In this document: positions 1 through 64,000 of the stretch, piece by piece
How the letters are laid out: every line of letters starts with the position of its first letter
How positions within the stretch are numbered: the stretch's first letter is position 1
NCBI GenBank assembly: GCA_934486825.1
Contig: CAKSQF010000003.1
Location: 25,771-89,770, forward strand
DNA from: an uncultured Eubacteriales bacterium
GTDB lineage: Bacteria; Bacillota; Clostridia; Oscillospirales; CAG-272
Direction of reading: 5' to 3'
DNA length: 64,000 nt
Notes under the pieces: generated by a model
Seen by the model: only the letters and a program-made list of their open reading frames with translations
Databases searched by the model: none
Told to the model about the DNA's origin: nothing
Program-made: the position numbers and the translations under genes

Positions 1-46
1 TCTGACCGTGCTTTTTCAGCAGGTCAAGTGTTTCATTGTAATTCAT
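1..46 (-). CDS. 5' end of a small ORF of unknown function (MNYNETLDLLKKHGQ...); it runs off the window
   Basis: ATG at 46 on the minus strand, preceded by GGAGG (52-56) and a TGgTATAAT-like -10 further upstream. Only 15 codons are visible. Confidence 0.3.
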   Translation of the reverse strand, partial: MNYNETLDLLKKHGQ

Positions 47-169
47 ACAGAACCTCCGTAAAAAGGATTGATCTTATGTATATATTATACCAAATTGACG
101 TTTGTTTGTAAATAGTTTTTTTCGAAAAAAGCCGCGAAAAAAGCGCATTTTTGCAAAAAAGCAAAAAAA

Positions 170-565
170 TCAGCTTCGTGCTGCCGGGGCGGAGCGCGGA
201 TCGGCGGAGAAAATATCTCCTCTGCCGATAATGCGCCTGCGGATACGGTAAGCGGTGTCGCGGCTGACATCCATAGCCTCGGCGGTCGCTTCCATCGTAA
301 GACCCTGCCGGTAGCGCAGCTTCAGATACAGACGCTCCTGCGCCCTTCGTCCGGCTTCCTTCGGACAGGAGGCACAGGTGACGTAATCGTCAAGAAAAGC
401 CTCGGCTGAGAGAACAGACGATTTGAGTGAGCTTGCGGCTGATCGCAGGGAATCAAGACGATTACTTTCCTTGCCGTAATGCTCAAGTCTGCCGATTTCC
501 GCTTCTATTGAAGCAAGCAGCATCCGGTCGGAGCTGTATTTTTCAAAATAGTTGATCCAATTCAA
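170..565 (-). CDS. sigma-70 region-4-like transcriptional regulator of the phage/ICE type (DUF1492-like)
   Basis: The C-terminal segment ERLYLKLRYRQGLTMEATAEAMDVSRDTAYRIRRRII reads as a sigma-70 region 4 HTH. The start is TTG, 7 nt after AAGGAAG. The ORF is 131 aa. Confidence 0.5.
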   Translation of the reverse strand: MNWINYFEKYSSDRMLLASIEAEIGRLEHYGKESNRLDSLRSAASSLKSSVLSAEAFLDDYVTCASCPKEAGRRAQERLYLKLRYRQGLTMEATAEAMDVSRDTAYRIRRRIIGRGDIFSADPRSAPAARS

Positions 566-790
566 AAAAATCTTCCTTTCTCTGAGTATTTACAGGTATA
601 CCATACGGTCGGTTTGCGGGGCGACCGCGGGAGAGTATGAAAACCACCGTAATTCGGCAGGCTGAGCCGAAAACGACAGCGGTCGGAACAGTTGAGTTTG
701 CTTGTTTCTTAACACGCGCGGCGCGGTGTGAACCGCGCGGGGCAGTCGCGGTTCGCATCCGGTCGGTTTAAGCAAACGAACAAATGTTCT
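566..790 (-). promoter_or_regulatory. long GC-rich structured 5' leader of the sigma-like gene; unclassified candidate cis-regulatory RNA
   Basis: It lies between a near-consensus promoter (797-825) and the start codon at 565. On the plus strand it contains CGGTCGG three times (606-612, 680-686, 760-766). It also has several perfect hairpins, for example GAACCGCG/CGCGGTTC and UUCGGC/GCCGAA. ORFs called here have no RBS or coding character. Confidence 0.4.
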
Positions 791-796
791 TTTTTG

Positions 797-825
797 ATTA
801 TAGCACAAACGATCGTGAAAATCAA
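797..825 (-). promoter_or_regulatory. sigma-A-type promoter with an extended -10
   Basis: Minus strand reads TTGATT-17 nt-TATAAT, with TGc immediately upstream of the -10 (TGcTATAAT). Confidence 0.5.
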
Positions 826-1247
826 TAGAACTACCGAAAAAAATCAAAATATTTTTTCTTCCACGTTTTGTTCGGAAAGTGATGAAAATTTGTCGGCTGT
901 GTGTGCTTCGTCTGAATTTTTGTGCAAATTGCGAAGATGTAAAAAATCACATGTGAAAATTGTGCAAAATGCACAGCGCTTTTACGACAGCTGACATGCT
1001 GCATCGGTTCAAAAAAGTAAATAAAAATTACTGCAAAACGCATCTTGAATCACTGTTTATATTATTGTGCTAATAAAAAGGAAAATCGCTTATTTGAGTA
1101 AACTATATTTACATGTGCGATCAAACGACTGACAAGCCAAAAGACACTCACGGAAGGGTGTGAACACGTGGAAGATGCTGCCTTGATTTTTTTCAAAAAA
1201 AATGACATCACCGCTGTTTTTGCTCTCTCAATGTCTTTTGCGGCAAC

Positions 1248-1276
1248 TTGACAACCCGGCTCATGTGTGATAATAT
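1248..1276 (+). promoter_or_regulatory. sigma-A-type promoter of the 13-kb transport operon
   Basis: TTGACA (1248-1253), a 17-nt spacer, then TAATAT (1271-1276), preceded by TGa (extended -10). Confidence 0.55.
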
Positions 1277-1423
1277 ATACTCACGTTTCGGGGAGACGCC
1301 TGCTGCTGTGAGGCGACAACCGTTTCTTCGCAGACAGGCGGTTACCGCAAGAAGCTGCTTTGCGATCGTTTGATCGCTTTTCGGTGCAGAACCATTCCGG
1401 TGCTTCCTTCATTATATTATATC

Positions 1424-1460
1424 GTCGGGGGTCCGGATTGCCCCGACGGCAATTTTTATC
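1424..1460 (+). terminator. terminator-like hairpin inside the operon leader; possible attenuator
   Basis: CGTCGGGG / CCCCGACG 8-bp stem followed by GCAATTTTTA, about 70 nt upstream of the start codon. Two further hairpins flank it: GCGATC/GATCGC+TTTT at about 1361-1382, and a 9-bp stem at about 1467-1491. Confidence 0.35.
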
Positions 1461-1529
1461 ATTCCGGAGCTCTTGCGGTCGCAGATCGGTGCGATCGCGC
1501 GCACATTTATTTTAGGAGGAAAAGTCAAA

Positions 1530-4500
1530 ATGAAACTGACAAAGAAGACAAGACTGCTTGCCGGATTTCTTGCGGCTCTTCTGATTGTGGGACCGGGAAC
1601 GGTTGCCGCATCGGCTGACGAAAACCGCAGCAGGTCTAATGCTTCTTCGGGTGGCAGCTACGAAACGCCGTCGCTTACCGAGCTTCTCAACACAATCAAG
1701 TATTCGGAGTACAGGGCTAAATACGTTGACATTGCACCCGGTTCTGAGTCCGCCGTACTTGCGGGTGATTCTATCGTTTCGTTTACCGAAAAGATCACGA
1801 ATGCGCCGGGTACAAAGGAAGTTGTTCTCGAAAACGGGACAAAGCTGCTTTATCTGCCTTCCGACGGCGTCGTCGGCTGGACGCTTGATATGCCGTCCGC
1901 GGGCATGTACAACATTGTTATAACCTATTATCCCGTTGAGGATATCGATGCCTCGACCGGTAAGACCGATTCGAAGACGACATCGATCGAAAGAACTCTT
2001 TTTGTCAACGAAAAGGTTCCTTTCTACGAAGCGCGTTTTCTTACCATGACAAAATCATGGGAGGATATTGATTCGACCCTGCAGAAGGATGCCGACGGCA
2101 ATCAGATTTACAAAATCGTCGATGCTTCGGGCAAGGTTAAATACCCCTATGTGGATATAAACGGCAACTGCCTTGAACGCGATCTTTCGTCCGGAAAGCT
2201 TGCTTTTGCCAAGACCGGCGATGCCCTTGATGTTGACAAGCTTATATCCGAGGGATATCAGAAGTATCCCGCATATCAGAACGATATCAACGGCAACGAA
2301 ATAAAGTCGGAAAAGCAGCTTGTGCTTTCCTCGACGAAGACCTATTTCAACGAAACGCTCGGAATCAACACGCGCATCGGAGAAAGAAAAACATATACCG
2401 CATGCGATTCGACCGGTTACTTCACCGAGCCGCTTGAGTTCTACTTTGACAAGGGTGAAAACACAATACAGCTTCAGGCACAGCGCGAATCGATGGCTAT
2501 CGAATCGATCAGCATTGTTCCTGTAGAAAAGAAGATGTCCTACACGGATTATCTGAAGCTTCACGAGGATGCCCGGGACTATTCGGGAAGCGCCGTGAAG
2601 ATTCAGGCGGAATATCCGCTTGCAACTTCGGAAAACACGGTTTACCCGACGAATGACAGAACCTCCTACATAACCGAACCGCAGGACGCGTCGCAGCTGC
2701 TTCTCAATGCGATCGGCGGCGACGGCGGTGAAAAGTGGAAGAACATCGGTCAGTGGGTGCGCTGGAACATCGAGGTTCCCGAGACCGGCTGGTATCAGAT
2801 CACGCTTCGCTTCAAGCAGAGCGTGCTTGAAGGAACCTTCTCGTCGAGAACTCTCCGCGTAGCTACCGCGAGCATGCTTGCCGAAGGTAAGCTGCCCGAG
2901 ATTCCGTTTGAGGAAGCTTATTATCTGCAGTTCAACTACAGAGACGACTGGCAGACCGCGGCACTCAACGACGGTAGCACGACCTTCAAGATCTACCTTG
3001 AAAAGGGCGTCAATCAGATAGAGCTTGAGTCGTCGCTCGGCAACATGGCAGAGATACTCCGCCGTGTAAATGCGTCGATGACGACGGTCAATGCGATCTA
3101 TATCAAAATACTGATGATTACCGGTTCGGAACCGGACTCAAACCGTGACTACGGATTTTACCGCATAATGCCGGATGATGTTGACGAGCTTCTCCGTCAG
3201 GCGAGAGAGCTTGAATCGATCTCCGAGGCATTCAGCAAGGTGACCAAATCGACAGGTTCGCATGCAAAGACCCTTGACAAGGTCGCGATGCTCCTTGAGC
3301 GTATGGGCTCGGACGAGAGCAAGATCGCCGGCAACCTTGACAACCTGAAGGAAAACCTCGGTACGCTCGGAACATGGCTTCAGACCTCGACCGAGCAGCC
3401 CCTTGAGATCGACTACATAATAGCCGAAGCTCCCGGAACCGATGTTGGTAAAACCCACAAAGCAAACGACTCCTTCTTACAGGCGTTCTGGTTTGAGATG
3501 ATCCAGTTCGCACGTTCGTTTGTATCCGATTACAACACTCTCGGATCCATGGAGGTTGTAAGCGAAGGAAACACCGTTGAGGTCTGGACAACGCTCGGAC
3601 GCGACCAGGCTCAGATAATCCGAAATCTTATAAATACCGATTTCAATAAGACTCACCCCGGAATTTCGGTTGAGCTTAAGCTTGTCGCCGGGGGCTCGTT
3701 GCTTCCGTCGGTTCTCGCGGGCGTCGGACCCGATGTTTCAATGGGTCACGGCTCGGGTGATGTAATCAACTGGGCAATACGTTCGGCGGTCGTTCCGCTT
3801 AACGATATGGAAGGAATTGAAGAAGTCGTCGGAAAGTTTGACGAAAAAGAGGGTTATCTCGGCGGACACTTTACCGAGAGCGGTGATTTCGTTGACGGAT
3901 ATTTCACGCAGGCGGCAATTATTCCGCTTGAACTGTTCGGCGAATTCGATCCGGACGGTGACGGCAAGGATTTTGAAACAAACGTGACTCTTTACGGACT
4001 TCCCGAAACCCAGTCCTTCTCGATGATGTTCTATCGTGCCGATGTCTTCCAGAACCTCGGCATCAATCCTCCGAAAACATGGGACGAACTTGTTGCGGCT
4101 CTTCCGATTCTCCAGAACAACCACATGGAAATCGCGATGCCCAACTCGCTCGGAGGACTCAACCTGTTCAACTATCAGATGGGCGGAGACCTTTATGCCG
4201 ACAACGGAAAAAGAATAGGTCTTGATACAGACGTCGCTCTTACCGCGTTCGACTACATGTGCTCCTTCTTCTCAAAATATAAATGTCCTTATACCTACAA
4301 CTTCGCCACCAGATTCAGAACCGGCGAGATTCCGATGGGTATCATGGATTACACGACTTACACACAGCTTTCGGTATATGCAACCGAGATCAGAGGTCTG
4401 TGGGAGTTCGTTGCTCTTCCCGGTGTTGTTCAGTACGATGACGCAGGCAATGTTACCGGCGTTAACAACACATCGGTCTCCGGAGTGTCCGCACTCATCA

Positions 4501-4931
4501 TGCTTCATGATGACAAGCGCACGGAGGAGCAGACCGCTCACGCATGGGAATACATGAAATGGTATGTCGGAGCCGAAAACCAGTCGTCTTACGCAAATGA
4601 GCTGACAGCACTTCTCGGCACCGTTTCAAAGCACAATACTGCGAATGTTGAGGCGCTGTCCTCTCTGTCATGGACTACCAGCGAATACAAGAACCTTATG
4701 AGCCAGTTCAACAATCTTTCGGCTGTCCGCGAGTATCCCGGCGGATATATAATCGGACGTTATGTTTCGTTCGCCTTCCTCGCTGTTTACAATAACAACG
4801 CGGTACCGACCGAATCGATACTTGATTATATAGTCGAGATAAACAAGGAAATCAGCAGAAAACGTAAGGAATTCAACATGACCTATTATGAGATAACTCA
4901 GAACAGCAGTTTTGTTGAAGAAGCGGGTTAG
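1530..4931 (+). CDS. extracellular solute-binding protein (CUT1-like sugar ABC SBP) with a roughly 600-aa N-terminal extension
   Basis: AGGAGG (1514-1519) precedes ATG 1530. The signal peptide is MKLTKKTRLLAGFLAALLIVGPGTVAASA. The C-terminal 500-odd aa look like a family-1 SBP (VEVWTTLGRDQAQIIRNLINTDFNKTHPGISVELKLV..., GLPETQSFSMMFYRADVF). The gene sits directly upstream of permease genes. Confidence 0.8.
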   Translation: MKLTKKTRLLAGFLAALLIVGPGTVAASADENRSRSNASSGGSYETPSLTELLNTIKYSEYRAKYVDIAPGSESAVLAGDSIVSFTEKITNAPGTKEVVLENGTKLLYLPSDGVVGWTLDMPSAGMYNIVITYYPVEDIDASTGKTDSKTTSIERTLFVNEKVPFYEARFLTMTKSWEDIDSTLQKDADGNQIYKIVDASGKVKYPYVDINGNCLERDLSSGKLAFAKTGDALDVDKLISEGYQKYPAYQNDINGNEIKSEKQLVLSSTKTYFNETLGINTRIGERKTYTACDSTGYFTEPLEFYFDKGENTIQLQAQRESMAIESISIVPVEKKMSYTDYLKLHEDARDYSGSAVKIQAEYPLATSENTVYPTNDRTSYITEPQDASQLLLNAIGGDGGEKWKNIGQWVRWNIEVPETGWYQITLRFKQSVLEGTFSSRTLRVATASMLAEGKLPEIPFEEAYYLQFNYRDDWQTAALNDGSTTFKIYLEKGVNQIELESSLGNMAEILRRVNASMTTVNAIYIKILMITGSEPDSNRDYGFYRIMPDDVDELLRQARELESISEAFSKVTKSTGSHAKTLDKVAMLLERMGSDESKIAGNLDNLKENLGTLGTWLQTSTEQPLEIDYIIAEAPGTDVGKTHKANDSFLQAFWFEMIQFARSFVSDYNTLGSMEVVSEGNTVEVWTTLGRDQAQIIRNLINTDFNKTHPGISVELKLVAGGSLLPSVLAGVGPDVSMGHGSGDVINWAIRSAVVPLNDMEGIEEVVGKFDEKEGYLGGHFTESGDFVDGYFTQAAIIPLELFGEFDPDGDGKDFETNVTLYGLPETQSFSMMFYRADVFQNLGINPPKTWDELVAALPILQNNHMEIAMPNSLGGLNLFNYQMGGDLYADNGKRIGLDTDVALTAFDYMCSFFSKYKCPYTYNFATRFRTGEIPMGIMDYTTYTQLSVYATEIRGLWEFVALPGVVQYDDAGNVTGVNNTSVSGVSALIMLHDDKRTEEQTAHAWEYMKWYVGAENQSSYANELTALLGTVSKHNTANVEALSSLSWTTSEYKNLMSQFNNLSAVREYPGGYIIGRYVSFAFLAVYNNNAVPTESILDYIVEINKEISRKRKEFNMTYYEITQNSSFVEEAG

Positions 4932-4983
4932 TCCTGTAAAACAATGAAAAATACGAAATTTCAGAATAAGGAGAGGATTGCAG

Positions 4984-5952
4984 GTGTCAGCTAAAACGGC
5001 TAACAATACTCAGGACGTGCAGGTAAAAAAGCCCGTCGCGAGAAAAGATATGACCAAAATGCAGTGGACACTCAAGGAAATGAGACGCAACTGGTTTGCA
5101 TACATAATGCTTGCCCCGTACTATCTTATCTTCCTGACATTCACCATCATTCCCGTCGTTGTATCGCTTGTCCTGAGCTTTACATCATTCAATATGTTGG
5201 AGCCTCCGACATTTATATTCATGCAGAATTACATCAGACTCTTTCTTGACGATGATATCTTCATTCTTGCATGTCAGAACACGCTTATATTTGCGGCGAT
5301 CACGGGTCCCGTATCATATTTGCTTTCATTCCTCGTTGCATGGTTCATCAACGAGCTTTCGCCGAAGATCAGAGCGATCGTTACTCTGATCTTCTATGCG
5401 CCGAACATTGCCGGATCGGTATACATGATCTGGTCGGTGGCATTCTCGTCCGACTCGTACGGATATGTCAACGGTCTGCTTCTTTATCTCGATCTTATCG
5501 ACAAGCCGATAGCTTTCTTCCAGGATGCCGATTACGTCATGCCGCTTTGTATAGTGGTTGCACTCTGGACGTCGCTCGGCACGGCGTTCCTGTCATTCAT
5601 TGCGGGTCTTCAGGTTGTTGACCGTTCGCTTTACGAAGCGGCAGCGGTTGACGGTGTCAAGAACCGCTGGCAGGAGCTTTGGTATGTCACACTGCCGTAC
5701 ATGAAGCCTCAGCTCATGTTCGGTGCGATACTTGCAATAACCGGATCATTCGGTTTCGGCGGTATCGTTGACGCACTTGCCGGTAACCCGTCGGTCGATT
5801 ACTGTGCATGGACGATAACCCATCACCTGAACGACTACGGCGGCGCAAGGTATGAGATCGGTTATGCGTCTGCGATCGCAACGGTGCTCTTTATCATAAT
5901 GATAGGTGCAAACGCGGCGGTCAAGAAAATTCTATCGAAAGTGGGGCAGTAA
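4984..5952 (+). CDS. sugar ABC transporter permease (MalF-type, pair 1)
   Basis: Multi-TM protein with the EAA loop AGLQVVDRSLYEAAAVDGVKNRWQELWYVTLPYMKP. GTG 4984 lies 7 nt after GGAGAGG; the ORF track opens at TTG 4978. Confidence 0.85.
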   Translation: MSAKTANNTQDVQVKKPVARKDMTKMQWTLKEMRRNWFAYIMLAPYYLIFLTFTIIPVVVSLVLSFTSFNMLEPPTFIFMQNYIRLFLDDDIFILACQNTLIFAAITGPVSYLLSFLVAWFINELSPKIRAIVTLIFYAPNIAGSVYMIWSVAFSSDSYGYVNGLLLYLDLIDKPIAFFQDADYVMPLCIVVALWTSLGTAFLSFIAGLQVVDRSLYEAAAVDGVKNRWQELWYVTLPYMKPQLMFGAILAITGSFGFGGIVDALAGNPSVDYCAWTITHHLNDYGGARYEIGYASAIATVLFIIMIGANAAVKKILSKVGQ

Positions 5953-5954
5953 CG

Positions 5955-6836
5955 ATGGCAAGAGTATCGAAATTAAGAACAAGAAAACATACCGTCGTTC
6001 TGAACCGTTCAAAGGGTGGAGACGCCGGAATCGCTTTCTTCCTTATAATTATGGGCGCATTCATGTTCCTGCCCATGCTTTATACGATCATGCAGTCGCT
6101 CAAGCCGCTTGACGAGCTTTGGGTTTTCCCTCCGAAATTCTATGTTACGTCACCGACGCTCAAGAATTTCAAGGACCTGTTCAAGCTGATGAATCAGAAC
6201 TGGGTGCCTTTTTCCAGATACCTCTTCAACACGATTCTTATATCGGTCGGAGGAACCTTCGGTAACCTGTTCCTTTCATCAATGGCGGCATACGTCCTGT
6301 CAAAGATCAAGTTCCCGGGCAGGGACGGACTGTTCCAGCTTATCGTTCTTTCGCTGATGTTCCATCAGACGGTCGGTGCGATAGCGAACTTCATTATAAT
6401 GTCGAGACTTCATTGGGTCGATACGCTCTGGGCGATAATCATACCCGCATGGGGATCGACGCTCGGACTATATCTTATGAAACAGTTCATGGAGTCGTCG
6501 GTTTCGGACGCGGTTCTTGAATCCGCGCGCCTTGACGGTGCAAGCGAACTTCGTACCTTCTGGACGATAGCGATGCCGATGGTCAAACCGGCATGGCTGA
6601 CGCTTATAGTTTACTCCTTCAAAGATCTGTGGAACACTGGCTCCACGATCTATGTTTACTCCGAACAGCTCAAGACCTTCAGCTATGCGATAGGACAGAT
6701 CCTGTCGGGCGGTATCGTGCGTTCGGGTGCGGGAGCAGCCTCAACCGTCGTTATGATGATCGTGCCGATTGCGGTGTTTGTCATATCGCAGTCGAACATT
6801 ATCGAGACGATGGCATCGTCCGGTATGAAGGATTAA
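5955..6836 (+). CDS. carbohydrate ABC transporter permease (MalG-type, pair 1)
   Basis: EAA loop ESARLDGASELRTFWTIAMPMVKPAW, six predicted TM segments, and a 3-nt gap to the upstream permease. Confidence 0.85.
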   Translation: MARVSKLRTRKHTVVLNRSKGGDAGIAFFLIIMGAFMFLPMLYTIMQSLKPLDELWVFPPKFYVTSPTLKNFKDLFKLMNQNWVPFSRYLFNTILISVGGTFGNLFLSSMAAYVLSKIKFPGRDGLFQLIVLSLMFHQTVGAIANFIIMSRLHWVDTLWAIIIPAWGSTLGLYLMKQFMESSVSDAVLESARLDGASELRTFWTIAMPMVKPAWLTLIVYSFKDLWNTGSTIYVYSEQLKTFSYAIGQILSGGIVRSGAGAASTVVMMIVPIAVFVISQSNIIETMASSGMKD

Positions 6837-6844
6837 GGGGGTAT

Positions 6845-9022
6845 ATGATGAAGAGATTTACAAAAACATTTGCTGTTTTTTGCGCAATACTGATGATTGC
6901 TCTCGGCAGTGTATCTTCGTTTGCCGCTTCATACAGCACATATACCTATTCGATCGACGGCGAACAGCTGCCGTCACCGGATGCCTACACTCCCGAAAAG
7001 GTTGTCGATTCAAAGAAGATCGGTCTTGAAAAGGCGCTCAATGCGCCGACGGCGATCGAGGTCGATAATGACGGCAATGTTTATATTGCCGACCCCAACA
7101 ACAACAGAATCGTTGTTCTCAACAGGTATTATGCATACAAGTATGAAATAAGCACCTTTGTCAACAGCGACGGTGTTGCGGACTCGCTCAGCGGGGCAGA
7201 GGGACTTTTCATATGGGAAGGCTATACGATCGAGAATGAGGAATACACAAAAGAAAAGCTCATTTACGTAGCCGATACACTGAACCGCAGAATTGTGGTG
7301 TTTGATGCCGAAGGCAATTACGTGCGCACGATAAGAGAGCCTGCCGGAGAGGTTATCAACGCAAGCGAAATCTACAGACCGGTAGCTCTTGCGGTTGACT
7401 CTTCGGGAAGAATATATGTCGTTTCGTCAATGACATATCAGGGAATCATCTCACTTACGAACGAAGGTGAATTTGCCGGATACATAGGAGCTCAGAAGGT
7501 TACCTACAACGCACTCCAGCTCATCTGGAGAAAATTCCAGAGTGCCGAGCAGCTGGCAAAGCAGGATAAGAACATTTCGACCGAATACAACAACATCGCA
7601 ATAGACGATGAGGGCTTTGTTTACGTAACGAACGGTGCGATCGAGGAATCGACGCTTTCAAGTGCGATCCGCTCGGGCAACAAGAATTATGCTCCGGTAA
7701 AGAAGCTCAATACATCGGGAACCGACATAATGAGAAGAAACGGTTTCTTCATGCCCGCAGGTGAGATAACATTCAGATCCTATGCCCGCGCATCCGAAGG
7801 AAACACCGTTCCTTACGGTCCGTCGCACATCGTTGACGTGGCACTCGGACCGGCAAACACATGGTCGATAATCGATGATAAGAGATCAAAGATCTACACA
7901 TACGACGACAACGGCAATCTTCTGTTCGCATTCGGCGACATGGGTACCCAGATGGGTAACATGCAGAAGGTATGCTCAATCACCTATCAGGGTGAAAAAA
8001 TGATCGTGCTCGATAAGCAGACATCTTCCTTTACGATTTATTCGAGAACCGATTACGGCGATCTGCTTATAACAGCGATCGAAAACAACAACAAGCGTAT
8101 GTATTCGCGTGCGCTTGACGACTGGAACGAAATACTCAAGAGCAACAACAACTTCGATGCAGCGTACATAGGAATAGGAAAGGCATACTACCGTCTCGGA
8201 CAGTGGGAAACCGCAATGGACTATTTCGAGCGCGCATACGATACCAAAAATTACTCGGATGCATTCGGCAAATGGCGTAAGGAATGGGTAGAAAAGTACA
8301 TCTGGGTCATTCCGATTGTGGTAATTGTCTTCTGCGTTGCGGTTGCCGAATTCTTCAAGTTCGCAAACAGAGTAAACAGAAAAGCAACTGTTTCGGGCAA
8401 AAAGAAGACCTTCTGGGAAGAAGTGCTGTACGCATTCCACCTCATATTCCATCCGTTTGACGGATTCTGGGATCTGAAGCATGAAAAGCGAGGCTCTGTA
8501 CGCGCGGCATTCTTTATTCTTGCGCTTGCAGTCGCATCCTTTGCTTACCAGAGCATCGGACGTGCATACATTTTCAACCCGCGCGGCGGATATACAAGTA
8601 TAATCGGGCAGCTGTCCGGACTTCTTGTGCCGATAATCCTCGGTTCTACGGCAAACTGGTGTCTGACAACACTGTTTGACGGTGAAGGAAGCTTCAAGGA
8701 TATTTTTGTTGCGATCTGCTATTGTCTTACGCCGATAGTAATGTTTGTTCCGCTTGCAACACTTCTCACACATATTGTCACGAATTCGGAGGCTGGTTTT
8801 GTGAACCTTCTTCTCGGACTCTGCTATGTCTGGGTGGGAATGCTCTTGTTCTTCGGAACTATGGTTACACATGATTACTCTATGGGCAAGAACGTAATTA
8901 CCCTTTTGGGTACCGCGATATGTGCCTGCGTTATCATGTTCATCATGGTACTGTTCTCGAGTCTGCTCATGAAGATGGTATCCTTCGTTTCGCAGATTAT
9001 TACCGAAGTAACATACGGATAA
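6845..9022 (+). CDS. secreted NHL-repeat beta-propeller / TPR / Yip1-type multi-pass membrane fusion protein
   Basis: Signal peptide MMKRFTKTFAVFCAILMIALGSVSSFAASYS. NHL-like repeats include YIADPNNNRIVVLN, YVADTLNRRIVVFD, GRIYVVSS and GFVYVTNG. A TPR-like segment reads AAYIGIGKAYYRLGQWETAMDYFERAY. The C-terminal roughly 220 aa contain 5-6 TM helices typical of Yip1-domain proteins. Confidence 0.7.
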   Translation: MMKRFTKTFAVFCAILMIALGSVSSFAASYSTYTYSIDGEQLPSPDAYTPEKVVDSKKIGLEKALNAPTAIEVDNDGNVYIADPNNNRIVVLNRYYAYKYEISTFVNSDGVADSLSGAEGLFIWEGYTIENEEYTKEKLIYVADTLNRRIVVFDAEGNYVRTIREPAGEVINASEIYRPVALAVDSSGRIYVVSSMTYQGIISLTNEGEFAGYIGAQKVTYNALQLIWRKFQSAEQLAKQDKNISTEYNNIAIDDEGFVYVTNGAIEESTLSSAIRSGNKNYAPVKKLNTSGTDIMRRNGFFMPAGEITFRSYARASEGNTVPYGPSHIVDVALGPANTWSIIDDKRSKIYTYDDNGNLLFAFGDMGTQMGNMQKVCSITYQGEKMIVLDKQTSSFTIYSRTDYGDLLITAIENNNKRMYSRALDDWNEILKSNNNFDAAYIGIGKAYYRLGQWETAMDYFERAYDTKNYSDAFGKWRKEWVEKYIWVIPIVVIVFCVAVAEFFKFANRVNRKATVSGKKKTFWEEVLYAFHLIFHPFDGFWDLKHEKRGSVRAAFFILALAVASFAYQSIGRAYIFNPRGGYTSIIGQLSGLLVPIILGSTANWCLTTLFDGEGSFKDIFVAICYCLTPIVMFVPLATLLTHIVTNSEAGFVNLLLGLCYVWVGMLLFFGTMVTHDYSMGKNVITLLGTAICACVIMFIMVLFSSLLMKMVSFVSQIITEVTYG

Positions 9023-9043
9023 AAGGAAGGAGTACGGATATAA

Positions 9044-12000
9044 ATGAAAACAAGTAATTTCAGCTTCAATGCGAAAGTACTTTCACTGCTTCTTGTTATT
9101 CTGATGATCATGGGCACGCTGTCTTCGCTCTTTATCCTTCCTGTGTACGCACAGGAGGGTGACGGAACGGGGGGGACGACCGGCGGAGATAATACCGAGG
9201 TTGTCGATCCCGATGAGGAGGAAATCAAAAATCCCACCATCGAGGAAGCTATTGCCGCATATCTTACGAAAGAATACGAAACAAGGGAAGAAAAGCTTGC
9301 GGTTATGACCGAAAAGCTTACAAAAGGAGACTTCAAGTTCTTCTGCGACCCGTATACGGGGGAGATTGCCGTTCAGAATACGGTAACCGGTCAGATACTC
9401 TTCTCTAATCCCTATGACGTGGCAACAGTAAAAACAGAAACGGTCAAAGAGCGACTTCTTTCACAGGTTGTTGTGTCCTTCAAGGATCTTGCCAACAACG
9501 GACAGGTCCGTGAGCTCAACAGCTACAAGGATGCCGCCGCAAACGGTCAGGTGACCGTAAAGAATATCAAAAACGGTATCCGCGTGGAGTATACGCTCGG
9601 TAAGGAAGCTTCCAAGAAGCTTATGCCTTACTGGATCGAAGCATCAAGATTCGAAAAGATGATTCTTTCCAACATAACCGTTGAGTATGACCTCGGAAAG
9701 GCGATCTCGTATTATGACCGTAAGGACGTAAACGATTCGTCACTGCCCGCAGCGACGATCCGTGAGATCAACAATGCCTACGCCTGCACAAAATCAACAT
9801 ATCAGAAACTCAATGTCACACCGATGTACGACCGTACCGAGGTTGACGAAAACGGTGAAACGGTTTATGTTGCCGAATATACCGACCATACCGGTAAGCT
9901 TGTAAGCCACAGATACAAAATGTCCGACAAGCTGGTTATATACACGGTAGAGCCGAGTGTTACTCTTTCCGAGAAGATGTCCAACACAATGGAAGGCTAC
10001 ACAAAGATGTATGCCCCCGACTACAACTATGAGGAAAGAGACTACGATATTGAAATCACCGGATATGTCGGAGACGAAGCCGGAAATGCAACCTTCCGTC
10101 TTGCTCTTGAATATACGGTGGACGATACCGGATTCAGCGTCAGTCTTCCCGCAAACGGAATCCGTTATGACGCGGATAAATACCGCCTGAATTACATAAC
10201 GCTGCTGCCTTATCTCGGAGCATCCTCCGACGAGTATCCCGGATATACCTTTATGCCGGACGGCTCGGGTGCAATAATCAGAAATGAGGATATCACCGCA
10301 GACGGCAGATCGTATACGGTTTCCGGTAAGGTTTACGGACCCGATTACGCATATCACAAGCTTACCTATAACGGCAAGTCGGAAATAATCCGCATGCCCG
10401 TTTTCGGTAATATCGAAAGTCTTGCCGATCCGATCGAAGTCGGACGCAAGATTGTGCCCGCACTTGATATTTCCGGTAAGCCGGCATACAACCCGGTAAC
10501 CGGAGAGCCGATACCTCAGTACTGGCTGGTCGATGAAGAGGAAGTAACCACCGTTATCGACGAGTACGGCGATATCGTGAAATATGTGCTCAAGGATGAG
10601 CCTGACGTTGAAGTCGAGAGAGTAAAGACGCAGTCAAACGTAATCTATTACAGACTTGACGAAAACGGAAAACGTGTTTATCTTACAGAGCCGATCTACG
10701 AATACGAATATCATCCGCAGGGCTTCTTCGCAATAATCGAAGAGGGCGAGTCGCTTTGCGAGATCACATCGAACCACGGAGGTAATATAAGCCACAAGTA
10801 CAGTTCGATATATGCGTCGGTCTATCCGGAAAGCACAGACAGCTACAACCTTGCCGATTCGATATCTGTCGGACAGGATGCCGAATGGACTGTCGTTTCG
10901 GAGAGAAAATATACCGGTCTGTTCAAGATCCGCTATATAATGCTTTCTTCTGCCGAGGGCGCTCAGTATGAGGCAAGCTACATGGGAATGGCGAACGCAT
11001 ACAGAGATTATCTTGACAAGAACGGCGTTATCTCGCTTATCGATGATGCCGCAAAGGATATTCCGCTCTATATTGAGTCGTTCGGTATGATAAAGACCGA
11101 GGATGTCGTGATGACAATTCCGGTCATGGTTGATACACCCCTTACGACATTCGGCGATATACAGACAATGTATAAGACGCTTGCCGAGAAGGGAATCGGA
11201 AATATCAATTTCCGCCTGACCGGCTTCAATAAGGAGGGCACCGGTTACCAGTTTGCTCCGTCGGTTGTTAAATTTGAAAAGGTGCTCGGCGGAAACAAGG
11301 GTTACGGCGAACTTCTCAAGGATGCCGAGAACAACAACTACGGTGTTTTCCCCGAATTTGACTTTGCCAATGTTAACTCGTCGGCATGGTTTGACGGATT
11401 CAGCTTCAAGAATCAGACTGTACGTACGATAGATGACCGTTACTCATATAAACGTGAATATGATGCAACATATCAGAACTTCACGTATATGGGATCGGTT
11501 GCGGTGTCACCCTGTGCATTCAGCGATCTTTTTGCAAAATTTGCAAGAAAGATGGATAAGCTCGGTGTAAACGGAATATCGGTATCGACGCTCGGTTCCG
11601 ACCTGAATACCGATTTCGACGAGAAAGAGCCGTACAACCGCGAGGATGACAAGGCATTTACGGCAGAGCTTCTCGGAAATATGGCTGAAAAATACAAGAA
11701 CATAATGATCGACGGCGGAAATGCTTATACATGGAAATATGTAAAGCATATCCTGAATGTATCGCTTGACAGCTCGCGTTATCTGAGAGCAAGCCAGTCG
11801 ATACCGTTTATGGGTCTTGTTCTTCACGGATCGGTATACCTTGCAGGCAAGCCCACGAACATGCAGGGCAATGTAAGATACGAGATGCTGAAGATAATCG
11901 AAAACGGCGCATCGCCCTACTACACGCTCTCCTATCAGAACACGCAGGAGCTTAAGGAATACAGCAATCTGACAAAGTATTATTCGGTCGATTTCAACAT

Positions 12001-12532
12001 CTGGCTGAAGGATCTTGTCGAAACCTATAATGTTATCAATTCGGCTCTTTGCGATGTCCAGGAATCCCGTATAAAGAATCATACCTTTATAAGCGGTACG
12101 AGAGTGTTCGGCGAGAAGGACCGCGATCAGTACGAGGCAGAGCTTGCCGTGGTTCTTGCGAAATATCTTGAAATGTACAATGCAGACCTCATGAAGAAGA
12201 TAAAGGACAGCTACAGAAGCGGTCTTATCACACTTCCCGAAGGATATGACTTCAAGAAGAACGAAGAAGGTAAGATAATCCCGCCCGAGGGCTTTGATCT
12301 GGAGGCATTCGAAGAGGATTATATAACCTTTGAAAAATACAATAAAGAAACCGCAGCGACAAGTATTGACGATTACTCGATAGTATACGAAGAGTACGAC
12401 AACGGAATATCGTTTGTCCTCAATTTCAATGATTTCAACGTATCGGTTGAGATCGGCGGAAAGACCTATACCGTTTCGGCAACAGGTTTCGTAAAGATCG
12501 ATGCAAGCGGCAATGTCGTCGCAAGTAACTGA
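9044..12532 (+). CDS. large secreted or membrane-anchored protein, DUF5696-like; putative uncharacterised glycoside-hydrolase-like
   Basis: N-terminal hydrophobic anchor LSLLLVILMIMGTLSSLFILPVYA, then a Gly/acidic linker. The ORF is 1162 aa and operonic with sugar permeases. Segments such as GISVSTLGSDLNTDF and SIPFMGLVLHGSVYLAG resemble (beta/alpha)8 glycosidase strands. The DUF5696 assignment is from memory of similar annotated proteins and is not verified. Confidence 0.5.
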   Translation: MKTSNFSFNAKVLSLLLVILMIMGTLSSLFILPVYAQEGDGTGGTTGGDNTEVVDPDEEEIKNPTIEEAIAAYLTKEYETREEKLAVMTEKLTKGDFKFFCDPYTGEIAVQNTVTGQILFSNPYDVATVKTETVKERLLSQVVVSFKDLANNGQVRELNSYKDAAANGQVTVKNIKNGIRVEYTLGKEASKKLMPYWIEASRFEKMILSNITVEYDLGKAISYYDRKDVNDSSLPAATIREINNAYACTKSTYQKLNVTPMYDRTEVDENGETVYVAEYTDHTGKLVSHRYKMSDKLVIYTVEPSVTLSEKMSNTMEGYTKMYAPDYNYEERDYDIEITGYVGDEAGNATFRLALEYTVDDTGFSVSLPANGIRYDADKYRLNYITLLPYLGASSDEYPGYTFMPDGSGAIIRNEDITADGRSYTVSGKVYGPDYAYHKLTYNGKSEIIRMPVFGNIESLADPIEVGRKIVPALDISGKPAYNPVTGEPIPQYWLVDEEEVTTVIDEYGDIVKYVLKDEPDVEVERVKTQSNVIYYRLDENGKRVYLTEPIYEYEYHPQGFFAIIEEGESLCEITSNHGGNISHKYSSIYASVYPESTDSYNLADSISVGQDAEWTVVSERKYTGLFKIRYIMLSSAEGAQYEASYMGMANAYRDYLDKNGVISLIDDAAKDIPLYIESFGMIKTEDVVMTIPVMVDTPLTTFGDIQTMYKTLAEKGIGNINFRLTGFNKEGTGYQFAPSVVKFEKVLGGNKGYGELLKDAENNNYGVFPEFDFANVNSSAWFDGFSFKNQTVRTIDDRYSYKREYDATYQNFTYMGSVAVSPCAFSDLFAKFARKMDKLGVNGISVSTLGSDLNTDFDEKEPYNREDDKAFTAELLGNMAEKYKNIMIDGGNAYTWKYVKHILNVSLDSSRYLRASQSIPFMGLVLHGSVYLAGKPTNMQGNVRYEMLKIIENGASPYYTLSYQNTQELKEYSNLTKYYSVDFNIWLKDLVETYNVINSALCDVQESRIKNHTFISGTRVFGEKDRDQYEAELAVVLAKYLEMYNADLMKKIKDSYRSGLITLPEGYDFKKNEEGKIIPPEGFDLEAFEEDYITFEKYNKETAATSIDDYSIVYEEYDNGISFVLNFNDFNVSVEIGGKTYTVSATGFVKIDASGNVVASN

Positions 12533-12548
12533 AAAGGAGGGGAATAAA

Positions 12549-13529
12549 ATGAATAACGCACAGGCGGCAGTTAAGCAAAAAGCGCCTCAAAAGACGAAAA
12601 AGCGCAAGATCGTTTCGCTTGATAAGAAGAAGGCGCGCGCAGGTTGGTTTTTTGTTGCACCCTTCCTTATCGGATTTGTGCTGATCTACATTCCGATAAT
12701 CTTCAACTCAATACAGTCAAGCTTCTTCTCGGTAAAGCAGGGTCAGATATCCGAATTTGTGGGATTTGATAACTATGCATACGTGCTCTTTACCAATCCC
12801 GACTTCGTAACGACCCTGACATCGGGAATACGTCAGCTCGTCATTGATATTCCCGCGATAGTAATATTTTCACTGTTCATGGCAGTGCTTCTGAACCAGA
12901 AAATGTTCGGCAGAGCGATATTCCGTGCGATCTTCTTCGTGCCGGTTATTCTGTCAACGGGACTTATTGCGGATATCGATGCTTCCAATGTTATGAACCA
13001 GTATATGAGCGGCACCGACAGTACCGATACGTCGGCGAACATCACAAATGCTTCATCGGCATCCGACATTATTTCAATGGCAGATGTGGCGTTCCTGTTC
13101 GAGAGCATGAAGATCGGTACCGGACTTGTAAAGTATGTCGTACAGCTTGTAAATGACGTGTACAACATAATAAACCGTTCGGGAGTTCAGATGCTGATAT
13201 TCCTTGCGGGACTTCAGTCAATCTCTCCGGCAATATACGAATCATGTTCGATCGACGGCGCGACCGCATGGGAAACCTTCTGGAAGATAACATTCCCGAT
13301 GATAAGCCCGATGATACTTGTCAACACGATATATACCGTAATTGACTCGTTTACATCGTCGGACAGTTCGGTCATGAAATTTATCCTGAATTTCTATTCG
13401 ACCGGCGGCGCACAGTCGCGCGTACAGGCAACCGCGATGGGTTGGATATACTTCCTGATCGTTATCGCGATTATCGCGGCGGTTTCGGGAATACTGTCGG
13501 CGTATATCTTCTACCAGAGAAGAGATTAA
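12549..13529 (+). CDS. sugar ABC transporter permease (MalF-type, pair 2)
   Basis: AGGAGG precedes ATG 12549. EAA loop AGLQSISPAIYESCSIDGATAWETFWKITFPM. There is an inserted Ser/Thr-rich extracytoplasmic loop. Confidence 0.85.
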   Translation: MNNAQAAVKQKAPQKTKKRKIVSLDKKKARAGWFFVAPFLIGFVLIYIPIIFNSIQSSFFSVKQGQISEFVGFDNYAYVLFTNPDFVTTLTSGIRQLVIDIPAIVIFSLFMAVLLNQKMFGRAIFRAIFFVPVILSTGLIADIDASNVMNQYMSGTDSTDTSANITNASSASDIISMADVAFLFESMKIGTGLVKYVVQLVNDVYNIINRSGVQMLIFLAGLQSISPAIYESCSIDGATAWETFWKITFPMISPMILVNTIYTVIDSFTSSDSSVMKFILNFYSTGGAQSRVQATAMGWIYFLIVIAIIAAVSGILSAYIFYQRRD

Positions 13530-13540
13530 GGAGGTCGGCT

Positions 13541-14566
13541 ATGAATGCACAGCAAACACAGACAAAGATAAAGAAGGAATCAAAGAACAAGATCCGCGTT
13601 GATTTTGACAGAACCTCACGTTGGACCCGCTTCAAGATCAAATATCTTTCGGCGAGCTTCCTCGGACAGGTGATCTTCAAACTCTTCAGACTTGTACTGC
13701 TTCTCGGAATATCCTATGTCATACTTTTCCCGTTTTTCTCCAAAATAGCGTCCTCTTTCATGAGTCCGAGTGACTTCGTTGACGTAACGGTCAAGTTGAT
13801 ACCGAAGAATCCGACGCTCAACACCTACAAGCAGATAATCAGAGAAAACAACTACTTTGAAGCACTCTTCAATACAGCGGTACTTTCTCTGCTCTGTGCC
13901 GTAATACAGACATTTATCTGCTGCATCATCGGCTACGGCTTCGGCAAATACCGTTTCAAGGGCAGTAAGCTGCTTTTCGCATGCGTCCTGCTTACGATGA
14001 TAGTTCCGCACAAGATACTTCAGTTCTCGCTCTTCAATGAGTTCAGATATTTTGACATATACGGAATAATCAAAGCCATAACCGGCAAGACAATCAAGCT
14101 CACCGGTACTTATTGGCCGCTTGCGATCCTTTCGTTTACCGGTCTTGCGTTCAAGAACGGTCTGTACATCTATATGATGAGACAGTTCTTCAGAGGCGTG
14201 CCGGACGAACTTGAGGAATCCGCATATATCGACGGATCGGGTGTGTTCAGAACGTTTATACAGATCATTATCCCGCTTTCGATCCCGATGATGATTACAA
14301 TATTCCTCTTCTCGTTCAGCTGGCAGTGGACAGATAACTTCTATACCACGTTGCTTATTCCGGGTACGGCAAAATCGATCAAGCTGCTCCCCTCGATTAT
14401 AGAGGTACCGAAAACGCTTGATACCAATTACGCCGGAGGAAACCTTTATACCTCGGCGATCAGAAACACCTGCGGACTTCTTATTATAGCTCCGCTGATT
14501 CTGATATATATGTTCTGCCAGAGATATCTTATACAGGGTATCGAACGCTCGGGTATTACCGGCTAA
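13541..14566 (+). CDS. carbohydrate ABC transporter permease (MalG-type, pair 2)
   Basis: AGGAGG precedes ATG 13541. EAA loop EESAYIDGSGVFRTFIQIIIPLSIPMM. Multi-TM protein. Confidence 0.85.
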   Translation: MNAQQTQTKIKKESKNKIRVDFDRTSRWTRFKIKYLSASFLGQVIFKLFRLVLLLGISYVILFPFFSKIASSFMSPSDFVDVTVKLIPKNPTLNTYKQIIRENNYFEALFNTAVLSLLCAVIQTFICCIIGYGFGKYRFKGSKLLFACVLLTMIVPHKILQFSLFNEFRYFDIYGIIKAITGKTIKLTGTYWPLAILSFTGLAFKNGLYIYMMRQFFRGVPDELEESAYIDGSGVFRTFIQIIIPLSIPMMITIFLFSFSWQWTDNFYTTLLIPGTAKSIKLLPSIIEVPKTLDTNYAGGNLYTSAIRNTCGLLIIAPLILIYMFCQRYLIQGIERSGITG

Positions 14567-14632
14567 AAAACGAAAAATGCGTTTTCCGTTTCTGCCAAAT
14601 CGCATTTGCGGAAAAACGCCGACAAAAACAAA

Positions 14633-14664
14633 ACGTCCGCGGACATTTGTCCGCGGACGTTTTG
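14633..14664. terminator. bidirectional rho-independent terminator
   Basis: Perfect 12-bp stem ACGTCCGCGGAC / GTCCGCGGACGT with loop ATTT, flanked by an A-run and a T-run. Confidence 0.8.
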
Positions 14665-14696
14665 ACATATGTGCATGCGACAGTATATAAAATAAA

Positions 14697-14729
14697 GCTC
14701 CCGCACAACCTTTGCAGCCGTGCGGGAGT
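14697..14729 (-). terminator. hairpin terminator downstream of metA
   Basis: GCTCCCGCAC ... GTGCGGGAGT stem, flanked by an A/T-rich tract on the minus-strand 3' side. Confidence 0.5.
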
Positions 14730-14755
14730 CTGCCCCTTTAAACGGGTATCCTGTT

Positions 14756-15673
14756 TTACCTGATTTCTTTCAGATCATATGGGGTGGTCTGATATACGAA
14801 ATAGTTAAGCCAGTTTGAATAGAGAAGATTTGCGTGTGAACGCCAGCTTACAACAGGCTCTCTGCTGTCGTCGTCATCCGGAAAATAATTCTCCGGAATG
14901 TCTATCGGAAGTCCCGCAGACTTGTCGCGCCGATATTCTTTGGCAAGCGTATCCGCGTCGTATTCGCTGTGTCCGGTTATGAAGATCTGCCTTCCGCGAT
15001 CTGTCATAAGCGCATAAATGCCCGCTTTGTCAGATGATGCGAGAATCTTAAGCTCGGGAACCTTTTCAATGTCTTCGCGCCTGACCGTCGTGTGGCGGCT
15101 CTGAGGGACCATAAATATATCGTCAAATCCGCGCAGCAGCATGGAGGAACGACGTTCAACGCGGTGCGGAAATATTCCGAACAGCTTTTTTTCAAGCGGG
15201 TACTTGTTTATTCCGAAATGATAGTACAGTCCCGCCTGCGCGCCCCAGCATATGTGGAACACAGAGGTGACGTGCGTTTTGCTCCACTCCATGATTTCGC
15301 AAAGCTCATTCCAGTATTCGACCTCTTCAAACTGCATGTGCTCGACCGGCGCACCGGTTATTATCATTCCGTCGTAATTGTTCTTCCGGATGTCACCGAA
15401 GGTTTTGTAGAAAGCCAGCAGATGCTCGGAAGGTGTATTTTTCGATTCGTGGGTTTTTGTATGGATAAGCTCCATCTCCACCTGAAGCGGGGTGTTGCCG
15501 AGAAGCCTCGCAAGCTGGGTTTCTGTTGCGATCTTTGTAGGCATAAGGTTCAGAATCAGTATTCTGAGCGGGCGGATGTCCTGTCCCTCTGCCCGTGTTT
15601 TTGTGATCGTGAAGATGTTCTCCGCATGAAGAGTTTCTGCGGCGGGCAGTCCGTTTGGTATCTTTATCGGCAT
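14756..15673 (-). CDS. metA: homoserine O-acyltransferase (MetA family)
   Basis: N-terminus [53 protein letters not shown] and [15 protein letters not shown] are classic MetA motifs. Confidence 0.9.
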
Positions 15674-15691
15674 TTTTCCGCCTCCTTGAGT

Positions 15692-16984
15692 TTACTTTTG
15701 TGATTTGATAAGCGCCTGCTCAATGTCCGCAATTATGTCATTGACATTTTCAATGCCTATCGACATGCGGATAAGATCGGGCGATACGCCTGCATCAACA
15801 AGCTGTTCGTCGTTGAGCTGCCTGTGAGTTGTCGATGCCGGATGAAGAACCGACGTGCGCGCATCCGCAACATGGACGACAATCTGTGCAAGTCTGAGAC
15901 TGTCCATGAATTTTACCGCTGCATCTCTGCCGCCCTTTACGCCGAAGGATATTACGCCCGACTGACCGTTCGGAAGATACTTCTTTACAAGCTCGCGGTC
16001 GGGGGAGGATTCAAGCCCGGGATAGTTTACCCATGCAACTTTGTCGGAACCCTCAAGGTAACGTGCAACCGCAAGTGCGTTTTCACTGTGACGGATTATG
16101 CGGAGCGGGAGCGATTCAAGCCCGAGATTAAGAATGTAGGATGCGATCGGTGCTGGAGTCATGCCGAGATCGCGCATGAGCTGTGTGCGCGCCTTGGTGA
16201 TATACGCCTTTTTGCCGAACGATTCGGTGTACACGATTCCGTGATATGATTCGTCCGGGGTTGACAGTTCGGGGTAACGTCCGTTTGCGGTCCAGTCGAA
16301 GTTGCCCGAATCGACGATCACACCGCCGACGACCGACGCGTGTCCGTCCATGTATTTTGTCGTTGAGTGGATCACTATGTCGGCTCCGAACTCAAAGGGA
16401 CGGCAGAGAACCGGGGTCGCAAAAGTGTTGTCCACAATGAGCGGAATACCGTGCCGATGCGCAAGATTTGCGTATCTTTCGATGTCAAAAACCTTGAGAA
16501 CCGGGTTGGCAATTGTCTCTCCGAATATAAGGCGGGTCTTGTCGTCGATAAGAGCCTCTATCTGCTCGTCAGTCATATCGGGCGTTGCAAATCTGACCTC
16601 AATGCCCATTCTTTTCATCGTGAAGGCGAGAAGATTTGTGCTTCCGCCGTATATCGTTGTCGAAGCTATGATATTCTGCCCGCAGGAGGTGATGTTGAAC
16701 ACCGAGATAAATGTTGCCGCCTGCCCGGACGAGGTGCAGAGCGCACCGACGCCCCCTTCCATGTCGGAGATTCTTTCCTCAACGGCAGAAACGGTCGGAT
16801 TTGATATTCTTGAATACATATGACCGTCAACCTTGAGGTCAAACAGCTCTCCGAGATAATCGGATGAATCGTACTTGTATGTTGTAGACTGATAAATCGG
16901 TAGAATACGCGGCTGACCGTTTGACGGGGTATATCCCGATTGCACCGCCTTCGTTTCTATTTGGTAATCCTTCTGATCTTTCAT
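15692..16984 (-). CDS. metY: O-acetylhomoserine sulfhydrylase (PLP-dependent, MetY/Cys-Met metabolism family)
   Basis: Contains TTYKYDSSDYLGELFDLKVDGHMYSRISNPT, and HSTTKYMDGH with the PLP lysine. It lies 18 nt upstream of metA. ATG 16984 is preferred over GTG 16990. Confidence 0.85.
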   Translation of the reverse strand: MKDQKDYQIETKAVQSGYTPSNGQPRILPIYQSTTYKYDSSDYLGELFDLKVDGHMYSRISNPTVSAVEERISDMEGGVGALCTSSGQAATFISVFNITSCGQNIIASTTIYGGSTNLLAFTMKRMGIEVRFATPDMTDEQIEALIDDKTRLIFGETIANPVLKVFDIERYANLAHRHGIPLIVDNTFATPVLCRPFEFGADIVIHSTTKYMDGHASVVGGVIVDSGNFDWTANGRYPELSTPDESYHGIVYTESFGKKAYITKARTQLMRDLGMTPAPIASYILNLGLESLPLRIIRHSENALAVARYLEGSDKVAWVNYPGLESSPDRELVKKYLPNGQSGVISFGVKGGRDAAVKFMDSLRLAQIVVHVADARTSVLHPASTTHRQLNDEQLVDAGVSPDLIRMSIGIENVNDIIADIEQALIKSQK

Positions 16985-17034
16985 TGTCACACTGCCTTTC
17001 TTTTTTGACGGTATATCAGACCGTCATTCCGATA

Positions 17035-17064
17035 ATTATATAATAAAAAACAGATTATGTCAAG
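17035..17064 (-). promoter_or_regulatory. sigma-A-type promoter of metY-metA
   Basis: Minus strand reads TTGACA-18 nt-TATAAT. This leaves only about 45 nt of leader before the start codon. Confidence 0.5.
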
Positions 17065-17115
17065 TGGGGAAGCGGTCTGCCTTTGCGTCTGTCTGATCGT
17101 CGGCAGGCAACGGGA

Positions 17116-17991
17116 TTATTTCCGGTTTTTTTCGCCGCCTTTTGATCTTCTTTTTCCGGTGCGTATGACCGCAAACACTATTATGAGACAGACAGCCGCA
17201 AATATAAGCGCATAAGGCAGATTTACGATGACAAAGACGGCAACCGAGGTTGCGTCCGAGGCAATCGTTGAAAAGGTTTGTTTCAGACCGTCTTTTACTC
17301 TCTCGCCGAAGCTTTTGTCGTTTGTGTCGCTGTATACACCGACCTCGCAGACATCCAGCGTGATTGTTGAATAATCGATTTTGTTGTCAAGCTCGCGGAG
17401 CTGTGACTTGTAGCTGTCAAGCTTGTAGATAACGTCGGTAAGCTGATTGCGGATTTCAAGGATCGCCGACGTATCCGTTGCTTCCGACAAAAGTTTTTCG
17501 AGAGCCGTTTTTTCGCTTTCAAGCGCACTTATCCTGCTTTGAGTGTCAACATGGTTCAGCGTAACGTCGTTCGAGTTTTCGGATTGCGAGATGATTCTGC
17601 AATCCGAATCGAGCAGCTTCAGAAATTCGTCGGTCCTGTCGGCGGGAATACGGCAAACAAAGCTTGCGCTTCTGGAAAAATATTCGGTAGAATATCCGTT
17701 GCCGTTGGACTTCCCGCTCTCTATATATCCGTCCAGCCGCACTGTTTCGGAGCGGATGCGGTCGCTGAGCAGATTAAAATTCTCGGTCTCGGCGCTTATC
17801 GAGATTGTACGGGTCATTTTTCTGTCCGCGCCGACTGTGACAGAATCGGTGCGGTCGGTATTGCGGTCGCTGCTTTCAAAGCCTTTTTCAGGGTCGGAAC
17901 CGTCGGGAGAGTATTTGCCGCCTGCACTGCCGCATGCGGTCATTGTAAGGGAGAGGACAAAAATCAGAACGAACAGACAGATTTTTTTCAT
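17116..17991 (-). CDS. DUF4349-family lipoprotein
   Basis: Lipobox LSLTMTACGS. Central region: ...SASFVCRIPADRTDEFLKLLDS...NDVTLNHVDTQSRISALESEKTALEKLL. C-terminal TM helix plus a basic tail. Confidence 0.6.
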   Translation of the reverse strand: MKKICLFVLIFVLSLTMTACGSAGGKYSPDGSDPEKGFESSDRNTDRTDSVTVGADRKMTRTISISAETENFNLLSDRIRSETVRLDGYIESGKSNGNGYSTEYFSRSASFVCRIPADRTDEFLKLLDSDCRIISQSENSNDVTLNHVDTQSRISALESEKTALEKLLSEATDTSAILEIRNQLTDVIYKLDSYKSQLRELDNKIDYSTITLDVCEVGVYSDTNDKSFGERVKDGLKQTFSTIASDATSVAVFVIVNLPYALIFAAVCLIIVFAVIRTGKRRSKGGEKNRK

Positions 17992-18282
17992 GCTACTTTT
18001 CCTTTCGTCTTGCCGTCGGGCGGCACGGTTTTTATCTGATATTCATTATAAGCGACAAGTGTGAACAATTCAAGAACAACCGAAGTCTGTGCACATTTGC
18101 ATTATTATTGTATAATGTCGGCAATAAAAAGTAAAGAAAAAAACACGAATTGTGCATAAAATCAAAAAAATCGTAAACTTCGACAAAAAAACTGTTCGAA
18201 ATTTGTGCATTATAACATCAAATCGACTGTATTTTTTCTTCAAATTCTACATGTAATAAACGGTAAAAAAACATGCTGATTA

Positions 18283-18311
18283 TTGAAAAATTACATGGAT
18301 TGTGGTATAAT
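18283..18311 (+). promoter_or_regulatory. sigma-A-type promoter upstream of the glg operon
   Basis: TTGAAA (18283-18288), a 17-nt spacer, then TATAAT (18306-18311). Confidence 0.6.
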
Positions 18312-18320
18312 ACGCATGAG

Positions 18321-18431
18321 AAAGTCTTGCGTTGCAAGACTTTCGGGGAGCTTCGCTCCCGTGTGCGCAACCCGCGCACCACGCTCCTTGGAAAACGTCG
18401 CAAAAATGCCCTTGCAAGCAAGCATTTTTGC
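18321..18431 (+). promoter_or_regulatory. four consecutive perfect hairpins in the glg leader; candidate small RNA or attenuator
   Basis: Hairpins are at 18321-18343 (10 bp), 18346-18360 (6 bp), 18363-18379 (6 bp) and 18400-18431 (10 bp). The last is followed by TTGTATTT. Confidence 0.4.
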
Positions 18432-18564
18432 TTGTATTTCACGGATGATACAGTAATATAAAAGATTTGCATATAAAATCCGATGATGCCGTGCGTCGAT
18501 CGCGTGAGGCAACGAAAAAAGAAAAATATCAAAAACAACAATTCGGATCAGGAGGAACGGTAAT

Positions 18565-20502
18565 ATGTTGAAAACCGATAATCTCGCGCTTTATCTGTTC
18601 CATCAGGGAACAAATTATCATGCACATGACTATATGGGCGTTCACAGGGCGGATCACGGCTACTGCTTCAGAACATGGGCGCCGTCGGCGGAACGCGTTC
18701 TTCTGGTCGGCGATTTCAACGGCTGGCAGGGACAACCCATGACCAGGATATCCGACATGGGCGTCTGGGAGATAACGGTTGATGCCGATGACCTTGAGGG
18801 GCAGAAATACAAATATGTTGTATGCTCCGCATCAGGCGAGCATTACAAGGCGGATCCGTACGCCGCATACGGCGAAACGCTCAAGGCAACCGCGTCGATC
18901 GTTTATACAAACGAAAAATACAAATGGACAGACGCGCGCTGGCTTACAAAGCGGCGCATGATTGCTGCGGGTGACGAGTTCTATGCCGCTCCCATGAATA
19001 TTTACGAAATGCATCTCGGTTCGTGGCGCACGCGCGACGGCAAGACGACAAAGGACGGCGAAAACTATCTGAACTATCGTGAGATTGCCGATCAGCTTGT
19101 GCCTTATGTCAAAAAAATGGGATATACGCATGTCGAGCTGATGCCGATAGGAGAGTACCCGTTTGACGGTTCGTGGGGATATCAGGTCTGCTCCTACTTT
19201 GCGCCGACCGCGCGTTTCGGGACGCCGGAGGATTTCAGATATTTCGTGAACACTCTTCATACAAACGGAATCGGCGTGATTCTCGATTGGGTTCCCGCAC
19301 ATTTTCCCAAAGACGAACACGGTCTTTGCAATTTTGACGGCGGTCCGCTTTACGAATATCAGGGTTGGGACCGTATGGAGCATACCGAGTGGGGAACACG
19401 ATGCTTTGATGTCGGCAGAAACGAGGTGGAGTGTTTCCTTATATCATCGGCGATGAGCTGGCTTGAACGGTATCATATCGACGGTCTGCGCGTCGATGCA
19501 GTGGCATCAATGCTCTATCTTGATTATGCGAGAAAGCCCGGCGAATGGGTGCCGAACATTTACGGTGAAAACAAGAACCTTGAAGCAATTGCCTTTTTCA
19601 AAAAGCTGAACACGGCGCTTTTTGCGGCGCATCCGGATATATTGATGATAGCCGAGGAATCGACGTCGTGGGCATCGATAACAAAGCCGGTTTCGGAAGG
19701 CGGGCTGGGCTTCAATTTCAAATGGAACATGGGCTGGGCGAACGATATGTACGATTATGTGCAGACCGACCCCTATTTCAGAAGATATCATCACAAGGAT
19801 CTGAACTTCTCGCTTTCGTATGCATTCAGCGAAAATTATATACTTCCGGTGTCGCACGACGAGGTCGTGCACGGCAAAAAGTCGCTCATAGACAAGATGT
19901 GGGGGACATATCATCAGAAATTCGCCGGAATGAGAATATTCGAAGTCTGGCAGATGACCCATCCCGGAAAAAAGCTCACCTTCATGGGATGCGAGTACGG
20001 GCAGTTCCGCGAATGGGATTACGAAAACCAGCTTGAATGGTTCATGCTGGATTTCGAAAAACACAGACAGCTTCACGACTTTACGGCAACGCTCAACAAC
20101 CTTTATCTCAAAAGGCGTGAGCTGTGGGAGCGGGATTTCTCATGGTCCGGCTTCGACTGGATCTACGCCGACCGCGACGCGGACAATCTTATAGCCTTCA
20201 GACGCATGGACAGAGCGGGGCATGAGCTGGTTGTTATTATAAATTTCTCGGCTGTCGGTTATAAAGGCTACGGCTTCCCGGTGAAGGGCAAGGCATACCG
20301 CGTCCTGCTTTCGACCGACGACGAGGAATTCGGCGGCAGCGGAATGAAATACCCCGGAATCATCGCCCGGAACGATATGGATATGATTACCCTCGACCTT
20401 GCACCTCTGTCGGCGGTAATTCTCGAACCGATAAACGAGCGTACCGTGCAGAAAAAGAAAAGGACAAAAAAACAGACGGCGCAGACAGACGGCAAACAGT
20501 GA
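18565..20502 (+). CDS. glgB: 1,4-alpha-glucan branching enzyme
   Basis: GH13 branching-enzyme motifs: IGVILDWVPAHF, GLRVDAVASMLY, IAEESTSW and HDEVVHGK. The ORF is 645 aa. Confidence 0.92.
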   Translation: MLKTDNLALYLFHQGTNYHAHDYMGVHRADHGYCFRTWAPSAERVLLVGDFNGWQGQPMTRISDMGVWEITVDADDLEGQKYKYVVCSASGEHYKADPYAAYGETLKATASIVYTNEKYKWTDARWLTKRRMIAAGDEFYAAPMNIYEMHLGSWRTRDGKTTKDGENYLNYREIADQLVPYVKKMGYTHVELMPIGEYPFDGSWGYQVCSYFAPTARFGTPEDFRYFVNTLHTNGIGVILDWVPAHFPKDEHGLCNFDGGPLYEYQGWDRMEHTEWGTRCFDVGRNEVECFLISSAMSWLERYHIDGLRVDAVASMLYLDYARKPGEWVPNIYGENKNLEAIAFFKKLNTALFAAHPDILMIAEESTSWASITKPVSEGGLGFNFKWNMGWANDMYDYVQTDPYFRRYHHKDLNFSLSYAFSENYILPVSHDEVVHGKKSLIDKMWGTYHQKFAGMRIFEVWQMTHPGKKLTFMGCEYGQFREWDYENQLEWFMLDFEKHRQLHDFTATLNNLYLKRRELWERDFSWSGFDWIYADRDADNLIAFRRMDRAGHELVVIINFSAVGYKGYGFPVKGKAYRVLLSTDDEEFGGSGMKYPGIIARNDMDMITLDLAPLSAVILEPINERTVQKKKRTKKQTAQTDGKQ

Positions 20503-20568
20503 AAACGAAGCTCATATAAAAGGCAGATATTTATATGCAGATATTTATATAAAGGAGACTATGGTAGT

Positions 20569-21777
20569 ATGTTTCAGAAAAAAGAATGTGTTGCAATGCT
20601 TCTTGCCGGCGGTCAGGGAAGCAGGCTGTATACTCTGACCGAGAAAACCGCGAAGCCTGCCGTATCCTTCGGCGGGAAATACCGGATAATCGATTTTACC
20701 CTCTCAAACTGTATAAATTCGGGAATTGACACTGTCGGTGTGCTCACTCAATACCAGCCGCTTGTGCTCAACGAATATATAGGCAACGGCGCTCCGTGGG
20801 ATCTTGACCGCAATATGGGGGGAGTCATGGTGCTTCCGCCGTATCAGAAGATGAGCGGTACCGACTGGTACAAGGGAACGGCAAACGCCATATGCCAGAA
20901 CCTTGCATATATAGACAGATACGATCCCGATTACGTGCTTGTTTTGTCGGGTGACCATATTTACAAGATGGATTACTCGGCGATGCTTGATTTCCACAAG
21001 GAAAAGGAAGCCGATTGCACGATCGCGGTTCTTTCGGTGCCGATAGAGGAAGCCTCCAGATTCGGTATAATGAATACCGATGATGACAACAGGGTTTTTG
21101 AGTTTGAGGAAAAGCCGGCACATCCGAAATCAACCAAGGCATCTATGGGTATATACATTTTCAGCTACAAAAAGCTGAAGCATTATCTTATTGAAGACGA
21201 TCACACCGAGGGCTCGTCGAACGATTTCGGCAAAAACATAATCCCGACCATGCTGAGAAACGGAGAGAGAATGTACGCATATCCGTTCAAGGGCTATTGG
21301 AAGGATGTCGGAACCATAAACTCGCTTTGGGAAGCGAACATGGATCTGCTTGGGAACCCGCCGAAGTTCAATCTTCATGATAATGACTGGAGAATTTTCT
21401 CAAGGTCCGAGTCGGACCCGGGGCAGTATGTCGGCGACGGGTCGGAGATATCGGATGCCTTCATAACCGAGGGTTGCGAGATATACGGTACGGTTGAACA
21501 TTCGGTGCTTGGCGACGGGGTTTATGTTGCACCGGGCGCGGTGGTGCGCGACAGCGTAATTATGGAGAACACAACGATCGGCGAAAATGCGGTTGTTGAA
21601 TATTCGATTGTCGCCGCAAACACCGATGTCGGTCGCGGTTCGCACATAGGAGACCGCCATGAGAATGGCGCAAAGATTACGGTCGTCGGTTCGGAGCTCA
21701 GACTGCCCGAAGGCACACGGATTGCAGGCGGCGAAATGGTAAACGAAAAGAAGCTCAGAGAGCTCATAAACGGTTAA
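20569..21777 (+). CDS. glgC: glucose-1-phosphate adenylyltransferase, catalytic subunit
   Basis: [43 protein letters not shown], plus a C-terminal left-handed beta-helix. Confidence 0.92.
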
Positions 21778-21790
21778 GGGAGGGAGAAAG

Positions 21791-22927
21791 ATGGCATACG
21801 CATCCGGAATTATTTTTTCAAATCTGCACGATCAGAATGTGAGCGAGCTTACAAGACGCCGTACAATGGCATCGATACCGTTCGGAGGCAGATACCGACT
21901 CGTCGATTTTCCCCTTTCCAACATGGTAAATGCCGGAATAAGGAATGTTTCGATAATTACTCATTACAATTATCAGTCGCTCATGGATCATGTTGGTTCG
22001 GGCAAGGACTGGGATCTTGCAAGGAGGACCGGCGGTCTGAAAATACTCCCGCCGTATATTGCGGCGTATTCGAGCTATGCGGCAAGTGAACTGTACGAAA
22101 ACAGGCTGACAGCGCTCATGTCTATCAGCAATGCGATCTCCCACATGCCGGGCGACTATATTGTGATGTCCGACTGCGACAGCATATGCAACATCGATCT
22201 TGACGATATGCTGGAGCAGCATATAAAATCGGGGGCAAAGATAACCTTTGCAGTCAAAAAGGTTGCTCTTACTGCCGAGAAATGCAGTAACTACAATATT
22301 ATTTTTTCGGACAATGACGGAAATATCACCGATATAATCACTCACCCGAAGAACATCGAGGGAGAGATGGATATAAACATCAATATTGCGATCGCAAGCA
22401 GAAATTATCTTGAAGCGGCTCTGCTTGATGCTGCCGCACACGGATACACCAGTCTCACGCGTGATGTCGTTTTGCGCAATATCGGACGCGAATGTTTCAG
22501 GGTTTATCGTTTTGACGGCTTTTTTGCAAATATAACCTCGATGAACGATTATTTCGACTGTAACATGTCGCTTCTGAAAAAGGAAAACCGCGAAAATCTC
22601 TTCAAAATAAAGAACAGACCGATCCTGACAAAGGTAAGAAACAGCGCACCGACAAAATATTCGGACGACTGCACCGTCAGAAATTCGATGATCGCCGATG
22701 GCTGCGTAATAAACGGTACCGTTGAAAACTCCATACTTTTCCGCGGAGTAAAGGTCGGCAAGGGAACGGTCGTCAGAAATTCGATTCTGTTTCAGGATAC
22801 AACGACGGGCGAAAATGTCACGCTTAACTGCGTGATTGCCGACAAGAATGTGGTCGTCAGAGACGGAGTGATGCTGTCGGGACACAGTACAATGCCTCTG
22901 TATATTGACAAGGGCAAGCTGATCTGA
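21791..22927 (+). CDS. glgD: glucose-1-phosphate adenylyltransferase, GlgD subunit
   Basis: A paralogue of GlgC that lacks the GGxGxR motif (TMASIPFGGRYRLVDFPLSNMVNAGI). It sits in the conserved glgC-glgD position. Confidence 0.85.
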   Translation: MAYASGIIFSNLHDQNVSELTRRRTMASIPFGGRYRLVDFPLSNMVNAGIRNVSIITHYNYQSLMDHVGSGKDWDLARRTGGLKILPPYIAAYSSYAASELYENRLTALMSISNAISHMPGDYIVMSDCDSICNIDLDDMLEQHIKSGAKITFAVKKVALTAEKCSNYNIIFSDNDGNITDIITHPKNIEGEMDININIAIASRNYLEAALLDAAAHGYTSLTRDVVLRNIGRECFRVYRFDGFFANITSMNDYFDCNMSLLKKENRENLFKIKNRPILTKVRNSAPTKYSDDCTVRNSMIADGCVINGTVENSILFRGVKVGKGTVVRNSILFQDTTTGENVTLNCVIADKNVVVRDGVMLSGHSTMPLYIDKGKLI

Positions 22928-22953
22928 ACAATTATTTGAAAGAAGGTAATTAT

Positions 22954-24378
22954 ATGAAAATACTGTATGTCGGCGGAGAAGCGGTTCCTTTCGTATCAAC
23001 CGGCGGACTCGGTGACGTGCTCGGCTCGCTTCCGGCTGCTATCGCAAAGGAGAACAGTGAGAACGACGTAAGGGCTGTTATACCGCTCCATTCGAAAATT
23101 CCGTCGGTATGGAAGGATAAAATGACAGTTGCCGCATCCTTTGACGTGCATCTTGCATGGCGCGTTCAGCATGCCGATATCATGAAGCTTGAAAAAGACG
23201 GCGTTGTATATTATTTTGTCGCAAACGACTATTATTTCAACAGGAACAATGTTTACGGCGAATATGACGACGGTGAAAGGTATGCGTTTTTCTGCAAGGC
23301 GGCTGTTGAGATGCTTCCGAGAATCGGATTTACTCCGGACGTGTTGCATGCAAACGACTGGCAGGCGGCGCTGTCGATAATATATCTGCGCAAGCAGCAG
23401 AACTATCCGAACACGAGAACGGTATATACGATACACAACATCGAATATCAGGGAAAGTTCCCGACGGCGATTCTCGGAGATGTTTTCTCGCTCTGGAATA
23501 CCGATCTGCCCGAGCTTGAGTATGACGGATGCATAAATCTGACAAAAGGTGCCATTGTCTGCTGCGACAAGCTGACGACGGTCAGCCAGCGTTACAGCGA
23601 GGAGATACGTACTCCCTATTACGCGTACGGTCTTGCCGATATCATTTCGTTGTACGCCGGAAAGACCTGCGGCATAGTGAACGGTATCGATACCGATTAT
23701 TATAATCCCATGACAGACCCGGTGATCTGCGGCGGACATTACAGTGCAAAATACCATACGTTTTCGGGCAAGGCAGGCAACAAGGCGGCTCTGCAGAAGG
23801 AGCTTGGTCTGCCCATTGATCCGGACAAGCCGCTTATCGCGATGGTTACAAGGCTTGTTCCCCCGAAAGGACTTGACCTTGTACGTGCCATGCTCGGCGA
23901 GATAATGCAGGGAGAGTCACAGTTTGTAGTGCTCGGAACCGGCGAGCATGATTATGAGGAGTTTTTCAGAGGTCTTGAAAATTATTATCCCGATAAGGTA
24001 AGGGCTCTGCTCAGATTCGACAAGGAGCTTTCGAGAAAGATATATGCCGGAGCCGATGTTTTTCTCATGCCGAGCCAGTCGGAGCCGTGCGGACTTTCGC
24101 AGATGATAGCCTGCCGCTACGGTGCCGTACCGGTCGTAAGAGAGACCGGCGGACTGTACGATACCATCAAAGCATTTGATGAAACCACGGGAGAGGGCAA
24201 CGGCGTGACTTTCTATGCCTTTTCTCCTTATGAAATGAAGGATGCTGTCGGACGTGCGCTCAGATTCTATTATGAAAAGCCGCTTTGGAAAAAGCTTGTG
24301 AGAAACGCAATGAACAGCGATTTTTCATGGAGCGCGTCGGCGAAAAAGTACATGGAAATGTACAATTCGATGTTCTGA
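22954..24378 (+). CDS. glgA: glycogen synthase (ADP-glucose type, GT5)
   Basis: MKILYVGGEAVPFVSTGGLGDVLGSLP; also HANDWQAAL and MPSQSEPCGLSQM. Confidence 0.92.
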   Translation: MKILYVGGEAVPFVSTGGLGDVLGSLPAAIAKENSENDVRAVIPLHSKIPSVWKDKMTVAASFDVHLAWRVQHADIMKLEKDGVVYYFVANDYYFNRNNVYGEYDDGERYAFFCKAAVEMLPRIGFTPDVLHANDWQAALSIIYLRKQQNYPNTRTVYTIHNIEYQGKFPTAILGDVFSLWNTDLPELEYDGCINLTKGAIVCCDKLTTVSQRYSEEIRTPYYAYGLADIISLYAGKTCGIVNGIDTDYYNPMTDPVICGGHYSAKYHTFSGKAGNKAALQKELGLPIDPDKPLIAMVTRLVPPKGLDLVRAMLGEIMQGESQFVVLGTGEHDYEEFFRGLENYYPDKVRALLRFDKELSRKIYAGADVFLMPSQSEPCGLSQMIACRYGAVPVVRETGGLYDTIKAFDETTGEGNGVTFYAFSPYEMKDAVGRALRFYYEKPLWKKLVRNAMNSDFSWSASAKKYMEMYNSMF

Positions 24379-24432
24379 CGGCATTGCCGCAGGACGGTCG
24401 GGACAAACGAAAAATAAGTATTCCCGCAATAC

Positions 24433-24468
24433 AAGCAATGCCGCTTATGCGGCATTGCTTTGCTTGTT
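24433..24468 (+). terminator. rho-independent terminator or processing hairpin between glgA and glgP
   Basis: 12-bp stem AAGCAATGCCGC / GCGGCATTGCTT with loop TTAT, followed by TGCTTGTT. Confidence 0.65.
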
Positions 24469-24570
24469 GATACTGCTTAAGTACAAAAGGAAGATTGCTT
24501 TGGCGACATTCTGCATATAATAATAAAGAGCGGATGCATCGCGCAAAGACAAGTCGGAAAGGAATTGAAA

Positions 24571-27081
24571 ATGGAAAAAAAGCCGGAAATAAAGGATGAG
24601 AAGATACCCGAAAAGGTAAAAACGGTCAAAATGACAAAGAAGGCGGTCAAACAATCGAAGGAGCTTTCTCTCCGCCGCGAGATAACCGATAAGCTGTCGA
24701 GATATTTCGGAACAACCCCCGAGGAGGCAAACCCCGATCAGATATACAAGGCGGTCATTCTGTCGGTGAAGGACATTCTGTCGCATAAGCGTACCGAATT
24801 CAAGCAGAATGTCAAAAATCAGGAGGGCAAAAAGGTATATTACCTGTGCATGGAATTTCTGATCGGCAAGTCGCTGAAAAACAATCTCATGAATCTCGGG
24901 ATCGAGAAGGAGTACGCACGGATACTTGAATCGTGGGGATACAACATAAACGATCTGTATGAGCACGAGGATAATCCCGGACTCGGTAACGGAGGTCTCG
25001 GCAGACTTGCCGCCTGCTTTATGGATGCTCTTACCACACTTGATTATTCGGCAACCGGATTTTCAATACTTTACGAATACGGTCTTTTCAAGCAGAAGAT
25101 AGTTGACGGTCATCAGATCGAGCTGCCCGATATATGGATGCCCACCGGAGAGTGCTGGCTCGTCCCGAGGACCGATAAGACCTGTACCGTCCGTTTCGGC
25201 GGCAACGTCACCGAAAAATGGGATAACGGCAAATGCGAGATAATCCATACCGATTATACCGAGGTTCAGGCTGTCCCTTATGATATGATGATATCGGGCG
25301 CCGATTCGGAGGCGGTCAATTCACTGCGCCTCTGGAAAGCCGTAAAGACAAATCAGTTCAATATGGGACTGTTCTCGCAGGGCGACTATTTCCGAGCTAT
25401 GGAGGAGTCGAACAAGGCGGAAATCATTTCAAAGGTTCTCTATCCCGCAGACGATCACGAGGGAGGCAGAACTCTGCGTCTGAAACAGCAGTATTTCCTT
25501 GTCTGCGCGTCGCTTCAGTCGATCATTGCCGATCATCTGCGCAGCTACGGTACGCTTGAAAATTTTGCCGACAAGGTTGCGATCCATATAAACGATACCC
25601 ATCCGGCGCTGGTTGTTCCCGAGCTTATCCGTATCCTCATGGATACCTACTCCTATTCGTGGGAGGCGGCATGGGATACCGTTATCAAAACCGTGTCGTA
25701 TACCAATCATACGGTGCTTCCCGAGGCGCTTGAAACATGGGATGAGGGACTTTTCAAATATGTCATGCCCCGTATACATCAGATAGTATGCGAGATCAAC
25801 CGCCGCTTCTGCGCCGATCTCTGGAATCGCTATCCGGGTGACTGGGACAGGATCACCCATATGTCGATAATTGCGAACAACCGCGTAAAAATGGCAAATC
25901 TGTCGGTCGTCGGTTCGCATACGGTGAACGGCGTGTCAAAACTTCATTCGGATATACTCAAAAAGACCGTTTTTGCCGATTTCTATGACTTTACTCCGGG
26001 TAAATTCACGAATGTCACGAACGGTATTGCTCACCGTCGCTGGCTTTGTTATTCAAATCCCGGACTTTGCAGACTGCTTGACGAGACAATAGGTACGGGT
26101 TACAGAAAGAATCCCGAAAATCTTGCTCACTTCAAAAGATTTGCCGATGACGCTTCGGTTCTTGACAGACTGTACGATATAAAACGTGAAAACAAGGTGC
26201 GTTTTTCCGACTGGTATGCGAAAAAAACAGGCATACTGATAGACCCGGATTCGGTGTTTGACGTGCAGGTCAAGCGTATGCACGAGTACAAGAGACAGAT
26301 GCTCAACGCCCTCCGTATAATATCCTTCTATGAAAAGCTGAAAGAGAATCCGGATGCCGATGTTCAGCCCCAGACATTCATTTTTGCGGCAAAGGCGGCT
26401 CCTTCCTATTTCATCGCAAAGCAGACGATAAGGCTTATAAACGAGATCGCCGCCGAGATTGAGAAGGACAAAAAGATCAGCGATAAGATGAGGGTGGTCT
26501 TTGCCGAGGATTACAATGTTTCGCTCGCCGAAATACTGATTCCGTCTGCCGATATATCCGAGCAGATATCGCTTGCCGGCAAGGAAGCGAGCGGAACCGG
26601 AAATATGAAGCTGATGATAAACGGCGCACTGACGCTCGGCACGCTTGACGGAGCGAATGTCGAAATCGCGGAGGCTGTCGGTCCCGAAAATGTCTATATA
26701 TTCGGTCTTACAACCCCCGAGGTTGATGATCTGTGGAGACGCGGTTACCATTCTTCCGATTATTACAACAATGACAGTCAGCTCAAGCAGGCGGTAGACA
26801 GTCTCAAGAGAGGCTTCAACGGTGTCGATTTCACCGATTTCTATAATTATCTTCTTATGGGTCCCGGTGTACCCGACCCGTATATGTGCCTTGCCGATTT
26901 CGAAAGCTATCTGACAAAGCACAGGGAGCTGCTCGGCGATTATGCCGACAGAAGACGCTGGGAAAAGAAGTCGCTTATGAATATTGCTTCTGCGGGTATA
27001 TTCTCCGCCGACCGTGCAATTCGGGAATATGCCGAGAATATCTGGCATATAAAGCCGATAAAAGCGGAAAACAACAGATGA
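24571..27081 (+). CDS. glgP: glycogen/maltodextrin phosphorylase (GT35)
   Basis: EPGLGNGGLGRLAACF-type motif (NPGLGNGGLGRLAACFMDA), and EASGTGNMKLMINGALTLGTLDGANVE with the PLP lysine. Confidence 0.92.
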   Translation: MEKKPEIKDEKIPEKVKTVKMTKKAVKQSKELSLRREITDKLSRYFGTTPEEANPDQIYKAVILSVKDILSHKRTEFKQNVKNQEGKKVYYLCMEFLIGKSLKNNLMNLGIEKEYARILESWGYNINDLYEHEDNPGLGNGGLGRLAACFMDALTTLDYSATGFSILYEYGLFKQKIVDGHQIELPDIWMPTGECWLVPRTDKTCTVRFGGNVTEKWDNGKCEIIHTDYTEVQAVPYDMMISGADSEAVNSLRLWKAVKTNQFNMGLFSQGDYFRAMEESNKAEIISKVLYPADDHEGGRTLRLKQQYFLVCASLQSIIADHLRSYGTLENFADKVAIHINDTHPALVVPELIRILMDTYSYSWEAAWDTVIKTVSYTNHTVLPEALETWDEGLFKYVMPRIHQIVCEINRRFCADLWNRYPGDWDRITHMSIIANNRVKMANLSVVGSHTVNGVSKLHSDILKKTVFADFYDFTPGKFTNVTNGIAHRRWLCYSNPGLCRLLDETIGTGYRKNPENLAHFKRFADDASVLDRLYDIKRENKVRFSDWYAKKTGILIDPDSVFDVQVKRMHEYKRQMLNALRIISFYEKLKENPDADVQPQTFIFAAKAAPSYFIAKQTIRLINEIAAEIEKDKKISDKMRVVFAEDYNVSLAEILIPSADISEQISLAGKEASGTGNMKLMINGALTLGTLDGANVEIAEAVGPENVYIFGLTTPEVDDLWRRGYHSSDYYNNDSQLKQAVDSLKRGFNGVDFTDFYNYLLMGPGVPDPYMCLADFESYLTKHRELLGDYADRRRWEKKSLMNIASAGIFSADRAIREYAENIWHIKPIKAENNR

Positions 27082-27105
27082 TCGGAAGCTCAGGACGAGG
27101 TTTAT

Positions 27106-29025
27106 ATGTTTATTCCCGATAAGCTTCTTCGTTCGGTGAAGCTTACAAAAAAATCCGAAAAGACCGATAACGCCGGTCTTTTCGGAGTTTTTGATACCGA
27201 CGACAAACTGACGTTTGAATTGACAGTCCCGCGGGCAATCGGACTTTTCCGTCCGGCGCTTGTGTTTTACAGGGACAGCGATGCCGCCGAAATATCCTTT
27301 GAATTTGAACTTTCCGACTTTGATATGATCTGCGACAGTTTTTCATGCGCCGTCCCAATGGCTGATCTTTGCCCCGACGGTGAGCGTGACGCACTCCTCT
27401 GGTATACGGTTGTCGCGGACAGCGGGTACGGGCGTTTGCGGATATCCTGCTCCCGTTCGTCATACAGACCGGCTGTGAACAGAATCGACAGCGGCTATGA
27501 CGGCTTTCAGCTTACGGTCAGACCGCCCGCCTCAGATCACCCCGACGATAAATTCGCGGGCGGGATAATATACCATGTTTTCGTTGACAGATTCGCAAAG
27601 GGCAGCAGATCGGTGCCCGTCCGCGAGGACGCGATAATCGATCCCGACTGGGAGAACGGCATCCCCGAATATGCGGAGGTGCGCGGCGGATTTGTGAGGA
27701 ACAACCGCTTTTTCGGCGGAACGCTGTGGGGTGTGATCGAACACCTTGACTATATAGCAGAACTCGGCGTGAATATGATCTATCTGTCGCCGGTGTTCGA
27801 AGCCTACTCCAATCACAAATACGATACCGGCGATTACATGAAGGTTGACGCTATGTTCGGCGGCGACGAAGCGCTCGCTCTGCTTGTCGGAAAAGCGGGC
27901 GAAAAGGGAATATCGGTGATACTTGACGGCGTTTTCAACCATACCGGTGCCGACAGCAGGTATTTCAATAAATTCGGCAGATACGACAGCGTCGGCGCAT
28001 ATCAGAGCAAGGAGTCTCCTTATTACAAATGGTACGAATTTGAGAAATATCCCGACAGTTACCGCTGTTGGTGGGGAATAAATATTCTCCCCGCCGTGAC
28101 AACGACCGACAGCTCGTATACCGATTTCATCTGCGGCAAGGACGGGGTTCTCGCAAAGTATATGAAAATGGGGATTGCGGGCTGGAGACTTGACGTCGCC
28201 GATGAACTCAGCGAAGAGTTTCTGGAGGCGCTTTGCAACAGGGTGAAGACCGAAAACAGCACATCGATTGTGTTCGGCGAGGTCTGGGAGGACGCATCGG
28301 ATAAGATTGCTTACGGCAGACGCAGAAAATATTTCCGCGGCGGACAGCTTGACTCGGTGATGAATTATCCGCTCCGCGACGGAGTTATCAGATTCGTCAA
28401 ATACGGAGATAAAGCGGCACTTTTTGAGGCGACTGCTCTGCTTTATTCGCATTATCCGAAGGAAACGAGCGATCTGCTTATGAACCACCTCGGCACGCAT
28501 GATACAGAGCGGATACTGACAGTTCTCGGCGGCGAGCCGGACGGTGACAGACCCGCATCCGAGCTTGCTCTTGCGAGGCTCACCGATGAACAGCGGAGCA
28601 GAGCTGTCGAAATGCTGAAACTATGCTGGCTGATCGTGGCGGCGCTTCCGGGGCTCCCCTGTATATATTACGGCGACGAGGCGGGAATGGAGGGTTATCG
28701 CGATCCGTTCAACCGTATGCCGTTCGTGCCCGAAAGAGCCGATAAGGAGCTGACCGGGTTTTATCGCAGTGTCGGCAAAATGAGGCGGTCGGAGCCGCTC
28801 TTTGCAGACGGATATTTCGAGGTCGATGAAAATACACCCGACGGGGTGTTTGCGTTCAGAAGATTTTCGGGCAGTGATATCGGATATGAGATATATGTTG
28901 TTGCAAACGCTTCGGACAGGTTCTATATAACCGACGTCGGCGGAGAAGATCTGCTCACAGGTGAAAGGCATAGATATTTTGATGTTTTGCCGAAAAAAGC
29001 GGTAATTATACGAAAAAAATTGTGA
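27106..29025 (+). CDS. cytoplasmic GH13 alpha-amylase-family enzyme (neopullulanase/cyclomaltodextrinase-like)
   Basis: GH13 conserved regions are present: VILDGVFNHTG, GWRLDVADE, VFGEVWED and NHLGTHDTER. There is no signal peptide and a roughly 150-aa N-terminal domain. Confidence 0.8.
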   Translation: MFIPDKLLRSVKLTKKSEKTDNAGLFGVFDTDDKLTFELTVPRAIGLFRPALVFYRDSDAAEISFEFELSDFDMICDSFSCAVPMADLCPDGERDALLWYTVVADSGYGRLRISCSRSSYRPAVNRIDSGYDGFQLTVRPPASDHPDDKFAGGIIYHVFVDRFAKGSRSVPVREDAIIDPDWENGIPEYAEVRGGFVRNNRFFGGTLWGVIEHLDYIAELGVNMIYLSPVFEAYSNHKYDTGDYMKVDAMFGGDEALALLVGKAGEKGISVILDGVFNHTGADSRYFNKFGRYDSVGAYQSKESPYYKWYEFEKYPDSYRCWWGINILPAVTTTDSSYTDFICGKDGVLAKYMKMGIAGWRLDVADELSEEFLEALCNRVKTENSTSIVFGEVWEDASDKIAYGRRRKYFRGGQLDSVMNYPLRDGVIRFVKYGDKAALFEATALLYSHYPKETSDLLMNHLGTHDTERILTVLGGEPDGDRPASELALARLTDEQRSRAVEMLKLCWLIVAALPGLPCIYYGDEAGMEGYRDPFNRMPFVPERADKELTGFYRSVGKMRRSEPLFADGYFEVDENTPDGVFAFRRFSGSDIGYEIYVVANASDRFYITDVGGEDLLTGERHRYFDVLPKKAVIIRKKL

Positions 29026-29094
29026 TTATTAACATTGAGTTAATAATACCGTAGTATAATTATCGGAGTAAATGAGAGAACGGAGTATATTATT

Positions 29095-30015
29095 ATGAAA
29101 TTCAGAAGAGTTATATCTGTTATTCTTGCACTGCTTGCGGTAACGACATTGTTTGCGGCATGCTCTCCGACAAGCAAGCCGGGGACAACCAATGCAAACG
29201 GTACGAAAGACGATCCCACGGACGGAGGCTCATCGGTAAAAATGAAGTTTCTGAAGGCTGGCAGATCGTCGTGTATCGTAATACGCACGCCCGCAGGAAA
29301 TGTTATGATCGATACTGCCGCCGATGACAAGACCGACAAGGTGCTCACCTATCTTGCCGAAAAGAGCATAACAACAATCGACTATCTTATAATCACAAAC
29401 TATTCAAAGAAACATATAGGCGGCGCCCCCGCGATACTTGCGAGCAAGGCTGTCACAGTCAAAAACGTCTACGCTCCCGCATATTCGAAGGGAAGCGCAA
29501 CCTACAATGCGTATGCCGCCGCAATGACCGACGCGGGACTTACGGCGACCCTTGTTTCGGAGAATACCGAGATAAAGCTCGGCGACGTGACCTTTACCCT
29601 GTATGCTCCTCACAAGGACTATTCCACAGGCTCGGATGAGAACGACGAGTGCAATTCGGTAGCGGTCGGTATGACATACGGTGAAAAATCCTTCCTTATG
29701 ACATCGCGTATAAAGGGTGAACGAGTAACCGAACTGCTTGCCGATCTCAACGGCAAAAAGTTCGATCTTATCACCGTTCCGAATTACGGTATCTATGACA
29801 ATGAATATGACGGTCTGTTCACTTCTCTCGGCGCAGCCGATGCAATCGCATTCTGCTCGAACAATGCGGATAAGACACAGATGGACGTTGCGACGATAAA
29901 CGCACTTACATCGGCAAAGACCCGCGTGTATGCAACCCGTGACGGAAGCATTGAAGTGAAGATCAAAACCGACAGTATTGAGATAAACGGAACACCGATA
30001 AACAATGTCGGCTGA
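29095..30015 (+). CDS. ComEC-type MBL-fold lipoprotein with substituted metal ligands
   Basis: Lipobox TLFAACS. It is collinear with the ComEC C-terminal MBL domain, but HxHxDH reads NYSKKH, LTGD reads MTSR, and PHHGS reads PNYGI. Confidence 0.6.
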   Translation: MKFRRVISVILALLAVTTLFAACSPTSKPGTTNANGTKDDPTDGGSSVKMKFLKAGRSSCIVIRTPAGNVMIDTAADDKTDKVLTYLAEKSITTIDYLIITNYSKKHIGGAPAILASKAVTVKNVYAPAYSKGSATYNAYAAAMTDAGLTATLVSENTEIKLGDVTFTLYAPHKDYSTGSDENDECNSVAVGMTYGEKSFLMTSRIKGERVTELLADLNGKKFDLITVPNYGIYDNEYDGLFTSLGAADAIAFCSNNADKTQMDVATINALTSAKTRVYATRDGSIEVKIKTDSIEINGTPINNVG

Positions 30016-30030
30016 TAAGCCGATAATAAA

Positions 30031-30070
30031 AAGAACCGACAGAGAGAAAATTCTCTGTCGGTTCTTTTGT
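30031..30070. terminator. bidirectional rho-independent terminator
   Basis: 14-bp stem AAGAACCGACAGAG / CTCTGTCGGTTCTT, flanked by an A-run and a T-run between convergent genes. Confidence 0.8.
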
Positions 30071-30081
30071 GTCACTTGATA

Positions 30082-30975
30082 TTATTTCTTCATCCCGAAT
30101 AATTCGGCAACTGAGAAATCGTCGTCGTCCTCTTCTTCGGTCGGTTCCGGTCTGCTCTCAACCGGCTTCATAACCACGGTGTGAGCCGTTTCATCTGTTG
30201 CCGACGCTTCACCGGATTTGTCCGATTCCGATGTGTCGGGAGAAACAATGTTGATAATCCCGTCAGGTATTACGCTTGCGTCGGCGGGAGCGGTTACCGC
30301 AATCTTCACGTCCGAATCATCCTCCGACGGCTTGTCGGTAACCTCGGGCTGATAGTTCCTGCAAAATTCGCTGTTTTTCAGAATAAGCTCGTAAAGTGCC
30401 TTTTCCTCTTTTGAGTTGAGCGTGCCGAATTCGGAGAACTCCTTAAGCTCGGCAATCAGCCTTGCTCCGGTGAAAACGCAGTCGGAGCTTCTGAAATCAT
30501 AGGATGCACGGTCGTCTGTCAGAAATACATAGTGCCGCACGGCGGGGCAGTAAAGGCTTTTTCGCATGACAAGCGTTGAAATCGCCGAAACATATGTCTG
30601 ACCCGCTTCGACAAGGTTGGGGATCGACCTCGTTCCGAGCGCGTCGGTGACCGTCCACGGTCCGCTGTCGGGCGCAACAAATTCGCCCGACCCGCCGCAT
30701 ATGCTGATAACGGCAATTCCGCCCGAACATACGATGACCGAGCAGACTTTCGGCGAAACTCCCGAATCGTCCCTTATTATGTACGGATTCTTTATGACCT
30801 TGTTGCCGAATACCGCCGAAAGCAGGGAGTTTGCGAATCGCTCGTCCCTGACGTTCGATTTGTATATATCCGAAAATACCGAGCGCTTTCTTGCTGCGCA
30901 GATTATATAAATTACGAGAATGAATACTGCAAAGACCGCTGCACAAAGGCAGGCGAACAGAATTTTGTCGGGCAT
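30082..30975 (-). CDS. membrane-anchored hypothetical protein, possibly a degenerate NERD-like domain, with an acidic C-terminal tail
   Basis: ATG 30975 with GAGGTG upstream. N-terminal TM helix ILFACLCAAVFAVFILVIYIICA. The segment VCSVIVCSGGIAVISICGGSGEF resembles the NERD core strand pattern but lacks D/E/K. Confidence 0.35.
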   Translation of the reverse strand: MPDKILFACLCAAVFAVFILVIYIICAARKRSVFSDIYKSNVRDERFANSLLSAVFGNKVIKNPYIIRDDSGVSPKVCSVIVCSGGIAVISICGGSGEFVAPDSGPWTVTDALGTRSIPNLVEAGQTYVSAISTLVMRKSLYCPAVRHYVFLTDDRASYDFRSSDCVFTGARLIAELKEFSEFGTLNSKEEKALYELILKNSEFCRNYQPEVTDKPSEDDSDVKIAVTAPADASVIPDGIINIVSPDTSESDKSGEASATDETAHTVVMKPVESRPEPTEEEDDDDFSVAELFGMKK

Positions 30976-31183
30976 ATGACACCTCGATTTCCACCGATCC
31001 TGCGGTGCATAATTATATCTCAATTATATCTCAATAACATTTTTTTGTCAACCGTAATGGTATTTCAAACTTATTAATTTTCTGATAATTTTGCACTGTT
31101 CAGAAAAAGGTTACATATATTTTTATTCTTCGCCTTGCAAACGGGACTTTGCTGTGATAAAATACCGGAAAAGGGGTGATCGT

Positions 31184-32188
31184 ATGGATAACGAAGGTAA
31201 AAAGGGGCAGACAGGCGGTAAAGAAAAAGGGCGCAGGTCGAAAAAGGGCGCGCTGATCTTTATCGCGGTGATGTTTGCGCTCCTGCTGATACTTCCGGTT
31301 CTGAATCTGCTGTCGCAGAAGCTGCCGTCAATGCCCGATAAGAATGACGGCGGAGAAGCCGCTGTCACGGCAAGGACATATCCGAAGGAATGGTTCGCCA
31401 CTCCCGACTATAATCAGAATGTTCTGAGCGATCCCGAATATGAAGCGGCAGACCGCGCTCTACACTATAAGATCGGCAATGAAACGGTGATGATCGACGG
31501 TGACGCCTCCGATTACGGAACACTCTGCGCTTTCTGGGACGATTATTTCAGAGCGGCGATCGCGGGGAGCGAGTCGATGCTGTCGGGTATGCATACCGAT
31601 GCCTATGTCGAAAAATTCGGAGGGTTCGATGCGATCGCGCCGCAGAAAATATATAATATAACCGTCGAGCTTCTTGACAGACGCGCGATCGAAGACAAAA
31701 AATACGCAGGCGGATATGTGAGCTATTTTAATGTTTCATATTGTATAAAGGACAATAACGGGACCTTCCGCAACGATTTTTTTGAGGACGATGTGTCGGT
31801 GCCGCTCATTTATGAGGTGGTCGAAAATGACGGAAGAACGCTTATAAACAATTATTCGAGACAGTCGATGACGACGCCGAACGATGACGATCGGTCGCCG
31901 TCGTGGATCATGCCGGTGGTCTGGGCGATCGTTTTGCTGGTGTCGGTCACGATCCTGCTGATTGTAAAAAGCGGCTTTTGCGGATGTCTTGCGCTTTCCG
32001 CATTGGCGGCACTGATTCTTTCGTTTATCCTTCCGCATAATATCGTCGCACAGATCGTGACATTTTCGGCAGTCGCCGCGCTGTCGGTCGCCCTTTGGGC
32101 AGTCATGAAAAAGAGGAAAAAGAGAAATCAGTCTGCGGAAAAGGTTGCACAGGACAGTCCTGCCGATATCACGGACGGTCGGGCATAA
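31184..32188 (+). CDS. hypothetical membrane protein (N-terminal TM helix, roughly 230-aa ectodomain, 3 C-terminal TM helices)
   Basis: RBS AGGGGTG precedes ATG 31184. The hydrophobic segments are clear. I recognise no family. Confidence 0.5.
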   Translation: MDNEGKKGQTGGKEKGRRSKKGALIFIAVMFALLLILPVLNLLSQKLPSMPDKNDGGEAAVTARTYPKEWFATPDYNQNVLSDPEYEAADRALHYKIGNETVMIDGDASDYGTLCAFWDDYFRAAIAGSESMLSGMHTDAYVEKFGGFDAIAPQKIYNITVELLDRRAIEDKKYAGGYVSYFNVSYCIKDNNGTFRNDFFEDDVSVPLIYEVVENDGRTLINNYSRQSMTTPNDDDRSPSWIMPVVWAIVLLVSVTILLIVKSGFCGCLALSALAALILSFILPHNIVAQIVTFSAVAALSVALWAVMKKRKKRNQSAEKVAQDSPADITDGRA

Positions 32189-32242
32189 TAATGAAAAAGA
32201 GCGTTTTTGCCGGATGTATGCGGCGGAAACTGTCGGTTTACG

Positions 32243-32278
32243 AAAAATTGCCCCGCGCGAAAGCGCGGGGCAATTTTT
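32243..32278. terminator. bidirectional rho-independent terminator
   Basis: 16-bp stem AAAAATTGCCCCGCGC / GCGCGGGGCAATTTTT with a GAAA loop. Confidence 0.85.
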
Positions 32279-32298
32279 CGTTGAAGGCTGTGTGAAAA

Positions 32299-35200
32299 TT
32301 ATACGTGTCCGAGCAGTTCTATCTGCGAAAGGGCTGTTTCGCCCGAAAATTCGATCACAACACGATCGGCGGCAAGCTTTGCCTCAAACGGACGGGTCTC
32401 GCGTCCCCAATCAAACGAAACGCCGTTCAGAGTTACCGTATTTTCGGTTTCCGAACCGTTTTTGTAGGCTTTCAGGCTGATCCGACCGACATCCTTTGCA
32501 TGCTCTGACGAGGTCAGCGTTATCATTTCTATGCTGACCCCGGATGCAAAAACAACGGTGATCCGATCGCCGTCATGTATAAGCGTTTCGGTGAGCGAGC
32601 AGTTGTCAAACAGCCTGTCGGCAAACTGAATGTCCGAGGAGATTTTTGCGTTTTCGGTCAGATCGACTGCCGGTTGTCTGTCCTTTCCGTATTCCGACAG
32701 TGAAAACGGCATTATCTTTCCGAAGTCCGACGGGGTGCTTCCCATTACAAACCGCAATTCTCCGCCCGAGGCAAGCTCATCATGTGTGACAAACAGTCTG
32801 TCAGACTTCTTTCCGTTTATCGTTACCGATCTTACATATATGTTCTCCGGGCTGTTGTTTTCGGCGACTATGTGCAGTTTTTTGCCGCCGATGTTAAGAT
32901 CAACCTCGTCAAAAAGCGGTGAGCCGATCGCGTACTGACCTGTTGCAAGACAGAGCGGATAAAATCCGAGTGCAGACAGTATAAACCATGCCGACATTTC
33001 GCCGTTGTCCTCGTCTCCGGGGTAACCCTGTCCGAAATCTCCGCCGATGTACAGTCTTGACAGCACCTCTCTTGCGTATTTCTGCGCTTTCCACGGCTGA
33101 TCGGTGAAATTGTACATGTATATAAGGTGGTGAGACGGCTGGTTCGAGTGTCCGTAGCGCCCCATTTTAACTTCTCTTGCCTCTCTCTGCTCGTGTATGC
33201 CGTCCCATTCACCGCAGGCACCGTATCCGCGGTAATATGCCTTTGTTTCGAAGATGCTGTCGAGCTTTTTCGCAAGCTCCGCGCGACCGCCGTAAAGTGC
33301 GGCAAGTCCCGCTCCGTCAAACGGAACGGACGCCGACATGTTGTAGGCATCGGTCTCGGTAAAATCCTTTCCCCAGAAGCAGGGGTCGAATTTGCCGCAG
33401 TAATTATTGTCTGATGTCAGCGACCCGTCCGCTTCTCTGCCGCGGAACCATTTGTCGCCGATATTATCGCCGCCGTCAACGAAGAGCAGGCGGTAGTTTT
33501 TTGCTCTGTTTTCAAAATATCTGCGCTCTGCGGCAAGAGCCGACTTTCTTTCGGGATCGGTTTCGTGTTCAAGCAGCAGACCCGCAAGCACGGAAATTCC
33601 GAAATCGTTGATATAACCCTCCATCGACCACGAAAATCCCTCGCGCGAGCCGGGAGTCCAGCCGAGGAATATCGATTTTTCGAGAAGCTCACGACCGCCG
33701 TCGGTCGGGGTCGGCGAGTAGACGCAGGCGTTTTTGTATGCGGCGGCGTATGCCTTTTCAATATCGAAACCGAAGTCTTTGACCGCGGCATCGGCGAAAA
33801 TGATGTCCGACGAAGTGCCTACCATGCAGTTTACTCCTCCGGGAGCCGACCAGCGCGGTATCAGCCCGTTGTCGTCGTAATGCTTCAGAAAGCCGTTCAG
33901 AAGGCGGGGCATATCCTGCGGACAAAGCAGGGAATATGCCGGCCAGCAGGTGCGGTAGGTGTCCCAGAACCCGTTGTTTATCATCATTTCGCCCTCTTCG
34001 ACCCGATCGGTGTAGGGTGAGCGGTACACATATACCGGAGCTTTGTCGGTTCCGATATTTTCGGCTGTCGAATTCGGATATTTGAAGAGGCAGTAAAGTC
34101 CGGAATAGATATTTTCAAGATCGCGCTCTGCGGCACCCTTTATGTTGTCTATGCAGGAAAGCTTGCCGTCCCAGCGGTCGGCAGCGTCGGCACAGATACT
34201 TTCAAAGGTTCTGCCGCGCAGTTCGAGATCGTGATTTTTCTTTGCCTGCCCGTATGATATGTATGATGTGGCAAAGGTCATGTATATCTTATCCGCGGAA
34301 AATGATGCGATCGCATTTTTTCCGCAGACCGCGGTCGATATCGGCTTTTCGGAGAAGGTTCCGTAGATATACACGGTCTTTGAGCAGTTGTTTTTATGGT
34401 CGGAGAAGGCGGTGAAGCTGCCGTCATCGTCAAAGGCGATGCCGCCGGACCCGTTCTGACAGTCGAAGATCACCGAATGATGCACGGCACTTTTGCCGAA
34501 CGATAACATGGCAATAAGTCCGTGATCTGTCGGGGATATCTCTATCATACTGTCTGCGGCGTCCCCGCCCTTTTCGTCAAATGCGACCGAGTAATAGTGA
34601 GCAAAAGCAAGCTCGTTTTCGTGAGCGAAAATGTTCGTCATGTCGGCTGTGGCAAAGCCCTTGCCGTCACCCGCAAGTCGGGAGGTGTTTATCATGAACT
34701 GCCATGTTCCTCTGTCGCCGATCCAGATCGACGGCTCGTGCGAGATGCCGATGCTGTCAAACCTGCGGCTGAGATAGTCGTAGTGTTTGTCGGACGCATG
34801 ATTTGTGATCGGACCGTACATGTTGAAGCCGTGCGGAAGCAGAACGGCGGGCGCGGTCAGACCGCGGGAGAATGATGAAGAGTCATTCGTTCCGCGGAGA
34901 ATGTTTATGTAGTGGCAGAGCCTCGTCCGCTCGGTCGGCTTGCGGTCGTATATCGATATGTCGTCGAAGAAGCTCTCAAAATCCGAGCTTTTGGGCGGAC
35001 CGTCGTATGAAATAACTGTCCTTGTTACCGTCTTGCCCGCAAGAGCGCCGAGCGGGACGGATATTTTGTTCCACTGGCAGACGTACAGTCTTTTTGACTT
35101 TCCCATTGAGGATGGGTCGGCATGAACGCCGTTTCCGTCGCATATACCCTTGTCCGACAGCCTGCTTCCGTCTGACAGATAAAGATCTACCGAGAAAAAT

Positions 35201-35559
35201 GACTGCGAGTAATTATAGTCGTAATTTTCTTCGGCGCGGGAGGGAAATATGTAATATTCAAGGGTGCTGTTTTCCGAGACCGTTATGTTCTGACCGTCGG
35301 CGATGACGACTTCAAAACGCATCGGTTCCTTTTCGGGATGTCCGGATATTTTCAGCACTCCATCACCCGATATGCCTGTGTGTTCGTAGCCCACAAGGCT
35401 TTTGTCGGGACCGTCGCAGACCGACAGTCGGAGGTCGCAGGGGGACGGTGCGTCGTATGTGTACGACCGTCCGGAGTCAAATGAGTCAAAAAAAAGAGTT
35501 GTTTTTTCGAAAAACTTCGGCAGAAGCTTTTCGGTGCTGTCCGATATTATGCGTTTCAT
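32299..35559 (-). CDS. GH92-family alpha-mannosidase-like protein with an extra N-terminal module and a C-terminal discoidin-like domain
   Basis: GH92 hallmarks are GDEDNGEMSAWFILSALGFYP, NGFWDTYRTCWPAYSLL and LLPHGFNMYGP. ATG 35559 follows GAAAGGA. There is no signal peptide. The ORF is 1086 aa, against a typical length of about 750. Confidence 0.8.
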   Translation of the reverse strand: MKRIISDSTEKLLPKFFEKTTLFFDSFDSGRSYTYDAPSPCDLRLSVCDGPDKSLVGYEHTGISGDGVLKISGHPEKEPMRFEVVIADGQNITVSENSTLEYYIFPSRAEENYDYNYSQSFFSVDLYLSDGSRLSDKGICDGNGVHADPSSMGKSKRLYVCQWNKISVPLGALAGKTVTRTVISYDGPPKSSDFESFFDDISIYDRKPTERTRLCHYINILRGTNDSSSFSRGLTAPAVLLPHGFNMYGPITNHASDKHYDYLSRRFDSIGISHEPSIWIGDRGTWQFMINTSRLAGDGKGFATADMTNIFAHENELAFAHYYSVAFDEKGGDAADSMIEISPTDHGLIAMLSFGKSAVHHSVIFDCQNGSGGIAFDDDGSFTAFSDHKNNCSKTVYIYGTFSEKPISTAVCGKNAIASFSADKIYMTFATSYISYGQAKKNHDLELRGRTFESICADAADRWDGKLSCIDNIKGAAERDLENIYSGLYCLFKYPNSTAENIGTDKAPVYVYRSPYTDRVEEGEMMINNGFWDTYRTCWPAYSLLCPQDMPRLLNGFLKHYDDNGLIPRWSAPGGVNCMVGTSSDIIFADAAVKDFGFDIEKAYAAAYKNACVYSPTPTDGGRELLEKSIFLGWTPGSREGFSWSMEGYINDFGISVLAGLLLEHETDPERKSALAAERRYFENRAKNYRLLFVDGGDNIGDKWFRGREADGSLTSDNNYCGKFDPCFWGKDFTETDAYNMSASVPFDGAGLAALYGGRAELAKKLDSIFETKAYYRGYGACGEWDGIHEQREAREVKMGRYGHSNQPSHHLIYMYNFTDQPWKAQKYAREVLSRLYIGGDFGQGYPGDEDNGEMSAWFILSALGFYPLCLATGQYAIGSPLFDEVDLNIGGKKLHIVAENNSPENIYVRSVTINGKKSDRLFVTHDELASGGELRFVMGSTPSDFGKIMPFSLSEYGKDRQPAVDLTENAKISSDIQFADRLFDNCSLTETLIHDGDRITVVFASGVSIEMITLTSSEHAKDVGRISLKAYKNGSETENTVTLNGVSFDWGRETRPFEAKLAADRVVIEFSGETALSQIELLGHV

Positions 35560-35713
35560 CGGCACGATTCCTTTCGTATACTGTTGTCCGTGGCAAACGG
35601 TACCTATATGTATTATAACATCCTGCCGTGCCGATGTCAACAGAGCATGCCGCGATAGTCAAAAAAGCCAAAAAATTTTTTCTGATATTTATCAAAATTG
35701 TGGCATAAGCCTA

Positions 35714-35742
35714 TTGACATTGAGAAATGTTTATTGTATAAT
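35714..35742 (+). promoter_or_regulatory. sigma-A-type promoter of the pyr operon
   Basis: TTGACA (35714-35719), a 17-nt spacer, then TATAAT (35737-35742). Confidence 0.65.
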
Positions 35743-35799
35743 AACCGAGGCTTGGGGCAACTGCCCCGATGATAAACAGATAAAGAGGAGGTTGCCGTA

Positions 35800-37038
35800 A
35801 TGAAGAAGAAGCAGTCGGGTCTGATATCTGTTTATATAAACGGTGTTTTCATAAGGAAAGATATTTCGTCTGTTGTTTCCGTTTTCGGTGACAGCAGTAT
35901 TTTTTTGAATCCGGAGCGTTTCGCTCCCGGGTCTGATATCGCGGTTTTACCGGCTTTCTGTGATGTACATGTACATTTCAGAGAGCCGGGTTTTTCATAC
36001 AAGGAGGATATCGCGAGCGGATGCGCCGCCGCCGCGAGAGGCGGGTACACCGATGTGTGCACGATGCCGAATCTTGATCCTGTACCCGATTCGGTCGAGG
36101 CGATAAAGAAACAGCTTGATATAATCGGGAAAAGCGCGAAAATCGGCGTTCATCCGTATGCCTCTATAACAAAAAAAGAGGCTGGAAGCGAAATAGTCGA
36201 TATGGAAGAGCTTGCACCCTATTGCATTGCCTTTTCGGATGACGGCAGGGGTGTGCAGAGCGAGGACATGATGCGGCAGGCGATGATAAGAGCAAAATCG
36301 GTCGGGAAGATGATAGTCGCCCACTGCGAGGATGATCGGCTCAGAGGCGACGGCTACATCCACGACGGCGACTATTGCAGAGCGCACGGACACAGAGGAA
36401 TCGTCGGTGAAAGCGAATGGCGTCAGATCGAACGGGACATAAGGCTTGCGGCAGAGACAGAATGCAGCTATCACGTCTGCCATATATCGACCGCCGAGAG
36501 CGTAAGGCTTATAAGAGAGGCAAAAGCTTGCGGGATCGATATCAGTTGTGAAACGGCACCGCACTATCTGGTTCTGAACGACAGCATGCTCGAAGAGGAC
36601 GGCAGATTCAAGATGAACCCGCCGATAAGAAGCGAAGCCGACAGGGCAGCCCTGATCGAAGGCATAGCCGACGGCACGATCGACATGATCGCAACCGATC
36701 ACGCGCCGCATGCCGCATCCGAAAAATCGGGCGGGCTTGAAAAAAGCCTTATGGGTGTGGTCGGACTTGAAACCGCTTTTCCGGTACTTTATACCGAGCT
36801 TGTGAAGAAAAACATAATTACACTTGAAAAGCTGATCGGGCTGATGTCGGTTGCGCCGCGCAGGCGGTTCGGTCTGCCGGAGCGCGGAGATTTGTGCGTG
36901 TTCGATCTCGGGGCGGAGTACACCGTCGATCCCGCCGAATTTGCGGGCAGGGGCAGAAGCACGCCGTTTGAAGGAAGAAGAGTGTTCGGAAAGAATCTGT
37001 TGACTGTATGCGGAGGTAAGATTGTATGGCAGGCATGA
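35800..37038 (+). CDS. pyrC: dihydroorotase
   Basis: DVHVHFREPG metal-binding motif, DMIATDHAPH, and pyr operon context. Confidence 0.9.
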   Translation: MKKKQSGLISVYINGVFIRKDISSVVSVFGDSSIFLNPERFAPGSDIAVLPAFCDVHVHFREPGFSYKEDIASGCAAAARGGYTDVCTMPNLDPVPDSVEAIKKQLDIIGKSAKIGVHPYASITKKEAGSEIVDMEELAPYCIAFSDDGRGVQSEDMMRQAMIRAKSVGKMIVAHCEDDRLRGDGYIHDGDYCRAHGHRGIVGESEWRQIERDIRLAAETECSYHVCHISTAESVRLIREAKACGIDISCETAPHYLVLNDSMLEEDGRFKMNPPIRSEADRAALIEGIADGTIDMIATDHAPHAASEKSGGLEKSLMGVVGLETAFPVLYTELVKKNIITLEKLIGLMSVAPRRRFGLPERGDLCVFDLGAEYTVDPAEFAGRGRSTPFEGRRVFGKNLLTVCGGKIVWQA

Positions 37039-38120
37039 AAAAGAGAAAGATAGTTTTTGAAAACGGGGAAGAATATTACGGTGAATCGTTCGGAAGCGAT
37101 GCCGAGGCGGTCTGCGAGATAGTGTTCAACACTTCGATGGTGGGCTATCAGGAGATAATCTCCGACCCGTCCTACACCGATCAGGCGATAGTGATGACAT
37201 ATCCGCTGATAGGCAACTACGGAACCGCCGACGAGGATTACGAGACCAAGCTTCCGACCGCGGGCGGACTGATTGTGAGAGAGTACAACGATCTGCCGTC
37301 GAATTTCAGATACACGAAAACGCTGTCCGAGGTAATGGAGGAATACAGGATCCCCGGAATAAGCGGAGTGGATACGCGGAAGCTTACGAGAAGTATAAGA
37401 GATGCGGGAAGCAGAAGAGTGGCGATCACCGATGCCGATACCCCGACAGAGCGCGCCGTGGAGCTGATAAGAAACACTCCTGTTCCGCACGACGCGGTCG
37501 CGAGGGTCAGCTGTAAAAAAAGATGGTATTCGAGAACCGCAAACGCCGCCTACAATGTGGTTGCGGTAGACTGCGGAATAAAGCTCAACATAATCCGCTC
37601 GCTCAATGCAAGGGGATGCAACGTTACGGTGGTTCCGTACAACACACAGCTTTCCGAGATCGAAAAAATGCGCCCGGACGGAATTTTTCTTTCGAACGGA
37701 CCCGGCGACCCGCAGGACGTCGGCGAGGTGATCGGGCTCGTCAGGCAGGTCAGGGGAAAATATCCGCTGTTCGGTATCTGTCTCGGTCACCAGCTTATAA
37801 GCCTTGCCTGCGGAGCAGAGACCTACAAGCTCAAATTCGGACACAGGGGAGGCAATCACCCGGTAAAGAATCTTTGCACCGGAAAGGTTGAGATAACATC
37901 GCAGAATCACAGCTTTGCGGTAAGAGAAGAGAGCCTTGCGGGAACCGGACTTGAAATTACGCATGTCAATCTGCTTGACGGGACGGTTGAAGGGGTCCGC
38001 GACAGAGAATCCGGGATGTTCAGCGTCCAGTATCATCCGGAAAGCGCACCCGGTCCGCAGGACAGCGCGTATCTGTTTGACAGCTTTATTGCAATGATGG
38101 AGGGAAAAGCGAATGCCTAA
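37026..38120 (+). CDS. carA: carbamoyl-phosphate synthase small (glutaminase) subunit
   Basis: FNTSMVGYQEIISDPSY, GICLGHQL catalytic Cys, and QYHPES. Confidence 0.92.
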   Translation: MAGMKKRKIVFENGEEYYGESFGSDAEAVCEIVFNTSMVGYQEIISDPSYTDQAIVMTYPLIGNYGTADEDYETKLPTAGGLIVREYNDLPSNFRYTKTLSEVMEEYRIPGISGVDTRKLTRSIRDAGSRRVAITDADTPTERAVELIRNTPVPHDAVARVSCKKRWYSRTANAAYNVVAVDCGIKLNIIRSLNARGCNVTVVPYNTQLSEIEKMRPDGIFLSNGPGDPQDVGEVIGLVRQVRGKYPLFGICLGHQLISLACGAETYKLKFGHRGGNHPVKNLCTGKVEITSQNHSFAVREESLAGTGLEITHVNLLDGTVEGVRDRESGMFSVQYHPESAPGPQDSAYLFDSFIAMMEGKANA

Positions 38121-41100
38121 GAGAACTGATCTGAAGAAAATACTTGTCATCGGCTCGGGTCCGATAGTGATCGGGCAGGCGGCGGAGTTTGACTATGCGG
38201 GAACGCAGGCGTGTCTCGCGCTCAAGGAGGAGGGTTACGAGGTAATACTCTGTAATTCGAACCCCGCGACAATAATGACCGATACGTCGATCGCAGACAA
38301 GGTCTATATGGAGCCGCTGAATCTTGAATATCTTGCAAGAATAATCAGATATGAGCGTCCGGACGCAATAGTTCCCGGAATCGGAGGTCAGACCGGACTC
38401 AATCTCGCAATGCAGCTTGAAAAAAAGGGAATTTTGCGCGAATGTAACACGGTTTTGCTCGGCACAAGCAGTGAAAGCATAGAGCGCGCGGAGGATCGCG
38501 AGCTTTTCAAGGAGCTTTGCGAACAGCTCGGCGAGCCGGTACTGCGTTCGCGGATTGCCGAAAGCATAAGCGACGGACTTCTCGCGGCGGAGGAGATCGG
38601 ATATCCCGTCGTACTGCGCCCCGCCTTCACGCTCGGCGGGACGGGCGGCGGATTTGCCGATGACCCGGACGAATGTGCCGAGCTTCTGCGCGGTGCGCTT
38701 GAACTTTCGCCGGTACATCAGGTGCTTGTCGAAAAGAGCATAAAAGGCTATAAGGAAATAGAATACGAGGTTATCAGAGACGCAAACGACACGGCGATAA
38801 CCGTCTGCAACATGGAAAACATCGATCCCGTGGGCATCCATACCGGTGACTCTGTTGTCGTATGCCCGTCGCAGACGCTCACAAACAAGGAGTATCACAT
38901 GCTCCGCGACAGCGCGTTGCGCATCATCAGGGCGCTGAAAATAGAGGGAGGATGCAATGTGCAGTTTGCGCTTGATCCGCTGTCGTTCAGATATTATCTG
39001 ATCGAGGTGAATCCGAGAGTTTCGCGCTCGTCGGCGCTTGCAAGCAAGGCAAGCGGTTACCCGATAGCGAGAGTCAGTGCAAAGATCGCCGTCGGCATGC
39101 ATCTTGACGAAATAATGATAGCGAACACTCCCGCCTCGTTCGAGCCGACGCTTGATTATGTGGTCACGAAAATGCCGCGCTTCCCGTTTGATAAATTTTC
39201 GTCGGCAAACAACAAACTGTCAACCCAGATGAAGGCGACCGGAGAGGTTATGAGCGTCGGCAGGACGATCGAAGAGAGTCTGCTCAAGGCGGTGAGATCG
39301 CTTGAGATCGGTGTCGATCATCTCTATATGAAAAAATTCGACGAAGCGGGGGATGAAGAACTGCTTTCGTACATCAAGGACGGAACCGATGACCGTCTGT
39401 GGGCAATTGCCGAGCTGATGCGCAGAGAGACCGATATGGGTATGATCTGCGAGGCAACGAAGATAGATATGCTCTTCCTTGAAAAGCTCTCCAATATAGT
39501 CAGGGAGGAAAAGAGGCTGTCGGATAATGTCGGTGATGAAAAGCTTCTTCGCGAGGCGAAGCGTATGGGATTTTCCGACCGCGCGGTCGCGAGACTCTGG
39601 AGAACGACCGAGGACGAGGTATATGCAATGCGCGAAAAGCTCGGGCTTTTCCCGGTCTACAAGATGATCGATACCTGCGCATCCGAATTTGACAGCTATA
39701 TCCCATACTTCTATTCGACCTATGAAGACGAAAACGAATCGGTGGTTTCCGACAGAAAGAAAATAGTAGTTCTCGGATCGGGACCGATACGCATAGGGCA
39801 GGGCGTGGAATTCGACTATTCGACCGTCCACGCGGTTACGACCATAAAGAAATCGGGATATGAGGCAATAATCATAAACAACAACCCGGAAACGGTGTCA
39901 ACCGACTATACCTGCTCGGATAAGCTCTATTTTGAACCGCTCTGCGTCGAAGATGTCATGAATATAATTCATCTTGAAAATCCGATCGGGATTGTCGCCT
40001 CACTCGGAGGTCAGACCGCAATAAATCTGTCCGACAGACTCGCACGGCGCGGGGTAAGGATAATAGGGACCGACTGTGAGGCGATCGACAAAGCCGAAAA
40101 CCGTGAGCTTTTCGAAAAGCTTCTTCTTGAACTCGGTATTCCGCAGCCTCCCGGAAGAGCGGTTACAAAAATCTCCGACGGACTTTGCGCGGCAAAAGAG
40201 GTCGGATATCCGGTGCTCGTGCGCCCGTCTTTCGTACTCGGAGGCAGGGCTATGCAGATAGTTGCCGACGGAGATCAGCTTTGCAGATATCTGCGCACGG
40301 CAGTTGAGATCGATGAGGATAAGCCGGTGCTTGTCGATAAGTATATCGTCGGCAAGGAACTTGAGGTCGATGCAATATGCGACGGCAGGGATGTCTTTGT
40401 GCCCGGGATAATGGAGCTTGTCGAACGCACGGGTATTCACAGCGGCGATTCTATAAGCGTATACCCGACCTTCAGCGTCAGCGACAGAGTCAGGGAAACG
40501 ATTCTTGATTATACAAGACGGCTCGGACTCGGCATCGGTATCGTCGGTCTGTACAACATACAGTTTATCGTGGACAAATCAGAAAATGTCTATATAATCG
40601 AGGTAAATCCGCGCTCGTCGAGAACGGTTCCGTTTCTCTCAAAGGCGACCGGCTTCCCGCTTGCCGATATTGCGACAAAGGTGATGCTCGGGGAGTCGCT
40701 TGCGGCTCAGAAGCTTGACCGACCGCAGCCGACGCGCAAAAACCGCTGGTACGTGAAGGCTCCCGCCTTCTCCTTCTCAAAGCTCCGCGGACTTGACGCA
40801 TACCTGTCGCCCGAGATGAAGTCCACGGGCGAGGCGATAGGCTATGACAGCAGTCTGACGAGAGCGCTTTACAAGGCGCTAAAGGCAAGCGGAATGAGCG
40901 TCACGAATTACGGAACCGTGCTTGTGACCGTTGCGGACGGCGACAAGGAGGAGGCGCTTCCGCTGATACGCAGATTCTATAATCTCGGCTTCAACATTCA
41001 GGCGACCGAGGGAACCGCGCTCTTTTTGAAGAAGAACGGGATAAGGACTCACATGCTCGGCAAGATATCCGAAGGAAGCAGTGAGATTCCCGAGGCAATC

Positions 41101-41292
41101 AGACAGGGCTATGTGACCTATGTTATAAACACGAGAGACGTAAGCTCGTCGGATGTGCTTTCGGACGGACATGAGATCAGACGCTGTGCCGTAGAAAACA
41201 ATGTTACGATGTTCACATCTCTTGATACGGTAAGGGTAATGCTCGATGTGCTTGAAGAGATGACCCTCGGCATATCGACAATCGACGCATGA
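38113..41292 (+). CDS. carB: carbamoyl-phosphate synthase large subunit
   Basis: KKILVIGSGPIVIGQAAEFDYAGTQA, a duplicated ATP-grasp halves arrangement, and a C-terminal MGS-like domain. The ORF is 1059 aa. Confidence 0.95.
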   Translation: MPKRTDLKKILVIGSGPIVIGQAAEFDYAGTQACLALKEEGYEVILCNSNPATIMTDTSIADKVYMEPLNLEYLARIIRYERPDAIVPGIGGQTGLNLAMQLEKKGILRECNTVLLGTSSESIERAEDRELFKELCEQLGEPVLRSRIAESISDGLLAAEEIGYPVVLRPAFTLGGTGGGFADDPDECAELLRGALELSPVHQVLVEKSIKGYKEIEYEVIRDANDTAITVCNMENIDPVGIHTGDSVVVCPSQTLTNKEYHMLRDSALRIIRALKIEGGCNVQFALDPLSFRYYLIEVNPRVSRSSALASKASGYPIARVSAKIAVGMHLDEIMIANTPASFEPTLDYVVTKMPRFPFDKFSSANNKLSTQMKATGEVMSVGRTIEESLLKAVRSLEIGVDHLYMKKFDEAGDEELLSYIKDGTDDRLWAIAELMRRETDMGMICEATKIDMLFLEKLSNIVREEKRLSDNVGDEKLLREAKRMGFSDRAVARLWRTTEDEVYAMREKLGLFPVYKMIDTCASEFDSYIPYFYSTYEDENESVVSDRKKIVVLGSGPIRIGQGVEFDYSTVHAVTTIKKSGYEAIIINNNPETVSTDYTCSDKLYFEPLCVEDVMNIIHLENPIGIVASLGGQTAINLSDRLARRGVRIIGTDCEAIDKAENRELFEKLLLELGIPQPPGRAVTKISDGLCAAKEVGYPVLVRPSFVLGGRAMQIVADGDQLCRYLRTAVEIDEDKPVLVDKYIVGKELEVDAICDGRDVFVPGIMELVERTGIHSGDSISVYPTFSVSDRVRETILDYTRRLGLGIGIVGLYNIQFIVDKSENVYIIEVNPRSSRTVPFLSKATGFPLADIATKVMLGESLAAQKLDRPQPTRKNRWYVKAPAFSFSKLRGLDAYLSPEMKSTGEAIGYDSSLTRALYKALKASGMSVTNYGTVLVTVADGDKEEALPLIRRFYNLGFNIQATEGTALFLKKNGIRTHMLGKISEGSSEIPEAIRQGYVTYVINTRDVSSSDVLSDGHEIRRCAVENNVTMFTSLDTVRVMLDVLEEMTLGISTIDA

Positions 41293-41306
41293 AAAGGAGT
41301 GACCGG

Positions 41307-42038
41307 ATGAAACAGGATATGTATCTGATTATACACAATAAGGAAATTGCGCCGTCGGTGTTCGAAATGACTGTCGAAGGCGACGGAACGCCGATAAAAA
41401 GACCCGGGCAGTTTGTAAATATAAAGCTCGACGGCTTTTTTCTGCGCAGACCGATTTCGGTGTGCGACTATGATGAAAAAAAGATAAAGCTGATATACAA
41501 AATCGTCGGCGGTGGAACCGAAAAGCTTGCCGGGATGAAAGAAGGAGAGAGACTTGACATGCTTGTCGGGCTCGGAAACGGGTTTGACATCCGGACTTCC
41601 GGGGATACCCCTCTTCTGATAGGCGGCGGTGTGGGAGTCCCTCCGCTCTACGGACTTTGCAAAAAACTTGTCGCAGAGGGCAAGAGACCGTCGGTGATAC
41701 TCGGCTTCAACAAGGCTGACGAAATCTTTTACGAAAAAGAATTTTCGGCACTTTCGGACAGGGTAATTATTACAACGGTTGACGGGAGCAGGGGCATAAA
41801 GGGGTTTGTGACCGCCGCGATGAACGATATCCCATACAGTTATATTTACACCTGCGGACCGAAGGCAATGCTTTCGGCGGTAAGTGCGGCGGCAAAGACA
41901 AGCGGACAGTTCAGTCTTGAAGAGAGAATGGGCTGCGGTTTCGGTGCGTGTATGGGATGCACCTGCAAAACAAAGAGCGGAGCGAAGCGGGTCTGCCGCG
42001 AGGGTCCGGTATTTGTCAGGGAGGAGATCGAATGGTGA
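41307..42038 (+). CDS. pyrK: dihydroorotate dehydrogenase electron-transfer subunit
   Basis: FAD/NAD-binding fold with GGGVGVPPLY, and a C-terminal 2Fe-2S Cys cluster CGFGACMGCTC. ATG 41307 follows AAAGGAG. Confidence 0.88.
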   Translation: MKQDMYLIIHNKEIAPSVFEMTVEGDGTPIKRPGQFVNIKLDGFFLRRPISVCDYDEKKIKLIYKIVGGGTEKLAGMKEGERLDMLVGLGNGFDIRTSGDTPLLIGGGVGVPPLYGLCKKLVAEGKRPSVILGFNKADEIFYEKEFSALSDRVIITTVDGSRGIKGFVTAAMNDIPYSYIYTCGPKAMLSAVSAAAKTSGQFSLEERMGCGFGACMGCTCKTKSGAKRVCREGPVFVREEIEW

Positions 42039-42946
42039 ATACAAAAATCAGACTGTGCGGCAGAGAGCTTGACAATCCGGTGATACCGGCAAGCGGTACA
42101 TTCGGGTACGGCTACGAATTTGCGGAGCTTTACGACATAAACTGCCTCGGGAGCCTTTCGTTCAAGGGTACGACGAGAGAAGCGCGCTTCGGAAACCCCA
42201 CGCCCCGTATTGCCGAATGCAGCTCGGGTATGCTGAACTCGGTCGGATTGCAGAATCCCGGAGTCGAAGCGGTGATCGCAGAGGAGCTTCCCAAGCTGAG
42301 AAGTTGTTTTCACAAGCCGGTAATGGCGAACGTGAGCGGATTTTCGACAGAGGATTATGTTTACACGGTCGAAAGACTGGACGGCGAAGATAATATAGGG
42401 TGGTTTGAGATAAATATTTCCTGCCCGAATGTTCACGGCGGCGGTCTGGCGTTCGGGACCGATCCGAAAAATGCCGCGTCGGTCACGGCGGCTGTCAGGA
42501 AAGTTACCGCAAAGCCGGTCATAATAAAGCTGTCGCCGAATGTGACCGATATAACCGCGATCGCAAAGGCGTGCGAGGATGCGGGAGCCGACGGCATATC
42601 GCTCATAAATACGCTTGTCGGGATGAGAATCGACCCGAAAACGAGAAAACCGATCCTTGCGGTCGGTTCGGGCGGTCTGTCCGGACCCGCAGTCAAGCCG
42701 GTTGCGGTAAACATGGTGTACAAGGTCTATGAGTCGGTAAAAATTCCGATAGTCGGAATGGGCGGCATTGCGACTGCGGAGGATGTGATCGAATTCATGC
42801 TCGCCGGAGCGACCGCGGTCGAGGTCGGCGCAGCAAATCTCGTCGATCCGTTTGCATGCAAAAAAATAATCGACCGCCTGCCCGAAGTAATGAGAAAATA
42901 TAATATACAGAGTCTTGAAGAAATAACGGGAGGAGCACACAGATGA
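42032..42946 (+). CDS. pyrD: dihydroorotate dehydrogenase 1B, catalytic subunit
   Basis: NPVIPASGTFGYG, NISCPNVHGGG, and GMGGIATAEDVIEF. The start overlaps the pyrK stop (ATGGTGA). Confidence 0.92.
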   Translation: MVNTKIRLCGRELDNPVIPASGTFGYGYEFAELYDINCLGSLSFKGTTREARFGNPTPRIAECSSGMLNSVGLQNPGVEAVIAEELPKLRSCFHKPVMANVSGFSTEDYVYTVERLDGEDNIGWFEINISCPNVHGGGLAFGTDPKNAASVTAAVRKVTAKPVIIKLSPNVTDITAIAKACEDAGADGISLINTLVGMRIDPKTRKPILAVGSGGLSGPAVKPVAVNMVYKVYESVKIPIVGMGGIATAEDVIEFMLAGATAVEVGAANLVDPFACKKIIDRLPEVMRKYNIQSLEEITGGAHR

Positions 42947-43665
42947 AGGATGTAATTATTGCCTGCGATTTTCCGGGCAGAACCGAATGTCTTGACTTTC
43001 TTGACATGTTCAGAGAAGAAAAGCCGTTTGTCAAAATCGGAATGGAGCTGTTCTATTCGGCGGGACCTGACATAGTGCGGGAGATAAAGGGCAGGGGTCA
43101 CAGAATATTTCTCGACCTCAAGCTGCACGATATCCCGAATACCGTGAAAAGATCGATGGCGGTCCTTTCGGGACTTGATGTTGACATGTGCAACCTCCAC
43201 GCCGCGGGTACGATCCCGATGATGCGTGCGGCGCTTGAAGGACTTACACGTCCCGACGGCACAAGACCGCTGCTTATCGCGGTCACACAGCTCACATCGA
43301 CAAGCGAGGAAGCAATGCACAGCGATCTGCTTATAGATGGGGATATGCAGAGCGTCGTTATGCACTACGCAAAAAATGCGGCGATCGCGGGACTTGACGG
43401 AGTGGTCTGCTCGCCGCTCGAAGCGGAAAGCGTGCACCGGGTCTGCGGAAGCGGGTTTCTTACGGTTACCCCGGGAATCCGGTTTGCAGACGGCGAAAAG
43501 GGCGACCAGTCGAGGGTCACGACACCCGAAAAGGCAAGAGAACTCGGAAGCGATTATATAGTGGTCGGCAGACCGATAACGGCGGCAGCCGATCCTGTTA
43601 TGGCATACAGACGCTGTGTGCGCGAATTTGTCGGAACAAAAACAGATATAAACGAAAGGATATGA
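42943..43665 (+). CDS. pyrF: orotidine-5'-phosphate decarboxylase
   Basis: IIACDFP..., FLDLKLHDIPNTV, and IVVGRPIT. Confidence 0.92.
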   Translation: MKDVIIACDFPGRTECLDFLDMFREEKPFVKIGMELFYSAGPDIVREIKGRGHRIFLDLKLHDIPNTVKRSMAVLSGLDVDMCNLHAAGTIPMMRAALEGLTRPDGTRPLLIAVTQLTSTSEEAMHSDLLIDGDMQSVVMHYAKNAAIAGLDGVVCSPLEAESVHRVCGSGFLTVTPGIRFADGEKGDQSRVTTPEKARELGSDYIVVGRPITAAADPVMAYRRCVREFVGTKTDINERI

Positions 43666-43670
43666 GCAAA

Positions 43671-44330
43671 ATGACAGACACAAAGAAGCTGATTGCAAAA
43701 GATCTTCTGAAGATAGGAGCGGTATTTTTCCGTCCCGAAGAGCCGTTTACATGGGCAAGCGGAATAAAGAGTCCGGTGTATTGCGATAACAGACTGACAC
43801 TGACCGCGCCCGATGTGAGAAATGACGTTGAAAATGCGCTTGCCGAAACGGTAAAAACATTTTATCCGGATGCCGAGGTTCTGATGGGTACGTCAACCGC
43901 GGGAATTGCTCACGCCGCAATTACCGCACATCTGCTCGGTATGCCGATGGGATATGTAAGATCGGGCAATAAGGATCACGGGCGTCAGAACCGTATCGAA
44001 GGGCGGCTTGAACCCGGGCAGAAGACAGTGATAATCGAAGATCTTATCTCTACCGGCGGAAGCGTCATAGAGGTGGCTGAAGCGCTCAGAGAGGCGGGAG
44101 CCGAGGTTCTCGGAATTGCCTCGATCTTCACATACGGCATGAAGAAGGGAATCGACCGCCTCGGAGAGGCGGGACTTAAAAACGTGAGCCTGACAGATTT
44201 TGATTCGGTCGCCGGGGTTGCCGCCGAGACGGGATATATAAAGAAGGAAGATATTGCGCGGCTGATCGCGTTCCGCGATAATCCGTCGGATGAAAGCTGG
44301 ATAAACCGTGCGGGGAGCGGGAACAGATGA
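43671..44330 (+). CDS. pyrE: orotate phosphoribosyltransferase
   Basis: [22 protein letters not shown] and the PRPP motif [12 protein letters not shown]. An alternative ATG at 43662 overlaps the pyrF stop. Confidence 0.9.
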
Positions 44331-45403
44331 AGAGAAGCCTTATAGATATATCAGAGCTGACTGTCGAAGAGATCGGCGGACTTATATCGACTGCCGAAGA
44401 TATAATTGCGCATCCGTCGGCTTACAGCGAAAGGTGCAAGGGGAAAAAGCTTGCAACACTCTTTTTTGAGCCGTCAACGAGAACAAGACTCAGCTTTGAG
44501 GCGGCAATGTATGAGCTCGGCGGGAATGTGATAGGATTTTCGGAAGCAAAAAGCTCTTCGGCATCAAAAGGGGAGAGCGTGGCGGACACGGCGAAGGTGA
44601 TCTCCTGCTATGCCGATATAATCGCAATGCGCCACCCAAAGGAGGGCGCGCCGCTTGTTGCGGCAGTCAATGCATCGATACCTGTTATAAACGCGGGGGA
44701 CGGCGGTCACTGCCATCCGACCCAGACGCTCGCCGATCTTTTTACAATATACAGAGAAAAAGGCGGATTCGACGGGCTTACCGTCGGGCTGTGCGGCGAT
44801 CTTAAATTCGGACGCACCGTTCATTCGCTTATAAATGCGCTCATACGCTATAAAAATGTCAGATTCGTGCTTATTTCTCCACCCGAGCTGAGGCTCCCGC
44901 AGTATATGAAGGAAATTCTCGACGGAAAAGGTGTTGAGTACACCGAAACGATCGGGCTTGACGAAGTCATGGCATCCCTTGATATCCTTTACATGACGAG
45001 GGTGCAGCAGGAAAGATTCACGAGCGAGGAGGAATACCTCCGTCTCAGGGATTCGTATATACTGACTCCCGAAAAAATGAAGCTCGGCGGACCGGGATTG
45101 CGTGTCCTTCATCCGCTCCCGCGGGTCAATGAGATCAGCGTTGAGGTTGACGGCGATCCGAGAGCCTGCTATTTCAAACAGGTTGAAAACGGCAAGTACA
45201 TGCGCATGGCGCTTATTCTCATGCTGCTTGCATCGGAGGAGACACCCGAAAATCCGCTTCTTTCGCCCGATCTTGTGAGGATCGGCAGATGCACAAATCC
45301 GCGCTGTATATCTTCGGTTGAGCAGGAGCTGCCGCCGCTGTTCAGATATACCGGGGACAATCGGCAAAACCGTCGGTGTATTTATTGCCAGTCAAAGGGT
45401 TAG
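44327..45403 (+). CDS. pyrB: aspartate carbamoyltransferase catalytic chain, fused at the C-terminus to a PyrI-type zinc domain
   Basis: Catalytic motifs are [21 protein letters not shown] and HPLPRV. The last roughly 45 aa, [35 protein letters not shown], match the CxxxxC...CxxC Zn domain of the ATCase regulatory chain. Confidence 0.85.
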
Positions 45404-45453
45404 TTAATTTTTTGTTAAATCTATTGACTTTTCGCGCATAATATATTATATAT

Positions 45454-45489
45454 ATTGCATACGAACATATTGCATACGAACATACGAAC
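45454..45489 (+). repeat. tandem direct repeat (15 bp x2 plus a partial copy) between promoter and RBS
   Basis: ATTGCATACGAACAT occurs at 45454-45468 and 45469-45483, then ACGAAC. The submotif CATACGAAC appears 3 times. A TTGACT -35 lies at 45424-45429. Confidence 0.7.
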
Positions 45490-45516
45490 TTTAATAAACA
45501 GATTGGAGCAATTATT

Positions 45517-46092
45517 ATGATAGATAACGCTTTGGGAAGAAAACGGCTCGGACTCGGAGTCAGGTTGACGGTAAAAACAGTGATAGCTCTTGCGGTTGTG
45601 GGACTTGCGGTCGCTCTGCCTCAGCTTGCACATCTCGCGATCGGACCCGGCGCGGGAATAAGATTTTTGCCGATGTATCTGCCGGTAATTATCGGCGGGT
45701 GTATGCTCGGTTGGCGCTTCGGCGCGGCTGTCGGCATGGCTTCACCGCTTGTAAGCTATCTTCTGACGTCGGCTGTCGGAACCGCAATGCCTGCGGCATC
45801 GAGACTTCCTTTCATGATGCTTGAGCTTTGCGTATTTGTGGCAGTCTGCGGCATGTTCTCAAAAAAGATCGCAAAAAACAGCATGATGTCATTGCCCGCG
45901 GTGCTCTGCGCACAGTTGTGCGGCAGATCGGCATTCCTTCTTTCGGTCGTGCTGTTCGGAAAAAGCGGATCGCTGACCGCGGAGATTGTTCTCGGACAGA
46001 TAAAGAGCGGCATACCCGGACTTGTCTGTCAGGCAGTGATTGTTCCGCTTGTTGTTGTCGGAATGAAGAAGCTTCTTGACAAAGTAGGATGA
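45517..46092 (+). CDS. ECF-transporter S-component-like membrane protein, substrate unknown
   Basis: About 6 TM helices. The motif FLPMYLPVIIGGCMLGWRFGAAVGMASPLVSYLL is typical of ECF substrate-capture subunits. No EcfA/EcfT genes are nearby. Confidence 0.55.
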   Translation: MIDNALGRKRLGLGVRLTVKTVIALAVVGLAVALPQLAHLAIGPGAGIRFLPMYLPVIIGGCMLGWRFGAAVGMASPLVSYLLTSAVGTAMPAASRLPFMMLELCVFVAVCGMFSKKIAKNSMMSLPAVLCAQLCGRSAFLLSVVLFGKSGSLTAEIVLGQIKSGIPGLVCQAVIVPLVVVGMKKLLDKVG

Positions 46093-46113
46093 CCGAAAAG
46101 AGAGGATGTTATA

Positions 46114-46539
46114 ATGAACGATATAGAGATAGCAAGGAAGAATCTTGTCGGACACACGCTCTCTCTCTGTAAGGACGGCTATGTTGTAACGAGCGGCGAG
46201 CGCGGAGTTTATCCTATGATAAACATGCTGCGCATGGGTCACGACGTGTCGGGATATTCTGCGGCGGATAAGGTCGTGGGCAAAGCGGCGGCAATCCTCT
46301 TTGTGCAGGGCGGCATTGCCGAGGTCTACGCCGACGTTATATCCGAAAGCGGACTTGAGCTTCTGCGCTCACACGGTATACCCGTCGGTTACGGAAAGCT
46401 TGTCGATAAAATAATGAACCGTGACGGCACAGATATCTGTCCTATGGAAAAGCTGGTTGAGAATGAAAACGATATACATACCGGTGCGATAAAGATTACC
46501 GACAAAGCTATAGAAATGCGAATGAAAAACAGGTCATGA
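46114..46539 (+). CDS. DUF1893 (TM1506-like) protein
   Basis: GHTLSLCKDG..., DKVVGKAAAILFVQGGIAEVYADVISESGLELLRSHGI and CPMEK are as I recall for the DUF1893 family. Confidence 0.55.
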   Translation: MNDIEIARKNLVGHTLSLCKDGYVVTSGERGVYPMINMLRMGHDVSGYSAADKVVGKAAAILFVQGGIAEVYADVISESGLELLRSHGIPVGYGKLVDKIMNRDGTDICPMEKLVENENDIHTGAIKITDKAIEMRMKNRS

Positions 46540-46562
46540 CCGATCGGTCATAACCTGTTTTT
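46525..46562. terminator. bidirectional rho-independent terminator
   Basis: AACAGGT..ATGACC GATC GGTCAT..ACCTGTT compound stem, flanked by AAAAA and TTTTT between convergent genes. Confidence 0.75.
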
Positions 46563-46573
46563 ATAATATTTTG

Positions 46574-46858
46574 TCAGCAGACAAAATCTATTGCCTTGCG
46601 GTCAATGCGTATCTCCTTGCAGAGAGCGGATGCCTTTATGTGTTCGGGATGATTTTTGTAGCGCTCAAGTGCTTCGAACGACTCAAACTTTGATATAAGT
46701 ATAGCGTCATAGTCGTTTTCGGGGTTGACGTTTACCCCTGTTTCCATCTCGATTATCTCGGGAATGATCGGTCTGAGGCTCTCAAGCGCGTCAAGAAATT
46801 TGCGCATTGCCGCCTCTTCGTTTTCTTTGAATTTCCATATCACAACGTGTTTTATCAT
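46574..46858 (-). CDS. Dabb (stress-responsive alpha/beta-barrel) family protein
   Basis: MIKHVVIWKFKE..., FESFEALERYKNHPEH. The ORF is 94 aa. Confidence 0.8.
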   Translation of the reverse strand: MIKHVVIWKFKENEEAAMRKFLDALESLRPIIPEIIEMETGVNVNPENDYDAILISKFESFEALERYKNHPEHIKASALCKEIRIDRKAIDFVC

Positions 46859-46942
46859 GTTATTTCCCTTTCGTGTGTACTGACTGACATGATTATATCA
46901 CATAAAGTCGCTTTTTTCAAGGAGCTTTCTGTATTTCTGCCT

Positions 46943-47377
46943 TTACGGGGCGAAAGCTTCTCCGAAATATTCCCCGCCTTTGGCATTGAGAAAATCGCGA
47001 AGTTCATTGCCTTTAAGATAGTACAGATTGTAGCACTTTTTACCCGATTTGTTCCGAAGAACCACTTCAAAATCAAATTTTTTTGTTCCGAAGGATCCTA
47101 CGCATAACTTTTTCCCGTTTTTTAAATATACAACAGCACCGAACTGGATAGTTGTACCGACATCGTAAACCCTCCAAGCGGCGTATTTTGCCTTTCGGTA
47201 AAGCTTTATGAATTCTTTCGTTTCGGCTTCGTTGAGGGTATATTCACCCAATGGCGCATTCCAGATCACGATTTTATCGACCTTACTCCGGGACAGTGCG
47301 ACATACCCGCTTACAATATACAAAACAGTGCCCAGAACTATCACTGCGATCGCGATAATAATAAGTTTTTTCTTCAT
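46943..47377 (-). CDS. hypothetical membrane-anchored protein
   Basis: GGAGGA precedes ATG 47377. N-terminal TM helix KKKLIIIAIAVIVLGTVLYIV. I recognise no family. Confidence 0.5.
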   Translation of the reverse strand: MKKKLIIIAIAVIVLGTVLYIVSGYVALSRSKVDKIVIWNAPLGEYTLNEAETKEFIKLYRKAKYAAWRVYDVGTTIQFGAVVYLKNGKKLCVGSFGTKKFDFEVVLRNKSGKKCYNLYYLKGNELRDFLNAKGGEYFGEAFAP

Positions 47378-47668
47378 TGCCGTCCTCCGTTTTTGTGTTT
47401 TTTTCGGTAAGGCAAACGGGTGTTTCCGTTTTGAACCGTTCGTATGAAGTATACCATAATATTGATGAAAAATCAATATATCAAAATACAAAAAATACAA
47501 AATTTTCAAAATTTGTTTGTCGGTGTGACATTTAAAAAACAGCGTCGGTCATACTGGGATGGCAGCATATTGTTCTTGACAGGTGTGACGAAAAAAGATA
47601 TACTGTTTTTATGGATTACAAATGAAACCAATATTGGTGCAAACCTAAGCGAAGGATGGATTGTAAAA

Positions 47669-48286
47669 ATGAACGATAAATGGCTTGAATTTGCGATGCG
47701 CATCCAGAGCATTGCGCAGGCGGGACTTCAGTACGGCAAAGACAGATATGATATTGAACGGTATGAACAGCTGCGCACTATCGCCGCGGAAATGGTTTCG
47801 GAAAGAACCGATCTGCCGCTTGAGCGTGTAAGCGAGCTGTTCTGCAACGAAACAGGTTATCAGACTCCGAAGATCGATACGAGAGCGGCGGTTTTTTCGG
47901 ACGGAAAGATACTTCTTGTTCACGAAAACAACGGTACATGGTCACTGCCCGGAGGGTGGTGCGATGTTGACATGTCTGTTGCGTCAAATGTCGAAAAAGA
48001 GGTCAGGGAAGAGTCGGGACTTACCGTCGTGTCCGAAAGGCTAATTGCGGTTCAGGACTGGCGCAGACACAACGTGACAAATTATATCTGGGGAGTTATC
48101 AAGTTTTTTGTCCTGTGCAGATACGAGAGCGGAAATTTCGAAGAAAATATCGAAACGACCGAAATCGGATTTTTCGGCAGGGACGAGCTTCCCGAAGAGC
48201 TCGCAACCGAGAAAAACACAAAGCAGCAGATACTTATGTGCTTTGATTTTCTCAAAAATCCCGATGCTCCGACGCTTTTCGACTGA
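47669..48286 (+). CDS. NUDIX hydrolase with a Nudix_N-type N-terminal helical domain
   Basis: N-terminus MNDKWLEFAMRIQSIAQAGLQYGKDRYDIERYEQL. The Nudix box is GGWCDVDMSVASNVEKEVREESGL. Confidence 0.8.
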   Translation: MNDKWLEFAMRIQSIAQAGLQYGKDRYDIERYEQLRTIAAEMVSERTDLPLERVSELFCNETGYQTPKIDTRAAVFSDGKILLVHENNGTWSLPGGWCDVDMSVASNVEKEVREESGLTVVSERLIAVQDWRRHNVTNYIWGVIKFFVLCRYESGNFEENIETTEIGFFGRDELPEELATEKNTKQQILMCFDFLKNPDAPTLFD

Positions 48287-48307
48287 TTGCGGAAATGCAT
48301 AAAAACA

Positions 48308-48368
48308 GCACAGGCAGCCGAGCGGTGTAATTTGTGTGATTGTGAATCACGACCGCCCGTGCCTGTGC
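48308..48368 (-). terminator. long imperfect hairpin terminator downstream of the TetR gene
   Basis: GCACAGGCA ... TGCCTGTGC outer stem with a nested GTGATT/AATCAC hairpin. There is a U-run on the minus-strand 3' side. Confidence 0.45.
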
Positions 48369-48391
48369 CGCACGCAAGATTTTCGCATGAA

Positions 48392-48979
48392 TTATTGTGG
48401 TTTTTTCTGCGGCTGTGTCCGCCGCTCCACAAAGAGCCGTATCCACAGCTTGGTGTATGAGTCCAGATCGTCGAGCGTTACATCCGACAGTCCGCGGCAG
48501 TATTTGACATATTCGCAGAGAAGTCCGTTTACGAAAACCGCAATGTCAAGCGCAAGATATTCCTTGTTTTTTATTCTCTCGTCGCGGTTGCACAGCTCAA
48601 GAAACTTGTTCGTCGCAATCGTCGTCAGCTTCTTTGCCGCAAAAAGAAAATCGTTTGAGCGGCAGAGCAGCTTGTAATTTTCATCGTTTTCCCGGATGTA
48701 TCGGAAGAATATCTCGGCAAATTTCTCGGCGTTTACCGCCTCAACAAGCTTTGTATTGTCAAAAAATCTGTCGATGAGCTCGTTTTCGTAGTCTTCCGCA
48801 ATGCCGTATGTGTCGTCATAATGTGAATAAAAGGTTCCGCGGCTTATGTCGGCGCGGGCGCACAACTCGCTGACCGATATTTTGGAAATTTCCTTATATT
48901 CGGACAGCATCTCGGCAAATACGCTCTTGATAAGACGTTTGGTTTTTGCGGATGAACGGTTCAGGTTCTTCACTTTCAT
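48392..48979 (-). CDS. TetR/AcrR-family transcriptional regulator
   Basis: N-terminal HTH: RLIKSVFAEMLSEYKEISKISVSELCARADISRGTFYSHY. It is divergent from the ABC operon. Confidence 0.85.
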   Translation of the reverse strand: MKVKNLNRSSAKTKRLIKSVFAEMLSEYKEISKISVSELCARADISRGTFYSHYDDTYGIAEDYENELIDRFFDNTKLVEAVNAEKFAEIFFRYIRENDENYKLLCRSNDFLFAAKKLTTIATNKFLELCNRDERIKNKEYLALDIAVFVNGLLCEYVKYCRGLSDVTLDDLDSYTKLWIRLFVERRTQPQKKPQ

Positions 48980-49175
48980 AGTTATTCCGACCTCTTTTTT
49001 ATATTGCAGTGGCTTTCTCACAGGGGAAAGTCGCTTTTTTTACAGTTTTATATACAGTGTCAATATTTTAACACTGATTGCAAAATTGCTCTTCCTTTTG
49101 CCTGCAAAATAATTATAATACAACATTGTTGAAATGTCAACAGTGTTCAATAAAAAAGAGAACAGGAGGAACTGT

Positions 49176-50108
49176 ATGCACACGATAGAAGTGGAGCACC
49201 TGACAAAGGACTATGGCTCCGGGCGCGGCGTGTTTGATGTCAGCATCGAGGTGGATAAGGGAGATGTTTTCGGCTTTCTCGGACCGAACGGTGCGGGCAA
49301 ATCGACTACCATCCGTCATCTTATGGGATTTTCAAAGCCGGACAGCGGGAGCACAAGGATCGAGGGTGTTGAAACATTTTCTGACTATTCCAAGGTGCTC
49401 AGTCACGTCGGATATATTCCGGGCGAGATCGCACTGCCTGCCGGACTTACCGGATGGGAGTTCATCAGGATGATGCAGAATCTTCAGAAGATTCACAATG
49501 AGGAATGTCTTGCTTCCATGCTGAAGCTTTTCGAGCTTGAGGACGAGGTGCTCCGCGGGGACACCAAGCGTATGAGTCTCGGAGTAAAGCGGAAGCTGGC
49601 GGTAGTCACGGCGTTTATGTCCGATCCCGACGTACTTATACTTGACGAGCCGACAAGCGGACTGGATCCTGTAATGCAGGAGAATTTTATAGAGTTTATT
49701 CATAAGGAGAAGTCACGCGGGAAGACGATTCTGCTGTCCAGCCACATTTTCTCGGAAATAGACTCAACCTGCGACAGGATCGCCATTATCAAGGACGGAC
49801 ATATCGTATCCCAGTTTGTGGCTGACGATCTGAGGCACGCGTCACGCAAGTATTACACCGTATCCTTTGCCGACAGATCGGCGAAGTCGGAATTTGTCGG
49901 CAAAGCCGCCGCCCTTTCGTCGTTCAACCTGATACGGGAAGAGAACAACGAGGCATATCTGTCGATCGACGACAGCGATCTCAATGAACTTATCGCATTG
50001 CTTGCGGCAACACACGCGACCGCCTTCAGCAACCGTCGGGAAACACTGGAGGATTATTTCCTCAGATTTTATAAGGAAGATAAGGATTTCGGAGGTGCTT
50101 TGAAGTGA
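49176..50108 (+). CDS. ABC transporter ATP-binding protein (NBD 1)
   Basis: Walker A GPNGAGKST, signature-like MSLGVKRK, Walker B LILDEPTSGLD. AGGAGG precedes ATG 49176. Confidence 0.88.
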   Translation: MHTIEVEHLTKDYGSGRGVFDVSIEVDKGDVFGFLGPNGAGKSTTIRHLMGFSKPDSGSTRIEGVETFSDYSKVLSHVGYIPGEIALPAGLTGWEFIRMMQNLQKIHNEECLASMLKLFELEDEVLRGDTKRMSLGVKRKLAVVTAFMSDPDVLILDEPTSGLDPVMQENFIEFIHKEKSRGKTILLSSHIFSEIDSTCDRIAIIKDGHIVSQFVADDLRHASRKYYTVSFADRSAKSEFVGKAAALSSFNLIREENNEAYLSIDDSDLNELIALLAATHATAFSNRRETLEDYFLRFYKEDKDFGGALK

Positions 50109-51019
50109 GCGTAATCGAATGCAGACAGCTTACCAAGGATTTCGGCGACGGGCGCGGTATTTTCGGACTTGATCTGAATATCGAAGAGGGCGAGATGGTA
50201 GGATTTGTCGGTACAAACGGAAGCGGAAAGACAACCACTATCCGCAATATGCTGGGCTTTCTCAAGCCGACCTCGGGCGAGGTCAGCGTGAACGGACTTT
50301 CATCATGGGAGCACGCAAGCGAGATTGCACGCAGCGTCGGCTATGTTCCGGGCGAAATCGCTTTTCCCGATCTGAAGACAGGTATTGATTTTCTCAAATG
50401 TCAGGCAGACTTTCTGGGACTTAAGGATATGAGCTACGCAAACGAGCTGATCGAACGTCTCCAGCTTGACCCGAGAGCCAATCTGAAGCGTATGAGTAAG
50501 GGTATGAAACAGAAGACCGCGCTGGTTGCGGCACTGATGAACGATGCGCCGATCATCCTTCTGGATGAGCCGACGACCGGACTTGACCCGCTTATGCGTA
50601 TTACCTTCCTTGATATAATCAGGGAAGAGCATAAAAAAGGCAAGACGGTGTTCATGAGCAGCCACAGCTTTGAGGAGCTTGAAACTACCTGCGATCGCGT
50701 GGCTCTGATAAATGACGGACATATTATTGACGTCTGCAATATGAACGATATCGTCAACCGACCGGTCAAAGAATTCAAGATCGAATTTCATACCGAATCG
50801 GATTATCTGAGATTTCTCGGTGAGCGGTATGAGGTCATCCGCCGCCAGCCGCAGTACAATCAGGCGACCATACGCATTTCATCAAACGAAACGGCAGATC
50901 TTCTCGGCTCACTCAAAAGCTATGATGTGAAGTTTATATCCGAGCTGCCATATACATTGGAAATGCACTTCAAAAAAATACTTTTTGCTAAAAAGGAGAA
51001 TGAAAGCCATGTTCAGTAA
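50105..51019 (+). CDS. ABC transporter ATP-binding protein (NBD 2)
   Basis: Walker A GTNGSGKTT, signature-like MSKGMKQK, Walker B ILLDEPTTGLD. The GTG start overlaps the upstream stop. Confidence 0.85.
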   Translation: MSVIECRQLTKDFGDGRGIFGLDLNIEEGEMVGFVGTNGSGKTTTIRNMLGFLKPTSGEVSVNGLSSWEHASEIARSVGYVPGEIAFPDLKTGIDFLKCQADFLGLKDMSYANELIERLQLDPRANLKRMSKGMKQKTALVAALMNDAPIILLDEPTTGLDPLMRITFLDIIREEHKKGKTVFMSSHSFEELETTCDRVALINDGHIIDVCNMNDIVNRPVKEFKIEFHTESDYLRFLGERYEVIRRQPQYNQATIRISSNETADLLGSLKSYDVKFISELPYTLEMHFKKILFAKKENESHVQ

Positions 51020-52826
51020 AGCACTTTTCAAGCAGTCGTGCAAGGCAAACGGAACGATGTGGAGCATAATTACCTTTGCGGTCTGCTTCATGCTTGCCTG
51101 CGTAATGCTGATCTCGGGTAACGGAAGTATCGGCGAGGTCAAGAACTCAATACAGGACACCATTATCGTTAAGGAAATAGACGCGAGCCTTGAGCTGCGC
51201 GCGGTAAACTACTACGTAAACGCAACAGACGGTCTGTCCGAATTTGACAGACTGTTTGCAAAGAACGCAACCGATACGCTCTCCTATCTGACATGGCTGT
51301 CAGCCATGCCCGATCAGACGCAGATCACCGATCCCGAGCAGTATGCGGCTGCAATGAAGCAGTGGCAGAGCGCCAAGCCCGAAATGAAGACCGAGGCGGG
51401 TAAGAGCCTTGAAAAAGCGGTCGGTGAGTGGCAGGCAAAGAAGCCGGATATGTCAGCCTTTGGGTCGGCGGAGGAGTATGCCGCCGCAATGAAGCAGTGG
51501 GCGGACGCAAGTCCCGCCACGGCTGAAAACGGAGTGAAGCTTGCATATTCGATCGCGGCAGAAGACCTTCAGGAATATGTGTATGCAAAAGCGGTCGCAA
51601 TCAATCCCGCCTATACGCGCGAATCTGATGAGGCAAAGGAAATGCTCGGCGTTGTGATGTATACGCTCAACCCGAACGGAATGTTCAATGATTCCTTCTA
51701 CCTTGTGCATGAAAAGAAGGCTCCCGATGAGTATGATTATATGTCGGTTATCGGACACATACAGGCGGGCGATGTTGACGCCTACCTTGACGGCAGTGAA
51801 AGAAGCAAATACCGCTCCGCACGTGCCGAGGACTGCTCGGCGATGTTCCTTGCGGGCAATATGACCGAGGCATCCAATGTCGAAAAGATCGTAAGCAATC
51901 TGTCTTCCTTCGGCGTGACCATGGAGAAGTACAACAGCTTCGGTTATACTTATGATTCGATCAAGCATCTTGCAAACACCACGGCGATCACCTACGGCAA
52001 CCGCTTCTCCTATGAGATGGAACTGCTTGAAGAGCGTCGGGCAAACGGCGAATTTGCCGATGATGCCGCTTATAAGAAGGCTGTTGAGGATAAGACCGCA
52101 GAGCTTACAGCCGATGTGACCGGCAGTCTGCTGTCCGCGCTTCCGCAGGAGGTTTCGGACGCGCTTGAGGAGGTCGGAAAAGCCGATCTGTATACACTTA
52201 TCGTCGGTTCGATCTTCTACAAACTCGCAGGTCTGCTTCTGCCGATCATCTATATGATAATGGTTTCCAACAACCTGATTGCGGGACAGGTGGACAGCGG
52301 CTCGATGGCATATGTGCTCTCCACCTCCACAAAGCGCAGTACGGTAGTATTTACACAGGCGCTCTATCTTATCGGATCGTTGTTTGCAATGTTCTGCCTG
52401 ACAACGGCAACCGGTTGTGTCTGCCTGTCGATCGTTTCCGAGGATATCAAGCTGACCTACGGCAAGCTGATTCTGCTCAATGTCGGCGCATTCCTGGTAC
52501 TGTTTGCGCTTTCGGGACTCTGCTTCTTCACGTCATGCTGGTTCGACCGCAGTAAGCGTTCGATGGCGATAGGCGGCGGTCTCAGTATTTTCGCACTGGT
52601 TGCCGCTATGCTCGGACTGTTCGGAAGCCCGGTCATTCCTTCGGTCGTGCGCCTTGACAGCCTGAATTACTTCAACTATGCGACGATTATCTCCTTCTTC
52701 GATGTGATCTCCATAATGGACGGAACCGAAACCTTCCTGTGGAAGTTTGCAATCCTTGCGGTAATGGGACTTGTCGGATATATCGTCGGTTCGGTACGGT
52801 TTACAAAGAAGGATCTGCCGCTCTAA
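51009..52826 (+). CDS. ABC-2-type permease with a roughly 350-aa extracytoplasmic domain
   Basis: One N-terminal TM helix, a long soluble loop with the internal repeat (E)(Q/E)YAAAMKQW x2, then 5 C-terminal TM helices. Confidence 0.7.
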   Translation: MFSKALFKQSCKANGTMWSIITFAVCFMLACVMLISGNGSIGEVKNSIQDTIIVKEIDASLELRAVNYYVNATDGLSEFDRLFAKNATDTLSYLTWLSAMPDQTQITDPEQYAAAMKQWQSAKPEMKTEAGKSLEKAVGEWQAKKPDMSAFGSAEEYAAAMKQWADASPATAENGVKLAYSIAAEDLQEYVYAKAVAINPAYTRESDEAKEMLGVVMYTLNPNGMFNDSFYLVHEKKAPDEYDYMSVIGHIQAGDVDAYLDGSERSKYRSARAEDCSAMFLAGNMTEASNVEKIVSNLSSFGVTMEKYNSFGYTYDSIKHLANTTAITYGNRFSYEMELLEERRANGEFADDAAYKKAVEDKTAELTADVTGSLLSALPQEVSDALEEVGKADLYTLIVGSIFYKLAGLLLPIIYMIMVSNNLIAGQVDSGSMAYVLSTSTKRSTVVFTQALYLIGSLFAMFCLTTATGCVCLSIVSEDIKLTYGKLILLNVGAFLVLFALSGLCFFTSCWFDRSKRSMAIGGGLSIFALVAAMLGLFGSPVIPSVVRLDSLNYFNYATIISFFDVISIMDGTETFLWKFAILAVMGLVGYIVGSVRFTKKDLPL

Positions 52827-52854
52827 TGCGCGGATAAAATAAAGGAGAAAAACA

Positions 52855-53313
52855 ATGTTTGATTTTTCAAAGCTGTGTAAAGAATACGAGGAGCTTTCGA
52901 CTCCCGAGCGGAGCATGTTGCTTACGGGAAAGGCTGTGAGCGTGCTTGCGGGACTCGATCGGCTGAACATACCGGGCGTGGATCCCGTGCATACTCTGGC
53001 GGGCTTTATACTCGGTGCGGTGACGGCGGACGGACGCATAAACGAGCAGGAGTATCTGCTCATTTATCCGGCACTTCTGCATGTATTCGGAAACGATTTT
53101 GATTACGAAAGCGTCAGAAAGTCCTTCCGTGCCGACCGCGACGGCAGAAATGCAGTCAGACAGTATACACGGGATATGCTCGGGTTGCTGTCGCTTGCGG
53201 ATGAGGAGCTTCGGGACGATGTAATTATGCTTTGCCTTTGCGTCGTAAGCATAGACAAAAAAATATCGCTCCGTGAGCGGCACTACATCCGTCAGCTTGT
53301 AAAGCAGGGATGA
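52855..53313 (+). CDS. TerB-like (tellurite-resistance TerB/DjlA-N fold) protein
   Basis: Two ADGRI-type motifs: AVTADGRINEQEYLLIYPAL and VVSIDKKISLRERHYIRQL. The ORF is 152 aa. Confidence 0.5.
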   Translation: MFDFSKLCKEYEELSTPERSMLLTGKAVSVLAGLDRLNIPGVDPVHTLAGFILGAVTADGRINEQEYLLIYPALLHVFGNDFDYESVRKSFRADRDGRNAVRQYTRDMLGLLSLADEELRDDVIMLCLCVVSIDKKISLRERHYIRQLVKQG

Positions 53314-53316
53314 TAC

Positions 53317-53355
53317 AAAAAACTGTCTGCGCATTTTCTGCGCAGACAGTTTTTT
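53317..53355. terminator. bidirectional rho-independent terminator
   Basis: 12-bp stem ACTGTCTGCGCA / TGCGCAGACAGT with loop TTTTC, flanked by A6 and T6. Confidence 0.85.
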
Positions 53356-54190
53356 ATGTTTGTGCTTTTTTGCGCACGGCAATCGCTTTTCCGCCGGCAA
53401 GTCCCGCGATAATCAGAACTCCGAGCAGAAACAATCCGATGTGCCGTTCGTGATCTTCCGATATGTCGTCGGCGCCATCATGACCTTCGTCGGCTTCCTC
53501 CGTTTCTTCAAACGCCCGCAGCTCGCCGATCTGTCTGTGCATTGCCGCGGAAATCAGAATTGCGATTATTTTTTTGCAGAAACGGTAGCCTGCACCCCAG
53601 ACGGTCTGCAGATAGCGCGGGTTCTGCGGATCGTCCTCGATTTTTTCACGCAAACGGTTGATGTGGACGGCAACCGTAATGTTGTCGCCCATCGATTCCA
53701 ACCCCCGGATGTGCCTTGACCCTTGCGACGAGAACACTCGGCGAAAAAGGCTTTTCGATATAGTCGTCGGCACCGAAGCCGAAACCGCGGATTTCGTCGG
53801 TATCTTCACGCCGCGCAGTTACCATAATTATCGGAACGTCAGATATTGCACGCAGTTCGCGTCAGACAGCGAATCCGTCCTTGCCGGGGAGCATCAGATC
53901 AAGCAGAAATAAAGTCGTATCTGCCAGTCTTGGCTTCGTCAAGTCCGCTTTCGCCGTCTGTACACAGGCTGACGCTGAAGCCGCCGAGCTCCAGATAGTC
54001 CCGTTCGATTTCGGCTGCTGATCGGTCGGCTGCGGCTCTCAGTCGGTTGCCCATTTCGTTGAACGCTTCACAGACCGGACGGAATTCATCATTGCGGTCG
54101 TATCGGATCCTGCTGTCAAGCTCGCCTCTGCCGATCTTCGAGGCTCCGTTTTTACCGAAGGTATAACATATGATACCGTATGACAGTTAA
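53354..54190 (-). pseudogene. decayed, rearranged two-component-system remnant: HAMP fragment, receiver domain, truncated OmpR-type wHTH, unrelated TM tail
   Basis: On the minus strand I read four pieces. First is a HAMP-like segment, ASKIGRGELDSRIRYDRNDEFRPVCEAFNEMGNRL. It runs directly into the receiver YLELGGFSVSLCTDGESGLDEAKTGRYDFI, where there is a frameshift at about 53905. The receiver continues LLDLMLPGKDGFAV, then an in-frame TGA at 53862-53864, then [51 protein letters not shown]. About 60 aa are then missing. The last piece is [37 protein letters not shown]. Confidence 0.8.
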
Positions 54191-54197
54191 ACAAAAG

Positions 54198-55850
54198 TTA
54201 AATCCTGCCGTTATCCGATCCGATTTCGACGGTCCGCCCTCCGAGATTTTCGTAAATGCGGTGGGAGATCGAAAGAACCGTGCGTCCTTTACATGCGCGG
54301 CGGAGCGCCTCCAGTACCCGGGCTTCCGTTTCCGCATCAAGGTTTGCGGTTATCTCGTCAAGGAGAAGTATCGACGGGTTTGCCGCCGCGGCACGTGCAA
54401 TTGACAAAAGCTGCCATTCACCCTGCGAGAACATTCCGTCTGTGCATAAGGTGGCATAGCCGTCCGGGAGAGAGCGGATTGCGTCGTCGATTCCGGCAAG
54501 CTTTGCCGCTTTTTCCGCCATTTCCGCAGTTATCCGCGGATCTCCGAGCGTGATCTGCTCGGAGACGGTTCCGGGTACACGCGAAAAATGCTGTTCCACA
54601 CAGCCGATGCACGAGCGGCGCTCGCTGTCGGTGATCTCCGAAACATCAATTCCGCCGATGGTAATCCTGCCCGATTCCGGCTTATAAAGGCCGAGCAGCA
54701 GGCGGAATACCGTGCTTTTGCCTGCGCCCGTTCTGCCGACGAGCGTTACCTGCTCGCCTTCCTTTACCGTCATCGAAAAGTCGCAGAGTACCGGCTTTTC
54801 GCCGTACCCGAAGGTTACGTGCGACAGCAGAATGTCACCGCGTGCGGCGTTTTCACGCTCGGGCGGGAGAGTGCGCTCCGATCGGGCAAGAAAAGCGTCG
54901 ATCCGTCTGACACCCGCCATTGCCGACTGAATGGTCTGTATTTCCATGCCGAGACTTTCGATCGGCGTAAAAATGCGGGATATGTAGTTTATGACGGCGA
55001 CCGATGTTCCGACCGACATTCCGAAAAGAGTAAGCACGACACTGTTGCCGGAGGCGGAGAGCAGCATTACAATGCCGACCGTTACGGCATTCAGAATCAG
55101 TACGACCGGAGAATATATCGCGTCATAAAAATTGGTTTTTTCGACGGCTGCATAGCCTTCGCCTATACAGCGGTCGTAGCGGCGCTCCATGTAGTCCTCG
55201 GCTCCGAGCGCATGGATTGTGCGAATGTTGTGCAGTGTTTCCGGCACCTGCCCGGATACCGCGGCGACCGCACGGCGGTTGTCGAGCTGTGCGGCAAGCA
55301 TTTTCTTTTGCACATGCCGCGTAAAGACCGCAAAAAGCGGAAGTATGAGCAGCAGAATGAGCGCAAGTCCGGTGTTTTTTACCGCAATGACCGCCATAAT
55401 CGAAATGATGCGGCAGGCATCCGCAACCATGCTGATGATCCCCGAGGTGAAGAGAGCTTCCACCGTGTCCACATCGCCCGAAAAACGTGCGACGATCTCA
55501 CCGGGATTCTGCCCGACCAGTACCCCGGCGGGGAGACGGGTCAGCTTTTGTGACATTTCCGAACGCAGGGCGTGAGTCATTTTCTGCCCGAAGATAACAA
55601 GCAGTGTTTCCTGCGCCGAAGATATGATTCCTTCCGCCGCGAGGCTTCCGAAATAGAGAAGCACGGCGGAAAAGGTCGGTAAATCCCCGCCTGTCAGACG
55701 GTCGATAATATCGGCAAGCAGAAGCGGAGGGATAAGAGATGCGGCAACCGATGCCGCCACACACAGGAGGGTACCCCCGGTAAGAAACGGGTGCGACACT
55801 GCCGCAGTAATCAGTGCTGCGGATACGCCCTTTTTATTTCTGTTTTTCAT
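54198..55850 (-). CDS. ABC exporter, fused permease/ATPase, with a degenerate signature motif
   Basis: N-terminal 6-TM domain, Walker A GRTGAGKST, signature FSQGEWQ (degenerate), Walker B LLLDEITANLD. Confidence 0.88.
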   Translation of the reverse strand: MKNRNKKGVSAALITAAVSHPFLTGGTLLCVAASVAASLIPPLLLADIIDRLTGGDLPTFSAVLLYFGSLAAEGIISSAQETLLVIFGQKMTHALRSEMSQKLTRLPAGVLVGQNPGEIVARFSGDVDTVEALFTSGIISMVADACRIISIMAVIAVKNTGLALILLLILPLFAVFTRHVQKKMLAAQLDNRRAVAAVSGQVPETLHNIRTIHALGAEDYMERRYDRCIGEGYAAVEKTNFYDAIYSPVVLILNAVTVGIVMLLSASGNSVVLTLFGMSVGTSVAVINYISRIFTPIESLGMEIQTIQSAMAGVRRIDAFLARSERTLPPERENAARGDILLSHVTFGYGEKPVLCDFSMTVKEGEQVTLVGRTGAGKSTVFRLLLGLYKPESGRITIGGIDVSEITDSERRSCIGCVEQHFSRVPGTVSEQITLGDPRITAEMAEKAAKLAGIDDAIRSLPDGYATLCTDGMFSQGEWQLLSIARAAAANPSILLLDEITANLDAETEARVLEALRRACKGRTVLSISHRIYENLGGRTVEIGSDNGRI

Positions 55851-57579
55851 TATGACCTCCTGTCTGACTTTCATAAAGATGACGGTAAGACGGAACGCTT
55901 TTCATAAGCTCTTCGTGTGTGCCGACCGATGTTTTTCCGTCCTCCATGTAAATTATCCTGCGCATCTGCGGAAAATGGTAGAGCCGGTGCGAGATCAGGA
56001 AAACGACCTTGTCCTTTGCATATCCGCAAAGACTTGCAAATATGCTGTCCTCGGTTTTACGGTCGAGAGCCGAGAACGGATCGTCAAGAATCAGGATCGG
56101 ACGCGGATGCGCAAGCGTTCTTGCAAGCGCAAGCCGCTGTGCCTGCCCGCCCGACAGCCGCATGCCGCTGCTGCCGATCACGGTGTCAATTCCGTTTTCC
56201 ATAGCCGATACCTCGTCATCAAGCGCGGTGGCGGCAAGATAGGGCATTACGTCCCGCTCACTGCCGCAAAGGACATTGTTTTGCAGGGTGTCGGCGCAAA
56301 GTTCGGGATCGTGTCCGAGATATCCGACGGTCGCGGCAATCTCTCTCGCCGTGAGATCCGAAAGCTCCTTTTTGCCGAATTTTATCGAACCGCCGTAGGG
56401 CGCCTCGCATAAAAACGCACGTCCGAGAGTGGATTTGCCGCAGGCGACCGGACCCGTAACTCCGATGATGTCACCCGGACGGGCGGTCAGCGAAAGACCC
56501 GAAAATATCGGTTCCCCACCGTAGGTAAACGAAAGATTGTCGATGACAACGTCGTCGGACGGTGGTATTTCGAGCATCTTTGTCGGCTCGGGCGACTTCA
56601 TCAGCGGTCTGATCCTTTTCCATGAGACCTCGGCTTTTTGTACCGAGTTGAACAGCTTCGCAACCTTTGAGGATTTGACCGTCAGCTTGGTAAAGCATGA
56701 AATGAAGGTCGTGAACGCCGCTATGTCCCATGCGCTCCGGCCCGTGCCGATTACGTTTTTTGCACCGAACCACAGGATGAACAGTGTTCCCGCACCCGAC
56801 AGTGCAAGATAGAGCGGAGGAAGCGCCGATTGGCGGACACTGTTTTGCACAGCGGCGCTTTCGTAGTCGTCAAGCGCTTCTTCATAGCGTTTTGCTCTTG
56901 TTTCTTCACAGCCGTATATGCGGTAGGTCACGGCGTTTTCCGCACGGTCCAGCGTTGCTCCGCTGAGCGCACCCGCCGCCTTTTTGTATGCCGCACCCGC
57001 ACGCTGTACCGGCTTTTTCATGCGCGCCGCGCAGAGGTATGATATCGGCGTGAATATCAGACTGAGCAGTGCCAGCCGCCAGTCGTAAACGAAAAGCATA
57101 ACGGTATAGCCGAGCAGTGCGATTCCGGTGTCAAAAACCTCGGTTGTGAATTTTCTCATTCCTTCAACGCAGTCGTCAACATCGGATATCGCTTTTGTCA
57201 TAAGCTCTCCCGCGCCCTCCTTCTCAAGCATGGTACGGCTTGAATGTATCAGATTTGCGTAAAGGATGCCCTTCATGCGGCGGTTTATGTTGTTCGCAAA
57301 CCGACGGACGTAAAAACGTTTGACAAACCGCGCCGCCTGTACGGCGACTACGACGATAATATACAGCGTAACCAGTGCCGCCATTGACGCGGCGGTCTTC
57401 CGTTTGCCGAGAATGTCCGCAAGGCAGTTTGCAAGCTGACCCTCGAACCATGGAGACGCGAGAAGTCCGATGTTGTATATCAGACCGGAAACCGTGACAA
57501 ATGCAAGCGATAGCCATTCGGCGGCAAAATAGGACATTACTTTGTCCGGAGCGAAGGCTTTTTTGCTTTTTTCAGTCAT
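55834..57579 (-). CDS. ABC exporter, fused permease/ATPase, heterodimer partner
   Basis: 6-TM domain, Walker A GPVACGKST, signature LSGGQAQR, Walker B LILDDPFSALD. It overlaps the downstream partner by 17 nt. Confidence 0.88.
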   Translation of the reverse strand: MTEKSKKAFAPDKVMSYFAAEWLSLAFVTVSGLIYNIGLLASPWFEGQLANCLADILGKRKTAASMAALVTLYIIVVVAVQAARFVKRFYVRRFANNINRRMKGILYANLIHSSRTMLEKEGAGELMTKAISDVDDCVEGMRKFTTEVFDTGIALLGYTVMLFVYDWRLALLSLIFTPISYLCAARMKKPVQRAGAAYKKAAGALSGATLDRAENAVTYRIYGCEETRAKRYEEALDDYESAAVQNSVRQSALPPLYLALSGAGTLFILWFGAKNVIGTGRSAWDIAAFTTFISCFTKLTVKSSKVAKLFNSVQKAEVSWKRIRPLMKSPEPTKMLEIPPSDDVVIDNLSFTYGGEPIFSGLSLTARPGDIIGVTGPVACGKSTLGRAFLCEAPYGGSIKFGKKELSDLTAREIAATVGYLGHDPELCADTLQNNVLCGSERDVMPYLAATALDDEVSAMENGIDTVIGSSGMRLSGGQAQRLALARTLAHPRPILILDDPFSALDRKTEDSIFASLCGYAKDKVVFLISHRLYHFPQMRRIIYMEDGKTSVGTHEELMKSVPSYRHLYESQTGGHNEKQK

Positions 57580-58042
57580 CTTCCGCTTCCTTCGTTTTCA
57601 TGATAAGGTGAGGGAATCCGGTACGGCTTTCGGTCTTTGAAGCCGCATACAGTCTGTCAAGAAGTCGGGCAAATATTGCCGCTTCTTCCCGCGTAAGCGT
57701 ACCTGTCAGATATTCGTAAAAAGAGGCTTCGATTTCGGCTTTGGATGATTTCAGCTTTGTCGCCCGTTCTGTGGGGAAGATAAGCTGACTGCGCCTGTCG
57801 TCGGGGGCATCCTTCCGTACAAGAAAGCCCTTTGCCTCAAGATTCTTGGTTCTCCTCGCAATTGCCGCCTTGTCCGCATGCAGAATTTCGGCAAGCTTTG
57901 CCTGCGTGCAGCCCGGATTGTGGCGCAGAGCGTGGATCAGGTCGATCTCCGCCGTGCCGACTCCGTCCTCGCGCAGAGAGCAGAGTACCAGCTTTTCCGC
58001 TTCCCGCGCGATCTTTGTGATTTTCCGTTCGGTAATATCCAT
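57572..58042 (-). CDS. MarR-family transcriptional regulator
   Basis: wHTH: GCTQAKLAEILHADKAAIARRTKNLEAKGFLVRKDAPDDRRSQLIFPT. ATG 58042 follows GGAGG. The stop overlaps the ABC start. Confidence 0.88.
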   Translation of the reverse strand: MDITERKITKIAREAEKLVLCSLREDGVGTAEIDLIHALRHNPGCTQAKLAEILHADKAAIARRTKNLEAKGFLVRKDAPDDRRSQLIFPTERATKLKSSKAEIEASFYEYLTGTLTREEAAIFARLLDRLYAASKTESRTGFPHLIMKTKEAEDD

Positions 58043-58060
58043 AATTCCTCCGAAAAAAAT

Positions 58061-58094
58061 AATGATGTATATACATCGTTGTATATACATCATT
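58061..58094. promoter_or_regulatory. perfect 15-bp inverted repeat; candidate MarR operator overlapping the -10
   Basis: AATGATGTATATACA-TCGT-TGTATATACATCATT. The minus-strand TATAAT at 58092-58097 overlaps one arm. The repeat lies 19 nt upstream of the marR start. Confidence 0.55.
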
Positions 58095-58146
58095 ATAGCA
58101 CGCCCGGAAAAAAAGTCAATAGCAAAGTCGGATTTTTCCGGACACA

Positions 58147-58971
58147 TTATTGAAGGAGCGGTCGGCTCCTGAAATGTGATTGCAGTGTGTACCCGCCTCT
58201 GTATCCGATCTCTTTTGCAATGAGAAAGAGCGCGATCAGACAGTGACCCGGGCATGAATGAAAAACGACTCTTTTCCGATTGTTGACGGTAAGCTCTTCC
58301 CTGTATATTACACGCAGAAGCGTCAGATCTGCGAGTACACCGTCGATCCGGCTTTCGTCGATGGCGCAGTCTTTTGCAAGAATTGCACCTTCAAAAATGT
58401 AATTTTCGGGCTTGCGGTAAAGTCCGATAATCGCACTCATTGTGTCCGGGTGGGACAGCGCCGTGAAAATGTCACGGAGATACTGCCTGTTGTCAAGAAA
58501 ATATCCGAATCCGCCCTCCGGCTCCTCGAATACGGCAAAAAAGGGCTCACGACCGTTTGAGACCATTGTAAACCCGCCGTCCTGCAAAATGTATGAGGAA
58601 CGGTACAGGTTTTCGATCTCGTGCGGGTCGTATCCTTTGTCGGTCTCCGTGCGGCAGTCGAACAGACCGCGCTCTGCCTGCCAGCACAGATCGCGCACCG
58701 CACGGAATCTGCCGCAAGGCTCGGTCCCGCGGATAAGCGTTATGATTCTGCGCGAAATATCCGACATTGATACCGATTCGTTGCAAAACAGCTCGTCAAG
58801 CGACAGACCGAGCTCGTTTGCGAGCGGGACAAGAAGCGCTCCGTCCGGATAGGTTTCGCTTGTCTCCCATTTCGATACCGCCTGTACCGAAACGCCGAGC
58901 TTTGCGGCAAGCTGTCCCTGTGTCAGATTTTTTTCAAGGCGGTATTTTTTGATATTTTCGGATAAACCCAT
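58147..58971 (-). CDS. XRE-family HTH regulator with a roughly 200-aa C-terminal domain (paralogue B)
   Basis: NLTQGQLAAKLGVSVQAVSKWETSETYPDGALLVPLANELGLSLDELF. The C-terminal segment IFTALSHPDTMSAIIGLY is ArsR/wHTH-like. Confidence 0.8.
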   Translation of the reverse strand: MGLSENIKKYRLEKNLTQGQLAAKLGVSVQAVSKWETSETYPDGALLVPLANELGLSLDELFCNESVSMSDISRRIITLIRGTEPCGRFRAVRDLCWQAERGLFDCRTETDKGYDPHEIENLYRSSYILQDGGFTMVSNGREPFFAVFEEPEGGFGYFLDNRQYLRDIFTALSHPDTMSAIIGLYRKPENYIFEGAILAKDCAIDESRIDGVLADLTLLRVIYREELTVNNRKRVVFHSCPGHCLIALFLIAKEIGYRGGYTLQSHFRSRPLLQ

Positions 58972-58972
58972 T

Positions 58973-59836
58973 TTATTTTCCTCCGATCATTCTGCATCCG
59001 CAATTGCAGTTGTAAGAATAGAGCCGACTGCCGCACATTCTTTCGAAGGCAAGCGAGATTACCGAGAGTATGATGCCGTCTCCCGAACATTCGTATATGC
59101 GGGTGTCTCCCTCGGAAAGATGTGCGGTAAAGCTTCTGCAATCTCCGATGTCGCAGAACTCATTCAGAATCCCGGTGACGCGCTCTTCGGACAGACCGGT
59201 GCCGCCTGATACGTAATCGGCGGTAAAACTGTCCGAACATCCGACCGAATGAATGAAATAAATGACCGTAAGCGAGTCGGGATCCGACAGGAAGCGGAAG
59301 AAACGGGCGATCCGTTTTTGCTTTTCCGGTTCACCGAGCCATGAAAAGCCGTGCCTGTTCGGAAGCAATGTGACCGAAAGATTTATGTCCTCCGAGCTTG
59401 CGGTGAATTTGAAAAGATCGTTTGCCGATATGACCGAACGGTAGTGATGTGCCGTTTCCGACGGAAAACAGTCCTCACAGTCGTCAGATGTGTCGGGTGT
59501 GCGGGCAAATTTGCCGTAGATTGCCGGGATGATCGCACGCTCGGCTTCAAATGCTTTAAGAATTGATTTTCTGCGGTCAAGCCCGTCGAACAGCGAGGCG
59601 ACGCTTTCGCTTGTGTCGTCGCTTTTTCCGTCCGAAAGACCGAGCAGGGTATCGGTCGTGACGCCGAAATATCCGGACAGCTTGACAAGCGTCGGCAGAT
59701 CGGGCGTTGATGCTCCCGTTTCCCATTTGGAGACTGTTTTGCCCGAAAGCGACAGATATTTCGCAACCTCATCCTGCGTTGCGCCTTTTGCCCGACGCAG
59801 GGCGATCAGCTTTTCCGCAAAGCCCTGTTCATTCAT
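58973..59836 (-). CDS. XRE-family HTH regulator with a roughly 200-aa C-terminal domain (paralogue A)
   Basis: KGATQDEVAKYLSLSGKTVSKWETGASTPDLPTLVKLSGYFGVTTDTLLG. The C-terminal segment is FFRFLSDPDSLTVIYFIH, and the tail is Cys-rich (YSYNCNCGCR). Confidence 0.8.
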   Translation of the reverse strand: MNEQGFAEKLIALRRAKGATQDEVAKYLSLSGKTVSKWETGASTPDLPTLVKLSGYFGVTTDTLLGLSDGKSDDTSESVASLFDGLDRRKSILKAFEAERAIIPAIYGKFARTPDTSDDCEDCFPSETAHHYRSVISANDLFKFTASSEDINLSVTLLPNRHGFSWLGEPEKQKRIARFFRFLSDPDSLTVIYFIHSVGCSDSFTADYVSGGTGLSEERVTGILNEFCDIGDCRSFTAHLSEGDTRIYECSGDGIILSVISLAFERMCGSRLYSYNCNCGCRMIGGK

Positions 59837-60007
59837 AATATTTACCTCTCAAAACTCAAAAAATCAAGCTCCGGAGCCTGTGACTTTATTATACATTAAA
59901 CCGAGGGCAGAGTCAATGTAGCATAATTTGACAAATTCCCGCTTTCGGAGAGCGGCGAAGCGTTTTTTCAAACAAAGGCGGAAAAGACGACGTCCGTGCG
60001 CAGATAT

Positions 60008-60059
60008 GCCCACAGTGCACGCCCACAGTGCATGCCCACAGTGCACGCCCATAGTGCGG
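60008..60059 (+). repeat. 13-bp tandem repeat x4 in a divergent intergenic region
   Basis: GCCCACAGTGCAC / GCCCACAGTGCAT / GCCCACAGTGCAC / GCCCATAGTGCGG, head to tail. Confidence 0.9.
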
Positions 60060-60122
60060 GCAAACAGTCGAAAAAAATAAAAAAGCAGAATGTGTCGTCG
60101 TATTTCTGTATATCTTGCGCTA

Positions 60123-60151
60123 TTGACAAAAACCGATTTTCATAGTATTAT
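60123..60151 (+). promoter_or_regulatory. sigma-A-type promoter of the glycan-biosynthesis genes
   Basis: TTGACA (60123-60128), a 17-nt spacer, then TATTAT (60146-60151). Confidence 0.5.
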
Positions 60152-60303
60152 ATCTCTTGTAAACTTTTGTCACTCTGACGTCGGACAACCGGATTTCTGC
60201 ATTTTGAGTAAAACAAAGAGCCTTTGCGCCGGACGGCGGGCTTTCGCGGATATGCGGAGATTTCCGACGTTTTTGAATTTGCGGTAATGAATGAGGTTTT
60301 ATT

Positions 60304-61506
60304 TTGAAAATTTCGTTTTCGCCTCCGGATATATCCGGGCTTGAAATAGATGAGGTTGCCGAAACGCTCCGCTCCGGCTGGATAACCACCGGACCGAGAA
60401 CAAAGCGGTTTGAAAAGGAAATAGCCGAAATGATCGGCACCGAAAGGTGCGTCTGCCTGAATTCGCAGACCGCCTGTGCCGAGATGGCGTTGCGTCTGCT
60501 CGGAATAGGCGAGGGCGACGAGGTCATTGTGCCGGCTTATACATATACGGCGTCCGCGTCTGTGATCGATCATGTCGGGGCGAAGATCGTTATGATCGAT
60601 TCGCAGAAAAACAGTCTTGAAATGGATTACGATGCCGCGGAGGATGCCGTTACCGAAAGGACAAAGGCGATAATCCCCGTCGATCTCGGCGGAGTACCAT
60701 GCGATTATGACCGCATTTTTGATATCGTCGGGCGAAAAAGGAATCTGTTCAGACCGTCAAACGATATACAGAAAGCAATCGGAAGGATTGCGGTCTGCGC
60801 CGATACGGCGCATGCCTTCGGTGCAAACCGGCATGGCAGAGCGGTCGGAAGCATTGCCGACTTCTCAAGCTTCAGCTTTCATGCAGTCAAGAATCTTACC
60901 ACGGCAGAGGGCGGAGCGCTGACATGGCGCAGTATTCCCGGTATCGATAACAGCGATATTTACCGCAGACTCCAGCTTTTAAGTCTTCACGGACAGTCAA
61001 AGGACGCTCTTGCGAAAACAACACCGGGAGCATGGGAATATGATATAATCGGCACATGGTACAAGTGCAATATGACCGATGTGGCTGCCGCGATCGGACT
61101 CAGACAGCTCGAACGCTATCCAGCAATGCTCGCGCGAAGAAAAGAGATCATCGGCAGATATGACGACGCCTTCAGACCGCTCGGCATAGAGACGCTCGAT
61201 CATTACGGCGCAGATCACGAATCGTCGGGACATCTTTACGTTACGCGCGTTCCGGGTATCACACCCGATATGCGGAACGGGATAATTGTTGAAATGGCAG
61301 AGCGGGATATCGCCTGCAACGTACACTATAAACCCCTGCCGATGCATACGGCGTATAAGAAGCTCGGATTTGATATCGGGGATTATCCGAATGCCTATGC
61401 ACATTTTGCAAACGAAATCACTCTGCCGCTTCACACCTGTCTGACAGACGAAATGGTGGATTATGTTATCGGAAATTACACCGACATTGTCAAGAGGTAT
61501 CTCTGA
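60304..61506 (+). CDS. DegT/DnrJ/EryC1/StrS-family sugar aminotransferase
   Basis: ISFSPPDISGLEIDEVAETLRSGWITTGP, and SFHAVKNLTTAEGGAL with the PLP lysine. The TTG start lies 7 nt after GAGG. Confidence 0.85.
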   Translation: MKISFSPPDISGLEIDEVAETLRSGWITTGPRTKRFEKEIAEMIGTERCVCLNSQTACAEMALRLLGIGEGDEVIVPAYTYTASASVIDHVGAKIVMIDSQKNSLEMDYDAAEDAVTERTKAIIPVDLGGVPCDYDRIFDIVGRKRNLFRPSNDIQKAIGRIAVCADTAHAFGANRHGRAVGSIADFSSFSFHAVKNLTTAEGGALTWRSIPGIDNSDIYRRLQLLSLHGQSKDALAKTTPGAWEYDIIGTWYKCNMTDVAAAIGLRQLERYPAMLARRKEIIGRYDDAFRPLGIETLDHYGADHESSGHLYVTRVPGITPDMRNGIIVEMAERDIACNVHYKPLPMHTAYKKLGFDIGDYPNAYAHFANEITLPLHTCLTDEMVDYVIGNYTDIVKRYL

Positions 61507-62258
61507 TGTTGCTTGAAAAGTGGGAAAAACTCCCGCCCGAAATGCAGACCGACGAGGTTCGGGGGTATTATGACATTCTCGCAAAGAAAAAGATCGGTCT
61601 TTTTTTCAAAAGAGTGTCAGATGTTTTGTTGTCACTGCTTTTGCTGATTCTTCTCTCTCCGCTGTTTCTGATTCTTGCGGTCGCCATAAAACTTGACAGC
61701 AGCGGTCCGGTCTTTTACCGACAGGTGAGAGTAACACAGTATAACCGGAAATTCCGTATATTCAAATTCCGTTCAATGGTCAGAGACGCCGACAGGGGTT
61801 CGCTTGTTACGGTGCGTGAGGACGCACGTGTCACTCGCGTCGGCAGATTTATACGCCGTTTTCGCCTTGACGAGCTGCCTCAGCTTATCAATGTACTGAC
61901 AGGTGATATGACTTTCGTCGGTACGCGACCCGAGGTGCCGAAGTATACCGAACGGTATACGCCGGAAATGATGGCGACTCTGCTCCTTCCCGCGGGAATA
62001 ACGGGTCTTGCGAGTGTTCTGTACAGGGACGAGGCGAGGCTGCTTGATGCCGCAGATGATACCGATAAGGTGTACATGGAGAAGATTTTGCCCGCAAAGA
62101 TGTACTATAATCTTAAAAGCATTGAAAATTTCAGCCCTTGGGGAGATATCCGGGTCATGCTTATGACGGTGCCCGCAGTCTGCGGAATTGACTGCGGAAG
62201 CAAATGTGCCGATCTGCGGCGTGAGTATGAAACTATCGAAAGACGAGGTCACGAATGA
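61506..62258 (+). CDS. small (PglC/WbaP C-terminal type) polyprenyl-phosphate sugar-phosphate transferase
   Basis: A single N-terminal re-entrant helix. Also GPVFYRQVRVTQYNRKFRIFKFRSM, LDELPQLINVLTGDMTFVGTRPE and PAGITGLA. Confidence 0.85.
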   Translation: MLLEKWEKLPPEMQTDEVRGYYDILAKKKIGLFFKRVSDVLLSLLLLILLSPLFLILAVAIKLDSSGPVFYRQVRVTQYNRKFRIFKFRSMVRDADRGSLVTVREDARVTRVGRFIRRFRLDELPQLINVLTGDMTFVGTRPEVPKYTERYTPEMMATLLLPAGITGLASVLYRDEARLLDAADDTDKVYMEKILPAKMYYNLKSIENFSPWGDIRVMLMTVPAVCGIDCGSKCADLRREYETIERRGHE

Positions 62259-63058
62259 CAGATAATCTTGTTTCGATTATTATGCCGTCCTACAATACGG
62301 CAAATTTCATATCGGAATCAATAGAGTCGGTTATAGCTCAGACCTATACCGACTGGGAGCTCATTATTGTGGATGACTGCTCAACCGACAGAACCGATGA
62401 GGTTGTGGCATCCTTTCGGGACAGTCGTATCCGCTACTTCAAAAACGAAAAAAACAGCGGAGCCGCGCTTACCCGCAACAGAGCACTCAGAGAGGCGAGG
62501 GGAGAATGGATTGCCTTTCTCGATTCCGACGATCTGTGGGAACCCGAAAAACTGGAAAGGCAGATCGCCTTTATGAACGGGCATAATTATACTTTGTCCT
62601 TTACCGGGTATGAAAAGATCGACGAAGAAGGTCAGCCGCTCAACATATATGTATCGGGACCGGACGTGGTTAACAAAAGGAAAATGTATAACTACGATTA
62701 CATAGGTCAGCTTACCATGATGTACAGCGCAAAGTATTTCGGGCTTATTCAGATCAGGGACATCAGAAAAAACAACGACTATGCCATAAGGCTCCGGCTC
62801 TATAAGAAGCCGGGTACGGAGGCACATCTGCTGAAGGAAAATCTGGCGAAGTACAGGATCCGCAAAAAGTCGATTTCGCACGATAAACTCAGCAAAAAGC
62901 TGAAAAGTCACTATGATCTGTTTCGTTATTGCGACGAAAAGTCCCCGATAGCCGCACTGTATTTTGCCTGCGGAAATATGTTCTGGGGACTTCTGAAAAA
63001 GAAGAAATACGAGAAAAAAATAAAATCGGGCGATCGGGCAGACGAAAGCCCGGTGTGA
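62255..63058 (+). CDS. family-2 glycosyltransferase
   Basis: VSIIMPSYNTANFISESIESVIAQTYTDWELIIVDDCSTD, and a DSDD motif (FLDSDDLW). Confidence 0.88.
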   Translation: MTDNLVSIIMPSYNTANFISESIESVIAQTYTDWELIIVDDCSTDRTDEVVASFRDSRIRYFKNEKNSGAALTRNRALREARGEWIAFLDSDDLWEPEKLERQIAFMNGHNYTLSFTGYEKIDEEGQPLNIYVSGPDVVNKRKMYNYDYIGQLTMMYSAKYFGLIQIRDIRKNNDYAIRLRLYKKPGTEAHLLKENLAKYRIRKKSISHDKLSKKLKSHYDLFRYCDEKSPIAALYFACGNMFWGLLKKKKYEKKIKSGDRADESPV

Positions 63059-63123
63059 AAACGCAACATGTGGCGGAGCGTTTTTTATGTTTGCGCCGCA
63101 GCCGCACGGCATGAGGATTGTGT

Positions 63124-64000
63124 ATGAAGGTATTAATCGTCGGGTCAAGCAAGTTGCCCGTTCCCGCCGTTAAAGGGGGAGCGGTGCCGAATCTGATCGA
63201 GGAATTGATTCAGCAGAACGAAATCGAAAAAAAGACAGATTTATACTGTATTTCATTGTTCGACGAAAAGGCTGTCGAAGCGTCGGAAAAGTATCATTTC
63301 ACTGAGTTTATCTGGGCAAAAACACCCGCATGGGCAAAGCTTTTTGACAGGTTCAATTATCTGATTTTAAAGAAAGTATTTCATGTGGAGCGACTGCTGT
63401 CCCTGGCGTATGTATGGCAGATATATACCTTGGGTAAATTCACCGGGAGAGTGTTGAAAAAGAATGATTTCGATCGCGTAATCTTTGAAAACTCCGTCCC
63501 CGTTCTTCTGGCAATGAAGAGCCGCAAAAACGCGAAAAAATATGAAGGTAAATACTATCTGCACATGCACGCCGTTCCGAGACAGTATTACGGGAACATA
63601 AAGCAGGTACGGAATGTAAAAAAACTCATTACTGTCAGTGATTACGTATCAAAGGCTATAACCGACGACCCGAAGCTGAAAATGGATATAAGCAGGACCG
63701 TTGTGATGCGCAACTGTATAGACCATGAAAAATTCTGTCCGCAGGACCCGCTCACGGTAAAAAATATAAGACAGACCCTGAATATTCCCGAAAACAAGAA
63801 AGCAGTGATGTTTGTCGGGCGGATATGTGCGGATAAGGGTATAACCGAGCTTGTTGACGCTTTCGAAAAGATAAACAGGGATGACACGGTACTTGTGATT
63901 GTCGGCGCCAATTTTTATAAATCGGGTATTGTAAGTCCGTTCGAAGAACAGCTTAAAGAGAGAATGGAGAATATACGGGATAAGGTCATTTTCACCGGAT
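63124..64000 (+). CDS. GT4-type (GT-B) glycosyltransferase; the 3' end is outside the window
   Basis: ATG 63124. MKVLIVGSSKLPVPAVKGGAVPNLIEEL..., KKAVMFVGRICADKGITELVDAF. The frame is open to the window end and is not in the ORF track because it is unterminated. Confidence 0.75.
   Translation, partial: MKVLIVGSSKLPVPAVKGGAVPNLIEELIQQNEIEKKTDLYCISLFDEKAVEASEKYHFTEFIWAKTPAWAKLFDRFNYLILKKVFHVERLLSLAYVWQIYTLGKFTGRVLKKNDFDRVIFENSVPVLLAMKSRKNAKKYEGKYYLHMHAVPRQYYGNIKQVRNVKKLITVSDYVSKAITDDPKLKMDISRTVVMRNCIDHEKFCPQDPLTVKNIRQTLNIPENKKAVMFVGRICADKGITELVDAFEKINRDDTVLVIVGANFYKSGIVSPFEEQLKERMENIRDKVIFTG

Follow-up and report, generated by a model that had tools for sequence, protein, structure and literature searches.

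A complete pyrimidine operon in the 64-kb stretch of genomic DNA analysed here (the window) ends with a gene in which the catalytic chain of aspartate carbamoyltransferase (ATCase), PyrB, is joined to the zinc domain of the regulatory chain, PyrI, and the genome from which it comes carries no match to the PyrI allosteric domain. ATCase is the textbook allosteric enzyme. As judged from its sequence, the gene product is a predicted ATCase of class B, the type of E. coli and archaea whose catalytic chains are partnered by PyrI, and it carries the regulatory-chain zinc domain in cis. The reading that we favour, with a probability of roughly 0.6, is that this domain acts in cis as a structural clamp for a catalytic trimer dependent on it, and that nucleotide feedback of the PyrI type has been lost.

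Architecture of the fused protein

The fused gene is a 358-aa open reading frame (44327..45403, forward strand) composed of a complete PyrB, a linker of 12-14 residues and a PyrI_C zinc domain; the region singled out in the original prediction, 45269-45403, spans residues 315-358 and the stop codon. Pfam places OTCace_N at residues 3-142, OTCace at 149-299 and PyrI_C at 319-356. The NCBIfam aspartate carbamoyltransferase model TIGR00670 scores 348.7 bits against a cut-off of 236.95, with residues 3-301 covering model positions 1-303 of 304. The motifs for carbamoyl-phosphate and aspartate binding (STRTR, HPTQ, RTVHS and HPLPR) are visible in the translation, and S50, T51, R52 and T53, H130, P131, T132 and Q133, R163, T164, V165 and H166, and H262, P263 and P265 are invariant in 57 fused proteins. 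The best relatives of the catalytic part in the PDB are the ATCases of P. abyssi (1ML4, 52% identity, target-normalised TM-score 0.92), E. coli (45-46%, about 0.9), M. profunda and M. jannaschii. In this structure search only about 300 columns align, all to catalytic chains, and no solved chain was found to contain both the catalytic part and the tail in cis.

That PyrB is fused to the zinc domain of PyrI had been predicted from the sequence, and this stands: the strings quoted at the time all match the open reading frame, and what the tail carries in cis is a true zinc domain of PyrI. Searched against the PyrI C-terminal profile (PF02748, gathering cut-off 23.4 bits), as had been proposed, the whole protein scores 30.5 bits and the 56-aa tail alone 35.1 bits. 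The tail also matches positions 94-136 of the 142-position PyrI model NF002063 and can be aligned to PDB regulatory chains of S. acidocaldarius and M. jannaschii over their zinc domains. All four cysteines of the E. coli domain, likewise predicted, are found: Cys322, Cys327, Cys351 and Cys354 (codons at 45290, 45305, 45377 and 45386) correspond by alignment to Cys109, Cys114, Cys138 and Cys141 of the E. coli r chain and form a Cx4C...Cx2C pattern of putative zinc ligands. Models of the entire regulatory chain are far from their cut-offs, with TIGR00240 at 14-19 bits against 148.55 and NF002063 at 31-36 bits against 171, and the model for T. maritima-type PyrB-PyrI fusions, NF009916, reaches 120 bits against a cut-off of 800, the catalytic part alone being matched. 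Coordinates are collected in Table 1.

Table 1. Genes of the pyr operon and parts of the fused gene, in window coordinates
Feature	Position	Strand	Evidence
pyrC (dihydroorotase), first pyr operon gene	35800..37038	+	Pfam Amidohydro_1, DHOase
carA (carbamoyl-phosphate synthase small chain)	37026..38120	+	Pfam CPSase_sm_chain, GATase
carB (carbamoyl-phosphate synthase large chain)	38113..41292	+	1059-aa ORF; L010 homologue with CPSase_L domains
pyrK (DHODH electron-transfer subunit)	41289..42038	+	Pfam DHODB_Fe-S_bind, NAD_binding_1
pyrD (dihydroorotate dehydrogenase)	42032..42946	+	Pfam DHO_dh 289 bits; gene calls in L170
pyrF (OMP decarboxylase)	42943..43665	+	Pfam OMPdecase
pyrE (orotate phosphoribosyltransferase)	43662..44330	+	Pfam Pribosyltran
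PyrB catalytic part, residues 1-303	44327..45235	+	OTCace_N, OTCace; TIGR00670 349 bits; 1ML4 match
Linker, residues 304-315	45236..45271	+	Alignment with L010 pyrB+pyrI; tail listings; model pLDDT 80-83
PyrI zinc domain, residues 316-358	45272..45400	+	PF02748 35.1 bits; four Cys, N324 and E332 invariant (57 fused proteins); columns compared with full PyrI
Stop codon of fused gene, no pyrI after	45401..45403	+	ORF and gene calls

Genomic context and absence of the allosteric domain

The fused gene ends a complete operon, pyrC-carA-carB-pyrK-pyrD-pyrF-pyrE-pyrB', in which the start of pyrD is taken as that of the 304-aa gene call in identical loci. The gene that follows its stop codon encodes an ECF S-component and is not pyrI. 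The intergenic stretch 3' of the fused gene (45424-45516) contains a tandem 15-bp repeat, two copies of ATTGCATACGAACAT followed by ACGAAC, which lies upstream of the ECF S-component gene (45517-46092) and of a DUF1893/TM1506 gene (46114-46539). Just upstream of the operon, on the opposite strand, is a gene for a 1112-aa glycoside hydrolase of family 92 (32299-35640, reverse strand). Because an Rfam search of the 64-kb window returned no matches, the window offers no evidence of a PyrR-type attenuator.

The absence of an allosteric domain from the operon, noted in the original prediction, extends to the whole genome. When the genome (2.07 Mb, 96% complete) was searched in all six frames, PF01948, the PyrI allosteric domain, gave no match (best E value 0.6), whilst the same search was positive in all seven control genomes that carry PyrI. 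No PF01948 match was found by Pfam in the fused protein itself, and the tail of this protein is the sole PF02748 match above the cut-off in the genome.

A frameshifted or complete pyrI had been named as one of the findings that would defeat the prediction. The identical 358-aa protein was found with the same neighbours in at least eight independent metagenome assemblies, which excludes an assembly error or frameshift. The nine gene copies (the window and eight assemblies) differ by synonymous changes alone, a pattern that is uninformative because the copies were chosen for an identical protein. In principle the tail could be the non-functional remnant of a decaying pyrI, or an artefact of assembly or frameshift, and the Pfam score of the window's zinc domain, at 30-35 bits, does fall below the 50-60 bits of full PyrI domains. 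This explanation is nonetheless extremely improbable and was rejected: besides its recurrence in independent assemblies, the architecture occurs in more than 100 species, amongst them the cultured Ruminococcus albus 8, and its zinc ligands and core residues are invariant across proteins that share 47-73% overall identity.

Distribution of the fusion

The fusion is not an oddity of this one genome, since a taxonomic survey places it in at least 29% of the species of the window's order as well as in other Clostridia and in Bacteroidales. Amongst 401 species-representative genomes of the order, PyrI_C was found in 276 and the allosteric domain in 158, all of them within the 276; the remaining 118 (29% of the 401), which have the zinc domain only, fall in 21 of the 25 families of the order. 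When 88 of these 118 were rechecked, the PyrI_C match lay within an open frame of 351-486 aa in 86, and PyrB was upstream in the same frame in all 46 rechecked loci for which the DNA was examined. Twenty-one genomes of the order without a Pfam PyrI_C match were also examined, 12 of which lack PyrB; the other nine have a PyrB of the fused type (49-61% identity), in every case with a divergent CxNxxC...CxYC tail that Pfam misses. A 'naked' PyrB of the fused type, devoid of a zinc domain, was not seen amongst these nine Pfam-missed genomes, on which this negative result rests.

The divergent PyrB-fused tails (L192-L200; for example CRNPKCITRTEPYLP...CGYCDAKL) escape PF02748 at an E value of 1e-4 or below, and the Pfam-based counts are underestimates because of this. 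By extrapolation, the true share of the fusion in the order is higher than 29%, roughly four in ten. Beyond the order, 6-7 of 71 genomes with PyrI_C in an even sample of the class are fused, and in a sample of the phylum the window is the sole fused case. Carriers include Faecousia, Christensenellaceae, Bulleidia, Alistipes, Paludibacteraceae and Muribaculaceae, and the cultured carriers are R. albus 8 (L277) and Hominimerdicola aceti; PF01948 is absent from R. albus 8, H. aceti and Ca. Alistipes faecavium.

No PyrB match of any kind was found in eight genomes of the order (G021, G414, G075, G147, G265, G389, G020 and G042), six of which reach a completeness of 98% or more and two of which are from the window's own genus. 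Four others (G003, G004, G033 and G041) have best PyrB matches of just 30-36% identity, which were taken as ornithine carbamoyltransferases. Pyrimidine auxotrophy may be common in the order.

Conservation and predicted structure of the zinc domain

Across the 57 fused proteins, which are 47-73% identical to that of the window, C322, N324, C327, E332, C351 and C354 are invariant, and I328, L335, F339 and Y353 are conserved in at least 90%. The columns of the domain were compared between 103 fused proteins and 97 full PyrI chains. Conserved in both sets (E. coli numbering) are C109, N111, C114, I115, E119, R137, C138, Y140, C141 and E/D142, together with a phenylalanine at column 126, and the four cysteines are invariant in all 103 fused and 97 full domains. 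A second group of positions, V106, I107, K110, L128, D130 and Y136, is conserved only where the allosteric domain is present; thus conservation of L128 falls from 0.99 in full to 0.24 in fused chains and that of Y136 from 0.99 to 0.42. The zinc-domain core is under purifying selection, and constraint has weakened in the fusions at this second group. In the E. coli enzyme, V106 forms part of the hydrophobic interface between the two domains of the r chain, and N111 and its neighbours belong to the catalytic-regulatory interface. The conservation pattern fits a domain that would still bind zinc and the catalytic chain and would no longer pack on an allosteric domain.

An AlphaFold2 model built from the 57-sequence alignment has a pLDDT of 92.1 and a pTM of 0.92, with local pLDDT values of 80-83 in the linker and 81-91 in the zinc domain, and the tail forms three short strands (E316-318, E338-342 and E348-351). 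The model is consistent with a tail that is a small folded zinc-domain module, ordered and docked.

Strong conservation of the tail despite the disappearance of the allosteric function could also mean that the domain has been re-used, either as a docking site for an unrecognised regulator or as a sensor of zinc supply or thiol oxidation acting through the four cysteines, and the surface that once faced the allosteric domain would have been free to evolve. We regard such re-use as improbable: the positions conserved in the fusions are those of ordinary PyrI, with no new conserved surface, and no conserved partner gene lies 3' of the fusion, the downstream genes varying by lineage (here the ECF S-component). 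The structural clamp remains the preferred role.

Probable origin by deletion

The nearest PyrB proteins (82-84% identity; 83% for those on contigs L010 and L011) are 303-306 aa in length and have no tail. On the L010 and L011 contigs the same gene order, carB-pyrK-pyrD-pyrF-pyrE-pyrB, recurs, and pyrB is overlapped at its end by a 138-aa pyrI that encodes both domains. Aligned with the PyrB and PyrI of L010, the window protein lacks the N-terminal domain of about 95 residues, and the retained piece begins, by E. coli numbering, at about residue 101-103, where the zinc domain has its structural boundary. This numbering follows the E. coli r-chain sequence, checked by its length (153) and the cysteine positions 109, 114, 138 and 141. 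The fusion would have arisen from an overlapping pyrB-pyrI pair through an in-frame deletion that took away the pyrB stop codon and about 95 codons of the allosteric domain, so that a short linker was all that stayed between the two parts. Measured from where the last PyrB helix ends up to the first cysteine, the linkers comprise 17-24 residues, ten cases at 9 being taken as motif mis-hits, and their sequences are not alignable between lineages. The original prediction had read the fusion as an intermediate architecture; a derived product of pyrB-pyrI deletion fits better, given the operon and alignment comparison, the patchiness within the window's genus, the linkers and the fused protein P0002 described below.

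A remnant of the allosteric domain was sought in the linker and the idea was dropped, as there was a weak 'AS' match only, in a stretch whose shortness precludes a judgement. Amongst close relatives, one full-length PyrB-PyrI fusion of 437 aa (P0114; 76% identity) without a linker is encoded at L012:1021-2334, on one 2.4-kb contig, and could be real or could reflect a one-base error at the overlapping stop and start.

One origin or several

The fusion is unevenly distributed even amongst close relatives. The window's genus contains 18 species with PyrI_C, 14 with a separate pyrI and four with the fusion, in addition to two without PyrB, and its family comprises 11 full, nine fused and six with neither. 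The four fusions of the genus form two pairs whose linkers are unrelated. In the PyrB tree the window falls in a clade (SH-aLRT 97) of 11 separate and three fused rows, and parsimony requires eight state changes. Repeated origin is not claimed from the tree alone, because the placement of every fused protein in one clade is not rejected by an AU test (p 0.325). In the fused protein P0002 the zinc domain is 70-74% identical to those of full PyrI, against at most 62% to any fused one, and keeps residues typical of full PyrI. Taken with the linkers and the patchiness at genus level, P0002 makes more than one origin likely. The deletion event of the window itself is undatable because its zinc domain is equidistant (51-53%) from fused and full relatives.

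Lateral transfer probably also contributes to the spread of the fusion, to judge from the Bacteroidales carriers, which share 59-67% identity with the window's catalytic part, and from the nearest relative of the window's PyrB; much of the patchiness could have this cause. That nearest relative is a metagenomic PyrB with a separate pyrI (L010, 83%), whilst congeners with full-length PyrB (compared in L037 and L178-L191) reach 69-74%, the exception being the sister species G409, at 96.7% and with the same linker. These identities suggest lateral replacement of pyrB in the window's lineage.

Function and assembly

In the proposed mechanism, the zinc domain would have been kept as a zinc-stabilised clamp that holds the catalytic chain, stabilises it and tunes its activity, and it would have been retained because this type of catalytic trimer depends on a zinc clamp. 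Control by CTP, UTP and ATP through PyrI would have been lost. A zinc-domain fragment isolated from the r chain of E. coli was reported by Markby, Zhou and Schachman (PNAS 1991) and by Peterson et al. (Protein Sci 1994) to bind tightly to catalytic trimers, to change their kinetics and to make them more heat-stable. The expected particle would be a (catalytic-Zn)3 trimer, possibly paired into a hexamer.

How such pairing might be achieved bears on a second account of the fusion, which takes up the idea of the original prediction that the zinc domains join trimers. According to this account the fused zinc domains bridge two trimers into a D3 hexamer that keeps substrate cooperativity without nucleotide control, and they might do so by the T-state contact known from E. 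coli, in which the r-chain zinc domain touches the opposing trimer. Two-trimer holoenzymes are formed by catalytic chains of the type seen here, as in the relatives from P. abyssi, E. coli, M. profunda and M. jannaschii, and the E/D142 beside the last cysteine is conserved in fusions as in full PyrI. In E. coli, however, the two trimers are joined by an r-r dimer built from allosteric domains, which the window protein lacks, and the weaker conservation in fusions of several positions that full PyrI keeps would agree with some contacts having been lost. By analogy with that enzyme, E. coli-style bridging of trimers without a dimer of allosteric domains is unlikely, and a hexamer held by contacts other than the r-r dimer is possible; overall we consider the bridging account unlikely, at about one chance in four, and retain the clamp as the preferred reading.

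Comparison with known ATCases

Three prokaryotic forms of ATCase are recognised in reviews, those with DHOase, those with PyrI, either separate or fully fused, and bare trimers, and a 2015 family review gives three prokaryotic ATCase types only. The class B holoenzymes (E. coli PyrB6-PyrI6 and those of P. abyssi, M. jannaschii, S. acidocaldarius and M. profunda) share the catalytic subtype of the window protein (45-52% identity, TM-score 0.9) and a homologous zinc domain with the same four cysteines and equivalents of N111, I115, E119 and Y140. Unlike in these enzymes, the zinc domain of the window protein is covalently attached to the C-terminus of the catalytic chain and PF01948 is absent from the genome, because of which an r-chain dimer of the known form, and the control by CTP, UTP and ATP that goes with it, are impossible there. 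The fused PyrB-PyrI of Thermotoga maritima likewise combines catalytic and regulatory parts in one chain, the catalytic part first, but it is described as keeping the whole regulatory chain and as allosteric (Chen et al. 1998, as cited in PMC4581275), and the corresponding model NF009916, with a length of 525, includes the whole regulatory chain, whereas the window protein is without the allosteric domain. The unregulated trimers of class C (Bacillus subtilis type) resemble the fusion in that both are predicted to lack PyrI nucleotide allostery; the B. subtilis-type chain is, however, a much more remote relative (149 bits, class B chains scoring 280-317) and has no zinc domain.

The nearest functional analogue is the engineered complex of the E. 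coli trimer with an isolated 70-residue zinc-domain fragment, which has the same composition and no allosteric domains, and because of this analogy a stabilised enzyme that is not regulated by nucleotides is predicted. The engineered complex is a laboratory construct of separate chains, whereas the arrangement in the window is natural, covalent and widespread; the fusion is thus the natural counterpart of the classic engineered complex.

The expectation that the architecture was undescribed agrees with a literature search, which found no description of a PyrB-zinc-domain architecture. Enzyme and domains are both familiar, and domain databases already display the architecture, although genome annotation currently names such fused proteins plain 'aspartate carbamoyltransferase'; the fused form itself is apparently undescribed.

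Implications

A wider proposal, which we hold tentatively and at slightly less than even odds, is that PyrB-Zn fusions constitute a fourth natural quaternary class of prokaryotic ATCase. This class would be the commonest form in an order of gut Clostridia (Ruminococcus albus, Faecousia, Christensenellaceae), would have reached Alistipes and other Bacteroidales probably by transfer, and would probably have arisen on more than one occasion through deletions that removed the allosteric domain. On this proposal, the failure to see a PyrB of the fused type without a zinc domain would imply that the primary, ancestral job of this domain is structural and that nucleotide allostery is a dispensable add-on. 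A natural, abundant form with the zinc clamp only separates, in vivo and in more than 100 species, the two jobs of the regulatory chain, namely the binding and stabilising of the trimer and the sensing of nucleotides. It also suggests that many gut anaerobes make pyrimidines without feedback of the PyrI type, which matters for their metabolic models.
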